A DNA stretch of 64,000 nucleotides from a virus: the IMG/VR virus record IMGVR_UViG_3300032285_001029, positions 77,856 through 141,855 of that record; one strand, written 5' to 3'. The notes under the pieces are model-generated. The model saw only the letters and a program-made list of their open reading frames with translations. It was not told where the DNA came from and searched no databases. Below are positions 1 to 64,000 of this stretch, piece by piece. Both the position numbers and the translations under genes were made by a program. Within the stretch, counting starts at the first letter, position 1; each line of letters begins with the position of its first letter.

Positions 1-657
1 CAGATCACTTCCACCAGAAGTTATAGTTTCTAATTCTAATCCGCTTAGTACTTCGTCAGCTGTTTTAAATACCCATGAACCATATACTTCTATATAGTTA
101 ACAGTTGCAGTCATCGATCCGCTGCCATTAGAAACATGGAATACAGAACCGCCTAAAATTGTGCTTACTTGTATTTTACTATTGACGCTGTCTATACTTT
201 TAACATAATAAGTTGCACCATTGACTACACTACCGAAAACTGTTCCCGTAAACACTATAGTACTACCTGCACTGATTGCAGCAACACTGTTTAGTGTAAT
301 CCAATAACCAGTAGCAGTTGTTGCAGTAGCAGTATATGCAGTGGTAGCTAAATGTGTATGAGGTATAGTTTCTTTAAAAAATAACTGGGCGTTAGAATAA
401 TCACCGCGATCGACTTCTATACCCGATTGATAGTTTAAAATTGCACTTATACCGGGACCAATCTGTCCATTATTAAGTGTGAATATATTATTGCTAATAT
501 TGATATTAGTAGATTCAACATTTGTTGACACACCTTTAACATCAAGATTACCAAGAATATAAACTGTTCCACCATAGTGCAGATCCAACGTGATGTTGCC
601 ATCAGGCTGGACCTGTATTCTATAGTTGTCGTCGTCGACTTTTAAAACTCTTGTCAT
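1..657 (-). CDS. Virion structural protein, runs off the left edge of the window (not in ORF track)
   Basis: ATG at 657 begins MTRVLKVDDDNYRIQVQPDGNITLDLHYGGTVYILGNLDVKG...SGIEVDRG. The frame appears open to position 1, is beta-rich and fibre-like, and lies 6 nt downstream of the preceding gene. Confidence 0.75.
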   Translation of the reverse strand, partial: MTRVLKVDDDNYRIQVQPDGNITLDLHYGGTVYILGNLDVKGVSTNVESTNINISNNIFTLNNGQIGPGISAILNYQSGIEVDRGDYSNAQLFFKETIPHTHLATTAYTATATTATGYWITLNSVAAISAGSTIVFTGTVFGSVVNGATYYVKSIDSVNSKIQVSTILGGSVFHVSNGSGSMTATVNYIEVYGSWVFKTADEVLSGLELETITSGGSDL

Positions 658-663
658 TGTATA

Positions 664-1956
664 TTATTGACTTTGTGTAGTTTCTAAACGAACACCGGCT
701 GAATTACTGTCTGGACGGGGAATCTCAGCACCACTGTTACCCCATCTTACTAATTGTCCGCGTGGGTACACATTTGGATCAGCAAATATTCCTAGACTTG
801 GATTTTTACGAACTACTATGCACTTATGTGCTGTAACTTTAGTTACCCAGTATTCGTGATCGTCATCGTCCCAAGCTGTTAAACTTGCTTGACCTAGTGC
901 TGCAGGAGCGTGTGCATATAATCTTGCACTGACTACACTACCAACAGCAGCTTTTAAAATATATGTTCGTGTACCACGTTGTCTAATAACATCAGTATCT
1001 CGAACTTGGCCGTTAATATATGATTTGAATAACAAAGTATATCTTGAACTAGAGCTGCCACCGACATTAGTATCAGTAGTATTCCAATCAAACCCATCGA
1101 TCGATGCGTTACCTGTTGCAAATGCAATAGTAGTATCTTGGCGTACATAACCACGATTACGATTTGCACCTGTTCCATTTAATACATCAATGCTTAATAC
1201 TCTATATGTTGTGTTGACTGTTAAACCTGTACCTTCTGTAGAAGTTGTTACAACTGATGTAATATCTCCTGGCAATGCTGTGTAGTTACCACGATTTGTA
1301 ATGTTAAGTGTTTTAGCAGTCCACTGACCATCTAAATTAATAGTTAACCCTGCTGCTGCTCCACTGTTTGTAGTTGTTAGTATACCTGTTGGCAATACTG
1401 TATAACTACCTGCGTTAGATAATGTTAATTGTGTTACACGGCCATAAGGAGCAGTTGTACCACCTGCACCAACATTAAGACCTGTTACTGTAAAAACAGC
1501 AGCTTGACTAAACGTACCGCCTTGTACTGTGATTGTGTCGCCGATACCATAACCTTGTGCGCCAGTTCCACCAACGACTACAATGCCTACACCGCCTGGC
1601 GTTGAGTATGCACCGTCAAATGTTGTGCTGTTGTTGCCATGTACACCTGCTGTTGCAAGAGTATATGTAGCTTGTATTCCTGTTCCACCAGTAGCTGTGA
1701 TAATGCTAGACATGGTGTAACCTTTGCTGTTTACCTGTTCTTGTGGAGCTGCTGCGCTAACTTCCATGTGTACACGATAAGTTGCTGCTACCCCAGCTGG
1801 CAATTGTGGAGCTGTTATGTTTAGTGCTGGAATAGCAGTATAACCGCTACCTTTACTGTCGACATAAATGTCAGTGATTGTAATGCCGCCTTCGTTTGGT
1901 AATACACCGTTTTCGTTTCTATTACCAAAGTATAATGATTTAATTGGACGTCCCAT
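664..1956 (-). CDS. Virion structural (decoration/fibre-like) protein downstream of MCP
   Basis: ORF track starts at 2025, but ATG at 1956 (MGRPIKSLYFG) has an AGGAGA SD. G/T-rich with GSGY/GSY beta-repeats like those in the giant baseplate protein. Confidence 0.7.
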   Translation of the reverse strand: MGRPIKSLYFGNRNENGVLPNEGGITITDIYVDSKGSGYTAIPALNITAPQLPAGVAATYRVHMEVSAAAPQEQVNSKGYTMSSIITATGGTGIQATYTLATAGVHGNNSTTFDGAYSTPGGVGIVVVGGTGAQGYGIGDTITVQGGTFSQAAVFTVTGLNVGAGGTTAPYGRVTQLTLSNAGSYTVLPTGILTTTNSGAAAGLTINLDGQWTAKTLNITNRGNYTALPGDITSVVTTSTEGTGLTVNTTYRVLSIDVLNGTGANRNRGYVRQDTTIAFATGNASIDGFDWNTTDTNVGGSSSSRYTLLFKSYINGQVRDTDVIRQRGTRTYILKAAVGSVVSARLYAHAPAALGQASLTAWDDDDHEYWVTKVTAHKCIVVRKNPSLGIFADPNVYPRGQLVRWGNSGAEIPRPDSNSAGVRLETTQSQ

Positions 1957-1979
1957 TTTGTTTTTCTCCTTAAGAAATA

Positions 1980-2037
1980 ATGGCGTTCTAGGCCATACGC
2001 GGTTGGATTTCCGCATAAAACTCACACCATGTGAGTC
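1980..2037 (-). promoter_or_regulatory. Structured 5' leader with three tandem hairpins
   Basis: Minus strand: GACTCAC-atggt-GTGAGTT, TATGCGG-aaatccaa-CCGCGTA, ATGGC-ctagaac-GCCAT, lying between a late promoter and the SD. Confidence 0.6.
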
Positions 2038-2046
2038 GTTACTATG

Positions 2047-2052
2047 TATTTA
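2047..2052 (-). promoter_or_regulatory. T4-like late promoter core TAAATA
   Basis: TAAATA just after the MCP terminator. The same motif precedes many structural genes and gp55 is encoded in the window. Confidence 0.65.
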
Positions 2053-2061
2053 GCTGAGATT

Positions 2062-2086
2062 AAAAAAGGGCACCGAAGTGCCCTTT
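2062..2086 (-). terminator. Rho-independent terminator after MCP
   Basis: AAAGGGCAC-TTCG-GTGCCCTTT-TTT: cUUCGg tetraloop stem with U tract. Confidence 0.92.
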
Positions 2087-2111
2087 GAATTGTTTACAAA
2101 CAAGTAATAAA

Positions 2112-3278
2112 TTACTTGAAAGAAACGTTTTGAATTGCAACTTTACCTAGGTAGTCAGCTGCGTTACCTAGAGAAGAAGCTGTGTTTGACAACTCAACAT
2201 AACCATAACGTGTCATGAATGATACGACTGGTTCGAAAGTTGACGGATCTAAAACAACACCACTGCTCATTAATGGAATGTATGGGCAATAGAATGCTGC
2301 TGCATCGCTCTCACTAGCACCTTTGTAACCGATTAGAACATCGGAACCATCTGAGCTATATGTGTTAACGTAGATCTTCATTGCACTGTTCAATGTACCA
2401 ACAAACTTAGTGTTTGTTGGAGCTTCGAAAGTACCTTCAGTTGTACGAGCAAATGCTGATGTTGTTGCGCTCTGTAGAATGGTTAAAGCAAATGGACTTA
2501 CAACTGCCCAGTTACCTGCGCCACGACGAGTACGTTGAGCGATTAGGTTAGATACACGATTGATCTGAACAGCTAATGCAGCGTGTTCGTCACCAACGAA
2601 TGTAGCAGTACCAGAAACTTGAGTTTGGTCAAAAGTTTCAATTGCTGTACCAGCCAAGCTACTTAGACTTGCTAAGATTTCTTGATCGATTTCAGCAGTA
2701 ATTTCTTGTGCCAAAGCAGCCATAACTTCTGCTTCGATGTCAATACCTTGTTGGGCTTGTGCATCTTGAGCAGCCTCGAATGTCCAACGAGCAGACAATT
2801 TACGAGTTTTAGCTTCGACTGTTTGTTTCAAGATTTGAATGCTTAGTCTATTTCCTGGCAAACCTTCTAGTGTAGCTGTTGAAGCAGCTTTACCAGTCGA
2901 GTTATTACCGGAATAGTTCTCAGCAATCTTGAATGGGCTTAATGCTTCCTCACCTGCTGCAACATTAACTGTTCCAGAAACGGAATCAGCGTAACGTACA
3001 CGCAGAGTGTGGATTTGACCTACTGGACCTGTCATAGGTTGTACACCTAGCAACTCGTTAGCAATAACGGTTGGCATAACACGACGGATCACTGGTAGAA
3101 TCACGCGATTTAATGTTGCGACGTTGCCGGCAGAAGTGGCTCCAGCTGTGCTGCTCTCTGATAGATACTTGCGAGTATTATCAAGTGTTACAGACATTAC
3201 TGATTTTTTAGTGCCTTGTAGGCCTTCTAAAAGTGCATCTTTGGTTTCTGCCCAACGGCTTGTTAGTAGTTCTGACAT
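2112..3278 (-). CDS. gp23: Major capsid protein (T4 gp23 family)
   Basis: Motifs VQPMTGPVGQI, VEAKTRKLSARWTFEAAQD, EITAEIDQE, FYCPYIPL, FMTRYG. AGGAG SD. Putative protease site YLSE near the N-terminus. Confidence 0.97.
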   Translation of the reverse strand: MSELLTSRWAETKDALLEGLQGTKKSVMSVTLDNTRKYLSESSTAGATSAGNVATLNRVILPVIRRVMPTVIANELLGVQPMTGPVGQIHTLRVRYADSVSGTVNVAAGEEALSPFKIAENYSGNNSTGKAASTATLEGLPGNRLSIQILKQTVEAKTRKLSARWTFEAAQDAQAQQGIDIEAEVMAALAQEITAEIDQEILASLSSLAGTAIETFDQTQVSGTATFVGDEHAALAVQINRVSNLIAQRTRRGAGNWAVVSPFALTILQSATTSAFARTTEGTFEAPTNTKFVGTLNSAMKIYVNTYSSDGSDVLIGYKGASESDAAAFYCPYIPLMSSGVVLDPSTFEPVVSFMTRYGYVELSNTASSLGNAADYLGKVAIQNVSFK

Positions 3279-3289
3279 TTAAATTCTCC

Positions 3290-4393
3290 TTAAATTTTTA
3301 GTCCAGCAAGGCGTCTAATATCTACGATATTATTGTCATTACCTTCGCTGCTACGGTTGCTGTTGGAAATTATTTCTTTATTTCCTGTTATTTCTTTAGC
3401 CTCTACAAGTGCCTGTCTCTTCTGCGGAGCTTTGCCAGCAACTACTGCTGGTAGATACTTTTCAAAACTTTCAGTAAGTTTTGAAGTTTTCACACTCTCC
3501 ATTAACTCTCCCATGATTTCACGTTGATCCGAACTTAACGGAGCAAGTAGTTCACTCATGATTGCTTTTCTTTCTTGCGATTCTTTTAGTTTCGCAACTT
3601 CTGCTTGTTTACTTTCTAGTATTTGTTTAGCTTCTTCTTCTGCCTGTTTGGCTTCTTGAATCGCTAAATCTTTCAAGTCTATGACTTTGAGTAATTTTGC
3701 AGTTTCTGATTTTTCATTTAGATAGCTACTTTGGTATTCGTTAGCGAATGCTTCAAATAGTTTTCTTCCGAAATCATTACGACGAGCAGCATCAATATCT
3801 TCTTTCAATCCGTGTAGTTCAGAACGTAGTCCTTCACTAACCAATTGATCGACTCTAATAGCGGCACGTTTTACAAATTGTTGTTTTGTTTCTTGAAGTT
3901 GCTTACGCCCTTCACGAATCAATTTAACCTTAGTTTCTGCTAAGTCTTTCTTATCTTCATAGAACTCTGCAATTTCACTGGCAAGAGCCTCAATTACGAA
4001 TTGTTCTAGTTTGCCGAATTTGTTAGCCATCTGCATTTGATCTTCGTGTAGTTCACGAATTTCAGATGCTAGTTGACGTGTTACAAATGCATTAGCTACA
4101 TTACTAGCTTCTGCAATTTTCTTAGCGTATTTCACTTTCATTTCTGATAGTGATTTACGATCTTCTGCGAACTCAACGATTTCTTTGCTTAGTTGATCAC
4201 TGACCATACGATCAATTGCTTCAACCATAACACTTCTATCATGCTCATATTTCTGAGCGAACTCTTCGCGCAATTGTGCAGTTGCTAGTTCACGATTCTC
4301 ATTGATCTTCGATTCCCAAGCTTGCTCAATTGACTCTTTGATGTCAGCTGAAATCACATTGTTTTCGAATAATTGTTTTAATGCATCCAACAT
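3290..4393 (-). CDS. Prohead core scaffolding protein (gp22-like)
   Basis: Charged coiled-coil protein between protease and MCP; C-terminal IRRLAGL motif. Confidence 0.85.
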   Translation of the reverse strand: MLDALKQLFENNVISADIKESIEQAWESKINENRELATAQLREEFAQKYEHDRSVMVEAIDRMVSDQLSKEIVEFAEDRKSLSEMKVKYAKKIAEASNVANAFVTRQLASEIRELHEDQMQMANKFGKLEQFVIEALASEIAEFYEDKKDLAETKVKLIREGRKQLQETKQQFVKRAAIRVDQLVSEGLRSELHGLKEDIDAARRNDFGRKLFEAFANEYQSSYLNEKSETAKLLKVIDLKDLAIQEAKQAEEEAKQILESKQAEVAKLKESQERKAIMSELLAPLSSDQREIMGELMESVKTSKLTESFEKYLPAVVAGKAPQKRQALVEAKEITGNKEIISNSNRSSEGNDNNIVDIRRLAGLKI

Positions 4394-4406
4394 GTGATTC
4401 TCCTTA

Positions 4407-5033
4407 TTATTGGAGTTTGCTTATTATTCCTAATAAGCTCTCTTTGAGATACTTCTGTGCTTTAGGATCATCCTTAACCTCTTGCGCTATACGCAAGGCA
4501 TTATAACCACCACGACTATTCATCAAGTGTTCATAAATTGGTGTAGGATATGCTCCTGGAGCACTAGGTTGAGCTACCATATCTACTGTGATAATCTCAA
4601 AATCTGATACTTCACCGGAACCGTCCTCACGAACATTCCCGGATCCGCGACTGGAAACTCCTAACTTAACTCCGCTTTCTAGCATTGTACGGATTAGTTG
4701 TCCCATTGGTGTAGGTAAAATTTTCATCTTACCATAACCGTTTGGACCGTCCATCCACATATTAACTATCATGTGTGATACACGATCCAAGTTGATTTTT
4801 AGGTCGTCTGGATGATCCACCTCTCCAAGTACGCTATAACCATTTTGAATCTGATCGTTCAGAGTCTTAACAGCCTTGCTAATCTCGCTCACAGGATATA
4901 CTCTCTGGTTAGCGTTACGGATACCGCCCTGTATACAAATACCACTTAGATACAGACTTTTTCCGTCTTTCTCATCACTTTCGATGAGTATTTTAGCTTG
5001 GTCGAAACTTAAATTTTCGCGTAAGTGGAGCAT
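4407..5033 (-). CDS. gp21: Prohead protease (T4 gp21 family)
   Basis: NANQRVYP, GEVDHP, LGVSSRGSG, DMVAQPSAPGA motifs. Confidence 0.95.
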   Translation of the reverse strand: MLHLRENLSFDQAKILIESDEKDGKSLYLSGICIQGGIRNANQRVYPVSEISKAVKTLNDQIQNGYSVLGEVDHPDDLKINLDRVSHMIVNMWMDGPNGYGKMKILPTPMGQLIRTMLESGVKLGVSSRGSGNVREDGSGEVSDFEIITVDMVAQPSAPGAYPTPIYEHLMNSRGGYNALRIAQEVKDDPKAQKYLKESLLGIISKLQ

Positions 5034-5046
5034 CTATTTGCCCTAA

Positions 5047-5934
5047 TTAACGAACACGCTTGCCACCGATTAAGCTTGACTTGTCAACGCTTCCGGTGTT
5101 CTTTTCGCCAGTACCTGCGCCTACTAGGCCGCCTTCTGCTGGTCCTTTCTTCTCTGGTCCATGTCCAGGCTCTTTCTTCTTAAACGCTGTTTTACCAGCA
5201 TTTCCGCCTACTACGTTGATGTTACCAGTGTTCATATCTTGTGTTTTTGGACTTGCTAAACCACCTTGTGTTCCGCCAGTTCCGCCTTGACCGCCACGAG
5301 CGATATTAGCAGTTGTTCCACCCATATTGTTTGGACCAGCTACTGGACTTTTAGTGTTAGCACCATTGTCACCATGCTTTGGCATAGCTACTTTTTCCAA
5401 TGTTGAACCTTCGAAAACACCGTGATGTACGTGATGAACTACTTTACCACTGCCTTCCATCTCTGGTTCAGCATCCATAGAATCCATTCCATCCATGTTG
5501 GTTTCCATTTCCATCTCGTCGTCACCCATGTCGTCCATGCCGCCCATGTGATCTTCGCCTTCTTCGCCGGCCATTAGTTGTTCAAATTCTGCTTTTAATT
5601 CTTCTAGAGCATCTTCTAGATCCATAACACGATCTTCGATGTCTTCGTCACCTTCGTCTTCGCTATCGTTGTCTTCAGCGTCATCAACAAAGTCGTCGCC
5701 TGCGTCGCCTCCGAAGTCGTCGTCACTACCTTCTTCTTCCTCTTCGCCTTCTTCTTCCTCTTCTTCCTCTTCGCCTTCTTCTTCTTCTTCGGCGCCGAAG
5801 TCGCTTTCTAATAATTCTTCGTAAATTTCACGAGATTTTGCTACTACGATGTTATGAAAAATCTCTTCTGCTTTTTCTTGATCTTCATTGATCAAAGCCT
5901 CAAGCATGGCTTCAAATTGTGCGCGATCAGTCAT
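5047..5934 (-). CDS. Highly acidic prohead core protein (gp67/68-like position)
   Basis: Glu/Asp-rich N-half and Gly-rich basic C-half; between portal and protease; GGAG SD and late promoter. Confidence 0.65.
   Translation of the reverse strand: MTDRAQFEAMLEALINEDQEKAEEIFHNIVVAKSREIYEELLESDFGAEEEEEGEEEEEEEEGEEEEEGSDDDFGGDAGDDFVDDAEDNDSEDEGDEDIEDRVMDLEDALEELKAEFEQLMAGEEGEDHMGGMDDMGDDEMEMETNMDGMDSMDAEPEMEGSGKVVHHVHHGVFEGSTLEKVAMPKHGDNGANTKSPVAGPNNMGGTTANIARGGQGGTGGTQGGLASPKTQDMNTGNINVVGGNAGKTAFKKKEPGHGPEKKGPAEGGLVGAGTGEKNTGSVDKSSLIGGKRVR
5730..5790. repeat. Poly-Glu coding low-complexity repeat
   Basis: Repeated TTCTTCCTCTTCGCC-like units encoding EEEEEG blocks. Confidence 0.8.
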
Positions 5935-5971
5935 TGTTTATTCTCCTGTGATATGATACAAGGCTGTAAGA

Positions 5972-5977
5972 TATTTA
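5972..5977 (-). promoter_or_regulatory. Late promoter TAAATA for core/protease/scaffold/MCP genes
   Basis: TAAATA about 38 nt upstream of the ATG at 5934. Confidence 0.65.
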
Positions 5978-6041
5978 CTATTAACCGATGAAAAGTACCT
6001 GAATATGCCGTAAAAACGACATATTTTTTTGAAATTTAAAA

Positions 6042-6290
6042 TTAAACAGCACCGACGGGTGCAGGTGGAGGTGTGAAATACATATTATGGATAAAGTCGA
6101 GCTCCTGTTCTTGTTCCAAAATATGAGCTTCGCTGGCTTTGCGTAGCTCGTTTATCTGTTGTAAACTAAGTCTAGTTTTACGTGTATCTGTATTCGAAAT
6201 TATAGAGTTATCGCGCTGAGGTTCGTATCGCAAATCATTTGCTACACGTCTAGTATCCTGATCAATATAAAATAATTCTCTAAGTATCAT
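6042..6290 (-). CDS. Small head-module protein, function unknown
   Basis: 82-aa ORF directly after portal, with TATAAATA immediately upstream. Confidence 0.7.
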   Translation of the reverse strand: MILRELFYIDQDTRRVANDLRYEPQRDNSIISNTDTRKTRLSLQQINELRKASEAHILEQEQELDFIHNMYFTPPPAPVGAV

Positions 6291-6295
6291 ATCAA

Positions 6296-6303
6296 TATTT
6301 ATA
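6296..6303 (-). promoter_or_regulatory. Late promoter TATAAATA overlapping the portal stop codon
   Basis: Full T4 consensus ending 5 nt before the ATG at 6290. Confidence 0.6.
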
Positions 6304-8035
6304 CAACTGGAGCAGTTGGAGCACCCATTGGCACTGCAGGAGCAGCACCTGCACCCATTTCTCCGGTATCTACTTGATCTTCCATGCCTTCTGGTGCCGA
6401 TAGATCTTCTGTATCGGTTATATCGCTTTCAAGACCCGCTGCGCTAATACCTGCACTTCTAAGTTCTCCACTGGCATCTGTGTGTGTTGGGATACCTTTT
6501 CCGGATTCCTCACTCCACATGCGTTCGTTTTCTGCAACTTCCTCGTCTGTTAGGCCTAAAAAGCGTTTTAATGCAAAACGTTTTGACATATATGGAACTG
6601 CTTGAATTGTGTTGAAAGTATTAATTCTTTCTGCATCTAGGCTAGCTTGACGACTGCTAGCAAAGTTTAATGGAGGATTAAAGCGTAATTCAAATAGACT
6701 TGAATCTAAATTAAGTCCTTTACCATAGAGATACATTTTAAATTCTTGGTCAAATACTTCAGTTAGTAGATTCTGTAACCGTTCGCAGTACTTGTTAAAA
6801 CGCAGTTCTTGAATATAAGCTGTTCCAACACGACCGTCATTATATGATGATTGGCTATCATCTGCACCTGTTGGCAGATAGCTGCTAGGAATACGTAAAC
6901 CACGGAATAATTTGTTAGTAAAAAACTTTAAATCATCAATTTCGCCAAGATTAGTACCGCCAGGCAATGTGTCAACTTTACTGCCACGACCTTCTGCTGT
7001 AGTAGGGAAAAAGTAATCTTCGTTGATACTTAATGGATTATATGCACTGTCAATAACGTTTTGTCCGCCGCCAGTTTGACTAGGAATTCTACGCTGATGT
7101 ATCTCATTCTTAACACGTTCCACAAAGGCCATGGCCATGTGTGCGGGCATATTACCTACATCAATATGGAACACTCTACGCTCTGGAGCACGTTGAATAC
7201 GATAGATAATGATAGCATCTTCAAGCAGTTCTTTCTGCTTGTAAGTTTTAAAAATATCTTCTAATAAACTGTTGCCAAAAGGATATAAGTTGTCTAAACC
7301 TTCGCTTAAACTTAGGTGTATAATATGTTTGGCATCGATTGCATGTTCTGTTTGGCCCAATGTAAATCGTCCGCTAGATCCAGACTGAGGAAATGCAAAA
7401 CTGCTTGAACCTGTATTTGTTCCTGAAAATCCAGCACCAGCACCACTGCTGCCCATCATCTCTTTTGGCTTTAGATTTGGTGTAATCATCGTAGCAACTA
7501 AACTATGAAAGTTTGGTGCTAGATCTTTAATTACATATTGCTCTGGACGTTTGCCATCACTTTCATTAACAATAACTTTTGTAACTTTGCTAGGATCGAC
7601 ATACATCCATTTTTGAGTTTCAGGATCTCGAATAAAAAATGCATCTCCATATTTAAAAGCATTTCTGAAGATGCGAAATATGCGTGTATCAAACTTTTGT
7701 AGTTTGTTCCACTGTTGTAAGTATTCGCCTAATATACGAATTTCACTATTAGTTGCTTTGTGTCTCCAATGGACACTAAAGGCAGTTTTGCCATCTTTAT
7801 TCTTTTGTGTGCAAAATTCAGCTAAGATGTCTAATGCTGCATTAACTTCTGGATCGCTGTCCATTGTTTCATACTGCATGTATCTTTCAATTCGATTAGG
7901 AGCACCAGCATATACATCCGGCAGATAACTTGAATAGTTTGACTTAGCAGGACCTGGCTTGCTAGTATTAGCATAGCCACTAATTGGGCTTACATTGCTA
8001 GTTTTTACTGGTGAAAAGTATTTTTTCCAAGACAT
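6299..8035 (-). CDS. gp20: Portal protein (T4 gp20 family)
   Basis: LLEDAIIIYRIQRAPERRVFHIDVGNMP, EDYFFP, GRGSKVDTLPGGTNLGEIDD motifs. Confidence 0.97.
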   Translation of the reverse strand: MSWKKYFSPVKTSNVSPISGYANTSKPGPAKSNYSSYLPDVYAGAPNRIERYMQYETMDSDPEVNAALDILAEFCTQKNKDGKTAFSVHWRHKATNSEIRILGEYLQQWNKLQKFDTRIFRIFRNAFKYGDAFFIRDPETQKWMYVDPSKVTKVIVNESDGKRPEQYVIKDLAPNFHSLVATMITPNLKPKEMMGSSGAGAGFSGTNTGSSSFAFPQSGSSGRFTLGQTEHAIDAKHIIHLSLSEGLDNLYPFGNSLLEDIFKTYKQKELLEDAIIIYRIQRAPERRVFHIDVGNMPAHMAMAFVERVKNEIHQRRIPSQTGGGQNVIDSAYNPLSINEDYFFPTTAEGRGSKVDTLPGGTNLGEIDDLKFFTNKLFRGLRIPSSYLPTGADDSQSSYNDGRVGTAYIQELRFNKYCERLQNLLTEVFDQEFKMYLYGKGLNLDSSLFELRFNPPLNFASSRQASLDAERINTFNTIQAVPYMSKRFALKRFLGLTDEEVAENERMWSEESGKGIPTHTDASGELRSAGISAAGLESDITDTEDLSAPEGMEDQVDTGEMGAGAAPAVPMGAPTAPVV

Positions 8036-8049
8036 TGATTAAATTATCC

Positions 8050-10017
8050 TTACATGCCAGTACGACTATTTGAAACTCCAGATGCAACATGTTTTAATTG
8101 AGTAACTTGTTTATCTGCAATATTTACTAACTGGCCCATGTATGTACTTATCTGCATCATGTGTTGTTTCAAGTCATTAAGGCCGCTATTATTGTCAACT
8201 GCGGGCATTTGAATAGTTGGCGCAGGTAACGTAGGCATCGCTGTTTGAGCTGACGATATTTTGGTAGCAAACGTTTCCATCATAGGCATAAACTGACTCA
8301 TTGCCGAATTCATTTGTCCTTTAATTTGATTAATATTGATATTCTTACTTGAATCAAATATTTGAGAAAATTGATCCTTAGTTAGTACAGTTTCGCCTTT
8401 ATGAACTTTGCCAAAAAAATCATCGGGTTCAAACAGTTGCCCTGTCATACCTAATGTACCAAGTGCTCTTTCTTGTTTTCCAACATTCCGTGTAACAACT
8501 CCTGATCTCTCCTTGGGCGGCACTGCAGCTTTAGGAGCGCCAGGTGTCTCTCCACTAAGTCCTTTATAAATTTCAGACCAGATGCTTCCTTGCTCTGACA
8601 TTATGCTCTTGTTAGTATCTAATATTTTTTTCAAATCTGCTTGATGATCTCCGGCAAATTTATTAAACTGTTTAAACATAGTGTTAAATTCTACACCTGT
8701 ATCATAAATTATGTTTTTAGATGCATTAAGTGTACGTTGTAAAGCAGCATTAGGATCTTCTAATGCTGCTTTTTTCTGCTCAGCAGTTGCTTTTTCTCTC
8801 GCTATTCGAGCTTCTTCAGTTGTTTTTATTTCGCCTTGTCTAGCTGCAGTTATTTGATCATTTAATGCTAAGTTCTTAGTCATACTTTCATTGTACATTT
8901 TAAGAATAGCATTACGTTGCTCCTGAGGCATACCTGCATCACCTCTTGATGCTTGCTGAACTAGTCTTAAAAATTCAGGATTAGTTATTTGTTTATTGTA
9001 TTCTTCGGTAAACTTAGCTTTGGCTTCTTCGACCCCTACTCCTGATTTAACTGCGGCACTGTATTCTTGCAATGCAATCCCAGCAGGACCTAACGCTGTA
9101 ACTAACTGTGCATCCATTTGATTTGTAATAGCACCGCCAGTTTCTTGTAAATGCAAACCAAGATCTGTTATAGATTCTCCAAACTGACTCATGTTTGCCA
9201 TGCTTTGTATTGCTCGCTGTTGTTGATCTTTATCTAATCCTGCTAAGTAGGCACTTACGTCGGCTTTTGCCAGCTCCTTCTTCAATCCTTCTTCAACTTG
9301 TTTCCTACTCATACCTGTTGCTCGGGACAGGTCGTCGATTTGTGTAGTAAGCATACCAGCCGATTCTATAAGAGCATTTTGTCCTACTGTTGTTCTAGCA
9401 TCGGCTGCTCGCATACCCATTGTTGAAATTAACAGTGCGCTGTTTAAATCTTCTGCTGATCCGCCAGCAAGTAAAAATTGATTTCCTAAATCTGATGTTT
9501 GAACATTACGAGATAATTCTAAAAATCGTTTTGAACTATCGGATGCAGTTAGTCCTAGCCCTTGAAGTTGTATAGAATTTTCTTTATTAAATCTAACATA
9601 ATCGTCCATGGTCATACGAGCACCACTGACAGAAGTTGCAAAGTCTCCTAAATTGCCACCAAAGTATGCTCCTTGATCTGCAGCTTTACTCAACGAATCA
9701 TTATAGAGATTAATTACTCCGCCACCTTTTTCCAACGCATTGGCAAAAACTCCGCCTACTACTGGGATTGCACGTAACGGTTCTGCGACTAGAGAAACAG
9801 CATCATTCAGATTGAACGTGCCAATTGTTAATTTTTGAAAAGCACCTGTTAAAGCATTAGCTGTACTTGTTACGGGTTTAAATAAATCGTCAATAAATCC
9901 AGTAACGCCACCGCCGGAACTTCTACCGCCGCCGGAGCTGCTGCCACCGGACGAACCGGATCGCGATTGATCTCTCAAAACTTGTGTTAGTTCTCGTACT
10001 TCATCTTCAAGTGCCAT
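8050..10017 (-). CDS. Probable tail tape-measure protein
   Basis: Long helical Ala/Gln-rich protein with a C-terminal HKGETVLT motif typical of TMPs; divergent from the gp26-like chaperone gene. Confidence 0.6.
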   Translation of the reverse strand: MALEDEVRELTQVLRDQSRSGSSGGSSSGGGRSSGGGVTGFIDDLFKPVTSTANALTGAFQKLTIGTFNLNDAVSLVAEPLRAIPVVGGVFANALEKGGGVINLYNDSLSKAADQGAYFGGNLGDFATSVSGARMTMDDYVRFNKENSIQLQGLGLTASDSSKRFLELSRNVQTSDLGNQFLLAGGSAEDLNSALLISTMGMRAADARTTVGQNALIESAGMLTTQIDDLSRATGMSRKQVEEGLKKELAKADVSAYLAGLDKDQQQRAIQSMANMSQFGESITDLGLHLQETGGAITNQMDAQLVTALGPAGIALQEYSAAVKSGVGVEEAKAKFTEEYNKQITNPEFLRLVQQASRGDAGMPQEQRNAILKMYNESMTKNLALNDQITAARQGEIKTTEEARIAREKATAEQKKAALEDPNAALQRTLNASKNIIYDTGVEFNTMFKQFNKFAGDHQADLKKILDTNKSIMSEQGSIWSEIYKGLSGETPGAPKAAVPPKERSGVVTRNVGKQERALGTLGMTGQLFEPDDFFGKVHKGETVLTKDQFSQIFDSSKNININQIKGQMNSAMSQFMPMMETFATKISSAQTAMPTLPAPTIQMPAVDNNSGLNDLKQHMMQISTYMGQLVNIADKQVTQLKHVASGVSNSRTGM

Positions 10018-10041
10018 ATTTTTTAACCTGTAAAAGTAGCA

Positions 10042-10065
10042 TATAAATAGATACCTATATATTTA
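10042..10065. promoter_or_regulatory. Paired late promoters: TATAAATA (+, 10042-10049) and TAAATA (-, 10060-10065)
   Basis: Both motifs lie in the 60-bp gap between divergent genes. Confidence 0.7.
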
Positions 10066-10077
10066 TCCGGAGATAAA

Positions 10078-10899
10078 ATGGCTATAAATCCCTTACAAAA
10101 GTACTTTCGTCAACCAAAAGTCTATATCAGTTTACCTAGTAAAGGTGTGTATTACTCTGCAGGAAATTTACAAGGTAACATTGAACAGATACCAGTATAC
10201 GGTATGACAGGCATGGACGAAATTATGGCTAGAACTCCGGATGCATTATTATCAGGAGAAAGTACAATTAAGATTGTAGAGAGCTGTTGCCCTACTATTA
10301 AAAATGCTTGGGAAATTGTAACTATTGACTTAGAAACTATACTAACTGCTATTAGAATTGCAACGTATGGTAACTTGTATGGAGTAGAAACAAAATGTCT
10401 ACAGTGCGGTGAAGAACACGCTTACGACATCGACTTAAATCAATTTATAGATCATTATAAGAATTGTACTTACGAAAATAAAGTAGTGCTAAAAGACTAC
10501 ACTATCAACTTACGCCCTATTACGTATAAAGAAACGTCGGAGTTTTCAATAAAAAACTTTGAGATACAACAAAAGTTTAAGCAAGTTAATCAGATGCCCG
10601 AAGGCGATGAGAAAAAACTTATAAGTGATCAGCTGTTTAAAGATATTGTACAACTACAAAAAGAAATCTTCAGCGCAGGAATTGAATCAGTTGAAGCAGG
10701 TTCCCAGACAGTTAATGAACGTTCTTATATTAACGAATGGTTAGACAACTGTGAAAAATCTGTATTCGATCATATCAAACGGCAATTGAATACAATTAAT
10801 AAAGAATGGACACCGCCTGCTACAAAAGTAAAATGCACAGCATGTGGGCATGAACAAGAAGTGTCTGTTACATTGGATCAGTCTGATTTTTTCGTCTAA
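10078..10899 (+). CDS. gp26-like baseplate hub / tail assembly chaperone
   Basis: LPSKG, DLETILTAIRIATYG, two CxxC motifs, C-terminal DFFV; GGAG SD. Confidence 0.8.
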   Translation: MAINPLQKYFRQPKVYISLPSKGVYYSAGNLQGNIEQIPVYGMTGMDEIMARTPDALLSGESTIKIVESCCPTIKNAWEIVTIDLETILTAIRIATYGNLYGVETKCLQCGEEHAYDIDLNQFIDHYKNCTYENKVVLKDYTINLRPITYKETSEFSIKNFEIQQKFKQVNQMPEGDEKKLISDQLFKDIVQLQKEIFSAGIESVEAGSQTVNERSYINEWLDNCEKSVFDHIKRQLNTINKEWTPPATKVKCTACGHEQEVSVTLDQSDFFV

Positions 10900-11126
10900 G
10901 CCTAATTAAATTAAACAACGAAGAAATTAGCGAGTATTTAATTAGGCTTGAACAGTTTATATCTAGATTCAAAGAAGAACTACTTAGAGTAAGCTGGTAT
11001 ATGAGGGGTTCAGTTACTTACGATCAAATGCTATATCAGTACAGTTATGATGATCGTGCAGCAATGTATGAAGTAATCAAAGAAAATATTGAAGCTACTA
11101 AAAACTCTGGAATGCCGTTAATTTAA
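10887..11126 (+). CDS. gp51-like segment, probably translated as a -1 frameshift extension of the upstream gene
   Basis: 79-codon open -1 frame (FFRLSLIKLNNEEISEYLIRLEQFISRFKEELLRVSWYMRGSVTYDQML...SGMPLI*) starting exactly at slippery T TTT TTC. The first ATG is at codon 39. Confidence 0.7.
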   Translation, partial: FFRLSLIKLNNEEISEYLIRLEQFISRFKEELLRVSWYMRGSVTYDQMLYQYSYDDRAAMYEVIKENIEATKNSGMPLI

Positions 11127-12287
11127 TTATTTCTGAACTAGTTGTCCAGTTTGCGGATCACGAGTATAGCCTGCAGGAGCTGGTTGTGATTTTCTATAAG
11201 CAGTCAATGCATTTTGATCAATTGGCTCATACCACTTTGTCGGCGTTGGAGCAGCTTTATCATATTGTTTCATAGCAGCAGGTGTACCACCATCAGGTCC
11301 TGTAGTACTAGTTGCTGCAATATCCTGTTGTGCTGTTGGGCTAGGTTTTGCAGATTGTTGTGTACCATTAGCTGTGCCAGTAGTTGCTGCAGTTGTACTA
11401 GTTGTATCAGGAGTTTGATTTGATTGTCCAATTATTGAATCAATTATTCCGCCAGCAGCACGGATTGCTGCTGCTTCGATAGTCTGTACATAATCTGTTA
11501 CATTAGGAAAATACTGTTGTAGCCAAGTAAACAGCATAAATCTTGCGATTGTTTCAGATCCCTTGTCAGTTGCTGCCCATGCCATAAATGTAGCTTGTCC
11601 TACAGTAGCAACTTTTTGTAGAAATGCATCTAACCCAGGAAAATTTTTAGATATAATTTTCCAGCTGGCAAATGATCTTATTAGTTTATTACCTATTAAC
11701 ACACCTGCTATTCTGCTTACGCACCAAGAAGTTTCTTGTTTATACAGTGCATTATATTCATCTTGTGTGATTGTTCCGCTTTTTAGTGCTGCTTCGCCTT
11801 TGCGCAAATTAACCACACACTCGTATACCGGTTGTCCAACATCCCATAGACCCAATGCACCCCACACAACTGATCCTGCTTTGTTCATGACGTTCCATGC
11901 TGTTCCAACTGGAGCAACAATACGAGCAATCTTATCTTTAATTGCTTGTACGCCACCTTTAATTGCAGATATTTGATCCTGTCGTATTAATTTTTCTGCT
12001 TCTTTTCTAGCACTTTTAATAATATCTTTCCATTCGGGATTATTAACAGTGAAATGTCTACGAGCTTCGACTTTACCAACGGCAGCTTCTAGTTGTGCTA
12101 GTACTGCTTTACGATTTATCGAAGTACCTGCCTTACTTGCACGAACCATTTCTTGTGCAAAAAGATCTATAAGTTTTTGCTTAGTCGCAATTCCTCCTAT
12201 AGATTTAGCACCATATGCTAAAGCTTTACCAATTAGTCCTTCTTCATGAAGATGTTGGTTAGGTGTAATTATGTCAAGTATTCGCAT
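11127..12287 (-). CDS. Hypothetical late protein, possibly internal head/ejected protein
   Basis: TAAATA at 12310-12315; N-terminal LHEE (gp21-type L-x-E site); amphipathic helices; Thr/Pro/Gln-rich tail. Confidence 0.55.
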   Translation of the reverse strand: MRILDIITPNQHLHEEGLIGKALAYGAKSIGGIATKQKLIDLFAQEMVRASKAGTSINRKAVLAQLEAAVGKVEARRHFTVNNPEWKDIIKSARKEAEKLIRQDQISAIKGGVQAIKDKIARIVAPVGTAWNVMNKAGSVVWGALGLWDVGQPVYECVVNLRKGEAALKSGTITQDEYNALYKQETSWCVSRIAGVLIGNKLIRSFASWKIISKNFPGLDAFLQKVATVGQATFMAWAATDKGSETIARFMLFTWLQQYFPNVTDYVQTIEAAAIRAAGGIIDSIIGQSNQTPDTTSTTAATTGTANGTQQSAKPSPTAQQDIAATSTTGPDGGTPAAMKQYDKAAPTPTKWYEPIDQNALTAYRKSQPAPAGYTRDPQTGQLVQK

Positions 12288-12326
12288 GATGCTTTCTAGG
12301 TTAGTATGATATTTATTATTCTTTTA

Positions 12327-12411
12327 AGATGAACTACGTTCATCTGCTCTTCGCTCACGCTCGAGCATTTCTTCTTTTTAATATTATTGAACTATTATAA
12401 TGCGAAGCATT
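12327..12411. other. GNA-triloop mini-hairpins and GAGC repeats around an AT-rich tract
   Basis: AGATGAAC-tac-GTTCATCT (12327-12345), GCTC x3 + GAGC (12346-12366), AATGC-GAA-GCATT (12399-12411). Confidence 0.5.
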
Positions 12412-12420
12412 TTAAATATT

Positions 12421-12771
12421 ATCCAGATTGTTCAGTCACACTTAGCCCAGGGCGGGCTAAGAACATTATCCGAGTTGCACAATGTCACACAGCGTTATGG
12501 CATTACAGAGGCGGTCAGCCTGTACCTCGAGCCACGTCTTTCCTGACGGCGGTTTACAAACATACGCTATCATGCTTGTAAACGTAGGGTTTTCTCCCTT
12601 CATTTTGCCTTTAAATCCGTTTCAAATAACCAAACAGCAGGGCTTACAAAGCTGTCATCATCCATTTTGGGTAGTGGTTAAGCACTCTTGCGGCAGAGAT
12701 TTATGTCCGAGTGACTCGTGGTCCTCTTGTCATATGCGCACGAAATAAGCCTGCGCTAGCCAAAAACCGCT
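12421..12771 (-). ncRNA. Putative large structured ncRNA, family not recognised
   Basis: GC-richer non-coding block with at least 7 stems, a 7-bp loop-loop pairing and a long-range closing helix; starts at the GIY-YIG stop codon. Confidence 0.55.
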
Positions 12772-13215
12772 TTATTTTGCCTGTTTATCTTGAGATTTGC
12801 GTATATGTGAACCATGCACACGCACTTGAATATGCCCGTTATAATAGTCATTTGACTCTAGAACACGGCGAGAAAACTGCTCTCGTGCTTCGATATAGCT
12901 AGCTTCTGGCTTACTGGAACAGTAAAAAAGTATCTCTCTTTTAAAGTTTTCTGGTCCTAATTCTACGACATCTTTGTTTAATTCTATATTAGAACCGTAG
13001 TATTCGCGCCAATCGCTGTCTATTTTTGACTTTATCTTTTGCCTTTTTTTGTTGCCATTCTTGAATTTAACTACTTTGTAAGTAGTTTTGCTGAATTTTG
13101 CCAGCTTTTTGCCTATATACATGCGTCCTGTAGTAAGATTAGTAATAAGATATACAAATCCTACGCAATCTTCAGGTAGATTTTCTATTATTTCGTTTTG
13201 ATAATACCAGGACAT
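12772..13215 (-). CDS. Minimal GIY-YIG nuclease
   Basis: GFVYLITN...YIGKK, YYGS, FKREIL, E..EQF, YYN motifs; Lys-rich insert; no separate C-terminal DNA-binding domain. Confidence 0.85.
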   Translation of the reverse strand: MSWYYQNEIIENLPEDCVGFVYLITNLTTGRMYIGKKLAKFSKTTYKVVKFKNGNKKRQKIKSKIDSDWREYYGSNIELNKDVVELGPENFKREILFYCSSKPEASYIEAREQFSRRVLESNDYYNGHIQVRVHGSHIRKSQDKQAK

Positions 13216-13482
13216 CTACTGTTTATCATTGGATGTCCTTGCCTTTGCTTCCTTCTGAGCCTTTCGTTCTGCCTTTTGATCTTCCCAAACTTCGTCTTTC
13301 CAATTACGCCATTCTTGTAGTGCAGCCCTGCGCTGTCTTGCAACGATACGTATGTCCGCTAACAGATTGCGTGTGTTGATACATGCCCTTTTAGTGCCGG
13401 TATTTACTAGGCGCTGATTCTCTTCAAAATATTTTCTGAAGAGGCGCATTAGTTCAGCATGTAGTTCTTCGTCCGGCTGCAT
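13216..13482 (-). CDS. Small helical basic protein, Hc1 (histone H1-like) family-like
   Basis: GTKRACINTRNLLADIRIVARQRR resembles the G-K-A---R--L core of Hc1-like proteins. Confidence 0.5.
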   Translation of the reverse strand: MQPDEELHAELMRLFRKYFEENQRLVNTGTKRACINTRNLLADIRIVARQRRAALQEWRNWKDEVWEDQKAERKAQKEAKARTSNDKQ

Positions 13483-15260
13483 TAATTTGAAACCTCTACG
13501 TCATTTGCATAGCTAGTAAATCCGTTTTCTTTAATTACTTTAAGAACATTACTGACTCTGCCGACAAGTTCGTCCTTGTGGCTGATTAAGTATACATTCT
13601 TGTTACGTTCTCTAGCAAATTTCTTTAGTACTGACAGTGCGTTCTCTACTCCTGCAGCATCAAGTCCGTTATCAATTAGCTCGTCAATGAATAGCAAGTT
13701 ACAACTTTGATATAAACTTTCCCACACATCTCTAAATGCCCACGACAATCCTAAGATTAATCTATTGCGCTCACCTCGTGATAAGTTATCAAAGTCTAAG
13801 TCTTGTCCTAACTGAGTAATCTCTACAGTTAAATCGTTTTGGAATGTTACAAGATGAGGTAGACCCATTTTATCTAAGTAATGACTTAGTCTGTTATTCA
13901 GATAAGCTAAATTTTGATCAATAATCTTCTTGCGAATAAAACTGTCTTTGTTTGTTAACAGTTTTAGTAAGAACTCTTGATGATTCTTAAGTTCTGTTGC
14001 ATTGTTAACAGTGTTCCATGATATTTCCTGCATGGCAGTATTGTTTAATTCATCGATCTGTTCTTGATACGGATCAACTTCTTCTGATCGTGTGATTAAT
14101 TGTGTTTCAAGCGTTTTCAAATTGTTCTGATGTTTTAGTGCCTGCTCGACAGTATCATAATATGTGTCAGGGCGTGTGCCTAATTCACCTACTGCGGCAA
14201 TCTCATCATTGACACGAGCATAATCCGCAGTTAGTTTCTGTAGATATGTATGAGCATCGCCTAGATTTTTTGCAGAAGTAGCTCGCATTTCTTCGTGCTT
14301 GTGATCCTGGAGCTCTTGTTCGCAAGCAGGGCACTTATTTTTTTCAAGCTGATTGTCTTCAGCAGTATATTTTTTAACTGTTTTATCTGCTTGAATAATT
14401 GCACTCTCCAGTGTAGCACGTTCTTTCATCAAGCTAGTATGTTTAGTTTTGCTTTCTAAGTGAGCTTTTAGTTCAGCATGTGCTATAATCTCTGCTTCTA
14501 TGTCTACATTTTCTAATTCTACAATAGCTAGACCTATTTTTTCTAAGTCTGTTTTTTGTTGAGCATACCAAGCAGTTCGTCTTGAGTTTAGACCGTCAAT
14601 GCTTTGCTGTATTTTTTCGTTACTGCGTTTTGCTGCTTCTATGTTTGCAGTCTCTTGTGTAATAACATCTTTAGTTTGACGAATTAGCTCTTTAAGACGT
14701 TCTGCTTTGTCAGACAATTGCGTAATTCCTAGCAGTTGTTCAATGATAGTACGTTGATCCGCAGTTTTCATACTGAGGAATGGTTCAGTATATGTATTAA
14801 GTGCAACGATATGTTTAAACATATCATGACTCATACCAAGTAGCTCATCTAAATCCTTTTGTGTTTCTCTACTATCGCCTTGTGCATCATCAGTTTCGTC
14901 ACTATCTTGTGCTTGATTATTAATAAAGAATTTTAGTACATTAGGTTTGCGACCTCGTTCTATACGATAGTCTACCCCATTCTTTTCAAAACTTAACGTA
15001 ACTAACATATTCTTATTGTTAATTTTATTAATTAAGTTATCTTTTTTGATATTTGTAAGAGCATTGCCGTATAGTGCATAGCTCAAGGCATTAACAATAG
15101 TTGTTTTACCAGTACCGTTTCGACTGCCACTATCGTCGCCGCCTTGATCTAAGTTTTCACCTAGTACAAGCGTTAATTGTTGTTTGCTAAAGTCCACGGC
15201 TTGGGTCTGATTGCCTACGCTCATGAAGTTTTTTACTGTTAAATTCTTAATTCTGATCAT
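13482..15260 (-). CDS. gp46: Rad50/SbcC-like ATPase (T4 gp46)
   Basis: KNFMSVGN, NGTGKT Walker A, CPAC zinc hook, LSRGE signature, LLFIDE Walker B, ISH. Confidence 0.95.
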   Translation of the reverse strand: MIRIKNLTVKNFMSVGNQTQAVDFSKQQLTLVLGENLDQGGDDSGSRNGTGKTTIVNALSYALYGNALTNIKKDNLINKINNKNMLVTLSFEKNGVDYRIERGRKPNVLKFFINNQAQDSDETDDAQGDSRETQKDLDELLGMSHDMFKHIVALNTYTEPFLSMKTADQRTIIEQLLGITQLSDKAERLKELIRQTKDVITQETANIEAAKRSNEKIQQSIDGLNSRRTAWYAQQKTDLEKIGLAIVELENVDIEAEIIAHAELKAHLESKTKHTSLMKERATLESAIIQADKTVKKYTAEDNQLEKNKCPACEQELQDHKHEEMRATSAKNLGDAHTYLQKLTADYARVNDEIAAVGELGTRPDTYYDTVEQALKHQNNLKTLETQLITRSEEVDPYQEQIDELNNTAMQEISWNTVNNATELKNHQEFLLKLLTNKDSFIRKKIIDQNLAYLNNRLSHYLDKMGLPHLVTFQNDLTVEITQLGQDLDFDNLSRGERNRLILGLSWAFRDVWESLYQSCNLLFIDELIDNGLDAAGVENALSVLKKFARERNKNVYLISHKDELVGRVSNVLKVIKENGFTSYANDVEVSN

Positions 15261-16267
15261 AGACTATTATAAATTTCCAGCAGAGTGATTTTATTAAAAG
15301 CATCGGATTCGATAGAAGTGATTTGATTAGCTACAATTTCGTCTACGCTTTCAAATGCTTGTATTTCGAGGTTGGTATCTATTTGTGTTTCTTTGCGTTC
15401 AGCTATTAATGTAAGTTCTCTAATTGCATAATCTTGTAAAAACTTTTCTTTAATAAAACTTGCTTCTTCATAACTTACATCAATGTCCAATGCAACACGA
15501 AGATGTTGTTTAGGTTTAATGATAGATGCATTATCAATTAATTCACTTAATTTTGTTGTGCGGAATGTAGGTTGTTCCGGCCAAGTTAGATATTCTGGCT
15601 GTTTGCCCCATTCTAAAATCATCATCCCACGCTCGTCATCCCACGCATCTGCATAATTGTGAGGAAAAGCATTGCCAATATAGATCATATTGCCCTGCTG
15701 TTGACGTTTGTGGAAGTGTCCGCTGAATCCTAATTCATATTCTTTGAAGTTATCGAGTTGTATTTCACCATGATCTGGCATCTGTACCATAGCGTTCATA
15801 AAGAAGTTAGGCAGTTCAAAATGTCCAAAAATATATTTGCCGGTATGTTTTTTACCAATATGCTTCCATTCATCGCCGACTAACCAAGGACACATAGTGA
15901 CTTCGCCGATAGTCACAGGTTCGTGAACTATAGTAATGCCCGGAATGTATTTGCCAAACTCTACACTATGGATATCACGTTTATCCTTATAGTACAAATC
16001 GTGATTTCCGGGAAAGAAGAAGAACTGATCAAATGCTTGACCTAGTTTTTCTAATGCCCGCAGGCTATAATCCATAGTTGTAATGTTGAGACTGTTGCGA
16101 TTGTGATGCCAATCGCCCATAAACATTCCAGTATCGCAGCCAGCCTGTTTAGCTTCTGCAATATACCAGTCAACAAAGTCTAAACAGTCTTGATTATGTG
16201 TCTGGCTATTACTTTTCAAACCAAAGTGTATGTCTGTAAAACAAGCTACTTTTTTAAATAGACTCAT
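15257..16267 (-). CDS. gp47: Mre11/SbcD-like nuclease (T4 gp47)
   Basis: DIHFG, GDW, GNHD, GHFE, SGHFH phosphoesterase motifs. Confidence 0.95.
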   Translation of the reverse strand: MSLFKKVACFTDIHFGLKSNSQTHNQDCLDFVDWYIAEAKQAGCDTGMFMGDWHHNRNSLNITTMDYSLRALEKLGQAFDQFFFFPGNHDLYYKDKRDIHSVEFGKYIPGITIVHEPVTIGEVTMCPWLVGDEWKHIGKKHTGKYIFGHFELPNFFMNAMVQMPDHGEIQLDNFKEYELGFSGHFHKRQQQGNMIYIGNAFPHNYADAWDDERGMMILEWGKQPEYLTWPEQPTFRTTKLSELIDNASIIKPKQHLRVALDIDVSYEEASFIKEKFLQDYAIRELTLIAERKETQIDTNLEIQAFESVDEIVANQITSIESDAFNKITLLEIYNSL

Positions 16268-17103
16268 TCGCTACTCTCGTCAAATCTTTTCATAGCAGCA
16301 GCATGTTCGCCGTCGCTTATTCGTGTGTAACTAGGATTCATGCCATTAATTTCTAAAATGTCATCTCGTATATTTTGATTGCGTTTTTCAATGTTAATTA
16401 CTCGAACAAAACTATTAGTAACAGCAGCAGTGAAATAAGCAAAAGGGTTGTCTGATTTAGATTCATCGAATTGTAATCCTATTTGAGTGAGCTGTAAAAT
16501 TGCTTGCCCTTTCATTTCGTCATTGTAAGTATATCCTCTTACATTACCTCTTGTAGCATACCGCTCACATAATTTAAGCATCATACGTGCTAGATTGTTT
16601 GTAATTTGTCCTTTATCTTTATCAAAATGACCTTTACCAACAGTGCCTTTCCAATGACTTTTACCAACACACTCTAGTTCATCTTCGTCGTTAAATTTCC
16701 AATGTTGAAACGGAGGAAAGTTTACTTTATCTCTATGATCTGCTGTAGTTTTTGGATTCTTTTTGCGAGTATTGTTTAATGGTATATGATCAAATGTCAT
16801 AACTCTAAACACTAATTCTTGTTTAAGTATTTTCTTGTAGTCGACTTCGCAATCTGCTTGTTTAACCTTTTCTCCAGCAGCTTTTCTACGTGCATAATCC
16901 TGTTCACCTAGTCTTTTTGCTTTGTTGCGTTTAGCTTCTGCAATGGTTCTAATATTAATTTTTTCTATACTAGGCAAAATTATATCATATTGATGATATT
17001 CTGCTTTGGTAAAGCTGCAATATGAGCTTTTGGACTTATGTATTTCAGCTAGTAAGTCTTTATTGTTTAGATAATTTACTTTTACTGGTTGGGTTGGTGT
17101 CAT
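16264..17103 (-). CDS. gp55: Late-transcription sigma factor (T4 gp55 family)
   Basis: YLNNKDLL, RGYTYNDEM, FDESKSDNPFAYFT, SFVRVINIEK; T4-like gp55-47-46 synteny. Confidence 0.9.
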   Translation of the reverse strand: MTPTQPVKVNYLNNKDLLAEIHKSKSSYCSFTKAEYHQYDIILPSIEKINIRTIAEAKRNKAKRLGEQDYARRKAAGEKVKQADCEVDYKKILKQELVFRVMTFDHIPLNNTRKKNPKTTADHRDKVNFPPFQHWKFNDEDELECVGKSHWKGTVGKGHFDKDKGQITNNLARMMLKLCERYATRGNVRGYTYNDEMKGQAILQLTQIGLQFDESKSDNPFAYFTAAVTNSFVRVINIEKRNQNIRDDILEINGMNPSYTRISDGEHAAAMKRFDESSE

Positions 17104-17124
17104 GTGATATTCCTATATTGTAAA

Positions 17125-17153
17125 ATTATAAACTACGCACTTAATAAAATCAA
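17125..17153 (-). promoter_or_regulatory. Sigma70-type promoter for the gp55-gp47-gp46 operon
   Basis: TTGATT-17 nt-TATAAT on the minus strand. Confidence 0.7.
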
Positions 17154-17154
17154 A

Positions 17155-17160
17155 TAAATA
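17155..17160 (+). promoter_or_regulatory. Late promoter TAAATA for the baseplate operon
   Basis: About 21 nt upstream of ATG 17182 with GAGGA SD. Confidence 0.7.
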
Positions 17161-17181
17161 CTTGTCAAAGAGGACAAATAT

Positions 17182-18201
17182 ATGCCAGCATTACGTAATA
17201 ACTCGTCATTTGGTAGTGGCGTAAGCTCGACAATTAATGCAACATCGAATATTATTAGCAGTGCGCAAACATCGTTCGCATCAGTTCGAAACTTGAGTAA
17301 TGCGTTAACTGCAGACGGAAGCGATGTTGCTAGCGTTCTTAGAAGCTCAGCATTGCCAACAGCAGGCGAAGCAATTGGGGATTTAGGCAGTGCGTTTGCT
17401 AGTTTCCTGGGCGGAGACGCTGATCCTAATGATTGGAGAGTACGATTAAGCTTACCTACATGGCCTAGTTTTAGGGGAAGTCCTGTTCTTGCACCGTTAA
17501 AGGATGCAGGCGGTCTAATTTTCCCCTATACTCCAACAATCACTATGAAGTCTGGTGCTACGTATCAACCTCACCAACCCGTGCATACTAATTATCCTTT
17601 CCGGGCATATAAAAGTAGTAGTCCTGGTACAGTAGAAATTGTAGCCCCGATGAACGTAGAAGATCAAACACAAGCTTTATATTGGATAGCAGCAGTCCAT
17701 TATCTTCGAAGTTTAAGTAAAATGTTCACAGGAGCCGATCCAAAGGCAGGAAATCCTCCTCCTATTGTCAGACTTAATGGTTACGGCCAATATGTTTTTA
17801 AAAATGTACCTGTGGTATTAACTAGTTTTAATTGCACACTTCCAAATGATTGTGATTATATTGGAGTAAATGTTCAAGGTAGTTTAGCTGGTGCAATAGC
17901 CGATGTTGCAGACTCGTTAAGTGGGTTATTAGGAGGCATCGGTGGAGTGCCGTCGTTAAAAGATTATGCAGGATTAGCTAATTCGGCAAGTAATATATTA
18001 GGTGCGGTTAGTTCTGTTGCTAGTGTAGCAGGAAGTTTAGGTATTACAGGATCGACCCCAGCAGGGTTTGCTTATGTTCCCACAAAAAGTCAGTTTACAA
18101 TTTCACTAGAAGCAACATATAGTAGACAATCTGCTAGAAGCTTTAGTCTTGATAGATTTGTTACTGGCGGTTATGTTAGCGGTTCTACAGGGTATATTTA
18201 A
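17182..18201 (+). CDS. Tail-tube initiator/baseplate protein (gp48/gp54-like)
   Basis: LIFPYTP, GNPPPIVRLNGYG..F..VPVV tube-fold motifs; precedes the gp53-like gene. Confidence 0.6.
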   Translation: MPALRNNSSFGSGVSSTINATSNIISSAQTSFASVRNLSNALTADGSDVASVLRSSALPTAGEAIGDLGSAFASFLGGDADPNDWRVRLSLPTWPSFRGSPVLAPLKDAGGLIFPYTPTITMKSGATYQPHQPVHTNYPFRAYKSSSPGTVEIVAPMNVEDQTQALYWIAAVHYLRSLSKMFTGADPKAGNPPPIVRLNGYGQYVFKNVPVVLTSFNCTLPNDCDYIGVNVQGSLAGAIADVADSLSGLLGGIGGVPSLKDYAGLANSASNILGAVSSVASVAGSLGITGSTPAGFAYVPTKSQFTISLEATYSRQSARSFSLDRFVTGGYVSGSTGYI

Positions 18202-18203
18202 TT

Positions 18204-18509
18204 ATGTCTGCAAAATATTCTAACACTAGTCCGTATTATCTGACTCCGATAAAAAATAATTTTAATTTAGATTTTTTACAAATTCGATCAGTCAGTGCAG
18301 AAGCCGATGATTTTTTATATACAATTGAACCTCAATATACTTATAGACCAGATCTATTAGCGTACGATTTGTATGGGCAAGCTGGTTTATGGTGGGTCTT
18401 TATTCAAAGAAATATGAATGTTTTAGAAGATCCTATTTTTGACTTTATACCAGGGGTACAGATTTATATTCCTAAAAATAGCAGTTTAAAAAAGGTGTTA
18501 GGATTATAA
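18204..18509 (+). CDS. Baseplate wedge LysM-like protein (gp53-like)
   Basis: RPDLLAYDLYG...LWWVF...N...DP...G..I.IP motif. Confidence 0.85.
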   Translation: MSAKYSNTSPYYLTPIKNNFNLDFLQIRSVSAEADDFLYTIEPQYTYRPDLLAYDLYGQAGLWWVFIQRNMNVLEDPIFDFIPGVQIYIPKNSSLKKVLGL

Positions 18510-18510
18510 A

Positions 18511-20688
18511 ATGGCACTACCAGGGTTAGACACGTCATTAACTAGTAACAATATAAGCTCAGGGAGTGCAACAGTCAATCCAGCTAATATTGTTAACTCA
18601 ATCGGTGGAGTAATATCTACCGTTTCTAATATCTTAACAGCTAAAGATAAAACACTATCGTTGCCGTTGGCAAATCCTCTTGATGCTTATGCCACTTATG
18701 ATTATATTTTTACATTAACCTCTATATCTGATGCTGATTTAAAAGACAATACATTTATGAAGGGCTATAATAAATTTCCTATTATAGCAAAAACAGCTAG
18801 TAGTGATCCTAATAATCGTGTGCAAACGGCATTTGGAAAACATGAATTCTATATAGATAATGTAACAATGACTAGTTCAGTCGGGTATACTGGCGGTAAA
18901 AATACTAATGTACACTTTTTTTCTTTTGAAGTAACAGAACCATATAGTATTGGGTTATTTGTTGTAGCCATGCAACAAGCAGCATTTAATCAAAATCATA
19001 AAAATTTTAAAGTTGCACCTTATGTATTAACAGTTGAATTTAGGGGTAATAAAGAAGACGGTGGCATGGAAATTGTTCCTAACTGTACACGACACATTCC
19101 GTTTACAGTGACTTCTGTAGATATCCAAGCAACAGAAGCTGGATCGAAGTATACAGTTAATTGCACTAGTATTTCAACTATGGCATTAACTGTTTTAAAA
19201 CAAACTGTTCCTACAGATATTAATATATCAGGGAAAACTGTACAAGAAGTATTACAAAGCGGACCCTTAAGTTTACAGAATATTGTTAACACAACAAAAA
19301 AACAAAATGCAATTAAAGATCAGGTATCTGATCAAATTTTAATTTTATTTCCTACTGATATTTCGTCTTCGGCAGTTGATGCTAATAGTTCGAGTAATAC
19401 TGCAACGGTAAACCCGACTACTAGTCAGTTACCTAATGCCTTAATTTCTAAATTTAATCTTACGGTTAGTACTGATAATGCACAAAATATTTTGTATTCA
19501 TCATCAGATGTGAACGCCATTGGTCAAGCGTCGATGGGATTTAATAAAGAAAGAAAGGCAGATGCGCCAACAGCGGATTATAAAAAAGTATATGACAAAA
19601 CAAAACAAGTAAATGTAAGATCTAGCATATCAGCCGACGATGGTACAAGTTCATTTAGATTCGCACAAAACATAGATATTCCGTCAATTATAAATGAAGT
19701 TATTTTGAATTCAACGTATGCTATTGATGCATTATCTCAAGATAAGATTGATGCGTTTGGTAATCGAACCTGGTGGAGAATAGATACTCAAGTTTTCAAT
19801 ATTGCATCGGCTAATGATACAAGTACAAATACAAAACCAACATTAACTGTTTACAGAGTTGTTCCTTATTTGGTACACACTTCGACATTAATGGCCAGTA
19901 ATAGTCAGCCTATTGGATTGCCAAATTTAGCTGCACAAGTACCTAAAGTTTATCAATACATATATACAGGAAAAAACACTTCTGTTTTAAAATTTGATAT
20001 TAAATTTAATTTTGCATTCACTTCGGTTTTTCAATTTGATGATTTTAATCGAAGCCAAGATTCTGTGACTGCAAAACAAACAGGAGATACTTCAAGTAGT
20101 AAACAAGCAAACGGCAGTGCTTCAAGTTCGCCTGACTCAGAGCCTTCGACAAATCCAGGCAGCTGGGGCGGCCCTGCAAGAATACGCATCGGTACAGATT
20201 CATCATCGGATAATAAAGGCGGCGGTGGCTCGGAAAATTCACAAGTTAGGATAGCTAGGACATTCTTCGATGCGTTAAACAATCCAAATGATATGTTAGG
20301 ATTAGATTTAGAGATAATAGGAGATCCGTTTTGGATTATTCAGAGTGGTGTAGCTAATTATACAGCAAAACCAGGACCTTATATAAATGTAAATCAAGAC
20401 GGTACAGTAAACTATCAAAACGGCGAAGTACACATTGGTGTAATTTTTAAAAGCCCGCTTGACATCAATCAGTCAACGGGTATGTATGACTTTGGTAAAT
20501 CTTCAGACAAGTCGTCGTCGGTTATTGGATTTAACGGACTGTATAGGGTTATCAACGTTGAAAGTAGGTTTCAAAATGGAATGTTTACTCAAGTACTAAA
20601 AGGAAATCGATTGCCTAATCAAGAAAATAAAAATGTTGCAAAACCAAATCAAACTCTTAATACTAATCCTCCTCCGGCAACTATATGA
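18511..20688 (+). CDS. Baseplate hub protein (gp27-like)
   Basis: Upstream of gp5; IIGDP and GLYRVINVESRFQNGMFTQ hub-type C-terminus. Confidence 0.65.
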   Translation: MALPGLDTSLTSNNISSGSATVNPANIVNSIGGVISTVSNILTAKDKTLSLPLANPLDAYATYDYIFTLTSISDADLKDNTFMKGYNKFPIIAKTASSDPNNRVQTAFGKHEFYIDNVTMTSSVGYTGGKNTNVHFFSFEVTEPYSIGLFVVAMQQAAFNQNHKNFKVAPYVLTVEFRGNKEDGGMEIVPNCTRHIPFTVTSVDIQATEAGSKYTVNCTSISTMALTVLKQTVPTDINISGKTVQEVLQSGPLSLQNIVNTTKKQNAIKDQVSDQILILFPTDISSSAVDANSSSNTATVNPTTSQLPNALISKFNLTVSTDNAQNILYSSSDVNAIGQASMGFNKERKADAPTADYKKVYDKTKQVNVRSSISADDGTSSFRFAQNIDIPSIINEVILNSTYAIDALSQDKIDAFGNRTWWRIDTQVFNIASANDTSTNTKPTLTVYRVVPYLVHTSTLMASNSQPIGLPNLAAQVPKVYQYIYTGKNTSVLKFDIKFNFAFTSVFQFDDFNRSQDSVTAKQTGDTSSSKQANGSASSSPDSEPSTNPGSWGGPARIRIGTDSSSDNKGGGGSENSQVRIARTFFDALNNPNDMLGLDLEIIGDPFWIIQSGVANYTAKPGPYINVNQDGTVNYQNGEVHIGVIFKSPLDINQSTGMYDFGKSSDKSSSVIGFNGLYRVINVESRFQNGMFTQVLKGNRLPNQENKNVAKPNQTLNTNPPPATI

Positions 20689-22238
20689 TTAATGTAAAAA
20701 CAAATAATTATGTACCTTCGGGACAACCAGAATTAAGTCCGTTTCCAGTGTTGGCTAAAATTGTTAGCCACCTTGAGCCTAGTTACATGGGTAAATTAGA
20801 AGTTCAAATTTTACGTAATGTAAGTGGAGAATTATTAGACGGAATAACACACCCTGTGAGTATGGTTAGTCCGTTCTGGGGACAAACTAGTGTAGATTAT
20901 AATACAAGTGATTCAGGATACGACTACACACAAAAGTCGTACGGCATGTGGATGATTCCGCCTGATGTTGGAACAGTTGGTATAGTAATATTCATTAATG
21001 GTAATGCTAAAAGAGGTTACTGGATAGGATTTGTTCCTGACGAGGGAGTAAATTTTATGACCCCAGGAATAGCAGCGACAGAGCTTACTAATCCTCAAAT
21101 TTATAGAACCGACAAATTTGCTGGCACTAATGAAATACAAAGATTACCAGTAGCAGAATATAATAAACGTGCAGTACCACAAGGTACAACAATTTCCGAT
21201 CCTACGACAGTTGCTAAACCAATACATCCGTTAGCACAAATTTTAACTGACCAAGGATTAGTATATGATGATACACGTGGCCTGACTAGTAGTTCATCTC
21301 GACGAGAATTACCGAGCATGGTGTTTGGTATTAGTACACCTGGACCAATTGATAAGAGAGAAAATGCACCGCGTGGAGATGTCGGTCCTCCAGGTGATAA
21401 AATTAATAAGCAAGTAAGTCGCCTTGGCGGGACAACATTTGTTATGGATGACGGTGATTCGGCATTTTTAAGAAAAGGTCCTGCATCAACAACGCCTCCT
21501 GAGTATGCAGCTATCGAGCAAGGCGACACTATACCTGATGATCCTACAATTCCACACAACGAATGTGTGAGAATACGTACTAGAACCGGCCATCAGATAC
21601 TATTACATAATTCAGAAGATTTAATTTATATTGGTAATGCTAAGGGTACTACTTGGATAGAATTAACCAGTAATGGAAAAATTGACATCTATGCTAAAGA
21701 CAGTATTAGTATTCACTCAGAACAAGATTTAAATTTCAGAGCAGATCGAGATATTAATTTAGAAGCCGGCAGAAATTTTAATGTACATGCAGCAGGAAAC
21801 AAAACAGAAGAAATTAATGGAAATTTAAATTTAGTAGTTGCAAAAGATCAAAAAATTACAACACTTGGAAACCTTGATGTGTTGACACAAGGGCATACTT
21901 ATATTACATCGGGCAGCAGAATTGATTTTCGAAGCTCAAAAATTTACGCTACTGCGGGAAGAATTTATTGGAATAGCAGTAGTTCGGCAAATCAAGCTAC
22001 TCCTGCATCTACATTGTCTAAACATAAAATTCCAGATTCAGAAGGTGCTACCGCTTTGCTTTCTATAATGAATCGTGTGCCTTTACAAGAACCTTGGCCG
22101 CATCATGAAAATTTAAATCCTGCTATGTTTGTATCTAGTAAAACTGATCGAAATGAAGCGGACATTACAGTACCATCGATGTTTGGAAAATATACAACAT
22201 CGGTGGATACATTCAGAAGAGATGCTGTAAAAAAATAA
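20685..22238 (+). CDS. Baseplate central spike (gp5/VgrG-like, OB fold + beta-helix)
   Basis: GMWMIPPDVGT..V.F..G....YWIG OB fold; RTRTGH and beta-helix repeats; no lysozyme domain seen. Confidence 0.85.
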   Translation: MINVKTNNYVPSGQPELSPFPVLAKIVSHLEPSYMGKLEVQILRNVSGELLDGITHPVSMVSPFWGQTSVDYNTSDSGYDYTQKSYGMWMIPPDVGTVGIVIFINGNAKRGYWIGFVPDEGVNFMTPGIAATELTNPQIYRTDKFAGTNEIQRLPVAEYNKRAVPQGTTISDPTTVAKPIHPLAQILTDQGLVYDDTRGLTSSSSRRELPSMVFGISTPGPIDKRENAPRGDVGPPGDKINKQVSRLGGTTFVMDDGDSAFLRKGPASTTPPEYAAIEQGDTIPDDPTIPHNECVRIRTRTGHQILLHNSEDLIYIGNAKGTTWIELTSNGKIDIYAKDSISIHSEQDLNFRADRDINLEAGRNFNVHAAGNKTEEINGNLNLVVAKDQKITTLGNLDVLTQGHTYITSGSRIDFRSSKIYATAGRIYWNSSSSANQATPASTLSKHKIPDSEGATALLSIMNRVPLQEPWPHHENLNPAMFVSSKTDRNEADITVPSMFGKYTTSVDTFRRDAVKK

Positions 22239-22247
22239 GGAAAAACA

Positions 22248-22697
22248 GTGAGCTCAAACGCAAAATTATACAACAAGATTGTTGTTCCATACAGTAATAG
22301 CTATAAAACAAATCCGGTACGAAGTCAAATGTACAAAGGATTTAGTACAATAAGTCCGGATACCAGGAATTTTAAACTTTTTGATTTTGAATTAATTAAA
22401 CAGGATTTATTAAATCATTTTCATATAAGACAAGGCGAAAGATTAATGAATCCTCGCTTCGGCTGTGTTATCTGGGAACTATTATTCGAACCATTAACAG
22501 ATGATTTAAAAAATACTATTCAGAGAAATGTTGAAGATATTATAAATTCTGATCCTAGAATAAAAGCGAATCAGGTAATAATTACATCTTATGAAACGGG
22601 AGTACAAATTGAGTGTGTTATTGAATATTTGCTTTACAATGTTCAAGAACAGATTCAACTTCAATTTGATCAAACAAATGGTCTGTTGACAGGATAA
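22248..22697 (+). CDS. gp25: Baseplate wedge gp25-like
   Basis: GERLMNPRFG..IWELLFEP, DPRI motifs; GTG start. Confidence 0.9.
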   Translation: MSSNAKLYNKIVVPYSNSYKTNPVRSQMYKGFSTISPDTRNFKLFDFELIKQDLLNHFHIRQGERLMNPRFGCVIWELLFEPLTDDLKNTIQRNVEDIINSDPRIKANQVIITSYETGVQIECVIEYLLYNVQEQIQLQFDQTNGLLTG

Positions 22698-22719
22698 AAT
22701 ACGCAGATATTTCAAAAAA

Positions 22720-22725
22720 TAAATA
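22720..22725 (+). promoter_or_regulatory. Late promoter TAAATA
   Basis: Upstream of the gp6-like gene. Confidence 0.6.
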
Positions 22726-22743
22726 GTGATATAGAGATAAAAA

Positions 22744-25700
22744 ATGACATCAACCTCAAGACAAAACAATCTATTAATTGCCCAAGATTGGACAAAGATT
22801 TATCAATCTTTCAGAAATGCTGATTTTCAAAGTTATGATTTTGAAAATCTTCGCCGCACAATGATCGATTATATTAGAACAAATTATCCAGAAGACTATA
22901 ATGATTACATTGAAAGTTCGGAATATCTTGCCTTAATAGATTTGATAGCGTTCTTAGGTCAAAGTATTAGTTATCGCATTGATTTAAATGCTCGAGATAA
23001 TTTTTTAGAGTTATCTGAAAGACGAGATAGCATCTTAAGACTTGCTAGATTAGTTGCCTATAATGCACAACGCAATAATGCTGCTAGTGGACTACTAAAA
23101 TTTACTAGTGTTCAGACTACTGAAGATGTGTTAGATTCTAGTGGTCGTAATTTAAGTAATCAAACTATTGCATGGAATGACTCGAGCAATACCAATTGGT
23201 ATGATCAGTTTATCAGTGTAATGAACGCTGCATTTCCTACAACTCAAAAATTTGGAAATCCATCTGATAGTGCAAACATCTATGGGGTGCCAACGCAACA
23301 GTATAGATTTAATAGCAAGATAGCTGGTATCCCTGTATTCAACTTTAGTAAGGTAGTTTCTGGACAATCGATGAATTTTGAGATTACTAGTACAACCTTT
23401 AGTAGTCAAAATTATATTTACGAAGAATCGCCTAAGATTGGAAATCCATTAGCATGTGTTTACAAAGACGACGGCAGGGGTGCCGGAAGTTCGTCAAACG
23501 GTTTCTTTCTACATTTCACACAGGGAACATTAAACCAAGGATCATTTACAATTGATCAGCCAAATAGTCACGAATCGGTCGATATTGATACACCAAACAT
23601 TAACAATACCGATGTATGGTTATATAGTGTGAACAAGACAGGTGTTGAAAGTGACTTATGGACTCAAGTTCCTGCCCTTCAAGGCAATAATATTATCTAT
23701 AATAGTATTAATCAGCAGATAAAAAATATTTATGCGGTAATTACACGAACTGGGGATACAGTCAGTTTGCAATTTAGTAATGGAATTTTTGGAAAACTTC
23801 CAGTTGGTACATTTAAAGTTTACTATAGAGTTAGTAATAATCTGGATTATACTATAAATCCTGCCGACCTTAGCAATATAACAATATCGTTTCCTTATAC
23901 TAGTGCTACGAATCAATCAGAAACATTAACAATTAATTTAAGCCTTTCAAACTCCGTTAGTAATGCATCAGCATCGGAATCCAATGCCAGTATCCAAGCT
24001 AATGCTCCACAAAGTTATTATACACAAAATAGAATGATTACAGCAGAGGACTATAATATAAGTCCTTTGTCGGCCAGTACACAGGTTTTAAAAATACAAG
24101 CAGTTAATCGAGTTAGTAGCGGTATAAGCAGATATTTTGATTTAATTGATCCTAGTGGTCAATACAGTTCCACCACTTTATTCGGTAGCGATGGTATAGT
24201 TTATACAGAAAAATATCTGACTAAGTTATTATTCACGTATCTTACAAAAGTAGATATTCAAGGTACAATATACAATGATATCTTTACTATATTAAAAGAT
24301 TCTAACTTAAGGAATTTTTATTATGGAAACTATCAAGTTTCGTTAACCGCAAGTTTAAACATTGCCTGGTATCAAAAAACTGCAGATAGAACAATGTCAA
24401 CAGGTTATATAGGCGGCACTACTAATAGTATTCCAATCAAAGTAGGCGATTTTACTGCAACTAATCTTCAGTATCTTCAAGTTGGTGCGTTAGTTCAATT
24501 TACTGCACCGACTGGCTACTACTTTGACACAACTAATTATAATATTATTACAGCAGGTACGGCTACAGTGACTGGTGCAGTTCAGTCTATTTGGGCTGAA
24601 TGTATAAATTTAACAGATGATGGCACAGCGTCGGGTACTGGATTATTATCTACAGGATTCGGTCCGATTGGTTTCAACAAAGAAATCCCAACAGGTGCCA
24701 TTGTAACTGAGATTATTCCTACATGGAATACTACTATTGGTTCGTCAATAATTACAAAGATGGTCGATTTAATTTTTTCAAATCAACCATTTGGTCTTAC
24801 GTACAATTCTTTAACACGAGCTTGGCAAATTATTTACGAAACTAATCTAAATGCTGCATCGTTGTTTTCTTTATCTAAACAAGGCGATACAACTAATACG
24901 CAAACAGATGCTAGCTGGCTATTATTGTTTACTACAGATAATGTGACATATACAGTAAGTTCGCGTCAGCAACGATACGTTTTTGAAAGTTCTAAGCAGA
25001 TAAGTTTTTACTTTGATAATAGTAAAAAAATCTATGATTCTACAAATAATACAGTAGTAAAGGATCAAATTACAGTACTCAGCATCAATAATCAACCAAG
25101 TAGTTTAACTCCATTTACTATAGATAAAAAATGGGATATAGTTGATTCTTATTTAGGTCTCGATGGCTTTAAAGATAATAGTAAACTTGTAGTGTCGTTT
25201 GCTGAAAATGAAACAAACGGTTCTACAGATAATCCTGATTCATTTAGAGATATTGTATATAGTAATTCTGTACCATCCTATATTGTTCAAGAACGGTATA
25301 CAATTACAGAAGGCCAAGAAGATTATAGATATGTAAAAAATGATGGTATTGTGAAGATTTTTCTTTCACAAAGCTATGTTGGGGAACTATCTCAGTATAC
25401 AGATGGCCAGTATTTTTATTTTATCGATACTGATACGGTGAAGAAATTTAATGCAATATCGTCAACTTTTTTAGTAAGTTTAGATTATAAGGTCTATGCA
25501 GGAAGAGACGACTTAAAGTTTCAATATGTACATAATGCAGATTATGAATCTCGCGTAGATCCTGGATCAAGCAATATAGTTGACATATATGTATTAACAA
25601 AGAGCTATGACACTTACTATAGACAATGGATATCAGGTGCAATAAATTCAGAACCGTTGCCTCCTAGCAGTGCTGAATTGTTTGATTTATTGGATCCAAA

Positions 25701-26190
25701 ATTAAATCTAGTTAAGTCTATCAGTGACGAGATAGTCTATCATCCGGTAAAATATACACCTTTGTTTGGCACCAATGCCGATCCTTCTTTACAAGCAATG
25801 TTTCAAGTAATTAAGACCCCGGGTCAAGTTATTTCGGATAATGATGTACAAACACGAGTTATTTCGGCAATTAATCAGTTTTTTGCACTTGAAAATTGGA
25901 ACTTTGGCGACACATTTTATTTTACAGAGTTATCGACTTATGTAATGAATCAGCTAACTCCTTATATTTCAACATTTTTGATTGTACCTAAACAAGGAAC
26001 TCAAAATTTTGGTAGTTTATTTGAAATTAGTAGCACTAGCAATCAGCTATTCATAAGCACAGCTACAGTGGAAGATGTTGTTATTATTTCAGGAGTGACT
26101 GCTACGTCTATCAAAGCTATTCCAGGCACGATCGTATCGTCAAATATTGCATCTAGTCAAGTTTTAACAAGTTCAACATACGGAATTTAA
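22744..26190 (+). CDS. Baseplate wedge protein (gp6-like)
   Basis: YDFENLR...DY.ESS..ALIDL, A...Y, QNRMITAEDY baseplate-J/gp6 motifs. Confidence 0.88.
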   Translation: MTSTSRQNNLLIAQDWTKIYQSFRNADFQSYDFENLRRTMIDYIRTNYPEDYNDYIESSEYLALIDLIAFLGQSISYRIDLNARDNFLELSERRDSILRLARLVAYNAQRNNAASGLLKFTSVQTTEDVLDSSGRNLSNQTIAWNDSSNTNWYDQFISVMNAAFPTTQKFGNPSDSANIYGVPTQQYRFNSKIAGIPVFNFSKVVSGQSMNFEITSTTFSSQNYIYEESPKIGNPLACVYKDDGRGAGSSSNGFFLHFTQGTLNQGSFTIDQPNSHESVDIDTPNINNTDVWLYSVNKTGVESDLWTQVPALQGNNIIYNSINQQIKNIYAVITRTGDTVSLQFSNGIFGKLPVGTFKVYYRVSNNLDYTINPADLSNITISFPYTSATNQSETLTINLSLSNSVSNASASESNASIQANAPQSYYTQNRMITAEDYNISPLSASTQVLKIQAVNRVSSGISRYFDLIDPSGQYSSTTLFGSDGIVYTEKYLTKLLFTYLTKVDIQGTIYNDIFTILKDSNLRNFYYGNYQVSLTASLNIAWYQKTADRTMSTGYIGGTTNSIPIKVGDFTATNLQYLQVGALVQFTAPTGYYFDTTNYNIITAGTATVTGAVQSIWAECINLTDDGTASGTGLLSTGFGPIGFNKEIPTGAIVTEIIPTWNTTIGSSIITKMVDLIFSNQPFGLTYNSLTRAWQIIYETNLNAASLFSLSKQGDTTNTQTDASWLLLFTTDNVTYTVSSRQQRYVFESSKQISFYFDNSKKIYDSTNNTVVKDQITVLSINNQPSSLTPFTIDKKWDIVDSYLGLDGFKDNSKLVVSFAENETNGSTDNPDSFRDIVYSNSVPSYIVQERYTITEGQEDYRYVKNDGIVKIFLSQSYVGELSQYTDGQYFYFIDTDTVKKFNAISSTFLVSLDYKVYAGRDDLKFQYVHNADYESRVDPGSSNIVDIYVLTKSYDTYYRQWISGAINSEPLPPSSAELFDLLDPKLNLVKSISDEIVYHPVKYTPLFGTNADPSLQAMFQVIKTPGQVISDNDVQTRVISAINQFFALENWNFGDTFYFTELSTYVMNQLTPYISTFLIVPKQGTQNFGSLFEISSTSNQLFISTATVEDVVIISGVTATSIKAIPGTIVSSNIASSQVLTSSTYGI

Positions 26191-26193
26191 TAC

Positions 26194-29100
26194 ATGGCAT
26201 CTCAAAAAAACAACAATGGATTAACATCCAAACTAATTCCTAACATTTATCAATCCGATGCTAACAAGAAGTTTTTACAAGCAACTCTTGATCAGTTAGT
26301 ACAACCAGGAACTATAAAAAAAGTTAATGGATATGCAGGAAGAAAGAATGCTAAGGCTAGTGTAGGGGATGACATTTATATAAATGCAGCCGGTACTACT
26401 CGACAAAATTATCAACTCGAACCAGGATTTACAGTTCAAGATGAGCTAGGAAATTATACATTTTTTAAAGATTATCAAGATTATATAAATGATCTTTATG
26501 TGTTAGGCAGTAATACTAAAAATCATAGTCGGCTGAATAAACAAGAATTTTACAGTTGGAATCCCCATATTGATTGGGATAAATTTTCTAATTTTCAACA
26601 GTACTATTGGTTACCTTACGGTCCCGACACAATTACAGTATTCGGTCAACAGTCAGCGATTCAAAGCACAATTAAAGTCAGTATAGAAAATGAAGGTACA
26701 AATTTCCAGTGGATGTTTTCTTCTGATGCATTAGTTCCTAACCCTACAATTAAACTTTATCGAGGCCAAACTTATGTGTTTGAAATCGATAGCATTGGTA
26801 ATCCTTTTACTATTGCAACAGTTCGTAGTAATGATGTTGAATATTTGTATCAAACTCCGGGCCTTGATGGAAATAAAGTTTTTCAAGGAACGATTACTTT
26901 TACAGTACCTGCTGATGCACCTAGTTTGCTTTATTATTTTAGTGATACAGATTTAGATGCCAGTGGAGTTTTTGAAATTCTTTCTATTGAAGAAAACACA
27001 TATCTTGATGTTGAAAAGGATCTGTTAGGCAAAACATCATACACATTACCTAACGGAGTTACGTTAAGCAATGGCATGAAAATTAAGTTTATAGGTAACA
27101 TAACACCTGAAACTTATTCTAAAGGGCAATACTATGTTGAAGGTGTTGGTACAGGAATCGTATTAACTGAAGAATCATCACTAGAAATAATTGCACCTTA
27201 TACTACTGATACTACTATTTTATTTGATTCTGATCTGTTCGACTCTTTGCCTTTTAGTAGTGCTAGCTCATATGCAGGAACCTTAGATTATATTACTATT
27301 AATAGAAGTAGTCAAGATAAGAATCCATGGAGTCGATACAATCGTTGGTTCCATAAAGATGTTATTGAAGTAAGCGCAGCATTAAATGGCAATGTTCCAA
27401 GCTTAGATCAGACTGCTCGTGCTGTTAGACCTATTATCGAATTCGAATCAAATTTACAACTTTATAATTTTGGAAATAAGTCGGTCGTTGATGTTGACGT
27501 TATTGATAATTTTACTACTGATGCATTTTCTATTATAGAAGGTAGCTTGGGATACAATATTGATGGTGTAGATTTAGTTCAAGGATATTTGGTAATTTTT
27601 ACTGCAGATCCAGATCCGTTTGTTAAAGATAATGTATATGAAGTGCAGTTTGTTTCGGTCAATGGTGTTCAACAAATACATCTAGCGTTACATTCAACGC
27701 CATCTGAGAATGATTCTGTAATTGTAAAAAGCGGAATAAAGAATCAATCGATCACTTATTGGTACAATGGTACAGACTGGATTTATGCACAACAAAAGAC
27801 TAAAGCAAATCAACAGCCTTTATTTGATATTTTCAATTCCGATGGAATTAGTTTTTCGGATACAACAATATATACAGGATCTACGTTTAAAGGATCTGCA
27901 GTATTTTCTTATGCAGTGGGCTCGAGCTCAAATGATCCTAGTTTAGGATTTCCTTTATTATATAAAAATATAAACAATATCGGAGACATTGTCTTCAACT
28001 TTAATCTAGTTTCTGACACATTTGTGTATAAACTAAGCGGTGATATAGTTACAGTTGATATTAGTATTGGTTATTTAAAACAGATACAAACAACAGCTTC
28101 TGTGTTTGTAAATGGATGGATAACAAATAGTGTTACAATGACACAGGGTGCTGTAAGAATCTACAAAAATTCAGAAATTACAAATAACTTCGATATCGAC
28201 ATTTTTGATAATATTAACGATCTTGATGACTTAGTAGTCAAAGTTTATGTTAATGGTATTAGATTAGAAAGCACTGAATGGTCAATAAGCGACGGTGTAA
28301 TTTACAAATATGTAGAACTATTAACTGACGTAACAACCGCCGATGTATTAACAATTAAAGCGTATGCAGCACAACCTATCAACAAGAATGGATTCTATGA
28401 AATCCCATTGAACTTACAAAATAATCCCCTGAACAATGAGATTACTACTTTTACACTAGGTGAAGTTTTAGATCATGTAGAGTCGATCGTAGAAAATGTA
28501 CCAAATTTTTCAGGATCATATCCTGGTTTCGGTAATTTACGAGATTTAGGACAGATTAGTAAGTATGGAACTAAATTTGTTCAACACAGTGGTCCTGCAA
28601 GTCTATCTTTATATCATATCACTAATAAAACTAATAATGTAATTAGAGCTATAGAAAAATCTCGTAATGACTATGTTGCCTTTAAAAGAGCGTTTATTAA
28701 TGCTGCTACTGGGTTATCAGAGGATTTATCGGTTGTTGAATCAGTCGATTATATTTTAAGAAAAATTAACGAGAATAAACCTAAGACCGGACCATATTAT
28801 TTCAGTGACATGGTGCCTTATGGTGCAGCTATTGTAAGTGATATTCCTGTTCTAGATTACAGAATTAAAACGTATCCATTAACCGATCCATTTAGCTTAG
28901 ATGTATTGTCTTATAAATCAGTATTAATATATCGAAATGGCACACAGTTATTGTATAACACTGACTATATTTTTGATAGTGATAACTCAAATTTTATAAT
29001 GTTAGATACATCTCCGTTAGCTAACGGTGACGTACTTACAACATATGAGTATGATAGCACTAACGGATCGTTTGTTCCAGAGACTCCGACTAAGTTAGGA

Positions 29101-32100
29101 TTTTGGCCAGCATACGAACCTAAAATACTCTTAGATAACACATTGTTGACTCCAAGAGAATTAATACAAGGACACGATGGTAGTCTCACATTAACGTACG
29201 GCGATTATAGAGACGATTTATTACTTGAATTAGAAAAGAGAATTTTTAATAACATCAAGATATCTTATAATACTGAAATTTTTGATGTTTATGATTTTAT
29301 TCCTGGATATAATAGAACAACAGATTACAGTTTATCTGAATTTAACAGTACGTTGTCGCCATATTTTTATGAATGGATCGGGCTAACTAATTCAGATTTT
29401 ACAACACCATTTAGCTTCGATACATCAAATTCATTTACATATAACTATGCAGGGCATTATGCCCCTAATGGGGAAGCAACACCTGGATTTTGGCGAGGGA
29501 TCTATCGTTGGATGTTTGATACAGATCATCCTAATGAAACTCCTTGGGAGATGCTAGGATTTACAAGTGAGCCAACATGGTGGACATCTGTGTATGGTCC
29601 AGCACCCTATACCAGTAACAATTTAATTTTATGGAATGACTTGTCGGAAGGTATTGTTAGAGCACCTGGATCGACTACCTCGGTTCGTACAAAATTTATT
29701 CGTCCTATTTTGAAAACTAATATTCCAGTTGACGAAAACGGTGAACTACTAAGTCCTTATAGTGCAGGTTTAGCATTAGGTACTATAACTGATGCTACTT
29801 CTGGAAGTTACGTGTTTGGCGATATAAGTCCAGTAGAAACAGCATGGCGTAGAAGTAGTTATTATCCTTATACAGTATTGTTAGCGTCAACGTTATTGCA
29901 GCCTTCTAAAACTATAGGAATTTTTCTAGACAGATCACGTGTTACTCGTAATCCAGCCGGACAATTAGTTTATGCAGACACAATGTTGCGAATTCAACCA
30001 AGTACGTTAGCTTTATCTAGTGTTTATTCATCATCAGTGAATGTACAAACTGCAGGTTTAATTAATTTTATTGTCAACTATGTCTTAGATGATACTCTTG
30101 AATCGTATGCTGCTTATAAAACAGATTTAACAAATATAAATTGTCAGTTAAGTTATAGATTAGGAGCATTTACAAGTAAAGAAAAGTTTGATATTATACT
30201 TGATTCAAGAACTCCGCTAAGTGCAAGTAATAGTGTATTTGTACCTAAAGAAAACTATAATCTTCATCTTAATAAGTCTAGTCCGATTAACAGAATAATT
30301 TATAGTGGAGTTATTATAACCAGATTAGCAGATGGATTTGTAATTAATGGTTATAGTAAGGTACAACCTTATTTTAATTACTATTCATATTACGATACTG
30401 GAATAGTAGTTAACATTGGCGGTATATCTGAAAGTTATGTTAATTGGACAGCCGGAGAAAGTTATTATCCTGGCCAAGTTGTACAGTATAATAGGCAATT
30501 TTATAGAACGATTTCTTCTCAGATTTTAGTTACCTCATTTGATCCAACAGGATATGTTCTTTTAAAATCTCTCCCAATTAATGGCGGTGTTAATTCTAAT
30601 TTTAGAAGTAAATGGAACAGAAAAGAATCGCTAGTACTTCCTTACGGAACTAAACTAGAAAAAATACAAGATGTTGTTGACTTTTTATTAGGGCATGGTG
30701 AATATTTAAAAGATCAAGGATTTATTTTTGAAGACTTTAATCCAAATCTTCCAGATATTTGTAATTGGGAAACTAGTGCTAAAGAATTTTTATTTTGGAC
30801 AACACAAAATTGGTCTTCGGTGCAGGATAAATGGACCGAGTGGACTCCTAATATTGACATAGAGTATAATGAAATAGTTCGATATAACGGAGAATATTAT
30901 CAAGCTTTACAAAAAATACCAGCCACTTCATCGGTTCCAGTAAACAACTTATCAGTTAGTGGCGAAGAAGGAGATTACAGATTATATGCCGACGATGTAT
31001 TAGGTGTTTATATAGGAATGTTAGTTACTGGACCAGGTGTTGAAGCAGGTGCTCTAGTGCAATCTGTCACCGGTCATGGGCCATATGTCATTAATTTAAC
31101 AGAGAATAATATTGGGACAGTAACACAGGCATCTTTTGTAGGATTTTTTAACACTAATCTGTATGAAAACTTACCAGGTTTAGACACAGTAGGAAGTGCG
31201 GTAATAAGTCTTAGTCCTGCAGCAGGACAAATTACCTTCCTTGCAGACTTAGCAGTAGTAGAGTCTGTAACGGATCCATTTAATAGTTATTCTATTTTTA
31301 AAGTGGACGGTACTCCTATTTCTCCTCAGTTCATAGACTCATATAGAAATGGCAATGTTGTAAGCTATCGAGCTAATAACAATGATGGCATATATGCCGC
31401 AACTTTTTACTTAATACAGCAAGAACAAATTTTGTTATTAGATAATGTTACAATGTTTAATGACACAATTTATAATCCTGAAACAGGATACAGACAGGAA
31501 AGAATTAAGATCTCTGGATACGTAAGTTCTGAATGGTACGGTGGTTTTGATGTACCTGGATTTATTGTAGATCAAGCAATAGTTAAAAATTGGGAAGCCT
31601 GGCAAGATTATGCACTAGGAGATACAGTCCTTTATCAACAGTACTACTATTCAGCTAATAGATTTGTCCCTGGTGTCGATGTCTTTAAGATAGCCGAACC
31701 CGATGGTGTAATTAATTGGATTAAATTATCAAGTGCTCCAGCATCTAAACTTATTCCTAACTGGTCGTATAAGGCTACACAATTTACAGATTTTTACAGT
31801 TTAGATAGTGACAATTTTGATGCAGATCAACAGTCGTTAGCACAGCATCTTATTGGTTATCAAAAACGTCAATATCTTGAAAATTTAATTCAAGATAGTG
31901 TAGGTGAATTTAAGTTTTATCAGGGAATGATTTATGATAAAGGCACGCAGAATGCTTTTAATAAATTATTTGGTGTTTTAAATTCCGAGAATGCTGACAG
32001 TTTACAATTCTATGAAGAGTGGGCAATTCGTGTAGGTCAATATGGATCTGCAGAAGGGTTTGAAGAAATAGAATTTGTTTTAGATGAAGAAGAATTTAAT

Positions 32101-35100
32101 AAGCGTAATCCTCAAGGATTTGAGTTAGTGTCTAGATTAGATGAAGAGCATAGTGATTTTGTCAATCGACTAAGTCCTAACGAGATATATTTAAAACCTT
32201 TAAACTATTCCAGCAATCCTTGGCCGACGATATCTAACTATCGTCCTTACTTACGATCAGCCGGTTATGTACGTCCAGGCGAAGTTTCAGCATCGATTGC
32301 ATCAATAGATAATATTATTGACATTGATATTGCTACATTAGTCGACGGCGATTATATTTGGTGCGGATTTGAAGGCCCGAGTTGGAATGTTTATAGATTT
32401 ACAAACACAAAAAATAAAGTAACAGAATTAACATATTCCTCTAATAAACTTAATATTACCTTTAGTCATAATCACGAACTAAGAGCAGGCGATTATGTTG
32501 GTATACGTGAGTCTGGTGGATTTGATGGATTTTATAAAATCACAGATATGAACCCTGTGACTATTATTATTTCAACTACATTAACTACAGCACCATTAGT
32601 CCCGTATGAAGGCTTAAATGATATAGTAATTTTTAGATTCAATTCTCAAAGAGCAAGTAGTATTGATACTGCTAATTCTTCGATACCGCAAGAAATTAAG
32701 AGCGGAGAGTTATTATGGACCGACGATAATGGATCAGGCATTTGGTCTACATGGCAAAATGATACAGTTTATGCAGACTCTGAAATTAAATTTAGTTTAC
32801 CTAAAGCAGGATTAGGGTTTGGAAGAGAAATAGCAATTACTTCAGATGGAAGTCTTGCTGCTATTTCGACTAAGACAGGACAAACATTCATTTATCATAA
32901 GTCTAGTCCTTCTTCGTCGTGGATACAACGAGACACTATCGATGCTCCGGAGATATCCAAGTCTGATGTATTTGGAAATAATTCTAATGAATTTGTACAA
33001 CTGGCAGAAGTATTAGCTATGTCTCCTGATGGAGCATGGCTTGCTATTGGATCACCGACTGCAAGTAATGCAGCTACTATACAAAAAACTTATTATAAGG
33101 CCGTAGATATTTTAGCAGGGACTAATTCAGGATTAGCTGGTCAGGGTGCAGTATCTTTATATAAGAAAGATGCAAATAACATTTTCACTCTAGTAGACAC
33201 AATTTTAAGTCCATCCCCTACTGCAGGAGAACTATTTGGATCTAGTTTAGTATTCAAACAGACTACACAATCTAACAATTTTGTTAGTTATAATCTTTTA
33301 GTTGGCGCTAAGGGCTTTAATTCAGGAATCGGTCGAGTTTACGAAATCAAATATCAGCAGTTAGTGCAAGCTACTGCATCTTATAATCCAAATGGCAGTA
33401 GTAATAATGGTATAGTAGGTATCAATGTAGATTCTCCTGGTAGCGGATTTTTAACTAATCCTATTGTGATTATTGCCGCTCCTACTGATTCGGGAGGTGT
33501 GCAAGCTACCGCTACATGTACAATTGGTGTTGCAAGTGCTAGACTTATTCAAGCAGGATCTGGCTACTTAGTAGGCGATTTATTAACAGTTACAGGTGGA
33601 TCGTCAACGCAACCTGCAATTTTAAGAGTAACTGCTATTAACACAAACATTCAAAAAGGTAACATTGGTGCTGTTTTAGGAGTGTCTATAGTTAATGCTG
33701 GAAAGTATACAGTAGCTCCGACCTTAACAAACATTGTTACTGGTGGCACCGGAACAAATGTTCGATTTGCTATTGAAGTTGGAATATCTTCATTTACGGT
33801 TACAAATCCCGGCGGCGGATATATTGAAAAACCATTTGTAAGTTTTTCAGGAACAGGATCAGGAGCAGTTGCTACAACAGTATTAGGTAGTGTAGTGACC
33901 TTATCTTCAACATCGGGCATAGCACCAGGTATGAGTATAACTGGTACAGGATTTACAAACAATCAAACTGTGACTTCGGTTGTAAATTCTACAGCTATAG
34001 TTATTTCTTCTGCAGCTTCCTCTATACCTTCGGGCAATTTAAATTTTTCAATAGTTCAATGGAATTATAACACTAGCAGTTATATTTCTGCTCCAAATGG
34101 TCAAAAAGCATTTGGTAGTAGTTTATCATCTGCAGTTTTGGGTAATGTTTTAGCAGTTGGTGCTATTGGTGTGCCGTTTGACGGGACTTATAATTCGGAA
34201 GTAGTTGGTAGAGTTAATTTATATCAAAATAATGGAACAGCTTGGACTTTGATTCAGTCTCCTATTGTAGGAGGCGAATACGGGTTTAGTAAAGGATTAA
34301 GTGTATCCGAAGATGGCATATGGGTTGCTATAGGATCTCCTTATAAGTTAAAAAAATATAGCAATCAAGGACAAGTAGATTTATATTATAATGATACTGG
34401 CACTTTTAATTTTTATCAAGAAGTAGAAAATATTAATCCTCAAGTTAATGGACTGTTCGGTGCCGGAGTAGCTTGGATGAACGGCAGCAATACTATGGTT
34501 GTTTATAGTCAGAACTCCGATATAGAAACTCTTGAAATATTTGATTCTGGTAATACAATATTTGATGGAAATTCTACTAAATTTAAATCTATTGTTAGAA
34601 ACAATGGACGTATAGATGTGTATGACAGGTATAATTTAAACTTTATATATGGCGAGACATTAAGAGATCTTGCAGAATTAAACAGTGAATATGGTGATGG
34701 TTTTGCAGTTGGTTCAAACAATATTTTAATTGGAGCCCCATCTGCTACTGTTAATAATCTTATTGCTGGCAGAGTATTTGGTTACGGTAAAAAATCTAAT
34801 GCATATAGTTGGACTATACTACATCATGAAATTCCTAAAGTCAATTTAACTAAATTTAAACGTGCATTAATATACGATAAAACAAATAGCTCGTTAGTAT
34901 CCTATATTGATATTATCGATCCAATGCAAGGAAAAATTCCTGGACCAGCAGAACAAGAAATAAGATATAAGTCTTTCTATGATCCTGCAATATATTCGAT
35001 AGGTAACGCAACAGTAAATGTTAGCGAAGGTCAAGCATGGACTGATGCCCAAGTCGGACAACTATGGTGGGATTTACGAACTGCAAAATTTATTGATGCG

Positions 35101-38100
35101 CACGACAATGATGTAGTTTATAGAAACAATTCCTGGGCATTATTATTTCCCGGTGCTAGTATCGATATATATGAATGGGTTTCATCGTCCTATACTCCTA
35201 GTCAGTGGAACAAGCTAGCAGATACTGTTTCAGGACTTTCACAAAATATCAGCGGCCAAAGTCTGTATGATGATACAGTTTACTCTAGCACTCAGAGTTA
35301 TAATAATGTTAGTAAAACTTATAAAACAACATATTATTTCTGGGTAAAAAATAAAACAATTGTACCTAATCTTAAGAATCGATCTCTCTCAGCTAGCGAC
35401 GCTGCTAATCTTATCGGAAATCCAAGAGGTGCCGGATATAAATTTTTAGCATTGACAGGTTCTAATAGTTTCAGTCTAGCAAATGTCAAACCCTTATTAA
35501 ATGATAAAAATATGGTCTTGTCTGTTGAATATTGGACTATAGACAATCCTGAACATGCATTAGTACATCGTCAATATGCAATTATTAACAATGATAAAAA
35601 TACAGTCCTACCTGAGTTAATTGAACAAAAATGGTTTGATAGTCTGTGCGGAAAAGATCAAAATGGCCGTGTGGTGCCGGATGTAAAGTTACCGCCTAAA
35701 TTAAAGTATGGTATAGAATTCAGGCCTCGTCAAGGCATGTTTGTTAATCGATCCGAGGCGTTAAAGCAGTTTATTGAAGAAGTTAATAGAACATTAATCT
35801 CCTATCAAATAACTACAAATAAAAATATATCCGCATTGGATTTATATGAATTACCGCCATCGGATCTTACTGGATTGTATGACATAGTTAAAGATACCGA
35901 TTATGATTTACGTTTTGTAAATGTTGGCAATTTCTCTTTACCTTCGTTAGTGGCTGTAATCACAGAAGGCAGAATTACTGGAGTAACAATCGTAAGTGCA
36001 GGATCGGGTTACATAAATGCACCGTACATTACAGTATCAGGCGACGGCGAAGGTGCAATTTTAAAAGCACAAATAAATGCATTCGGTCAGTTGATCGGAG
36101 TAACGATTGTCGATCCTGGCCAAGGATATAATGAAGAAAATACCATGTTGGGTATTAGAAGTTATAGTGTATTAGTTCACAGCGATAGCGGATCTCAAGG
36201 TTATTGGAGTATATACACATTCGATCTCACAACTCGTGTTTGGTCAAGAATACAAACACAGAGTTACGATGTTCGCCCTTATTGGAGTTATGCTGATTGG
36301 TATGATACTAATTATAATCAATATACAGTTGTAGATTATTCTGTAAACACATTTACAGGACTGTATGGAATTAATTCCAAGATAGGTGAACTAGTTAAGG
36401 TTAAAACCACAAATAACGGTACTTGGATGATTTTAGAAAAGTATGCCGAATCGGAAAGTATTGATTGGACACAACGCTATAAACCAATAGCAGTTGAAAA
36501 GGGCACAATACAGTTTAATTCTATTCTGTACAACCTTACTGATACGGTTTATGGGTATGACGGTGCATTGTATGATGATTTAAATTTTGATAATTCTGCT
36601 AATCAAGAATTAAGAATTATTTTAGACGCAATAAAAAATGATATTTTAATTGACGATTTAAGACAAGCTTATTTAAATTTATTTTTCTCCAGTGTACGAT
36701 ATGCTATTAGTGAACAAACAAGTGTCGACTGGATTTTCAAAACTAGCTTTATTAAAGCAGATCATTTAGTAGGACCTCTTAAACAGCCGGTTAACTATCA
36801 GCCTGATAATCTTTCAGATTTTGAAAGTTATATTTCAGAAGTAAAACCGTATCGGACAAAAATTAGAGAGTATGTAGACAATTACAGTAATTTAGATTTA
36901 GGATCTACTGCTGTAACAGATTTTGATTTGCCTCCACAATATCAATCCGGTGCAATTGTTCCGATTTTAACAGGTTATAGTAATGATAACGTAACGGTTG
37001 ATAATGCAATTATCGATTCTGTGTATCCTTGGGCATTTTGGAATGACAATCATTCTTATAAAGTTATTGAATTAAGGATTGTCGATGCCGGCAGCGGATA
37101 TATTACAGCACCCGAAGTTATTATCGAAAGCGGTTCAGGTGCCGGCGCAACAGCTAAAACGTTTATCACTAATGGATCTATTAGAACAGTCGTTCTATTA
37201 ACATCTGGGTCTGGATATCTTAGTGCACCTACTGTTGTACTAAATGGCGGCGTTACTGATGGCGGACGTAAAGCAAGGATAATCGCAGTAATAGGCGACG
37301 GTGTTGTTAGAAAAACAACAGTAGGAGTTAAGTTTGATAGACTTTCAAAAACATATTCTTTGATAGAATTAGAAAAAATCGAAACTATAACAGCATCGGC
37401 TTCTAAATTACAATATACTTTGCCGTGGGCACCTGATATAAGATTAGGAACTCATTCTGTTACAGTTAATGGCATTCCTGTAATTTCAGATGATTATGCA
37501 TTGTCTGTTAAGACTTCAAATAGTTTAGGTTATACTAGCTACTCCGGACTAATAACTTTTGATAATTCTTTCACAGCAGGATCAGTTATTAAAGTAAGCT
37601 ATTTGATAAACTGGTCATTGTTACATGCATCGGATAGAGTTCAGTATTATTACACTCCTGAAACTGGACAACCAGGAAAAGAGTTAGCACAACTAATGTC
37701 TGGTGTAGACTACGGCGGAGTGATTGTTAATAGTTTTGGCTTCGAAACAAATTATGGTTGGGATTCATCGTCATTGTTCAGTGATGTGTGGGATGGTACT
37801 GACAGTTCCTTTACCGATTATATAACAGTAGTCGATGCCGATACACATACTTTTAACTTGCCTTACTTACCCGCCACAGGCACAAATTTAAATATTTACT
37901 ACAGTGAATATTTTTCAGAAACCTATGCAGGAGACGGTGTACAAACACAATTTACGTTTGATATAAGACAACAAACACCTGTTGCATCTGTAAGTTGTTC
38001 TTCAAATATATTATTACCATACAGTGCTACATTTCAAGGATTAGGGATCGCTATTACTAATGTCATTGGATCAGGCTCTTCGATAGTAGTTTCATTTGCT

Positions 38101-41100
38101 ACTAGATCAGAAATACCATTTTCTTTAAATCAGATTATTAGTATTTCAAACATAGCAACTACTGTAAATTCTCTACAAAGTTATAGTCACTATAATGGAA
38201 TTTATACAGTAACATTTGCTACAAATCATAGTATAACTCTCATTGGCACTGACACTGCACAATACGCATCAGGCGGTACAATTTCGTTGGTCAATGAAAC
38301 TCTAGTCGCGTTAGACTCTACTATGGATCTAGATGCAGGAATGAAATTAATACGAACTAACGCAGGATATAATACAGTTATCGGCGAAATTAAAACGGTT
38401 ATTAATTCAACGTTAGTTACGCTAGTACAATCACTAGAAAGTAAATCAGTTGCAGTTTTAACTACCTCATCAGTAAGTGCAGGAGCCACTGTTCTATCTT
38501 TTAGAAGTACTTCGTCGTTAATTAGCGGAAGCACCGTAGTTGGCGGCCCAATTGGTATATTAGATAATGTAACTATGACAATATTAAGCGGAACTCAAAT
38601 AACATTAAGTTCGTCGCTGACCAGTGCGGTAGATGCTGGCACATCTTTCACGTTTACATATACTCCAATTCCAGATACAGGAGAAACAGTATTAATTACC
38701 TATAATGCAAAAGGAAGTAATAAGCTGCAGTTAGATAGCATTGATAATATTCAATTAAAAGACAAAGTATCTTTAGTAGGAACTGATCTAACTCTTTTCG
38801 CTTATTCGACTACAGTTAGTACTATTTTAAACAATAACATTCTTGAACTTGATCATGTATTATATGACACTGTAGTTTCCGCAGAAACTGTTTTATTTGA
38901 AAGAACTTTAACAATTAATCCTAAAACGTCTGTAGCCGGTGTGGGTGTAGTTACATTATTAGACCCAATAAACACAGGAGAGACATTAACCATAAGTTCA
39001 AATTTAGCTCCTGTAAGAATTGATGATGAAAATTATGGAACATTGAATCAAACAAATGCAGATGCTGTAATGCTAACTGTAGTTGCTGATGGAGAAAGTC
39101 GACAGGTCGATATTCCTGGTACATTTGTAGTTAATGATTTTGATAAGTTTATTATTCGTCAAAGTACCAGCGATGGATCAATAGAACCATTAACCAGCTC
39201 ATTTGATACCAAAATAGATGGCGGAAACATGGCATATACTAGTGCATCGGGTCTATTGGCGGATGACATTACTATAGACGGAGATGGATTTGTAACCCCA
39301 ATGACCAGCTATTTCCCGGAAGAAGTTGTTCCAGGACAAGTAGTAGATGCGTTAGCTATTAAAGTTTTTGATAAACCGTCCGGTGGATCAGCAGAGATTT
39401 TAGTTCAAAAATATCTAGCAGATGGGGAAACATTTGAGTTTAATATAGGACAGATTCCTAATAGCTCGTCAGCAGTAATTGTTAAAACAACAGTTGCTGA
39501 TGTAACTACAATTTTAACTGAAACAACTGATTACATAGTAGATTATAAAAATCAAACTATTGTTTTTGTAAACTTGCCAGATATTGACACATTAGTGTCG
39601 ATTTACAGCATTGGATTTAGTGGAACTGACATTCTTGTTTTTGATTATTTTGTTGGAGACGGACATACAAAAGAATTTGTAACACAGGCAAAATGGATAA
39701 GTTCCTTCACATCCGGTACGTATGTAGATGGAAATTCCGTAGATAATTTAACATTTGAAACAGATGATACGTATGATTCTGCACATAGAATTGGCTTTAG
39801 ATTAGTCGATGCCCCTGCAGTAGGATCAATAATCGCATATATCTTTGTAGCCGGAGCCACACAGACTTTTGCAATAACTAGTAAGCAGATAATTCCTACT
39901 GATGGTACATTAACTTATGCATTAGATAATATTGTTGGAGATGCTTTACCAAACGAAACAACGATGATTGTTCGTGTAGATCAAACAATATTACCAAGAC
40001 CTAAAAATAGTTACTTTACAATCGCAAACAATCAATTAGTTTATACAGTTGATCCGGGACTGTTCACACCATATAAAGTGAGATCAGAAGATGTTGCAGT
40101 AATAGTCGGCGGAGTTATATTAAAAAATTCTGTAGATTATCTTTTAGATGTAGCCGGAATACAAATTACGTTGTATGAAACAACCTATTTAAAATATGTT
40201 GATCAAGCAATGATTATAAGCATTAAAACACAGGCAGGATATTTTTACATTCCTCCTGCAAACAGATTTACACCTCCTTATATTCAGTTTAGTCATCCTT
40301 ATGATAATACAAGTACTGTCGAAATTATTAGTTCCTACAGAAATAATGTTTTAGGAATGGCGACTAAAGATCTAAATGTGAATCCAAAATTGGCTCTAGT
40401 ACCAGATACACAGGAATATTTTGAATATCAAAATATTTTTGGAGGAATAATAAAGTTAGATGATGCAGTACGAAATGAAAATTATGTATGGGTAACTAAG
40501 AATGGAAAGCTTTTAACTCCAAGTTTAGATTATATTTTAAATTCTGATTTTAGAACTTTAAAACTAGCAGTCAGCCCTAATACTGCAGATAATATTACTA
40601 TTTTGACATTTAGCAGTAATATAATAACGTCAGGTATTTCTTATATGCAGTTTAAAGATATGCTGAATAGAACTAGTTATACTAGATTAAGTTTGAATAA
40701 GAGAACACAGCTAGCATCGGATCTTAGAGCTACTGATAAAATAATCACAGTAGTTGACGCTAGTAACTTTGATATTCCAAATCCTGCTGCAAATAAACCT
40801 GGCATTGTTGAAATCAGAGGAGAACGTATAGAATATTTTACGTTAGATGGCAACGTTTTAGGACAATTAAGAAGAGGAGTTTTAGGAACTGGAGTTTCTA
40901 AGATTCATAAATCCGGAAGCTATGTACAAGACATTGGAACGGCTGAAACAATACCGTACACAGATACTACTAATACACAACAGATTGTCAGCACAGGATC
41001 TAACACTATAACAACGAATGTTAAACCAATTAAGTCATCTAGTATATGGTCTTATCAAACAGGATTTACTTCAGTAATACCTACGGGATTTGGACAATCA

Positions 41101-41640
41101 AATGACATAGAAGTATTTGTTGGGGGATATGATATATCGATATGGAGCGAAACAACTAGTTACGTTATAAATGATATTGTATCTTATAACGGATATGATT
41201 ATAAATGTACAACAGATCATATCAGCTCTTCGTCATTTGCAAAAGATAAAACAAATTGGAAGTTCTTTATTTCAAATATTAGACTACAAAAACAACCGTA
41301 TGAAGTATACAATGTCAATCAAGCTCCAAATAGTCCAGCCGGCGATGTACAGTTTGATGCAGATTTTTCTGTAGACGGAGTTAATAATTCTATCAGATTA
41401 ACAACTGCTCTAAAAGAAAATGTCGTTGTAACAGTTGTACAACGAAAAGGCAAAGATTGGGATTCTACTGTAAATATAATAGATGATACTGGTCAGATAG
41501 CAGAATTCTTAAAAGCAACTCCTGGGGCGTGGTATACCGGCATTGAAAATTACTCATTATCTGTGAATACTAATGCTACTTTTGATAACAGTGACATAAC
41601 ATTTGATAATTCACATAACACATTCGATCAAGGATCATAA
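26194..41640 (+). CDS. Giant 5148-aa baseplate/virion protein (gp7-like position)
   Basis: Follows gp6; VKPYRTKIR motif; cupredoxin-like module, FG-GAP-like repeats, four CBM5/12-like modules, GSGY repeats. Confidence 0.8.
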   Translation: MASQKNNNGLTSKLIPNIYQSDANKKFLQATLDQLVQPGTIKKVNGYAGRKNAKASVGDDIYINAAGTTRQNYQLEPGFTVQDELGNYTFFKDYQDYINDLYVLGSNTKNHSRLNKQEFYSWNPHIDWDKFSNFQQYYWLPYGPDTITVFGQQSAIQSTIKVSIENEGTNFQWMFSSDALVPNPTIKLYRGQTYVFEIDSIGNPFTIATVRSNDVEYLYQTPGLDGNKVFQGTITFTVPADAPSLLYYFSDTDLDASGVFEILSIEENTYLDVEKDLLGKTSYTLPNGVTLSNGMKIKFIGNITPETYSKGQYYVEGVGTGIVLTEESSLEIIAPYTTDTTILFDSDLFDSLPFSSASSYAGTLDYITINRSSQDKNPWSRYNRWFHKDVIEVSAALNGNVPSLDQTARAVRPIIEFESNLQLYNFGNKSVVDVDVIDNFTTDAFSIIEGSLGYNIDGVDLVQGYLVIFTADPDPFVKDNVYEVQFVSVNGVQQIHLALHSTPSENDSVIVKSGIKNQSITYWYNGTDWIYAQQKTKANQQPLFDIFNSDGISFSDTTIYTGSTFKGSAVFSYAVGSSSNDPSLGFPLLYKNINNIGDIVFNFNLVSDTFVYKLSGDIVTVDISIGYLKQIQTTASVFVNGWITNSVTMTQGAVRIYKNSEITNNFDIDIFDNINDLDDLVVKVYVNGIRLESTEWSISDGVIYKYVELLTDVTTADVLTIKAYAAQPINKNGFYEIPLNLQNNPLNNEITTFTLGEVLDHVESIVENVPNFSGSYPGFGNLRDLGQISKYGTKFVQHSGPASLSLYHITNKTNNVIRAIEKSRNDYVAFKRAFINAATGLSEDLSVVESVDYILRKINENKPKTGPYYFSDMVPYGAAIVSDIPVLDYRIKTYPLTDPFSLDVLSYKSVLIYRNGTQLLYNTDYIFDSDNSNFIMLDTSPLANGDVLTTYEYDSTNGSFVPETPTKLGFWPAYEPKILLDNTLLTPRELIQGHDGSLTLTYGDYRDDLLLELEKRIFNNIKISYNTEIFDVYDFIPGYNRTTDYSLSEFNSTLSPYFYEWIGLTNSDFTTPFSFDTSNSFTYNYAGHYAPNGEATPGFWRGIYRWMFDTDHPNETPWEMLGFTSEPTWWTSVYGPAPYTSNNLILWNDLSEGIVRAPGSTTSVRTKFIRPILKTNIPVDENGELLSPYSAGLALGTITDATSGSYVFGDISPVETAWRRSSYYPYTVLLASTLLQPSKTIGIFLDRSRVTRNPAGQLVYADTMLRIQPSTLALSSVYSSSVNVQTAGLINFIVNYVLDDTLESYAAYKTDLTNINCQLSYRLGAFTSKEKFDIILDSRTPLSASNSVFVPKENYNLHLNKSSPINRIIYSGVIITRLADGFVINGYSKVQPYFNYYSYYDTGIVVNIGGISESYVNWTAGESYYPGQVVQYNRQFYRTISSQILVTSFDPTGYVLLKSLPINGGVNSNFRSKWNRKESLVLPYGTKLEKIQDVVDFLLGHGEYLKDQGFIFEDFNPNLPDICNWETSAKEFLFWTTQNWSSVQDKWTEWTPNIDIEYNEIVRYNGEYYQALQKIPATSSVPVNNLSVSGEEGDYRLYADDVLGVYIGMLVTGPGVEAGALVQSVTGHGPYVINLTENNIGTVTQASFVGFFNTNLYENLPGLDTVGSAVISLSPAAGQITFLADLAVVESVTDPFNSYSIFKVDGTPISPQFIDSYRNGNVVSYRANNNDGIYAATFYLIQQEQILLLDNVTMFNDTIYNPETGYRQERIKISGYVSSEWYGGFDVPGFIVDQAIVKNWEAWQDYALGDTVLYQQYYYSANRFVPGVDVFKIAEPDGVINWIKLSSAPASKLIPNWSYKATQFTDFYSLDSDNFDADQQSLAQHLIGYQKRQYLENLIQDSVGEFKFYQGMIYDKGTQNAFNKLFGVLNSENADSLQFYEEWAIRVGQYGSAEGFEEIEFVLDEEEFNKRNPQGFELVSRLDEEHSDFVNRLSPNEIYLKPLNYSSNPWPTISNYRPYLRSAGYVRPGEVSASIASIDNIIDIDIATLVDGDYIWCGFEGPSWNVYRFTNTKNKVTELTYSSNKLNITFSHNHELRAGDYVGIRESGGFDGFYKITDMNPVTIIISTTLTTAPLVPYEGLNDIVIFRFNSQRASSIDTANSSIPQEIKSGELLWTDDNGSGIWSTWQNDTVYADSEIKFSLPKAGLGFGREIAITSDGSLAAISTKTGQTFIYHKSSPSSSWIQRDTIDAPEISKSDVFGNNSNEFVQLAEVLAMSPDGAWLAIGSPTASNAATIQKTYYKAVDILAGTNSGLAGQGAVSLYKKDANNIFTLVDTILSPSPTAGELFGSSLVFKQTTQSNNFVSYNLLVGAKGFNSGIGRVYEIKYQQLVQATASYNPNGSSNNGIVGINVDSPGSGFLTNPIVIIAAPTDSGGVQATATCTIGVASARLIQAGSGYLVGDLLTVTGGSSTQPAILRVTAINTNIQKGNIGAVLGVSIVNAGKYTVAPTLTNIVTGGTGTNVRFAIEVGISSFTVTNPGGGYIEKPFVSFSGTGSGAVATTVLGSVVTLSSTSGIAPGMSITGTGFTNNQTVTSVVNSTAIVISSAASSIPSGNLNFSIVQWNYNTSSYISAPNGQKAFGSSLSSAVLGNVLAVGAIGVPFDGTYNSEVVGRVNLYQNNGTAWTLIQSPIVGGEYGFSKGLSVSEDGIWVAIGSPYKLKKYSNQGQVDLYYNDTGTFNFYQEVENINPQVNGLFGAGVAWMNGSNTMVVYSQNSDIETLEIFDSGNTIFDGNSTKFKSIVRNNGRIDVYDRYNLNFIYGETLRDLAELNSEYGDGFAVGSNNILIGAPSATVNNLIAGRVFGYGKKSNAYSWTILHHEIPKVNLTKFKRALIYDKTNSSLVSYIDIIDPMQGKIPGPAEQEIRYKSFYDPAIYSIGNATVNVSEGQAWTDAQVGQLWWDLRTAKFIDAHDNDVVYRNNSWALLFPGASIDIYEWVSSSYTPSQWNKLADTVSGLSQNISGQSLYDDTVYSSTQSYNNVSKTYKTTYYFWVKNKTIVPNLKNRSLSASDAANLIGNPRGAGYKFLALTGSNSFSLANVKPLLNDKNMVLSVEYWTIDNPEHALVHRQYAIINNDKNTVLPELIEQKWFDSLCGKDQNGRVVPDVKLPPKLKYGIEFRPRQGMFVNRSEALKQFIEEVNRTLISYQITTNKNISALDLYELPPSDLTGLYDIVKDTDYDLRFVNVGNFSLPSLVAVITEGRITGVTIVSAGSGYINAPYITVSGDGEGAILKAQINAFGQLIGVTIVDPGQGYNEENTMLGIRSYSVLVHSDSGSQGYWSIYTFDLTTRVWSRIQTQSYDVRPYWSYADWYDTNYNQYTVVDYSVNTFTGLYGINSKIGELVKVKTTNNGTWMILEKYAESESIDWTQRYKPIAVEKGTIQFNSILYNLTDTVYGYDGALYDDLNFDNSANQELRIILDAIKNDILIDDLRQAYLNLFFSSVRYAISEQTSVDWIFKTSFIKADHLVGPLKQPVNYQPDNLSDFESYISEVKPYRTKIREYVDNYSNLDLGSTAVTDFDLPPQYQSGAIVPILTGYSNDNVTVDNAIIDSVYPWAFWNDNHSYKVIELRIVDAGSGYITAPEVIIESGSGAGATAKTFITNGSIRTVVLLTSGSGYLSAPTVVLNGGVTDGGRKARIIAVIGDGVVRKTTVGVKFDRLSKTYSLIELEKIETITASASKLQYTLPWAPDIRLGTHSVTVNGIPVISDDYALSVKTSNSLGYTSYSGLITFDNSFTAGSVIKVSYLINWSLLHASDRVQYYYTPETGQPGKELAQLMSGVDYGGVIVNSFGFETNYGWDSSSLFSDVWDGTDSSFTDYITVVDADTHTFNLPYLPATGTNLNIYYSEYFSETYAGDGVQTQFTFDIRQQTPVASVSCSSNILLPYSATFQGLGIAITNVIGSGSSIVVSFATRSEIPFSLNQIISISNIATTVNSLQSYSHYNGIYTVTFATNHSITLIGTDTAQYASGGTISLVNETLVALDSTMDLDAGMKLIRTNAGYNTVIGEIKTVINSTLVTLVQSLESKSVAVLTTSSVSAGATVLSFRSTSSLISGSTVVGGPIGILDNVTMTILSGTQITLSSSLTSAVDAGTSFTFTYTPIPDTGETVLITYNAKGSNKLQLDSIDNIQLKDKVSLVGTDLTLFAYSTTVSTILNNNILELDHVLYDTVVSAETVLFERTLTINPKTSVAGVGVVTLLDPINTGETLTISSNLAPVRIDDENYGTLNQTNADAVMLTVVADGESRQVDIPGTFVVNDFDKFIIRQSTSDGSIEPLTSSFDTKIDGGNMAYTSASGLLADDITIDGDGFVTPMTSYFPEEVVPGQVVDALAIKVFDKPSGGSAEILVQKYLADGETFEFNIGQIPNSSSAVIVKTTVADVTTILTETTDYIVDYKNQTIVFVNLPDIDTLVSIYSIGFSGTDILVFDYFVGDGHTKEFVTQAKWISSFTSGTYVDGNSVDNLTFETDDTYDSAHRIGFRLVDAPAVGSIIAYIFVAGATQTFAITSKQIIPTDGTLTYALDNIVGDALPNETTMIVRVDQTILPRPKNSYFTIANNQLVYTVDPGLFTPYKVRSEDVAVIVGGVILKNSVDYLLDVAGIQITLYETTYLKYVDQAMIISIKTQAGYFYIPPANRFTPPYIQFSHPYDNTSTVEIISSYRNNVLGMATKDLNVNPKLALVPDTQEYFEYQNIFGGIIKLDDAVRNENYVWVTKNGKLLTPSLDYILNSDFRTLKLAVSPNTADNITILTFSSNIITSGISYMQFKDMLNRTSYTRLSLNKRTQLASDLRATDKIITVVDASNFDIPNPAANKPGIVEIRGERIEYFTLDGNVLGQLRRGVLGTGVSKIHKSGSYVQDIGTAETIPYTDTTNTQQIVSTGSNTITTNVKPIKSSSIWSYQTGFTSVIPTGFGQSNDIEVFVGGYDISIWSETTSYVINDIVSYNGYDYKCTTDHISSSSFAKDKTNWKFFISNIRLQKQPYEVYNVNQAPNSPAGDVQFDADFSVDGVNNSIRLTTALKENVVVTVVQRKGKDWDSTVNIIDDTGQIAEFLKATPGAWYTGIENYSLSVNTNATFDNSDITFDNSHNTFDQGS

Positions 41641-41642
41641 AA

Positions 41643-42548
41643 ATGACTCAAAAAATAATTAATGTCGGACTAACACAAGACGACGGCTCAGGTGATAATT
41701 TAAGATCAGCTGGTTTAAAAATTAACGATAACTTTACAGAACTGTATACTGTTATTAACAATTCTCAAAATTATATTACAGAAATTGTAGGAGGACAAAA
41801 TATTTCTGTTACTAGTGCTAATGGAATTATCACAATTGATAATACTTTTGTACAGTCGCCCGCAGTAGCTAGTGCATTAACTGGTAACACATTAGCTCCG
41901 AATGTTGTTAGATCAAGTTTAACTTCTACAGGAATATTAACTAGTTTGCAAGTGTCAGGTACAGCATCATTGTCAAATATTAGCTTTGCTAATAATGGAC
42001 AGATTATAGATTTCTCTGGCCAAACAATAATGGTTAATACTTCCGGAACCATTATAGGTAGTGGTGAATATAAAGCAACTATTGCTGCACGATCGAGCGG
42101 TGCAGTGGAACTCGTAGCAAATGACGGTTCCGATGGCGATAGCTCGGGGAATACATGGACTTTTAGTACAGATGGTAGATTAACAACACCAGGACAAGTT
42201 AATATTATCAGTACCGATACTGCAGATAGCGGTCCTGGGTATGCTGGTATATTCAAACTAACAAATAATAATGTCGGTGCCACACTTATTAACAAATCAA
42301 TTCGTATAAGTGATACAGGTCATTTGCAGATTGTTAACAGCACATATCAAAATACAATATTTGATCTAAGCGATTCAGGCAATTTAACAATAGCAGGCAT
42401 CTTAAAGCTTCCAGTATTAACTGCAGAACCAACTTCGCCAGTTACTGGAATGATGGCAATTGCAGATGGAAATGTATGGGATCCTAGTTTAGATGGAATT
42501 GAATGCTTAGTTGTATACTTAAATGGTGCATGGGTCACAATAACCTAA
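41643..42548 (+). CDS. Fibre/connector with gp9/gp10-like N-terminus
   Basis: INVG...DDGSGDNLRSAGLKINDNFTELY. Confidence 0.8.
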   Translation: MTQKIINVGLTQDDGSGDNLRSAGLKINDNFTELYTVINNSQNYITEIVGGQNISVTSANGIITIDNTFVQSPAVASALTGNTLAPNVVRSSLTSTGILTSLQVSGTASLSNISFANNGQIIDFSGQTIMVNTSGTIIGSGEYKATIAARSSGAVELVANDGSDGDSSGNTWTFSTDGRLTTPGQVNIISTDTADSGPGYAGIFKLTNNNVGATLINKSIRISDTGHLQIVNSTYQNTIFDLSDSGNLTIAGILKLPVLTAEPTSPVTGMMAIADGNVWDPSLDGIECLVVYLNGAWVTIT

Positions 42549-42578
42549 ATCATTAAATTACCATATTATGAAACTTGA

Positions 42579-42584
42579 TAAATA
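42579..42584 (+). promoter_or_regulatory. Late promoter TAAATA
   Basis: 20 nt upstream of ATG 42605. Confidence 0.65.
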
Positions 42585-42604
42585 CAGAATAAAGAGAGAT
42601 CGCT

Positions 42605-43219
42605 ATGCAGAGTAAAGACGTCACAGGAATCCATATAGAAGGGCATATCAAAATTTTTGATCCCGTGTCCAAGGAAGTTTTTATTAACAAACGTAATGCT
42701 ATTCATTATGAAAACTTCAGTTTGGCCTTAGCTGAAAGTATCAGCAATAGTGGACAGGGCATTATCAATCAAATGGTATTCGGAAACGGTGGAACTTATG
42801 TTGATCCTACAGGGATTATCACTTATTTGACCCCAAATACTACTGGATCAAATGCTAGCCTATATAATCAAACATACTCAAAGGTTGTTGATGGTAACAG
42901 CAGTTTAAATGTCGATCCAACACGAAATTTTATGGAAAGTAGGCATGTTACTGGAACAAATTATACAGATATTTTGGTAACATGTTTGTTAGATTATGGT
43001 GAAAATATTGCAGGGCAATCTGCTTTCGATGTTACTAACAATAATAACAGTCCAGCAGTATTCGACGAGTTAGGTTTAGTTTCTTACAACTATACAACAA
43101 ACAGTCCTACATTGTTAACACATGTTATTTTTCATCCAGTACAAAAAAGTTTAAATCGATTAATTCAGATTGATTATACAGTAAGAATTCAAACTCTTAC
43201 TGGTTTAGCAGGAGTATAA
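42605..43219 (+). CDS. Baseplate/fibre-attachment structural protein
   Basis: FGNGG, FDELGL, HVIFHPVQKS, IDYTVRI; resembles baseplate-proximal fibre-anchoring domains. Confidence 0.6.
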   Translation: MQSKDVTGIHIEGHIKIFDPVSKEVFINKRNAIHYENFSLALAESISNSGQGIINQMVFGNGGTYVDPTGIITYLTPNTTGSNASLYNQTYSKVVDGNSSLNVDPTRNFMESRHVTGTNYTDILVTCLLDYGENIAGQSAFDVTNNNNSPAVFDELGLVSYNYTTNSPTLLTHVIFHPVQKSLNRLIQIDYTVRIQTLTGLAGV

Positions 43220-43222
43220 TAC

Positions 43223-45403
43223 ATGAGCTATCAGATTACTTTTACTGAAGCAAATAATCCTGCAAAGCTACCCATTACGGTACAAGATCAAACATTAAAC
43301 ACACAAACAAGTATAACTTTTGTAGGAAAAAATTATTCAGGATTTAGTCCTATAATTGCAGAAAATTTTTTACATTTATTAGAAAATTTTGCATCGGTTC
43401 TTCCGCCTGATAATCCTGTACAAGGTCAACTATGGTATGATAGTTCTACAGGAATAAATTTATTAAAAGTGTTTGATGGCACAAATTGGTCAGAAGCAGG
43501 TGCAGTTAAGAAAGCCACTAGTGCACCAGCTGTTGCTAATAGCCAAGCAGGCGATTTATGGATTGATACTATAAATCAACAGCTTTATTTGTTTTCAGGT
43601 TCTGCTTGGTTACTAGTAGGTCCACAATTTAGTGCAGGTACAAAAACAGGAACAGCAGTTGAAACGCTATTAGATACTAGTAATGTATCTCATCCTGTAT
43701 TAAGCTTTTATTCAAATAATACTCGTATTGGTATAGTGAGTAACGAATCGTTTACTCCTAAATCCACATTAGCTGGATTTACAAACGGTATTACACAGGG
43801 TTTAAATTTAACGCTCGGAGATAACACAGGCGCCAATGCCTTGGCAAATACATCTTATAAACTGTATGGTGCTGCTAGTTCTGCAGATGCATTGAACATA
43901 AGTGGTAAAGTTATATCTTCTAGTAATTTTTTACGCAGTGATCAAGTCAGCACAACAAATTTTCCTTTGAAAGTTCAAAACGATGGCGGTATAAGTTTAG
44001 GAAGTGATCTAAGTTTTAGTATCTTCACAACTCCGACATCAGTTAGTTTATATTCTCAGTCTTCGGCTAGGGGAATAGATTTAAAAGTTAAAAATGCAAC
44101 AGATGGCCCAGTTACTCTTATACACTTAGATGCAACAAGTGAATATGTCGGTATCGGCACGAATAATACTAGCCCAACAGAAACATTAGATGTGTCGGGC
44201 AATATTGTAGCATCTGGAGAAATTTATAATCTTTCACAAATAGATTCGACTATAATTGGACAAGGTGCATTGGTTACCGATGGTGGTTTATCTGTAGCAT
44301 TAAACAGTACATTTGGTGGAAATGTTACTACGTATGGAAAAATTGTTGTTAATAATTTAACAGACATGGATGTGCCTTTAGCAGGATCGGTAATAGTTCC
44401 AGGACCATTAACTGCATCAGATTCTGCTGTTGCAAATTTATATGATATCGGATCTGTTACAAGACCTTTTAGAAATGTATTTGCACAATCATTTGTTGGA
44501 GCGTTTAGTGGTCAGTTTGCCGGAACTCTAACAGGAAATGCTAGCGGATCTGCAGCATATCTAGCAAGTTCTACTAATTTTTTATTAACAGGTGATGTGG
44601 GAAGTACTAATGGAGTAGGAACACCATTTAATGGTCAGACACAAACAGGAACCCTATCGTTAGATGTTAAAATACAACCAACATTTGTAACAGGACAGTC
44701 GACTACATTAGTAGATTCTAAAACTACAGATGCACTCGTGATTCATAGACAAGGAGTAGGACTTGCAAAAACAACTCAAGCTACGTTTTTAAGCAATGTT
44801 TCTCAAGTACCGACAGGTGCAATTGTTCCTTATGCAGGAGCGGCTGCACCTACTGGTTACTTACTGTGTGACGGAAGCGAAATAAGCAGAACTACCTATG
44901 CAACACTATTTCAAATTATAGGATATACTTATAGATCACAGTCTCAACTACAGGGTTTAGGAACATTTGCATTGCCAGATCTTAGAGGAAGATTCCCGTT
45001 AGGTGCAGACAACATGAATAACGGGCTTCCACAAATACCATCCGTAAGTAATCCTGCCGTATCAGTAAATGCTAGTCCAACTGCTCCTGCCGGCAGAGTT
45101 ACAGATTCTTCAGCTTCAACAGTTGGTGCAGGAAGTGGAGCAAGTCAACAAACACTAGCACTTGCTAATATTCCTCAGCATACGCATACACTAAACAGTG
45201 GAAACTCGCAGTATTATGCACCTGGATCACCGGGGCAATTACCAGATACTGCAACAGGTGTTACAGCTGGCAAAGGTACTTCATCGTTGAACACAGGTTA
45301 TGGTTTATCGAACAGTGGTAAGATATCAGGTGGTAGTGATACTACAACTCCTATTACTACAATGAATCCATATTTAACGATCAATTACATTATTAAGACT
45401 TAA
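43223..45403 (+). CDS. Tail fibre with collar domain (paralog 1)
   Basis: Shared N-terminus GKNY..ENF.HLLENFA..GQLWYD; collar PTGAIVPYAG..GYLLCDG..LPDLRGRF; HTH; NPYLTINYIIK. Confidence 0.85.
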   Translation: MSYQITFTEANNPAKLPITVQDQTLNTQTSITFVGKNYSGFSPIIAENFLHLLENFASVLPPDNPVQGQLWYDSSTGINLLKVFDGTNWSEAGAVKKATSAPAVANSQAGDLWIDTINQQLYLFSGSAWLLVGPQFSAGTKTGTAVETLLDTSNVSHPVLSFYSNNTRIGIVSNESFTPKSTLAGFTNGITQGLNLTLGDNTGANALANTSYKLYGAASSADALNISGKVISSSNFLRSDQVSTTNFPLKVQNDGGISLGSDLSFSIFTTPTSVSLYSQSSARGIDLKVKNATDGPVTLIHLDATSEYVGIGTNNTSPTETLDVSGNIVASGEIYNLSQIDSTIIGQGALVTDGGLSVALNSTFGGNVTTYGKIVVNNLTDMDVPLAGSVIVPGPLTASDSAVANLYDIGSVTRPFRNVFAQSFVGAFSGQFAGTLTGNASGSAAYLASSTNFLLTGDVGSTNGVGTPFNGQTQTGTLSLDVKIQPTFVTGQSTTLVDSKTTDALVIHRQGVGLAKTTQATFLSNVSQVPTGAIVPYAGAAAPTGYLLCDGSEISRTTYATLFQIIGYTYRSQSQLQGLGTFALPDLRGRFPLGADNMNNGLPQIPSVSNPAVSVNASPTAPAGRVTDSSASTVGAGSGASQQTLALANIPQHTHTLNSGNSQYYAPGSPGQLPDTATGVTAGKGTSSLNTGYGLSNSGKISGGSDTTTPITTMNPYLTINYIIKT

Positions 45404-45407
45404 AATT

Positions 45408-46607
45408 ATGCCATATACAATAACTAAAACAGACGGTTCGGAACTTACAAAAATAGTAGATGGGACTATAGATCAAACATCTACTGATATAACCTTAATC
45501 GGAAAAAATGCATCAGCTTACGGAAAGTTTATTGATCAAAACTTTGTAAGTATATTAGAAAATTTTGCTAATTCGACACCGCCTTCCTACCCAATAACAG
45601 GTCAACTTTGGTATGACACTAGTGAAGGACGTTTAAAAGTCTATGATCCAGTTGGTGGCGGATTTAAAGTATCGGGAGGCACAATAGTTGCTGCTTCTGC
45701 TCCAAGCTCACTGACTACTGGCGATATATGGATTAATAGTTATAGTAAACAATTATATTTTAATGACGGGTCTGCTACTTTTTTAGCAGGACCTTTATAT
45801 ACGGCGCAACAGGGAATAAGCGGATTTAATGTTGTAACAATTTTAGATACAAGTAGTGTTGCACACACTATTATATATTTGTATGTAGCACAGGTATTAT
45901 TAGGAATTTGGAGTTCAACAGCGTTTACCCCGTTAGAGATAATTCCAGGATATGGATCTTATGTAGTTCCAGAAGGACAACCAAATGCAGGTGCAACTGT
46001 ATCTAATCCTATAATTATAGGCTTTAATGCATCAGCGATCTCAGGCGAAGAATTTAATGTAACCGCAACTAGAGCACTAGGAATTTTATCAACAGACGGC
46101 CAATCAGTGCTAACTGCAGGAAACTTTCTTTCATCGACTGAAAATACAACCACAGCATACGGCAGTTTACAAATACAAGGCGGCCCAACTAATGTACCTT
46201 TAGTATTAGGCCCTAGTTTAAACAATAAAATTTCAGTAAATAGCCAATTATTTTCAATAGCGCCAAATGGAAATCAGGCTGTTAATCAAAATTTTGAAAT
46301 TGCTACACAACCTACATCTGCAGTTACATCAACAAATTTCTTTATTGATGCTTCTAATCAGCGAGTAGGAATTAATACAAATTCACCGCAAATTGATTTT
46401 GATGTGGCTGGGGATGCACAGGTTCGCGGTAGTCTAACTGTATCTGAAGATACACATCTTACTGGAAAAGTTATTTTTGCTTCGACTAGTGTTCCGTCGA
46501 CAGTTATCTCGGCAGGTGTTGCTGGACAAGTTGCATGGGACTCTAGTCACTTTTACGTATGCATTGCAGCTAATAGTTGGAAAAGATGTAATTTGTCTAC
46601 ATGGTAA
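45408..46607 (+). CDS. Tail fibre-like protein (paralog 2)
   Basis: Same N-terminal module; C-terminal GVAGQVAWDSSHFYVCIAANSWKR. Confidence 0.75.
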   Translation: MPYTITKTDGSELTKIVDGTIDQTSTDITLIGKNASAYGKFIDQNFVSILENFANSTPPSYPITGQLWYDTSEGRLKVYDPVGGGFKVSGGTIVAASAPSSLTTGDIWINSYSKQLYFNDGSATFLAGPLYTAQQGISGFNVVTILDTSSVAHTIIYLYVAQVLLGIWSSTAFTPLEIIPGYGSYVVPEGQPNAGATVSNPIIIGFNASAISGEEFNVTATRALGILSTDGQSVLTAGNFLSSTENTTTAYGSLQIQGGPTNVPLVLGPSLNNKISVNSQLFSIAPNGNQAVNQNFEIATQPTSAVTSTNFFIDASNQRVGINTNSPQIDFDVAGDAQVRGSLTVSEDTHLTGKVIFASTSVPSTVISAGVAGQVAWDSSHFYVCIAANSWKRCNLSTW

Positions 46608-46640
46608 TTTGCAGACAAATTACATAATAAAGGAAATAAC

Positions 46641-48167
46641 ATGTCATATATAATTAATCATTTTTCTGGAAGCCAACTAGCTGTTGTTCCTGACGGTACA
46701 GTCGATCAATCGACATCTTTAAAGTTAATTGGTAAAAACTATGTCGGTTACGGGGAAGCTCAAAATGAAAATTTTGCATATCTCTTAGAAAATTTTGCTA
46801 GTCCGACTGCTCCATCGCGTCCAGTGCCTGGACAACTTTGGTTTAACAGCAATCTTAAAATCATTAGTGTTTACAACGGAACAGCGTGGAAACAAATTGG
46901 CCTTGCTGATATTGCAAGTGAACCGCCTGTTGGCGCTGCAAATGGACAATTTTGGTTTAACACATCTACTCAACAAACTTTTATTAAAGCCGGAGATTCG
47001 TATAATTTAATTGGTCCGGAAGTAGCTCCAGGATTTGGAATTACTAGAGCAGTATCGACAACTATTCGAGATACAGACAGTAATGTTAAGCCAATTATAA
47101 AGCTTCTTATTGATAATACAGTTATAGCCATCGTTTCTAAAACATCATTTACCATATTAAATGATGATTATATTTCTGGATTTAACTTATTAACTGCTGG
47201 TATAACATTATGCAATCAGTTTAACATTAAAGGAAATATAGAAGGTAATGCAGATTCGGCAACTAAATTAGCAACTGCACGTAACATTAACGGTGTTGCA
47301 TTTGACGGAACAGCAAATATTGATATTACAGTATCAGGAAATTTACTGACTGGAAATACATTAGCATCGACAATTGTTAATTCAAATTTAACTAGTGTAG
47401 GTACACTCGCTAATCTAACAGTTACAAATACTATCGTTGGCAGTGTGAACGGTAATGCAGCAACAGCAACTAAGTTGGCTGCAACTAAAAATATTAACGG
47501 TGTAGCATTTGACGGCAGCGCCAATATCACAATTTTTGATTCAACCAAATTACCATTAACCGGCGGAGTACTGACGGGGGATCTTACATTGCGTGGTGAT
47601 CCTATTGATAATAGTCATGCAGCAACTAAAAAATATGTAGATGACAGAGTTGGCTCAATAACTCTCGTCCCGCAAGGTCTAATAACTCTATGGCATGGAA
47701 TATTAGGTAACATTCCAGCTGGTTGGGCAATATGTGATGGTACCCGTGGAACACCAGATTTACGCGATAGATTTATTATTGGAGCCGGCAATTTATATCC
47801 AGTTGGAAATACTGGCGGAACTAAAGATGCAGTTGTAGTAGATCATACACATACTGCAAGCTTTACTGGAACTCCACTACCAAATCATACACACGGTATT
47901 ACCGATGCTGGACATGCCCATGCACAAGCTGGATATAATTTAAATAATGATCCTGCAGGCGCTCTTCCTTTTTATAATTGGGCGAATACTCATAAAGCAA
48001 CCAATGTCACACAAACCGGTTCTGCTACAACCGGAATTACCGTAAATCCAATTACAGCAGGAACTCCGTCTGGATCAGTTACAGTTAACAATCCAGTTGG
48101 CGGAGTATCCGGAACCGATAAAAATTTACCTCCATATTATGCGCTTGCGTACATTATGAAGCTTTAA
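46641..48167 (+). CDS. Tail fibre with collar-like domain (paralog 3)
   Basis: Same N-terminus; two ATKLA..NINGVAFDG.ANI repeats; IPAGWAICDG..GTPDLRDRF; HxH motifs; PPYYALAYIMK. Confidence 0.85.
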   Translation: MSYIINHFSGSQLAVVPDGTVDQSTSLKLIGKNYVGYGEAQNENFAYLLENFASPTAPSRPVPGQLWFNSNLKIISVYNGTAWKQIGLADIASEPPVGAANGQFWFNTSTQQTFIKAGDSYNLIGPEVAPGFGITRAVSTTIRDTDSNVKPIIKLLIDNTVIAIVSKTSFTILNDDYISGFNLLTAGITLCNQFNIKGNIEGNADSATKLATARNINGVAFDGTANIDITVSGNLLTGNTLASTIVNSNLTSVGTLANLTVTNTIVGSVNGNAATATKLAATKNINGVAFDGSANITIFDSTKLPLTGGVLTGDLTLRGDPIDNSHAATKKYVDDRVGSITLVPQGLITLWHGILGNIPAGWAICDGTRGTPDLRDRFIIGAGNLYPVGNTGGTKDAVVVDHTHTASFTGTPLPNHTHGITDAGHAHAQAGYNLNNDPAGALPFYNWANTHKATNVTQTGSATTGITVNPITAGTPSGSVTVNNPVGGVSGTDKNLPPYYALAYIMKL

Positions 48168-48171
48168 ATCT

Positions 48172-48179
48172 TATAAATA
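48172..48179 (+). promoter_or_regulatory. Late promoter TATAAATA
   Basis: Exact T4 consensus in the intergenic gap. Confidence 0.75.
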
Positions 48180-48202
48180 TAGAAGAACAAGGAACGAGCA
48201 AG

Positions 48203-49720
48203 ATGCCATATACAATCAATCATTACGTTGGAAGTCAAATAGTTGTAGTTGCCGACGGTACAGTCGATCAATCAACATCGTTAAAGTTAGTTGGTAAAAA
48301 CTACGCAGGTTACGGTGAAATTCAAAACGAAAACTTCGTATATCTCTTAGAAAATTTTGCTAGTCCTAGTCCAGGACCGTCGAATCCTATGCCAGGCCAA
48401 TTATGGTTTGATACGGCAAACAATAAATTAAATTTTTATGATGTTAATAAACGCTGGAGAACTACAGGAGGATCTGCAACTAGTACCACGGCACCTACAG
48501 GACTAGTAACTGGAGATTTTTGGTTCGATACCTCTAACAATCAGTTGTATGTTTGGAATTCATCACCTTCGCCTGGAAAATTCATTCTAGTAGGACCAGA
48601 AGGAGTTCCTGGATCAGGAGTCACTCAGATGATTTCCGCCAGTGTTGTAGATACTAGTTCAACTTCTCATACTGTTATTAAAGCAGTCGTAAACGATCAA
48701 GTGGTGTTTATTGTTAATCAAGATTCTGCATTTACACTTAAGAGTGATGTTAACACTATAACAGGATTTTCGACTATACAGCAGGGTATTACTTTAGCTT
48801 ATACAGATAATAATGCAGAGCCTGGCCAAACTACAAATAACTATCGATTCTGGGGAACAGCAAGTAATTCAGACTTATTAGGTGGATATAGTCCAACGGA
48901 TTACGTATTATCAGCTCAGCCTACGTTTAATGCTCAAGTACATTTTACTAATGATGGATTTACAGTTGGAAATCCTGAACGTTTAACTGTTAATATTATA
49001 GGTGGAACACCTACTATTACAAATAGTCTAACAGATACTATTAATTTTAACACTTATACCACTCAACAAGTAACTCCATTAAAATTAGTAGGTACAACTA
49101 TTCAACCAGGCGGTAATGCAAATGATATTGGTACAATTTCTAATCCCTGGAGAACTGTATATGCTACCGCTTTTAGTGGTGGTCCTGCAACTCAAGCAGA
49201 TACTTTAAAAGTAGGAAGCAATTATGTTGCATCTTCTACTAGTGCTAATGCTAACACAATCGTTGCTAGAACTAACGGCACTCAAGTAATAAATGGTGTG
49301 TCATGTACGCCAGGATCTGTTGCAGCAACATACTTTATTGGCACAGCAACTGCCGCATTGTATGCTGACTTAGCAGAAAAGTATCTTGCAGATGCAGAAT
49401 ATCCGGTTGGTACAGTGATTGCAGTAGGCGGCGATGCAGAAGTTACTGCTGCAAATTTTGGAGATAATCCAATTGGCGTAGTAAGCGCAAGTCCTGCTTA
49501 TTTGATGAACAGCGAATTAGAGGGTGGAACAGCCATTGCACTAAAGGGTCGAGTACCTGTTTTAATGACAGGACCAATTAATAAAGGCGAACAAGTTATT
49601 GCACACGATAACGGTATTGCTAGTTCGATATCAGAAGGGCCAAATGAAGCAGTATTTGCTATATCATTAGAATCTAACTATGAAACTGGAACCAGACTAG
49701 TGGAATGTGTGGTACTTTAA
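48203..49720 (+). CDS. Tail fibre (paralog 4) with C-terminal intramolecular-chaperone-like (peptidase G2-type) domain
   Basis: Same N-terminus; YADLAEKY..D..Y..GTV...IGVVS..PAYLMN...ALKGRVPV. Confidence 0.8.
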   Translation: MPYTINHYVGSQIVVVADGTVDQSTSLKLVGKNYAGYGEIQNENFVYLLENFASPSPGPSNPMPGQLWFDTANNKLNFYDVNKRWRTTGGSATSTTAPTGLVTGDFWFDTSNNQLYVWNSSPSPGKFILVGPEGVPGSGVTQMISASVVDTSSTSHTVIKAVVNDQVVFIVNQDSAFTLKSDVNTITGFSTIQQGITLAYTDNNAEPGQTTNNYRFWGTASNSDLLGGYSPTDYVLSAQPTFNAQVHFTNDGFTVGNPERLTVNIIGGTPTITNSLTDTINFNTYTTQQVTPLKLVGTTIQPGGNANDIGTISNPWRTVYATAFSGGPATQADTLKVGSNYVASSTSANANTIVARTNGTQVINGVSCTPGSVAATYFIGTATAALYADLAEKYLADAEYPVGTVIAVGGDAEVTAANFGDNPIGVVSASPAYLMNSELEGGTAIALKGRVPVLMTGPINKGEQVIAHDNGIASSISEGPNEAVFAISLESNYETGTRLVECVVL

Positions 49721-49722
49721 TT

Positions 49723-49730
49723 TATAAATA
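49723..49730 (+). promoter_or_regulatory. Late promoter TATAAATA
   Basis: Exact T4 consensus upstream of ATG 49752. Confidence 0.75.
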
Positions 49731-49751
49731 GTTCAGATGATCGGATAGAAT

Positions 49752-51080
49752 ATGACACAGTACAGCGCAATACAAAGAACAGAGTACAACACAATTCAAG
49801 CACAAGTAGCTAAAGTGTTAGGATCAACATCTTCGCAAGTTACTTTTGGTGCAACAGATGACGATTATGGATATGGACAGACAGTTAGTAGTTCTCAAGT
49901 TCCGGCCAACACACTTATTACAGCAAAACAGTGGAATGATCTAACTAACGATGTACTGAGATGTTTGTGGCATCAGACTGCTATAGATAAGAGCGGAGTT
50001 TTTGTTAGTTCAGGTAGTGTCAATGGCGACCCTGTTACAAGCGGATATCCATATTATCAAACTGTAAATACCACTGCTACTGCTACAGCAGTTACTACAA
50101 ACTATATTACAGTTGGAACGACAGTAAACATGCGTCAAGGGATGACAATTGTTTTTACAGGTACGAATTTTGGAAATTTAGTTTCTGGTTTTACTTACTA
50201 TATTTTAACTGTTGTAAATAGCACACAAATCACAATTACAAATGCACCGTTATCGAATTCTTCTACAGCACTTGTACTAATAACAGCAACAGGATCCATG
50301 ACTGTAGTAGCAGGCGGAACGCTGGGACAGTTTATTCTTGATGTAGACAGATCTAATTTATACGCATATACAATTAGCGGCAATGCTGCAAATATTAGTA
50401 CAAACAGATTAGTTAAACCTAGTTCTGGTGTTGGAGTAACTTATCCTCAAGCATCGCTATATCAGTATGCAGTTAATAACCAATTACCTGCTGTACATAT
50501 TGCACCTTTTACTGGGCAAATTGCACATACAATAACTGTTGCATTTGGTAGTCATGCCGCTGCTAGATATTTCTTTAACGCAGGCGGACGTATTATATTC
50601 AATGCATCTTGTTCAGGTTATACAATAGCAAATCCAGGTTATGCATTAGATGCCACTTGGACATCTATGTTTAATGCTATGGATACTTATTACTTTGCTG
50701 CTAGAACAACGGGAATTACAGGAACTGCTACGCCCGCAGGCGGAGGCGGTCCTGGTACAACATATTCTGCAGATAATTATGGATTTTATGGTTTAAGTAC
50801 GAGTCCTGCAACCGTTTTTAGTTTATATGCACCTAGTAGTAGTGTATATCATGCTATTAATTATGATATTGATGCGTATTATGATCGTAATGGTAATTTA
50901 TATTTTACTGTTCGATTCAATGATGCGTATACTGCAACCCCTCCCTGGGGTATTACAGAATCTACAGACGGAGTAATCACTAGTTTTATTAGTGCATATT
51001 ATCCTAACGGACTAGATGCAAACGGAAATACTACTGTAACGCTACCATATCCATCGGCAAGTTCTACCCAACTAGCTTAA
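49752..51080 (+). CDS. Virion structural protein (fibre-associated)
   Basis: GYGQ, ITAKQWN.L, ARYFFNAGG motifs; Thr-rich inserted beta domain. Confidence 0.65.
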   Translation: MTQYSAIQRTEYNTIQAQVAKVLGSTSSQVTFGATDDDYGYGQTVSSSQVPANTLITAKQWNDLTNDVLRCLWHQTAIDKSGVFVSSGSVNGDPVTSGYPYYQTVNTTATATAVTTNYITVGTTVNMRQGMTIVFTGTNFGNLVSGFTYYILTVVNSTQITITNAPLSNSSTALVLITATGSMTVVAGGTLGQFILDVDRSNLYAYTISGNAANISTNRLVKPSSGVGVTYPQASLYQYAVNNQLPAVHIAPFTGQIAHTITVAFGSHAAARYFFNAGGRIIFNASCSGYTIANPGYALDATWTSMFNAMDTYYFAARTTGITGTATPAGGGGPGTTYSADNYGFYGLSTSPATVFSLYAPSSSVYHAINYDIDAYYDRNGNLYFTVRFNDAYTATPPWGITESTDGVITSFISAYYPNGLDANGNTTVTLPYPSASSTQLA

Positions 51081-51148
51081 TCACTTTAAGTCTTCCTTTA
51101 AAAAACAACAGATAACTAAAGTAACGTAACACATTACTGAGGTTATCT

Positions 51149-51499
51149 ATGGATGAACGTATTGAAAAAGCATTTGCAGTAGCCAATTATATGGCTACTT
51201 TGTCAAATCAGAGAAGATTAATATCAGAAGAGTTTAATCAAAAACTAATTTATTATACTAATGGTGGAACTTTTAAGATCACACCGGAATTAATAAATTT
51301 TACGAAAACTATTATCGATTCTGGTTATACAGATCAAGTTCCTTTTCTAGATTCTAATAATTTCCCTGTTGTAATCGATAATGTAACTGACTTTTTTGAT
51401 AGTATCTTGTCTTCATATATGGAATCGTTAAACGAGTATTCTGTTAAATTTTCAGATATAAAATCAAAAAGAAAAATTAAGGATATTGTAGATCTATGA
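51149..51499 (+). CDS. Hypothetical protein, first gene of glycosyltransferase cluster
   Basis: GAGG SD; ATGA overlap with the next gene. Confidence 0.7.
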   Translation: MDERIEKAFAVANYMATLSNQRRLISEEFNQKLIYYTNGGTFKITPELINFTKTIIDSGYTDQVPFLDSNNFPVVIDNVTDFFDSILSSYMESLNEYSVKFSDIKSKRKIKDIVDL

Positions 51500-52341
51500 C
51501 AAAAGGCTGTGTAATTTTTGCACAAAACAATTCTGAAATAGATTACATTAAACTAGCAGTGTATGCAGCTGATCGTGTAATTAAATTTTTAGAAATCCCT
51601 GTTAGTATTGTAACCGATAATAAAAACTGGTTAATTGATAATTATCCTGATCATCGGTTCGATCAGATCATTGAAATAACTAATGAGGCTGCTGATAAAA
51701 AGAATTTTTACGATGGATCATTGAATTATAAAACAGTTGATTGGAAAAACGCAACTAGATCTAGAGTATTCGAACTCACACCTTATGATAAGACTCTAGT
51801 TATAGATAGTGATTATATAATTAGTTCTAAAAATTTAAAAATTGCATTTGAAAATGATTATGATTTTCAAATTTTTAGAAATAGTTTTGATATAGTAGGT
51901 TGGCGAAAGTTAAATGAATTTAACAGAATTAATCAATACTCTGTACCCTTTTATTGGGCAACTGTATTTGTTTTTGAAAAAAATATTGTAACAGAATCCT
52001 TTTTTGACTTAGTTACTTACATAAAGCACAATTGGAAATATTTTAGAGTCTTATATAATGTAGATACTGCTACTTATAGAAATGATATTTCTTTTAGTAT
52101 TGCTATCAACATAATGAATGGTAAAACAAACGGCGAATTCGCAATAGATCTTCCAGGAAAGAAGTTTTATACTATTGATAGAGATGTGTTAATTAGCATT
52201 GATAATACTCAATTAAAGTTTTTAATTGAAAAAGAGCGATCAAGGGGCGAATATTTACTAGCTAGTATTGCTGATGTCGATGTGCATGTTATGAATAAAT
52301 TCAGTTTATCAAGAGTAATCGACGGAGAAAAGATTGTCTAA
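51496..52341 (+). CDS. GT-A fold glycosyltransferase-like (GT8-like)
   Basis: TPYDKTLVIDSD (DxD), YWATVFVF, RND, HVMNK. Confidence 0.7.
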   Translation: MTKGCVIFAQNNSEIDYIKLAVYAADRVIKFLEIPVSIVTDNKNWLIDNYPDHRFDQIIEITNEAADKKNFYDGSLNYKTVDWKNATRSRVFELTPYDKTLVIDSDYIISSKNLKIAFENDYDFQIFRNSFDIVGWRKLNEFNRINQYSVPFYWATVFVFEKNIVTESFFDLVTYIKHNWKYFRVLYNVDTATYRNDISFSIAINIMNGKTNGEFAIDLPGKKFYTIDRDVLISIDNTQLKFLIEKERSRGEYLLASIADVDVHVMNKFSLSRVIDGEKIV

Positions 52342-53182
52342 AGGATTTTTAGTAATCGCTCAAAATAATGCAGATACTGACTATGTAAAGCAGGCCTATG
52401 CATTAGCATTAAGCATACGATATAGTCAAATCAATATTAAATCTGTATCTGTAATTACTAATGATATAGTACCTGACAAATATAAAACAGTCTTTGATAA
52501 CATAATTCCAATTCCATTTAATGATGATGCATTAAATGCAGGGTGGAAAGTAGAAAATCGTTGGAAGTTGTTTCATGCTTCACCGTACGATGAAACAATT
52601 GTGTTAGACACTGACATGTTAGTATTGGAAGATCTTTCTGCTTGGTGGAATTATTGTCAAAGTTATGATTTGCGATTCTGTTCAAGAGTTATTAACTATA
52701 AAAAAGAAGTTATCGATAAAGACATTTATCATAGACAAACATTTATACAAAATCAACTGTCAAATCCTTATTTTGCACTACATTATTTTAAGAAATCTGA
52801 TTTAGCCTATGAATTTTATAAAGTCTTAGAATTTGTCTGTAATAATTGGGAATGGTGCTGGACTACCTTTGCACCAGAATACTATCAAAAATGGTTAAGT
52901 ATGGACTTAGCCGCCGCAGTTGCAATTGAAATAATGGGATGCCATGATCAAGTATTTGATCAAGCAGGGCCTCTTGAATTTATACACATGAAAGCTGCAC
53001 TTCAAAATTGGTTTCCTCGACAGATTAGTTGGCAAGATACGGTGCCATTTGTTCTAAACACTAAAGGGGATCTAATAGTAGGTAATATGAAACAAAGCAA
53101 ATTATTTCATTATGTTGAAAAAGATTTTTTAACAGATAATGTTTTACAAAGATTAGAATGGTTGAGTCATGGGACGACGTAA
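52334..53182 (+). CDS. GT-A fold glycosyltransferase-like (GT8-like), paralog of previous gene
   Basis: TTG start with GGAG SD; SPYDETIVLDTD (DxD), FIHMK, FHYVEK. Confidence 0.72.
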   Translation: MSKGFLVIAQNNADTDYVKQAYALALSIRYSQINIKSVSVITNDIVPDKYKTVFDNIIPIPFNDDALNAGWKVENRWKLFHASPYDETIVLDTDMLVLEDLSAWWNYCQSYDLRFCSRVINYKKEVIDKDIYHRQTFIQNQLSNPYFALHYFKKSDLAYEFYKVLEFVCNNWEWCWTTFAPEYYQKWLSMDLAAAVAIEIMGCHDQVFDQAGPLEFIHMKAALQNWFPRQISWQDTVPFVLNTKGDLIVGNMKQSKLFHYVEKDFLTDNVLQRLEWLSHGTT

Positions 53183-53768
53183 AAAGCCAGTTAAATTTAA
53201 AATTCAATTTTATATCTATTATGATAAAAAGACGGGCGATGTTTATCATGTAACTCATACTCGACCCGGCGATGAAGAATCTGCATTAGAAATTTCACTT
53301 GACGATGCAAATCGATTTTTAAGCGGTGAATATAGATTCTCTGACTATAGTGTAGGATATAATCGCACAGCTGACAATAAAATAGTTTTAGGATTGATTA
53401 AAAAGTTAGATCAGGGATATTTGCTTCGAAATAATTTGCATGAATGGATTATAGAAAATGATATTTTAAATCCTGATTGTTTAGTAGAATGGAATTATAC
53501 GGATAAGTCTTGGTATTTTAGCCTTTCTGAAGATTGTAAATTAGAATTAGCTAATGTACTAATAGTTTCTAAATTAGTATTTTTTGTAACGTTAGAAACA
53601 GATTTTGACTTTTTAGTTAGAACAATTGTTGTGGACACAAATGAAGCAATGACAAAACAGTTTGTTCAAGTGCCGTTTGAAACAAATTTAGAGATAAAAA
53701 TTGATAAAATATCAATTTCCTCCTCCATTGTTTTTAAATCATATAAGTTGAAAGTTATAAATGAGTAA
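53169..53768 (+). CDS. Hypothetical protein within glycosyltransferase operon
   Basis: 199-aa ORF overlapping both neighbours. Confidence 0.7.
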   Translation: MGRRKKPVKFKIQFYIYYDKKTGDVYHVTHTRPGDEESALEISLDDANRFLSGEYRFSDYSVGYNRTADNKIVLGLIKKLDQGYLLRNNLHEWIIENDILNPDCLVEWNYTDKSWYFSLSEDCKLELANVLIVSKLVFFVTLETDFDFLVRTIVVDTNEAMTKQFVQVPFETNLEIKIDKISISSSIVFKSYKLKVINE

Positions 53769-54657
53769 AATTAAAGTTATTGAACAGGATATCATCTTTC
53801 TTAGTTATGATGAACCGAATGCAGAAAAACACTATGCCGATTTGCTTACTAAAGCACCGTGGGCTAAACGTGTTCATGGAATCGAAGGTAGTGATGCTGC
53901 ACATAAAGCCTGTGCAGCATTAAGTGATACTGAATATTTTGTTACTGTTGATGCAGATAACATCATCGATCCAAGTTTTTTAGAAGTTGAGATTGATTTA
54001 GAAAAGTTAGGATTAACGGGCGATCATGTTTTCAGCTGGTGCGGTCGTGTTTTTGTAAATGAACTTATGTACGGCAATGGCGGACTCAAGATGTGGACAC
54101 GAGAGTTTGTTAATAATATGCGCACACATGAAAATTCAGATCCTAATGATACTAAAGGTCGTGTTGAATTTTGTTTTGATGATAGATATTATCAGTTTAA
54201 TGAGAACTATTCCACCAGCTATACTAATGCAACCGCCTTTCAAGCATGGAGAGCAGGCTTTAGAGAAGGTGTAAAAATGAGTTTAGACCAAGGATCTAAG
54301 GTACCTGATATTAAAAAGATATGGTGGCAAAATTATCAACGGTTGCTTGTTTGGTGTAGCGTGGGCAGAGATGTTCAAAATGGATTGTGGTCAATTTATG
54401 GAGCCAGGGAAGGTGCTTATTTGACTAATTGTACCGAATGGGATTATTCAAATGTTCGTGACTTTAAATGGCTTACGGATCAATGGAATATTAAGTATAG
54501 TCATCTTGAATTTGGAGAATTAGTAGATGAAGTTTCTCGTCTTGGATACAAGCTTAGAAATGAATGTGGATTAGAAGTTGCTGAACTCAATGAGGATTCA
54601 AATAAATTTTTTAGAAAAGTATACCATAACACTCCGAGGATAGTTCGTCGTGTATGA
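53761..54657 (+). CDS. GT-A fold glycosyltransferase-like (GT2-like)
   Basis: DIIFLSYDEPNA, RVHGIEG..AAH, YFVTVDAD (DxD), YGNGGLK, AWRAGFREGVK. Confidence 0.72.
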   Translation: MSKIKVIEQDIIFLSYDEPNAEKHYADLLTKAPWAKRVHGIEGSDAAHKACAALSDTEYFVTVDADNIIDPSFLEVEIDLEKLGLTGDHVFSWCGRVFVNELMYGNGGLKMWTREFVNNMRTHENSDPNDTKGRVEFCFDDRYYQFNENYSTSYTNATAFQAWRAGFREGVKMSLDQGSKVPDIKKIWWQNYQRLLVWCSVGRDVQNGLWSIYGAREGAYLTNCTEWDYSNVRDFKWLTDQWNIKYSHLEFGELVDEVSRLGYKLRNECGLEVAELNEDSNKFFRKVYHNTPRIVRRV

Positions 54658-55339
54658 TATAGTTTTTATTAGCTACAATGAATCAAATGCAGATGAAAAT
54701 TTTAAAACTCTACAAAAGCGATTTCCTTTAGTAAAACGTGTACATGGTATAAAAGGAATCCATCAAGCACATATTGCAGCAGCACGTAAAAGTTTTACCA
54801 AGATGTTTTGGGTAGTTGACGGTGATGCACAAGTTCTTAACACATTTAATTTTGATTATATTGTTCCAGAATATGAATTAGACCATGTATTTGTTTGGCG
54901 AAGTCGTAATCCAGTTAATGATTTGGAGTATGGCTACGGTGGAGTAAAATTGTTGCCAAAAAAACTAGTAGTAGGATTAGATACTAGCACTATAGATATG
55001 GCTACATCAATTAGTAAGAATTTTAAAGCAATGTCAGAAGTTAGTAATATTACAGCATTTAATACAGATTCATTTAGTTCCTGGCGTAGTGCGTTTCGAG
55101 AATGTTGTAAACTAGCTGTTACTAACAATGAAGAATCTTTATCTAGATTAGAGAGATGGTGTATTTTAAATAATGCTGCAGCTTATGGGTTTCATGCTTA
55201 CATAGGAGCATTAGCAGGCAGAAATTATGGAGAAAAAAATGCCTCCGATAAAGAGGCACTTTCTTTAATTAATAACTTCGAATGGTTACATAGTCAATTT
55301 ACGATTCAATCAGAGATGCTGTCAACGGAAAAATCTTAG
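54650..55339 (+). CDS. GT-A fold glycosyltransferase-like (GT2-like), paralog of previous gene
   Basis: GTG start; DIVFISYNESNA, RVHGIKG..QAH, FWVVDGD, YGYGGVK, SWRSAFRECCK. Confidence 0.72.
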   Translation: MYDIVFISYNESNADENFKTLQKRFPLVKRVHGIKGIHQAHIAAARKSFTKMFWVVDGDAQVLNTFNFDYIVPEYELDHVFVWRSRNPVNDLEYGYGGVKLLPKKLVVGLDTSTIDMATSISKNFKAMSEVSNITAFNTDSFSSWRSAFRECCKLAVTNNEESLSRLERWCILNNAAAYGFHAYIGALAGRNYGEKNASDKEALSLINNFEWLHSQFTIQSEMLSTEKS

Positions 55340-55982
55340 TAATAGCTTCAGCACACGCCTTTGCAACTTCTTGATGTTCCTTTTGTGTTCCGTTAGCACT
55401 ACGTAACTCAATAAAATGTATCCAGCTACGTAAGGTCCCATTCATGTATAATTTACTTTCAATAAAACCTTCTGGTAACACAGCTCTAGCTTGTTCCTTA
55501 GCAATACCTGCAGCAATTGCATCATCGTATGCCCTACGTGCAGTCTCAATAACTCGATTTTGAATTTGCTCCCACTGATAAGCAATAAATCTATGTTGAT
55601 CATTAGCAGGATCTAATTCTATGCTATTTTGCCTGTTCTTTTCATCTTGTAATCGAGCTTCGCGTGTTACAAAATTTAAGTCTTTAGTTGGATCTGCATA
55701 GCGTTGACTAAATTCTTGAAAACTAAAACTTCGATGACGTAAAATCTGTCTAGCAATATCTCTAGTAGTGGTAATTTCTATACAAGCTGATACCATTTCT
55801 AAAGGGCTCCAGTGTGCATGTTTAATCAAATATCTGATTAATTTTTCCGAAGTCTCTGTATTGAATTGATTCGATGGATTACTTACTCTTGCGCAGAATG
55901 CAATTAATTCCTGCGCATCATAAATTCCTTGATTCTGATATTCAGTAGTAGGTGCAGAATAAGATACTAAATTTACTTTCAT
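55299..55982 (-). CDS. thyX: Flavin-dependent thymidylate synthase
   Basis: HWSPLE, RHRSFSFQEFSQRY ThyX motif, EQARAVLP, TQKEH. Confidence 0.96.
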   Translation of the reverse strand: MKVNLVSYSAPTTEYQNQGIYDAQELIAFCARVSNPSNQFNTETSEKLIRYLIKHAHWSPLEMVSACIEITTTRDIARQILRHRSFSFQEFSQRYADPTKDLNFVTREARLQDEKNRQNSIELDPANDQHRFIAYQWEQIQNRVIETARRAYDDAIAAGIAKEQARAVLPEGFIESKLYMNGTLRSWIHFIELRSANGTQKEHQEVAKACAEAITKIFPLTASLIES

Positions 55983-56299
55983 AATTTACGTTTTTTTAAG
56001 AATTTACTTGTGCCATCTTCTACATGTTTCTTTAAAAGAACCATGTCTAATTTAAAATCAATATTATCAATTTTAGGTTCGTATGTACTGCACAGGTCAG
56101 ACAAGGATTTTTCAAAGGCAACCCAACCTTCTTTCTTGGTCTGTGCAGATATTTTTATTTCCCAAGTTTTGCCATCTTTAAAGTTCACTAAAACAGAATG
56201 TAGATACCTAATAGGCATCACATTCAGCTGAATATCGCTGAATATTTCTGGCCAATGTGCAATGACTTCCTTGGGAAGGATTCTTCCCGATTTAGCCAC
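55979..56299 (-). CDS. Hypothetical protein
   Basis: 106-aa ORF with GTG start, coupled to thyX. Confidence 0.65.
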   Translation of the reverse strand: MAKSGRILPKEVIAHWPEIFSDIQLNVMPIRYLHSVLVNFKDGKTWEIKISAQTKKEGWVAFEKSLSDLCSTYEPKIDNIDFKLDMVLLKKHVEDGTSKFLKKRKL

Positions 56300-56307
56300 T
56301 ATAAAGA

Positions 56308-56958
56308 CTATGCTTTCTTTTTAATAGGAACTAAGTCTTCAGCCATACGTCGATATTGTGCTGCTTGTTTTGCTAACTTATCTGCCTGACTGCGATAAAA
56401 TTTAGCAGCAACATCGGGACTAGCATTAGGTCCTGGTTCCACTATTTCAGATTCGTCTGAATTTATACTTGCTGATGTTGTCCTGGTAACATCGTTTTGC
56501 ACTAGCTTGTTAGCAGCTTCTGCAACACTTGGTTCACCGAGATCGCGTGTTCTTGGTACATCTTTTACAGCAGGTTTAATAGACAAATCATCAATAGCTA
56601 TACCTCGTTGTTCTGCAATAATCTGATTTAATTCAGATAGTAGAACAGCCGCACCTGGTGCAGGAATCATCTCTACATCACTAGTTGAAATTTTAATAAA
56701 CTTACCTAATCGATGCAACGCATGCAGCATATTATAACCATCTGGTGTTTGCACACGATCCATTGCTTCTGCAAATTCGTATGCTTCCTGTCCAGCAGCA
56801 CTTTCAACTGCTCCGATTAGTGCAGTGTGGTAGCTGTCAGTTAACCCTTCTGTTGGGATAACCAAAGCTGAGTATGCATCACCAGGCAGTGTTCTATAAG
56901 CAACAACCACACGCTTTCCAGTAGATTTAATACGACCTACGTGTTTTAAGTTAGCCAT
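56308..56958 (-). CDS. Hypothetical protein
   Basis: 216-aa ORF with AAGGA SD. Confidence 0.75.
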   Translation of the reverse strand: MANLKHVGRIKSTGKRVVVAYRTLPGDAYSALVIPTEGLTDSYHTALIGAVESAAGQEAYEFAEAMDRVQTPDGYNMLHALHRLGKFIKISTSDVEMIPAPGAAVLLSELNQIIAEQRGIAIDDLSIKPAVKDVPRTRDLGEPSVAEAANKLVQNDVTRTTSASINSDESEIVEPGPNASPDVAAKFYRSQADKLAKQAAQYRRMAEDLVPIKKKA

Positions 56959-56971
56959 GGAATTTTCCTTA

Positions 56972-57217
56972 TTATTGGGCTGGTGTTTGTGCAGCGGCAG
57001 ATTGTTTTGCTACTGAATCTAAGAATGATTCTAATTTGGTATAAGTTTGTCCAACAGCCATCATTTCGTTTGGTTTAAAGGCACCTCTTGAACTGGCGAT
57101 ATCGATGATAGTTTTCATCGCATTCAAATCATTAATAGTTAGCTCATTTGAAGCAGGTTGTGCAGGTGCAGCAGGTTGCTCATTTGTTGGATTTTCTGTT
57201 TGTACAGAGTCGGTCAT
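56972..57217 (-). CDS. Hypothetical protein
   Basis: 81-aa ORF with AGGAG SD; IIDIASSRGAFK core. Confidence 0.75.
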   Translation of the reverse strand: MTDSVQTENPTNEQPAAPAQPASNELTINDLNAMKTIIDIASSRGAFKPNEMMAVGQTYTKLESFLDSVAKQSAAAQTPAQ

Positions 57218-57270
57218 GTTTGTTCTCCTTGTAATTAGTAGTTAATCGCTGTAGGCAATCGACATATTAA

Positions 57271-57558
57271 TTATCTTATATTGATATAAGGACAGGCAAT
57301 TGTGAAGAAACTAAGTTCTTTTTCGGATTCAAAACCGACTTTTGTTGTGTATACAATGACGTTATTATTATCTAATGATAAGTGTCGTCCAATGTAGTAT
57401 CTGTTGTTTAAGTTTTCATAGATCCAGTTATTCAACTGGTCCATATATAAAGGGGAAGATCTTTCCAATATAATGTATTTGAAATGCGGAGCGCCAAATG
57501 AGACTCTCCGCAAATCAAAATAATTAAGTGGATTTGGCTTTCCGTGTTTAAGTGCCAT
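57271..57558 (-). CDS. Hypothetical protein
   Basis: 95-aa ORF, TAATG-coupled to the VWA gene. Confidence 0.7.
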   Translation of the reverse strand: MALKHGKPNPLNYFDLRRVSFGAPHFKYIILERSSPLYMDQLNNWIYENLNNRYYIGRHLSLDNNNVIVYTTKVGFESEKELSFFTIACPYINIR

Positions 57559-58739
57559 TATGCAAATTCTTCGTGTTTTGAATAGTATGCATATTCACCA
57601 AAGGGCGGAACAATTTTATCGTTGCCATGAATAATAAACAAGGTATCGCAGTATAGTTCGTCACCCCAGCTACCCCAGGGATAACCGTCTGTAAACATGA
57701 TAAATTTCTTAGGAGTAATATTGTGCTCTTTCATGTAATCCCAGTTTACATCAAACTCAGTACCGCCACCGCCCATTGCTTCGTAATTATCGAATTCATC
57801 TGCATTGTAGCTGTTAAAATCTGCAACATTGTAAACTTGTGTATCAAAGCACCATAGTTTTAAATTAAAATCTCTATATTCTTGCATGATACCTTTGATT
57901 TCGCTAATAAAATCTCTAGCTTGTTCGTCGCCAATAGATCCAGACATGTCTAGTCCAACGCAGATATCGATTGTTTCTTGAAACTGTTGTCCTGGTAATA
58001 CGGCATTCATATGCCAACCTTTACGATTAGGACGCATGAAGGTATAATCATTTTTAATAGTACTTTGAATTTGTTGACGAATCAATTGACGCCAATTCAT
58101 CTTCGGTTCAGTCATGTCTTTGATCATACGTGCTACGCTAGCAGGAACATTGCCTGCACCTGCAGCCTGTGCTGCCTGCATTGTGGCATCACGTATTTCG
58201 TCGCGTATTTGTTTAAGTTCTTCTTTAGTGTATGAAGGACGTTTTTGATCGCCGTTTTCACCCCAATCGATATGTTCGTCGATTAATTGTCCAAGCGCAT
58301 CAAGTTGTTGGTTTTCCATATCCTCGAATATATCGTCGTATACTTGCTCTGCACCCCAGCCATAATACTTAGGATTATGAAACATCTTAATTTCTGGAAT
58401 AGTATCGCCGATCTTATCTCGAACTAATTGACCGTTGACGCAATAATCTGCAGCAACGTTAAAGATTTTTGGATCACGACCTTCTCTACGACTCATATGA
58501 TCAAAAATATTGTGCATAATTTCATGCGCAATAACAAACTCAATTTGCTTAGTTGTAAGTTTTTCAAAAAATGGACGACTAAAATAAATTGCTCGACCGT
58601 CTGTTGCAGCGGTACTAAGCCAGTCGCTGCCTTCTACGATTTTTAAACGAGTAGCCATGTTACCAAAGAACGGATGACGTAGTAATAGTCCTACGCGAGC
58701 TACGATAATTTTATCAATAATTGGATCTGCATGAGCCAT
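57558..58739 (-). CDS. VWA-domain putative metallopeptidase (DUF2201-like)
   Basis: TAATDG, AHEIMH (HExxH), DMSGS MIDAS, GGGT.F, FTDG. Start reassigned to MAHADP (58739) because the longer start crosses a promoter/hairpin. Confidence 0.88.
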   Translation of the reverse strand: MAHADPIIDKIIVARVGLLLRHPFFGNMATRLKIVEGSDWLSTAATDGRAIYFSRPFFEKLTTKQIEFVIAHEIMHNIFDHMSRREGRDPKIFNVAADYCVNGQLVRDKIGDTIPEIKMFHNPKYYGWGAEQVYDDIFEDMENQQLDALGQLIDEHIDWGENGDQKRPSYTKEELKQIRDEIRDATMQAAQAAGAGNVPASVARMIKDMTEPKMNWRQLIRQQIQSTIKNDYTFMRPNRKGWHMNAVLPGQQFQETIDICVGLDMSGSIGDEQARDFISEIKGIMQEYRDFNLKLWCFDTQVYNVADFNSYNADEFDNYEAMGGGGTEFDVNWDYMKEHNITPKKFIMFTDGYPWGSWGDELYCDTLFIIHGNDKIVPPFGEYAYYSKHEEFA

Positions 58740-58767
58740 AATTTTTCCTAAGTAACAATATGTATAT

Positions 58768-58796
58768 AGTATAACACCGCCCGGGGGCGGTGTCAA
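58768..58796 (-). promoter_or_regulatory. Sigma70 promoter with palindromic GC-rich spacer
   Basis: TTGACA-17 nt-TATACT; ACACCGCC-cggg-GGCGGTGT inverted repeat at 58774-58793. Confidence 0.8.
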
Positions 58797-58813
58797 TTTG
58801 CTTATAATCTAAA

Positions 58814-59902
58814 TTACTTCTCAGTTGCCTGTGCAATATACTTGCCAAATTTAGCATGGAAGTCATCGAAGCATTTGATCTCATCTGGATCTAATGGCAG
58901 CTTGTAAGTGCTTAGAGCAAGTTTTGTGCCCATAATAACAAGTTCGGTTTCGAAGTTATCCATAATAAACTGGAAGAAATTATTTACTTGGTCGTTCCAG
59001 TTTTTAGCACCTTTGTCGCAGGCTTCTTTAAGTTCGTAGCACAGAGATACAGTTAATGAATACATTGCTGAAATTTCTTTATTGTCCATTTTCTTAACTT
59101 TACCGTTAAGAATATCTGTTGGATCGGGCATTTTACTAGCATGTTTACGATGTGCCATAAACTTAATAGCAAGACCTTCGCCGATAGAACCTGATGTAAG
59201 ATCAGTTAATGTACTCTCGTCGGTGTCGTCATCAATAAGAAGTTCACTTACAAAACTCCAAGTACGCGGTGTTGCAAACGCACGGCTGTTAGATTTAGGA
59301 TCAAAATCATAAAGATCTTTTTTGCTAAAAGTAAGATAGCCAACAACGTCTTTATGGATTTTGTTAAGTACCGCCCACTCTTGCCAATCTTCCCAATCAA
59401 CCTGCATTTCTAAATGCAAGAAACGATTTGCTAATGGTGCTGGCATACGATAGCTTACACCTTTGTCAGTTTCACGATTGCCTGCAGCAACCATTACAAC
59501 ATTGTCAGGTAACTCATATGTGCCAACACGACGATTAAGTACTAATTGATATGCAGCAGCTTGTACACTAGGTGCTGCAGCATTCATTTCGTCCATGAAC
59601 AAAATAATCTGTTTATGTTTTTTTGCTTCCTCTTTACTAGGAAGTTCGCTAGGAGGAGCCCAACGCATAGTGCCGTCGTTGCTATCAAAATATGGAATAC
59701 CTTTAATATCAGTAGGTTCCCACAAACTTAAACGAACATCGATAACATGGGCTTCTAGTTCTTCGCCTAGTTGCTTGATGATATCGGATTTACCAATACC
59801 TGGAGGACCCCATAAGAAAACTGGACGCTTGCTTTTAAATGATTTGCGCAAAGATTTTTTTGCACTCTTAGGGCCGACTAGGCGACTATAAACTTCACTC
59901 AT
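58814..59902 (-). CDS. MoxR-type AAA+ ATPase
   Basis: GPPGIGKS Walker A, LFMDE Walker B, AAGNR, PLANRF, TPRTW. Confidence 0.92.
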   Translation of the reverse strand: MSEVYSRLVGPKSAKKSLRKSFKSKRPVFLWGPPGIGKSDIIKQLGEELEAHVIDVRLSLWEPTDIKGIPYFDSNDGTMRWAPPSELPSKEEAKKHKQIILFMDEMNAAAPSVQAAAYQLVLNRRVGTYELPDNVVMVAAGNRETDKGVSYRMPAPLANRFLHLEMQVDWEDWQEWAVLNKIHKDVVGYLTFSKKDLYDFDPKSNSRAFATPRTWSFVSELLIDDDTDESTLTDLTSGSIGEGLAIKFMAHRKHASKMPDPTDILNGKVKKMDNKEISAMYSLTVSLCYELKEACDKGAKNWNDQVNNFFQFIMDNFETELVIMGTKLALSTYKLPLDPDEIKCFDDFHAKFGKYIAQATEK

Positions 59903-59958
59903 TTTTTTTCCTTGAAAACGTTAATAAAGTGTAGTTAAAATATTTTTTAACAGTCCTT

Positions 59959-59987
59959 ATTATATGATAAAACGAAAGAACTGTCAA
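59959..59987 (-). promoter_or_regulatory. Perfect consensus sigma70 promoter for the AAA gene
   Basis: TTGACA-17 nt-TATAAT. Confidence 0.88.
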
Positions 59988-59995
59988 ACAGTTTT

Positions 59996-60391
59996 TTAAT
60001 TACTTTGTTCTTTTTCGCGCTCGTTAATAGCTTTGACAAGACCGTATTTTCTAATGTCGTCCGAAAACAACATTAATTCAAAACTTTTCTTTTCTGAAAA
60101 TACAGTTATACTATGATTAGTAAGATAATAAGGGCAATCAATATATCTTTCTAAGAATATAATAGTTTGAGGACTTAATTCAATCGGTTCGGTAAAAGGT
60201 ATTTCATAAGACTGTAGTTCTAACGTATCTGATAAAAATTCAAGACCTTCGTCGGAAAGTCTAAATGCTGTTGGTTTATTAACACGATTAGATTGCCACC
60301 ATTTTCTCCCATACATACTAACATTTGCTTCATCTGTGCTTTTACCCCATTGACAAAGAAATATTTTTGTATAGGCAGTCCGTGATATCAT
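59996..60391 (-). CDS. Hypothetical protein
   Basis: 131-aa ORF with ATGA overlap to the upstream gene. Confidence 0.7.
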   Translation of the reverse strand: MISRTAYTKIFLCQWGKSTDEANVSMYGRKWWQSNRVNKPTAFRLSDEGLEFLSDTLELQSYEIPFTEPIELSPQTIIFLERYIDCPYYLTNHSITVFSEKKSFELMLFSDDIRKYGLVKAINEREKEQSN

Positions 60392-60672
60392 TTTACAACA
60401 GTACCGGATGTTAATTTAATAACTTGGAAGTCATCTGTATTAAATGTTTGATTTAACTTTTTTGCAAGATTACGAGCATGACCTGGATTACTAAAACTTA
60501 CTTTTTTATATTTTGGTCCAGGGTAGCTAGTAATACTGTTAAATGATTTTAAGTTAAAAGGAGCACCCTTGTAAAAGACAGCCCAAATCGCTTCGGCTTC
60601 TAATACTTGTTCTGCTTTATATGTTTTTTTATTAGTGTATTCTAACAACACTTTGGGTTTTGGCCGGGACAT
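60388..60672 (-). CDS. Hypothetical basic protein
   Basis: Likely start MSRPKP at 60672 (GGAG SD); TAAATA at 60697-60702. Confidence 0.7.
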   Translation of the reverse strand: MSRPKPKVLLEYTNKKTYKAEQVLEAEAIWAVFYKGAPFNLKSFNSITSYPGPKYKKVSFSNPGHARNLAKKLNQTFNTDDFQVIKLTSGTVVK

Positions 60673-60706
60673 ATACGTCTCCAATAAGTACGTATATATT
60701 TATCCT

Positions 60707-60955
60707 CTATTTACTAGGCCCGAACCCACCTCCATCTAAGTTAACAGTTATAACTTCTTCTGTTTGACTGTTTTTTAATACAGTATAAATTTCTTCCCAG
60801 TTTCTATTACAATTATCTAACACATCTGTTAGTGCTAATACAAGTAATCTAGCCTGCTGGATTCCTATCTTAATTTCTTTAGCTTGACTTAATTCAGCAC
60901 TTTTTACCTGTTGTATAAACTGTTGTATAGGACTTGTGTTAATCGATGTTGTCAT
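60707..60955 (-). CDS. Hypothetical protein
   Basis: 82-aa ORF ending LDGGGF... Confidence 0.65.
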   Translation of the reverse strand: MTTSINTSPIQQFIQQVKSAELSQAKEIKIGIQQARLLVLALTDVLDNCNRNWEEIYTVLKNSQTEEVITVNLDGGGFGPSK

Positions 60956-61421
60956 TAGATATTTCCGTTTTTTTCATTTCTGATTTATCTTTGAAAGGTC
61001 CTTTATACGGATTTCTTTCTAAGGTTATTAGTTTTGGACAAAATCCTTTAACCCAACCTTTGTTAAATTTAATTGCATAATATCCTGCACAATATAAGCT
61101 CTTTGATTGTTTACTTTTTGTAAACAATGGAAGTTTACGTTTTACATCATATATAGGATTATATGGAATACTTGATGTTGGATATCCGTAGCATTCGTTA
61201 GGTTCTGTTGTAGTAACCTTAATCTTATCATTTGTTAAGAAGAAATCACTTCCGAATTGTTTTGTTAATTGATCTTTACGATCAAAAATTATTTCTCCAT
61301 TGCTGTTACTTAATAAAAATTTATTATTTTCTTTTTTATGTAATGTTGCTACTTTTGTACCATCTTTTTCAACAATCCAAAATTTTCCTTCGATAATAGG
61401 TTTTGCATGTATCTCTGTCAT
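60939..61421 (-). CDS. Hypothetical protein
   Basis: 160-aa ORF with AGGA SD. Confidence 0.7.
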   Translation of the reverse strand: MTEIHAKPIIEGKFWIVEKDGTKVATLHKKENNKFLLSNSNGEIIFDRKDQLTKQFGSDFFLTNDKIKVTTTEPNECYGYPTSSIPYNPIYDVKRKLPLFTKSKQSKSLYCAGYYAIKFNKGWVKGFCPKLITLERNPYKGPFKDKSEMKKTEISNDNID

Positions 61422-61433
61422 ACTGTATTCCTT

Positions 61434-62339
61434 TTAGTTGTTTGGATCGTGCGCAATTCCACGCCAATGTTTTATTTTTATTTCATCTGTTTCCGGCCCA
61501 TCATCTCCCCAAACCGGAATCCATCTTGATCCTGTCCACCGCGCCGTTGTAGGGTAGGTATTTGGCCATTCGTTCTTTTTACCTGTATCTACATCATAGA
61601 TACCTTCGTACACTGGATTGACTTTCTTTGGAAACCAGTTGGTCATTTCGTAAGTGCAATCATCTGAGTTGCGATATCGTTCCCACTTACCATCTTTTAA
61701 CGATCCTGCAACATAGAAACCAAAGTCTGAACTCTTGCCAGTAGTATCACCGCCCCAGTTATCTATATCTACTCCATCATAACTTGCTCTATTAATAATT
61801 TCGCTACCATCGATGTCTTCAATATGCAAGGTTAATTTTGTAATGTCAAACGGTGCTGTAAGTTCAATCTCGCCTTCGAAGAATGTACCTTTCTCATTGC
61901 TATTTCCGATAAACACTACAGTTCCTGCAGGTTGATCGTCGATAAAAGCTTCGTCACTGTATTCTAATTCAGGACTGTCGTCGAAGCCGTTGCAATCGTC
62001 GAGACTTTTCTGAAGTACTTCGTCTCCGTTTTCATCTTCGATTTGCAAAGTTCCACTATTACGCTCGACACCATTAGTGTGTGCTATGTTGTCGCACTCA
62101 TACCAAGCACCTGGAGGAAATGGCCACATATCTTCGGGAATGTCATGTTCTTCGGCATATTCACTAAGCCAGGCAAAGTCACTAAGATCTAGTCTACGCT
62201 GTTTAAAGTAATCGTAAATTTTACGATCTACTGTGCCCATTGCAGTTTCTCCACCGTAACCCCATAATGAAATTTTATAAGTTCGAGGAGTGAATTTAAG
62301 TATTTCGATTAGTTTATCTTTTTCTTCTTTAGTTGCCAT
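61434..62339 (-). CDS. Hypothetical acidic protein
   Basis: 301-aa ORF; C-terminal W.P....P...G.Y...W.G..W small domain. Confidence 0.7.
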   Translation of the reverse strand: MATKEEKDKLIEILKFTPRTYKISLWGYGGETAMGTVDRKIYDYFKQRRLDLSDFAWLSEYAEEHDIPEDMWPFPPGAWYECDNIAHTNGVERNSGTLQIEDENGDEVLQKSLDDCNGFDDSPELEYSDEAFIDDQPAGTVVFIGNSNEKGTFFEGEIELTAPFDITKLTLHIEDIDGSEIINRASYDGVDIDNWGGDTTGKSSDFGFYVAGSLKDGKWERYRNSDDCTYEMTNWFPKKVNPVYEGIYDVDTGKKNEWPNTYPTTARWTGSRWIPVWGDDGPETDEIKIKHWRGIAHDPNN

Positions 62340-63334
62340 TATTTTATTTCCTTTCCTGGATACTTAGCTTGAAACGGCTCAGCATAATGTTGTATATTTT
62401 CTGCAATCTTTTTCATATCCCATGCATTACAGAATTTAAGCATACGAATTCCCACTTGCGATACATCTTTAGGAACCGAATGCGTATTAACGGTTTCGTT
62501 AATAATGCTACGTATTTCATCAGGTTGATATGATAAGTCAATTAGTCGACGATTGCGTTCGTAATCGTCCATTACTCGATGTTCGACACCGTTGTGATCT
62601 ACCCAACGCTGTAGCATAAGATTATTCCAATTGTATCCTTTTGATGTACGATCCTCAAATGCTTCAGTTAGCCCTACTTTATTTTTAGAACCTTTAGTTC
62701 TTACACCAGGATATGCGCTGAATACATTATCAGTAGTATCTCCTCGCATACATTTTTCAAACAATAACCATTGAGGATTTGGAGGATCTTTTTCTTTATC
62801 TGTTTTTTTATCTTTAACAGGCTTGCCTTTAACATCGAAGTATCCTTCGTGTGTTGTTAAGACTTCGCTAATGCCGTTATATTGTTTTACATTAGGTGCA
62901 ATTAGTTGAGCAAAATCGCTATCTGAACTAATAATTACATGATCATCATTGGGATGATTTTGTATAAATCCTGCAATTAAGTCATCTGCTTCAAGTTGCG
63001 GATTTTGCATTACTGTACAATTTGTTTTTTCGCTAATAAAGTTTTTAAATTCGTCAAATGCTTCCCAGAACAATTTATCTTCTTCTTGTTCTTTAGAAGT
63101 CATTGCATCTCGTGTTTCTTGCCTGTTTCGCTTATACGGCTCGTAGAAGCTCTTACGCCAGCTGCGTCCTTCTAAACAGAAAACAACATGATCTCCTTGG
63201 AAATCCTGCCATGCTTTTTTAATACTATTAAATGTAATGTGAAAGGCCATGCCGAGTTTAATATCAGCATCGCCTTGGATAGCGTGTCTAGCACGAAAGA
63301 ATGTATTGGCTGTATCAACCAAAATATAAGTCAT
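62339..63334 (-). CDS. rnh: T4-type RNase H / 5'-3' flap exonuclease
   Basis: LVD..N.FFR, SWRK..Y..YK.NR, EADD, SSDSDF.QL, GD..DNV motifs. Confidence 0.92.
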   Translation of the reverse strand: MTYILVDTANTFFRARHAIQGDADIKLGMAFHITFNSIKKAWQDFQGDHVVFCLEGRSWRKSFYEPYKRNRQETRDAMTSKEQEEDKLFWEAFDEFKNFISEKTNCTVMQNPQLEADDLIAGFIQNHPNDDHVIISSDSDFAQLIAPNVKQYNGISEVLTTHEGYFDVKGKPVKDKKTDKEKDPPNPQWLLFEKCMRGDTTDNVFSAYPGVRTKGSKNKVGLTEAFEDRTSKGYNWNNLMLQRWVDHNGVEHRVMDDYERNRRLIDLSYQPDEIRSIINETVNTHSVPKDVSQVGIRMLKFCNAWDMKKIAENIQHYAEPFQAKYPGKEIK

Positions 63335-63912
63335 AAGTAGTATTCCATGTCAGCTGCGAAAATAAAACGATATTCACTAGAATCAGTAATACCAGGTCTA
63401 TGCCATAGTTTACCTGGATATACGTTCCAAGTCAATTGATTTGGTTTAAGAAAGAAAATATCATTTTTAACAGGCCAATCTAGGCAAAACTCTGTACCAG
63501 TTAAATCTGGATTGGATACATCTGTTGGTATGTGTACATACCAAATTCCGCTTATAGTGGAAGTAGTTCCGCTATTGTCGCTAACATGATGATTGTGCCA
63601 AAGATTGTCTCGATCCTCGGGATGATCTGCACTGGTCATAAAAACCCAGCTCATTATATTTTTAATTCGAACTTCTCTATCTAAGAACATAAAACAGCTA
63701 TAGATAAAACTTTGACGCATTTTTAACCATATTGGTTCTGGTCTAGCAAACAAGTTTTCTTTAGTTTGAAATTTGGGACTGTTTTGAAAGTAGTTACCAG
63801 AATCGATTATTGATCGAGAGATAGCTTTTATTTGTTCGTTATCATTGTTGTTTATTAGAGAACTAAAGTTATATTGATCAATATAGTCACTTGAGTCTAC
63901 AATTTTATGCAT
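63331..63912 (-). CDS. Putative 2OG-Fe(II) oxygenase-like protein
   Basis: WHNH...ISGIWYVHIP...GTEF...LWH.P...R.I.A double-stranded beta-helix pattern. Confidence 0.6.
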   Translation of the reverse strand: MHKIVDSSDYIDQYNFSSLINNNDNEQIKAISRSIIDSGNYFQNSPKFQTKENLFARPEPIWLKMRQSFIYSCFMFLDREVRIKNIMSWVFMTSADHPEDRDNLWHNHHVSDNSGTTSTISGIWYVHIPTDVSNPDLTGTEFCLDWPVKNDIFFLKPNQLTWNVYPGKLWHRPGITDSSEYRFIFAADMEYYL

Positions 63913-64000
63913 TAAGAAATCTCGGATTGATTTTTATTAATTCTGTTTACATTAATATATCCGGAAGCTCTGCTAACATCTTGATTTTCTTCTGCCAACA
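63912..64000 (-). CDS. 3' end of a gene entering from the right edge
   Basis: ...LAEENQDVSRASGYINVNRINKNQSEIS*; TAATG overlap with the next gene. Confidence 0.65.
   Translation of the reverse strand, partial: LAEENQDVSRASGYINVNRINKNQSEIS

What the first reader, a model, noticed from the sequence alone, without database searches (positions are those of the whole stretch)
12421..13215. Minimal GIY-YIG nuclease directly followed by a ~350-nt pseudoknotted RNA-like element: candidate nuclease-RNA system
Seen: in a densely coding genome, 12288-12771 is non-coding and mostly GC-richer than its flanks. It begins at the stop codon of a 147-aa GIY-YIG that has only the catalytic core plus a Lys-rich insert (KFSKTTYKVVKFKNGNKKRQKIKSK). 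Stems are at 12441-12461 (8 bp), 12481-12504, 12508-12528, 12535-12548, 12552-12583 (12 bp with one G-U on the minus strand), 12586-12599, 12634-12655 and 12716-12743. On the minus strand, loop ATAGCGT (12564-12570) can pair with loop ACGCTGT (12489-12495): 7 bp with one G-U that is an A-C mismatch on the plus strand. AGTCAC (12434-12439) can pair long-range with GTGACT (12711-12716). Purine-rich loops (AGAAAA, AGGAAA) also favour the minus strand, co-oriented with the nuclease. Known: Seg/I-TevI-type GIY-YIG homing enzymes carry an extra DNA-binding domain, and compact nucleases with adjacent large RNAs exist (HEARO, OMEGA). Inference: the RNA may be a scaffold or guide forming an RNP with this nuclease, within the gp55-47-46 recombination operon. 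I do not recognise the RNA family.
Basis: partly seen in the sequence, partly recalled or inferred. Interest (0 to 1): 0.88.

Follow-up and report, generated by a model that had tools for sequence, protein, structure and literature searches.

The report
Twin-box phage RNA behind nuclease gene
The gene-free stretch behind a small DNA-cutting enzyme gene of this uncultured giant T4-like phage encodes a real, multiply knotted RNA of about 435 bases. Its first third is the catalogued but unexplained Polynucleobacter-1 motif, and the enzyme looks like a neighbour rather than a partner.

Summary
The observation largely holds. Window 12761-12327 (minus strand) is a non-coding, GC-richer, conserved structured RNA of about 435 nt. 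It lies 10 nt after the stop of a 147-aa GIY-YIG gene that ends the gp55-gp47-gp46 operon.

- **Known part.** Rfam places the 5' third (12761-12624) in RF01718 Polynucleobacter-1 (83 bits, cut-off 37). The 3' two-thirds are uncatalogued and are the better conserved part.
- **Structure.** On 110 distinct homologues, 91 proposed pairs are 88.5% paired, against 35-42% when slid. 76 pairs change on both sides.
The kissing loop is confirmed, because all 7 pairs covary. Five of the eight stems hold and one is ambiguous. Two stems and the long-range AGTCAC/GTGACT pairing fail.
- **Twin boxes.** Two identical single-stranded boxes (GGAUAAU) flank a hairpin. They changed at least 26 times in step, and I found no partner for them.
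- **Nuclease-RNA reading.** It is not supported. A PD-(D/E)XK nuclease replaces GIY-YIG in 12 of 103 loci while the RNA core stays. The 5'-domain types do not follow the nuclease type. ORFs intervene in some loci. GIY-YIG homologues in sequenced phages have no detectable RNA.
- **Open point.** All 103 loci do have some small nuclease gene upstream.

This scan has found the same RNA family before on other DNA. Its function is unknown.

The parts
16264..17103 (-). gp55-like late sigma factor, first gene of the operon (context)
   Evidence: phrog_12791, E 1e-74
15257..16267 (-). gp47 / SbcD-like nuclease subunit (context)
   Evidence: phrog_100, E 5e-63; Metallophos
13482..15260 (-). gp46 / SbcC-like ATPase subunit (context)
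   Evidence: phrog_77, E 2e-104; 49% identical to Pseudomonas phage PA5oct
13216..13482 (-). 88-aa basic ORF of unknown function, conserved in part of the relatives
   Evidence: tblastn gives 37-63% identity in about half of the loci. No Pfam or PHROG hit.
12772..13215 (-). 147-aa minimal GIY-YIG nuclease (SegE-type catalytic domain) with a basic beta-hairpin insert
   Evidence: PF19835, E 1e-31. AlphaFold pLDDT 91. I-TevI catalytic domain Z 8.5, T4 EndoII Z 5.4, UvrC N-terminal domain Z 5.5. At least 596 viral loci encode a relative.
12327..12761 (-). Whole structured RNA, about 435 nt (extended Polynucleobacter-1, 'twin-box' RNA)
   Evidence: Conserved block in nearly all related loci. 91 pairs are 88.5% paired against 35-42% when slid, and 0 of 500 shuffles reach this.
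12624..12761 (-). 5' domain, Rfam RF01718 Polynucleobacter-1. Helices P1 12756-52:12740-36, P2 12726-21:12715-09, P3 12698-95:12688-85, P4 12680-76:12631-27, P5 12670-69:12663-62, P6 12655-51:12638-34, plus a small pseudoknot 12760-59 x 12750-49
   Evidence: cmscan 83.1 bits (cut-off 37), E 2e-17, full model 1-141. Per-helix pairing is 71-99% with compensatory changes.
12552..12599 (-). P7 hairpin (12599-96:12589-86) and long hairpin P8 (12583-72:12563-52) with the loop GAUAGCGU
   Evidence: P8 is 85-96% paired and every pair changes on both sides. P7 is 58% paired.
12489..12570 (-).
   Evidence: 93.4% paired, and all 7 pairs change on both sides. In the PD-(D/E)XK clade both strands carry other letters (CUGAU... 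/ ...AUCAG) and still pair.
12498..12547 (-). Invariant core: PK2 12547-44 x 12517-14, P10 12534-31:12501-498, P11 12528-25:12511-08, with invariant GGUA and ACCGCC
   Evidence: PK2 is 97% paired (UA 68 / CG 42 at one pair). P10 is 94% paired with 5 pair types. P11 is 95-100% paired.
12463..12471 (-). Twin box 1 (GGAUAAUGU), predicted single-stranded
   Evidence: The 7-mer is identical to box 2 in 134 of 141 loci. 27 and 26 changes on the tree for the two boxes, and 9 of 9 independent pairs move in step, p 0.004.
12441..12461 (-). P13 hairpin between the boxes (8 bp)
   Evidence: 99.1% paired; UA 80 / CG 13 / AU 12 at one pair
12432..12443 (-). Nearly invariant single-stranded AAGUGUGACUGA
   Evidence: Column conservation of 80-99%. 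No complement elsewhere in the 142-kb genome piece.
12416..12424 (-). Twin box 2 (GGAUAAUAU), predicted single-stranded
   Evidence: As for box 1
12327..12410 (-). 3' domain: P14 12410-07:12403-00, P15 12366-63:12349-46, GNRA mini-hairpin P16 12360-59:12354-53, terminal hairpin P17 12345-38:12334-27
   Evidence: P14 81%, P15 61%, P16 98%, P17 96% paired, with many compensatory changes
12310..12317 (-). AATAAATA, 7 of 8 matches to the T4 late-promoter consensus TATAAATA, 22 nt before the next ORF
   Evidence: ATAAATA is conserved in homologues. The consensus itself is from established T4 biology, so the assignment is inferred.
11127..12287 (-). 386-aa downstream ORF, poorly conserved, probably a late gene (context)
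   Evidence: A variable ORF stands in this position in relatives. No family hit.

Best explanation
Window 12761-12327 (minus strand) encodes an independently acting, trans-acting structured non-coding RNA of freshwater giant T4-like phages. It is a full-length 'twin-box' RNA whose 5' third is the Rfam motif Polynucleobacter-1.

**Shown**
- It is non-coding and conserved in well over a hundred sampled viral contigs.
- It folds into about 17 helices and three pseudoknots, all supported by compensatory changes.
- It carries two identical unpaired boxes of 7-9 nt on either side of a conserved hairpin. The boxes change often and always together.

**Inferred**
- No conserved promoter lies in the 10-70 nt between the nuclease stop and the RNA, and a late-promoter-like box follows its last hairpin. 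The RNA is therefore probably made as the 3' end of the early/middle gp55-47-46-nuclease transcript, and its compact fold may then let it persist.
- The knotted body probably acts as a rigid scaffold that presents the two boxes, and the invariant AAGUGUGACUGA between them, to an external reader present in two copies or with two identical sites.
- The GIY-YIG protein is a syntenic neighbour, the last protein gene of the recombination-nuclease operon, and not the RNA's obligate partner.
For: **Family and conservation**
- Rfam RF01718 at 83 bits.
- The conserved block 12761-12310 is best conserved outside the Rfam part.

**Structure**
- 91 pairs are 88.5% paired against 35-42% when slid. The covariation score is 0.44 against 0.06-0.10, and 0 of 500 shuffles reach it.
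- An APC-corrected mutual-information scan recovers the helices and PK1/PK2 without any prior structure.

**Twin boxes**
- Identical in 134 of 141 loci.
- 27 and 26 changes on the tree for the two boxes, and 9 of 9 independent pairs move in step.
- No internal complementary column.

**Not coding**
- No conserved ORF.

**Independence from GIY-YIG**
- PD-(D/E)XK (PF24608, E 1e-25) stands in the same slot in 12 of 103 loci with the RNA core intact.
- No GIY-YIG was found elsewhere on five such contigs.
- The type-2 5' domain occurs behind both nuclease types.
- ORFs are inserted between nuclease and RNA in L016, L017/19, L037, L095, L110 and others.
- L073 has the nuclease without the RNA.
- GIY-YIG homologues in 510 phage records come without a detectable RNA.
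- The boxes differ between phages with 95% identical GIY-YIG proteins.
Against: - No transcript data could be obtained for this window, so the ends, the abundance and even the expression of the RNA here are inferred.
- No reader of the boxes was found. There is no enrichment of the box or its complement in the flanks or in the 142-kb genome piece, and no complement to the invariant 12-mer.
- All 103 RNA cores with room upstream are preceded by a small nuclease gene. Plain synteny explains this, but so does a functional tie to 'a nuclease'.
- Most contigs are fragments, so absence of GIY-YIG elsewhere in PD-(D/E)XK-type phages is not proven.
Confidence: 0.6

Rival explanations
1. Nuclease-RNA system. 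The RNA is the scaffold or guide of whichever small nuclease is encoded just upstream. The twin boxes pair with two identical half-sites of a DNA or RNA target and direct cleavage.
For: - The RNA lies directly 3' of a nuclease gene, same strand, 10-70 nt away in most loci.
- Of 103 cores, none lacks an upstream nuclease gene.
- The GIY-YIG lacks a separate DNA-binding domain and has a basic beta-hairpin.
- The boxes evolve fast and in step, as a specificity element might.
Against: - Two unrelated nuclease folds are served by the same RNA core.
- The RNA 5'-domain type does not track the nuclease type.
- Genes are inserted between the two, and L073 lacks the RNA.
- The same GIY-YIG family is common in RNA-less sequenced phages.
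- The basic insert is present there too, though six residues shorter.
- The box differs at 95% protein identity.
- No target-like complement is enriched anywhere tested.
- No RNA-guided GIY-YIG or PD-(D/E)XK nuclease is known to me.
Confidence: 0.08
2. Cis-acting end-of-operon element. The fold acts on its own transcript. It forms or protects the 3' end of the gp55-47-46-nuclease mRNA and insulates the early operon from the late gene that follows.
For: - It always lies at the boundary between the recombination operon and a late-promoter-like box plus a variable late ORF.
- A strongly covarying terminal hairpin P17 sits just before the promoter box.
- There is no own promoter or canonical terminator in the scan.
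Against: - About 435 nt with three pseudoknots, invariant single-stranded motifs and co-evolving twin boxes is far more than 3'-end protection needs.
- P17 has no U-tract.
- The element stays intact when another gene is inserted upstream of it.
Confidence: 0.15
3. Homing-endonuclease hotspot. The nuclease genes are selfish, free-standing homing endonucleases that repeatedly settle next to a highly conserved RNA gene, which supplies an invariant target sequence. The RNA has its own unrelated function.
For: - Two unrelated nuclease families occupy one slot.
- GIY-YIG is 72-81% identical even where gp46 is only 49-57% identical.
- A relative (L095) carries repeated NxMYG-type motifs and a Cys-rich tail, like Seg/I-TevI DNA-binding regions.
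- PHROG neighbours are annotated as homing endonucleases.
- The best fold match is I-TevI.
Against: - No nuclease-free RNA locus was found among 103, whereas homing genes are typically sporadic.
- The window's protein has no DNA-binding domain.
- The family looks like a core gene of T4-like cyanophages, with over 400 records.
- The PD-(D/E)XK protein matches a PHROG annotated as a Holliday-junction resolvase. This fits non-orthologous replacement of a housekeeping structure-specific nuclease.
Confidence: 0.12

Closest known systems
Polynucleobacter-1 RNA motif (Rfam RF01718; Weinberg et al. 2010, Genome Biol 11:R31, PMC2864571)
   Same: - The 5' 138 nt match the full model at 83 bits.
- The genomic setting is the same, downstream of GOS11034-family genes, which are this GIY-YIG.
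- The habitat is the same, fresh water.
- The paper's supplementary alignment already shows a 'tail' with the P8 hairpin (loop UAGCGUA) and a pseudoknot.
- The function is unknown in both.
   Different: - Rfam models only 141 nt, whereas the RNA here is about 435 nt. Its uncatalogued 3' two-thirds (PK1, PK2, invariant core, twin boxes, 3' domain) are better conserved.
- The 3' part also occurs without any RF01718-type 5' domain.
- The 2010 paper did not recognise the upstream gene as a nuclease and found no example in a purified phage.
GOLLD and ROOL, large ornate RNAs of phages and prophages (Rfam)
   Same: Large (over 400 nt), multi-domain, pseudoknotted, phage-borne non-coding RNAs of unknown biochemical role.
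   Different: - No Rfam hit to either, even at E up to 10.
- The genomic setting is different.
- Nothing here shows multimer formation.
- Twin co-evolving boxes are not a described feature of those families, as far as I know.
OMEGA / HEARO RNAs of IscB, IsrB and TnpB
   Same: A compact nuclease gene with a large structured RNA encoded next to it on the same strand.
   Different: - The nuclease is a GIY-YIG (or PD-(D/E)XK), not a RuvC type.
- There is no HEARO hit.
- There are no transposon ends and no terminal guide segment.
- RNA and nuclease are separable in evolution.
I-TevI and Seg-type GIY-YIG homing endonucleases of T4-like phages
   Same: The catalytic domain fold matches (Z 8.5 to 1ln0), and the Pfam family is SegE_GIY-YIG.
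   Different: - The window's protein has no linker or DNA-binding domain.
- It is not inside an intron.
- It is not sporadic in this clade.

Membership tests
Rfam RF01718 Polynucleobacter-1 | Covariance-model score above the curated gathering score | tested here: met
   83.1 bits against 37, E 2e-17, model positions 1-141 of 141, at 12761..12624 on the minus strand
Rfam RF01718 Polynucleobacter-1 | Consensus helices kept by compensatory changes in relatives | tested here: met
   P1 97.5%, P2 82%, P4 96.7%, P6 99% paired, with changes on both sides
Rfam RF01718 Polynucleobacter-1 | Location downstream of GOS11034-family genes (Weinberg 2010 supplement) | tested here: met
   The coding end in their alignment row (..EQFSRRVLESEEYYNGHIQVRVHGSH..) matches the C-terminus of the window's GIY-YIG
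OMEGA/HEARO-type RNA-guided nuclease system | RuvC-type nuclease (IscB/IsrB/TnpB) next to the RNA | tested here: not met
   The protein is GIY-YIG by Pfam and by fold
OMEGA/HEARO-type RNA-guided nuclease system | Match to the HEARO/omega RNA models | tested here: not met
   No such hit at E up to 10 in 11000-14500
OMEGA/HEARO-type RNA-guided nuclease system | Obligate co-occurrence of RNA and its nuclease, and a terminal hypervariable guide | tested here: not met
   PD-(D/E)XK replaces GIY-YIG in 12 of 103 loci, and GIY-YIG occurs without the RNA. The only fast-changing fixed-length parts are the internal 7-9-nt twin boxes.
Group I intron carrying a GIY-YIG homing endonuclease (I-TevI type) | Group I catalytic core (Rfam RF00028), with the ORF inside an intron that interrupts a host gene | tested here: not met
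   No group I hit at E up to 10. The GIY-YIG ORF abuts the stop of the 88-aa ORF, and no split exon reading frame is present.
Free-standing Seg-type homing endonuclease | GIY-YIG catalytic domain | tested here: met
   PF19835, E 1e-31; I-TevI Z 8.5, rmsd 2.7 over 82 residues
Free-standing Seg-type homing endonuclease | C-terminal DNA-binding region (NUMOD/HTH/zinc finger) | tested here: not met
   The protein is 147 aa, catalytic core only. Only the distant relative L095 (354 aa) has such a tail.
Free-standing Seg-type homing endonuclease | Sporadic presence among close relatives | tested here: not met
   A nuclease gene is present in 103 of 103 RNA-anchored loci with room upstream
GOLLD / ROOL large phage RNAs | Match to the Rfam models | tested here: not met
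   No hit on the whole window at gathering score, nor at E up to 10 around the element
T4 gene 60-type translational bypass | Matching take-off and landing codons fed by a conserved upstream reading frame | tested here: not met
   The boxes read NNA + UAA/UGA. But the frame upstream of box 1 is open for a median of only 7 codons, and the box spacing of 47-59 nt shows no multiple-of-3 preference.

The most novel reading that the evidence does not exclude
The RNA is the exchangeable specificity module of a two-part phage nuclease system. Its two identical boxes base-pair with two identical half-sites of a nucleic-acid target and recruit whichever small structure-blind nuclease (GIY-YIG or PD-(D/E)XK) is encoded upstream. 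This would be the first RNA-directed nuclease outside the RuvC/HNH/Argonaute/Cas families. A less radical variant is that the boxes are twin cleavage sites for a co-evolving endoribonuclease, which frees a roughly 50-nt effector RNA.
Probability: 0.06. Interest if true: 0.95.

Novelty: new variant of a known kind. Interest (0 to 1): 0.6.

Why it matters
Large, multiply pseudoknotted RNAs with invariant unpaired motifs are rare. Those whose roles are known are mostly ribozymes or cores of RNA-protein machines.

Here an orphan motif catalogued in 2010 turns out to be only the variable front end of an RNA of about 435 nt. That RNA is common in uncultured giant T4-like lake phages. Its conserved core carries two boxes that mutate together, which implies an unidentified reader present twice.

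The RNA gives a defined structure for in-vitro work. The report also corrects a tempting but unsupported 'RNA-guided GIY-YIG' reading.

Tried and rejected
**Searches that found nothing or were unavailable**
- blastn of the element against 50,697 phage records gave no match.
- ARAGORN found no tRNA or tmRNA in the window.
- A scan of representative cellular genomes with a twin-box pattern gave 9 hits. None is recognised by the segment HMMs even at E 10, so they are chance hits.
- Two literature searches found no paper on this RNA other than Weinberg 2010.

**Structure ideas rejected**
- Thermodynamic stability as evidence: z = -0.5 on the minus strand and +0.1 on the plus strand.
- A single global MAFFT alignment with 3' flanks was too poor for RNAalifold. 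It was replaced by trimmed full-length RNAs.
- Pairing of box 1 with the flank of box 2, which RNAalifold suggested, is contradicted by invariant C12472 opposite the variable 12424.

**Searches for a reader of the boxes**
- No complementary covarying column inside the RNA.
- No enrichment of the own box or its complement in 3-10 kb flanks, compared with other phages' boxes.
- No enrichment in the 142-kb genome piece.
- No complement of the invariant AAGUGUGACUGA beyond chance.

**Other ideas rejected**
- Mini-ORF or gene-60-like hop: the 45-aa ORF ending at box 1 and the 15-codon ORF ending at box 2 are not conserved.
- RF01718 in loci with PD-(D/E)XK or a divergent GIY-YIG: absent at gathering score.

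**Inconclusive**
- A search for SegE_GIY-YIG elsewhere on five PD-(D/E)XK-type contigs found none, but the contigs are only 3-18% complete.
- Foldseek alone gave no significant PDB match for the nuclease model. VIA-align then ranked four GIY-YIG enzymes at the top.
Full report
**Setting.** The window is part of a 141,855-bp IMG/VR virus record that CheckV rates 38% complete. Its gp46 is 49% identical to that of the Pseudomonas jumbo phage PA5oct. On the minus strand lie gp55 (17103..16264), gp47 (16267..15257) and gp46 (15260..13482). They are followed by an 88-aa ORF (13482..13216) and a 147-aa GIY-YIG ORF (13215..12772). Then come 484 nt without a conserved ORF, and then a 386-aa ORF (12287..11127). 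On the other strand lies a baseplate-hub-like gene. GC is 0.43-0.47 at 12400-12800, against 0.32-0.38 beside it.

**What the element is.** Rfam cmscan places 12761..12624 (minus strand) in RF01718, Polynucleobacter-1 RNA. The score is 83.1 bits against a cut-off of 37, and the whole model is matched. The supplement of Weinberg et al. 2010 (PMC2864571) says the motif mostly follows genes of family GOS11034 and that its 3' half is not always detected. Their alignment has a 'tail' subfamily with a pseudoknot. The coding end preserved in one of their rows matches the C-terminus of the GIY-YIG here. The gene-RNA adjacency was therefore already on record, although the gene was not recognised as a nuclease.

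**Extent and conservation.**
- The GIY-YIG protein has at least 596 relatives in IMG/VR.
- The 80 fetched loci are syntenic: gp46, sometimes the small ORF, GIY-YIG, about 450-520 nt without an ORF, a variable ORF, then the hub gene on the other strand.
- The conserved block runs from 12761 to about 12310. It is best conserved at 12540-12410, outside the Rfam model.
- Segment HMMs find the parts A, B, C and D contiguous in nearly every locus with enough sequence.
- There is no conserved ORF. The longest ORF has a median of 36 aa, and lengths are not constrained to multiples of three.

**Structure.** I aligned 110 distinct full-length RNAs.
- A mutual-information scan without any prior structure recovered stacked antiparallel pairs and two pseudoknots.
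- The resulting model has 91 pairs. Cells are 88.5% paired, against 35-42% for partners slid by 1-3 columns.
- 76 pairs change on both sides. The covariation score is 0.439 against 0.06-0.10, and 0 of 500 shuffles reach it.
- The helices are listed under parts. In the PD-(D/E)XK clade both of its strands carry quite different letters and remain complementary.
- PK2 (12547-44 x 12517-14) shows UA 68 / CG 42 at one pair, with no exception.
The stem at 12535-12548 is compatible but competes with PK2.
- Folding energy alone is unremarkable.

**Twin boxes.** Columns 12471/12424, 12470/12423, 12467/12420, 12465/12418 and 12463/12416 covary as identical letters, not complementary ones.
- The 7-mer (GGAUAAU here; elsewhere GGAUGAA, AGAUAAU, GGAUGAU, GCAUAAU and others) is identical in both copies in 134 of 141 loci.
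- On a tree built without the box columns, box 1 changes 27 times and box 2 26 times. Position 1 changes 13 times in each box, and 9 of 9 independent pairs move in step, p 0.004.
- Fixed differences directly beside the boxes (ACUC against AUCU before them, G against A after them) argue against simple gene conversion. This is inference.
- I found no complementary partner in the RNA, in the flanks or in the 142-kb genome piece.
- The box reads as a sense codon plus UAA or UGA. No conserved frame leads into it, so a bypass or mini-ORF reading is rejected.

**Is the nuclease a partner?** I anchored a sample on the RNA core instead of the protein (120 loci).
- Of 103 loci with room upstream, 91 have a GIY-YIG gene and 12 have an unrelated 168-169-aa PD-(D/E)XK protein (PF24608, E 1e-25; phrog_244, annotated as a resolvase). 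None has neither.
- The PD-(D/E)XK loci keep the invariant core, PK1, PK2, the twin boxes and the 3' domain. Their 5' domain is different and Rfam does not recognise it.
- That alternative 5' domain also stands behind close GIY-YIG genes (72-76% identical to the window's) in L057/58, L044, L047, L031 and L016-19. RNA domain type therefore does not follow nuclease type.
- In L016, L017/19, L037, L095, L110 and others a gene of about 1 kb sits between nuclease and RNA. L073 has the nuclease and no RNA within 3 kb.
- The GIY-YIG family matches 510 deposited phage records, mostly T4-like cyanophages. There the RNA has no blastn match.
- The three regions inspected have no room for the RNA, and RF01718 is absent from those three whole genomes.
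- The basic insert is present in these RNA-less homologues too, although it is six residues shorter there.
- The boxes differ between phages whose GIY-YIG proteins are 95% identical.

**The protein.** The AlphaFold model has pLDDT 91.3 and shows the GIY-YIG core with the Lys-rich insert as a long beta-hairpin. The best structural matches are:
- I-TevI catalytic domain, Z 8.5;
- a 5hmC-specific GIY-YIG restriction enzyme, Z 7.5;
- UvrC N-terminal domain, Z 5.5;
- T4 EndoII, Z 5.4;
- Slx1, Z 3.2.

This fixes the fold, not the role. GIY-YIG is 72-81% identical even where gp46 is 49-57% identical. The slot can also be taken by a resolvase-like PD-(D/E)XK. Both facts fit either a housekeeping structure-specific nuclease of the gp46/47 module or repeated homing. 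I cannot decide between these.

**Signals.** No sigma-70-type promoter or intrinsic terminator is found on the minus strand within the element. The short, unconserved spacer after the nuclease stop argues for co-transcription with the operon. AATAAATA at 12317-12310 matches 7 of 8 positions of the T4 late-promoter consensus and is conserved in relatives. It follows the terminal hairpin P17 and precedes the next ORF by 22 nt. These are inferences, and no read data were available.

**Verdict.** The element is a real RNA of about 435 nt with three pseudoknots. Its front is a member of RF01718, and its larger, better conserved remainder is uncatalogued. It most likely acts on its own, presenting two identical boxes to an unknown reader. 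The nuclease-guide reading is unlikely, at about 8%.

Earlier agents of this scan reported the same 'twin-box' RNA family on other genomes. I reached the same features independently before looking and have adopted their name.

Noticed in passing
window 1954-2036 (minus strand); also L143:473-546: A second catalogued orphan motif, freshwater-2 RNA (RF02980), scores 70.9 bits (cut-off 49.9) in this window and 52.9 bits in a related contig.
   Followed up: no
L094:5043-5549(-), L098:6671-7180(-), L149:2089-2598(+) and 9 further loci: A 168-169-aa PD-(D/E)XK nuclease (PF24608; phrog_244, annotated 'RusA-like Holliday junction resolvase') occupies the slot between gp46 and the RNA in place of the GIY-YIG gene. 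This looks like non-orthologous replacement.
   Followed up: partly
L095:2869-3933(+): A distant GIY-YIG relative (about 30% identical) is fused to a roughly 220-aa tail with repeated N-x-M-Y/F-G-[RK] motifs and a Cys-rich end. This is the classical Seg/I-TevI-like architecture that the window's protein lacks.
   Followed up: no
window 12541 with 12458:12444: Column 12541 copies 12444 and complements 12458, which are a pair of hairpin P13 (A-U 77, G-C 13, U-A 8). This could be a base triple or an alternative pairing. The window's own sequence is an exception or is misaligned there.
   Followed up: no
window 12671 with 12660, and 12674 with 12659: In the 5' domain, 12671/12660 switch between U-C and C-U and are never a standard pair. 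12674:12659 is C-G in 94 sequences and G-C in 15, so always standard. These may be tertiary contacts that the Rfam model does not hold.
   Followed up: no
window 13216-13482 (minus strand): An 88-aa highly charged ORF between gp46 and the nuclease gene is conserved (37-63% identical) in about half of the relatives and has no family assignment.
   Followed up: no
phage records NC_028945, NC_015280 and others: RefSeq and PHROGs (phrog_447) label this GIY-YIG family 'NAD synthetase'. By Pfam and by fold it is a GIY-YIG nuclease, so the label looks like a propagated mis-annotation.
   Followed up: partly
window 12310-12317 (minus strand): AATAAATA, one mismatch from the T4 late-promoter box, is conserved in relatives directly after the RNA's last hairpin.
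   Followed up: partly
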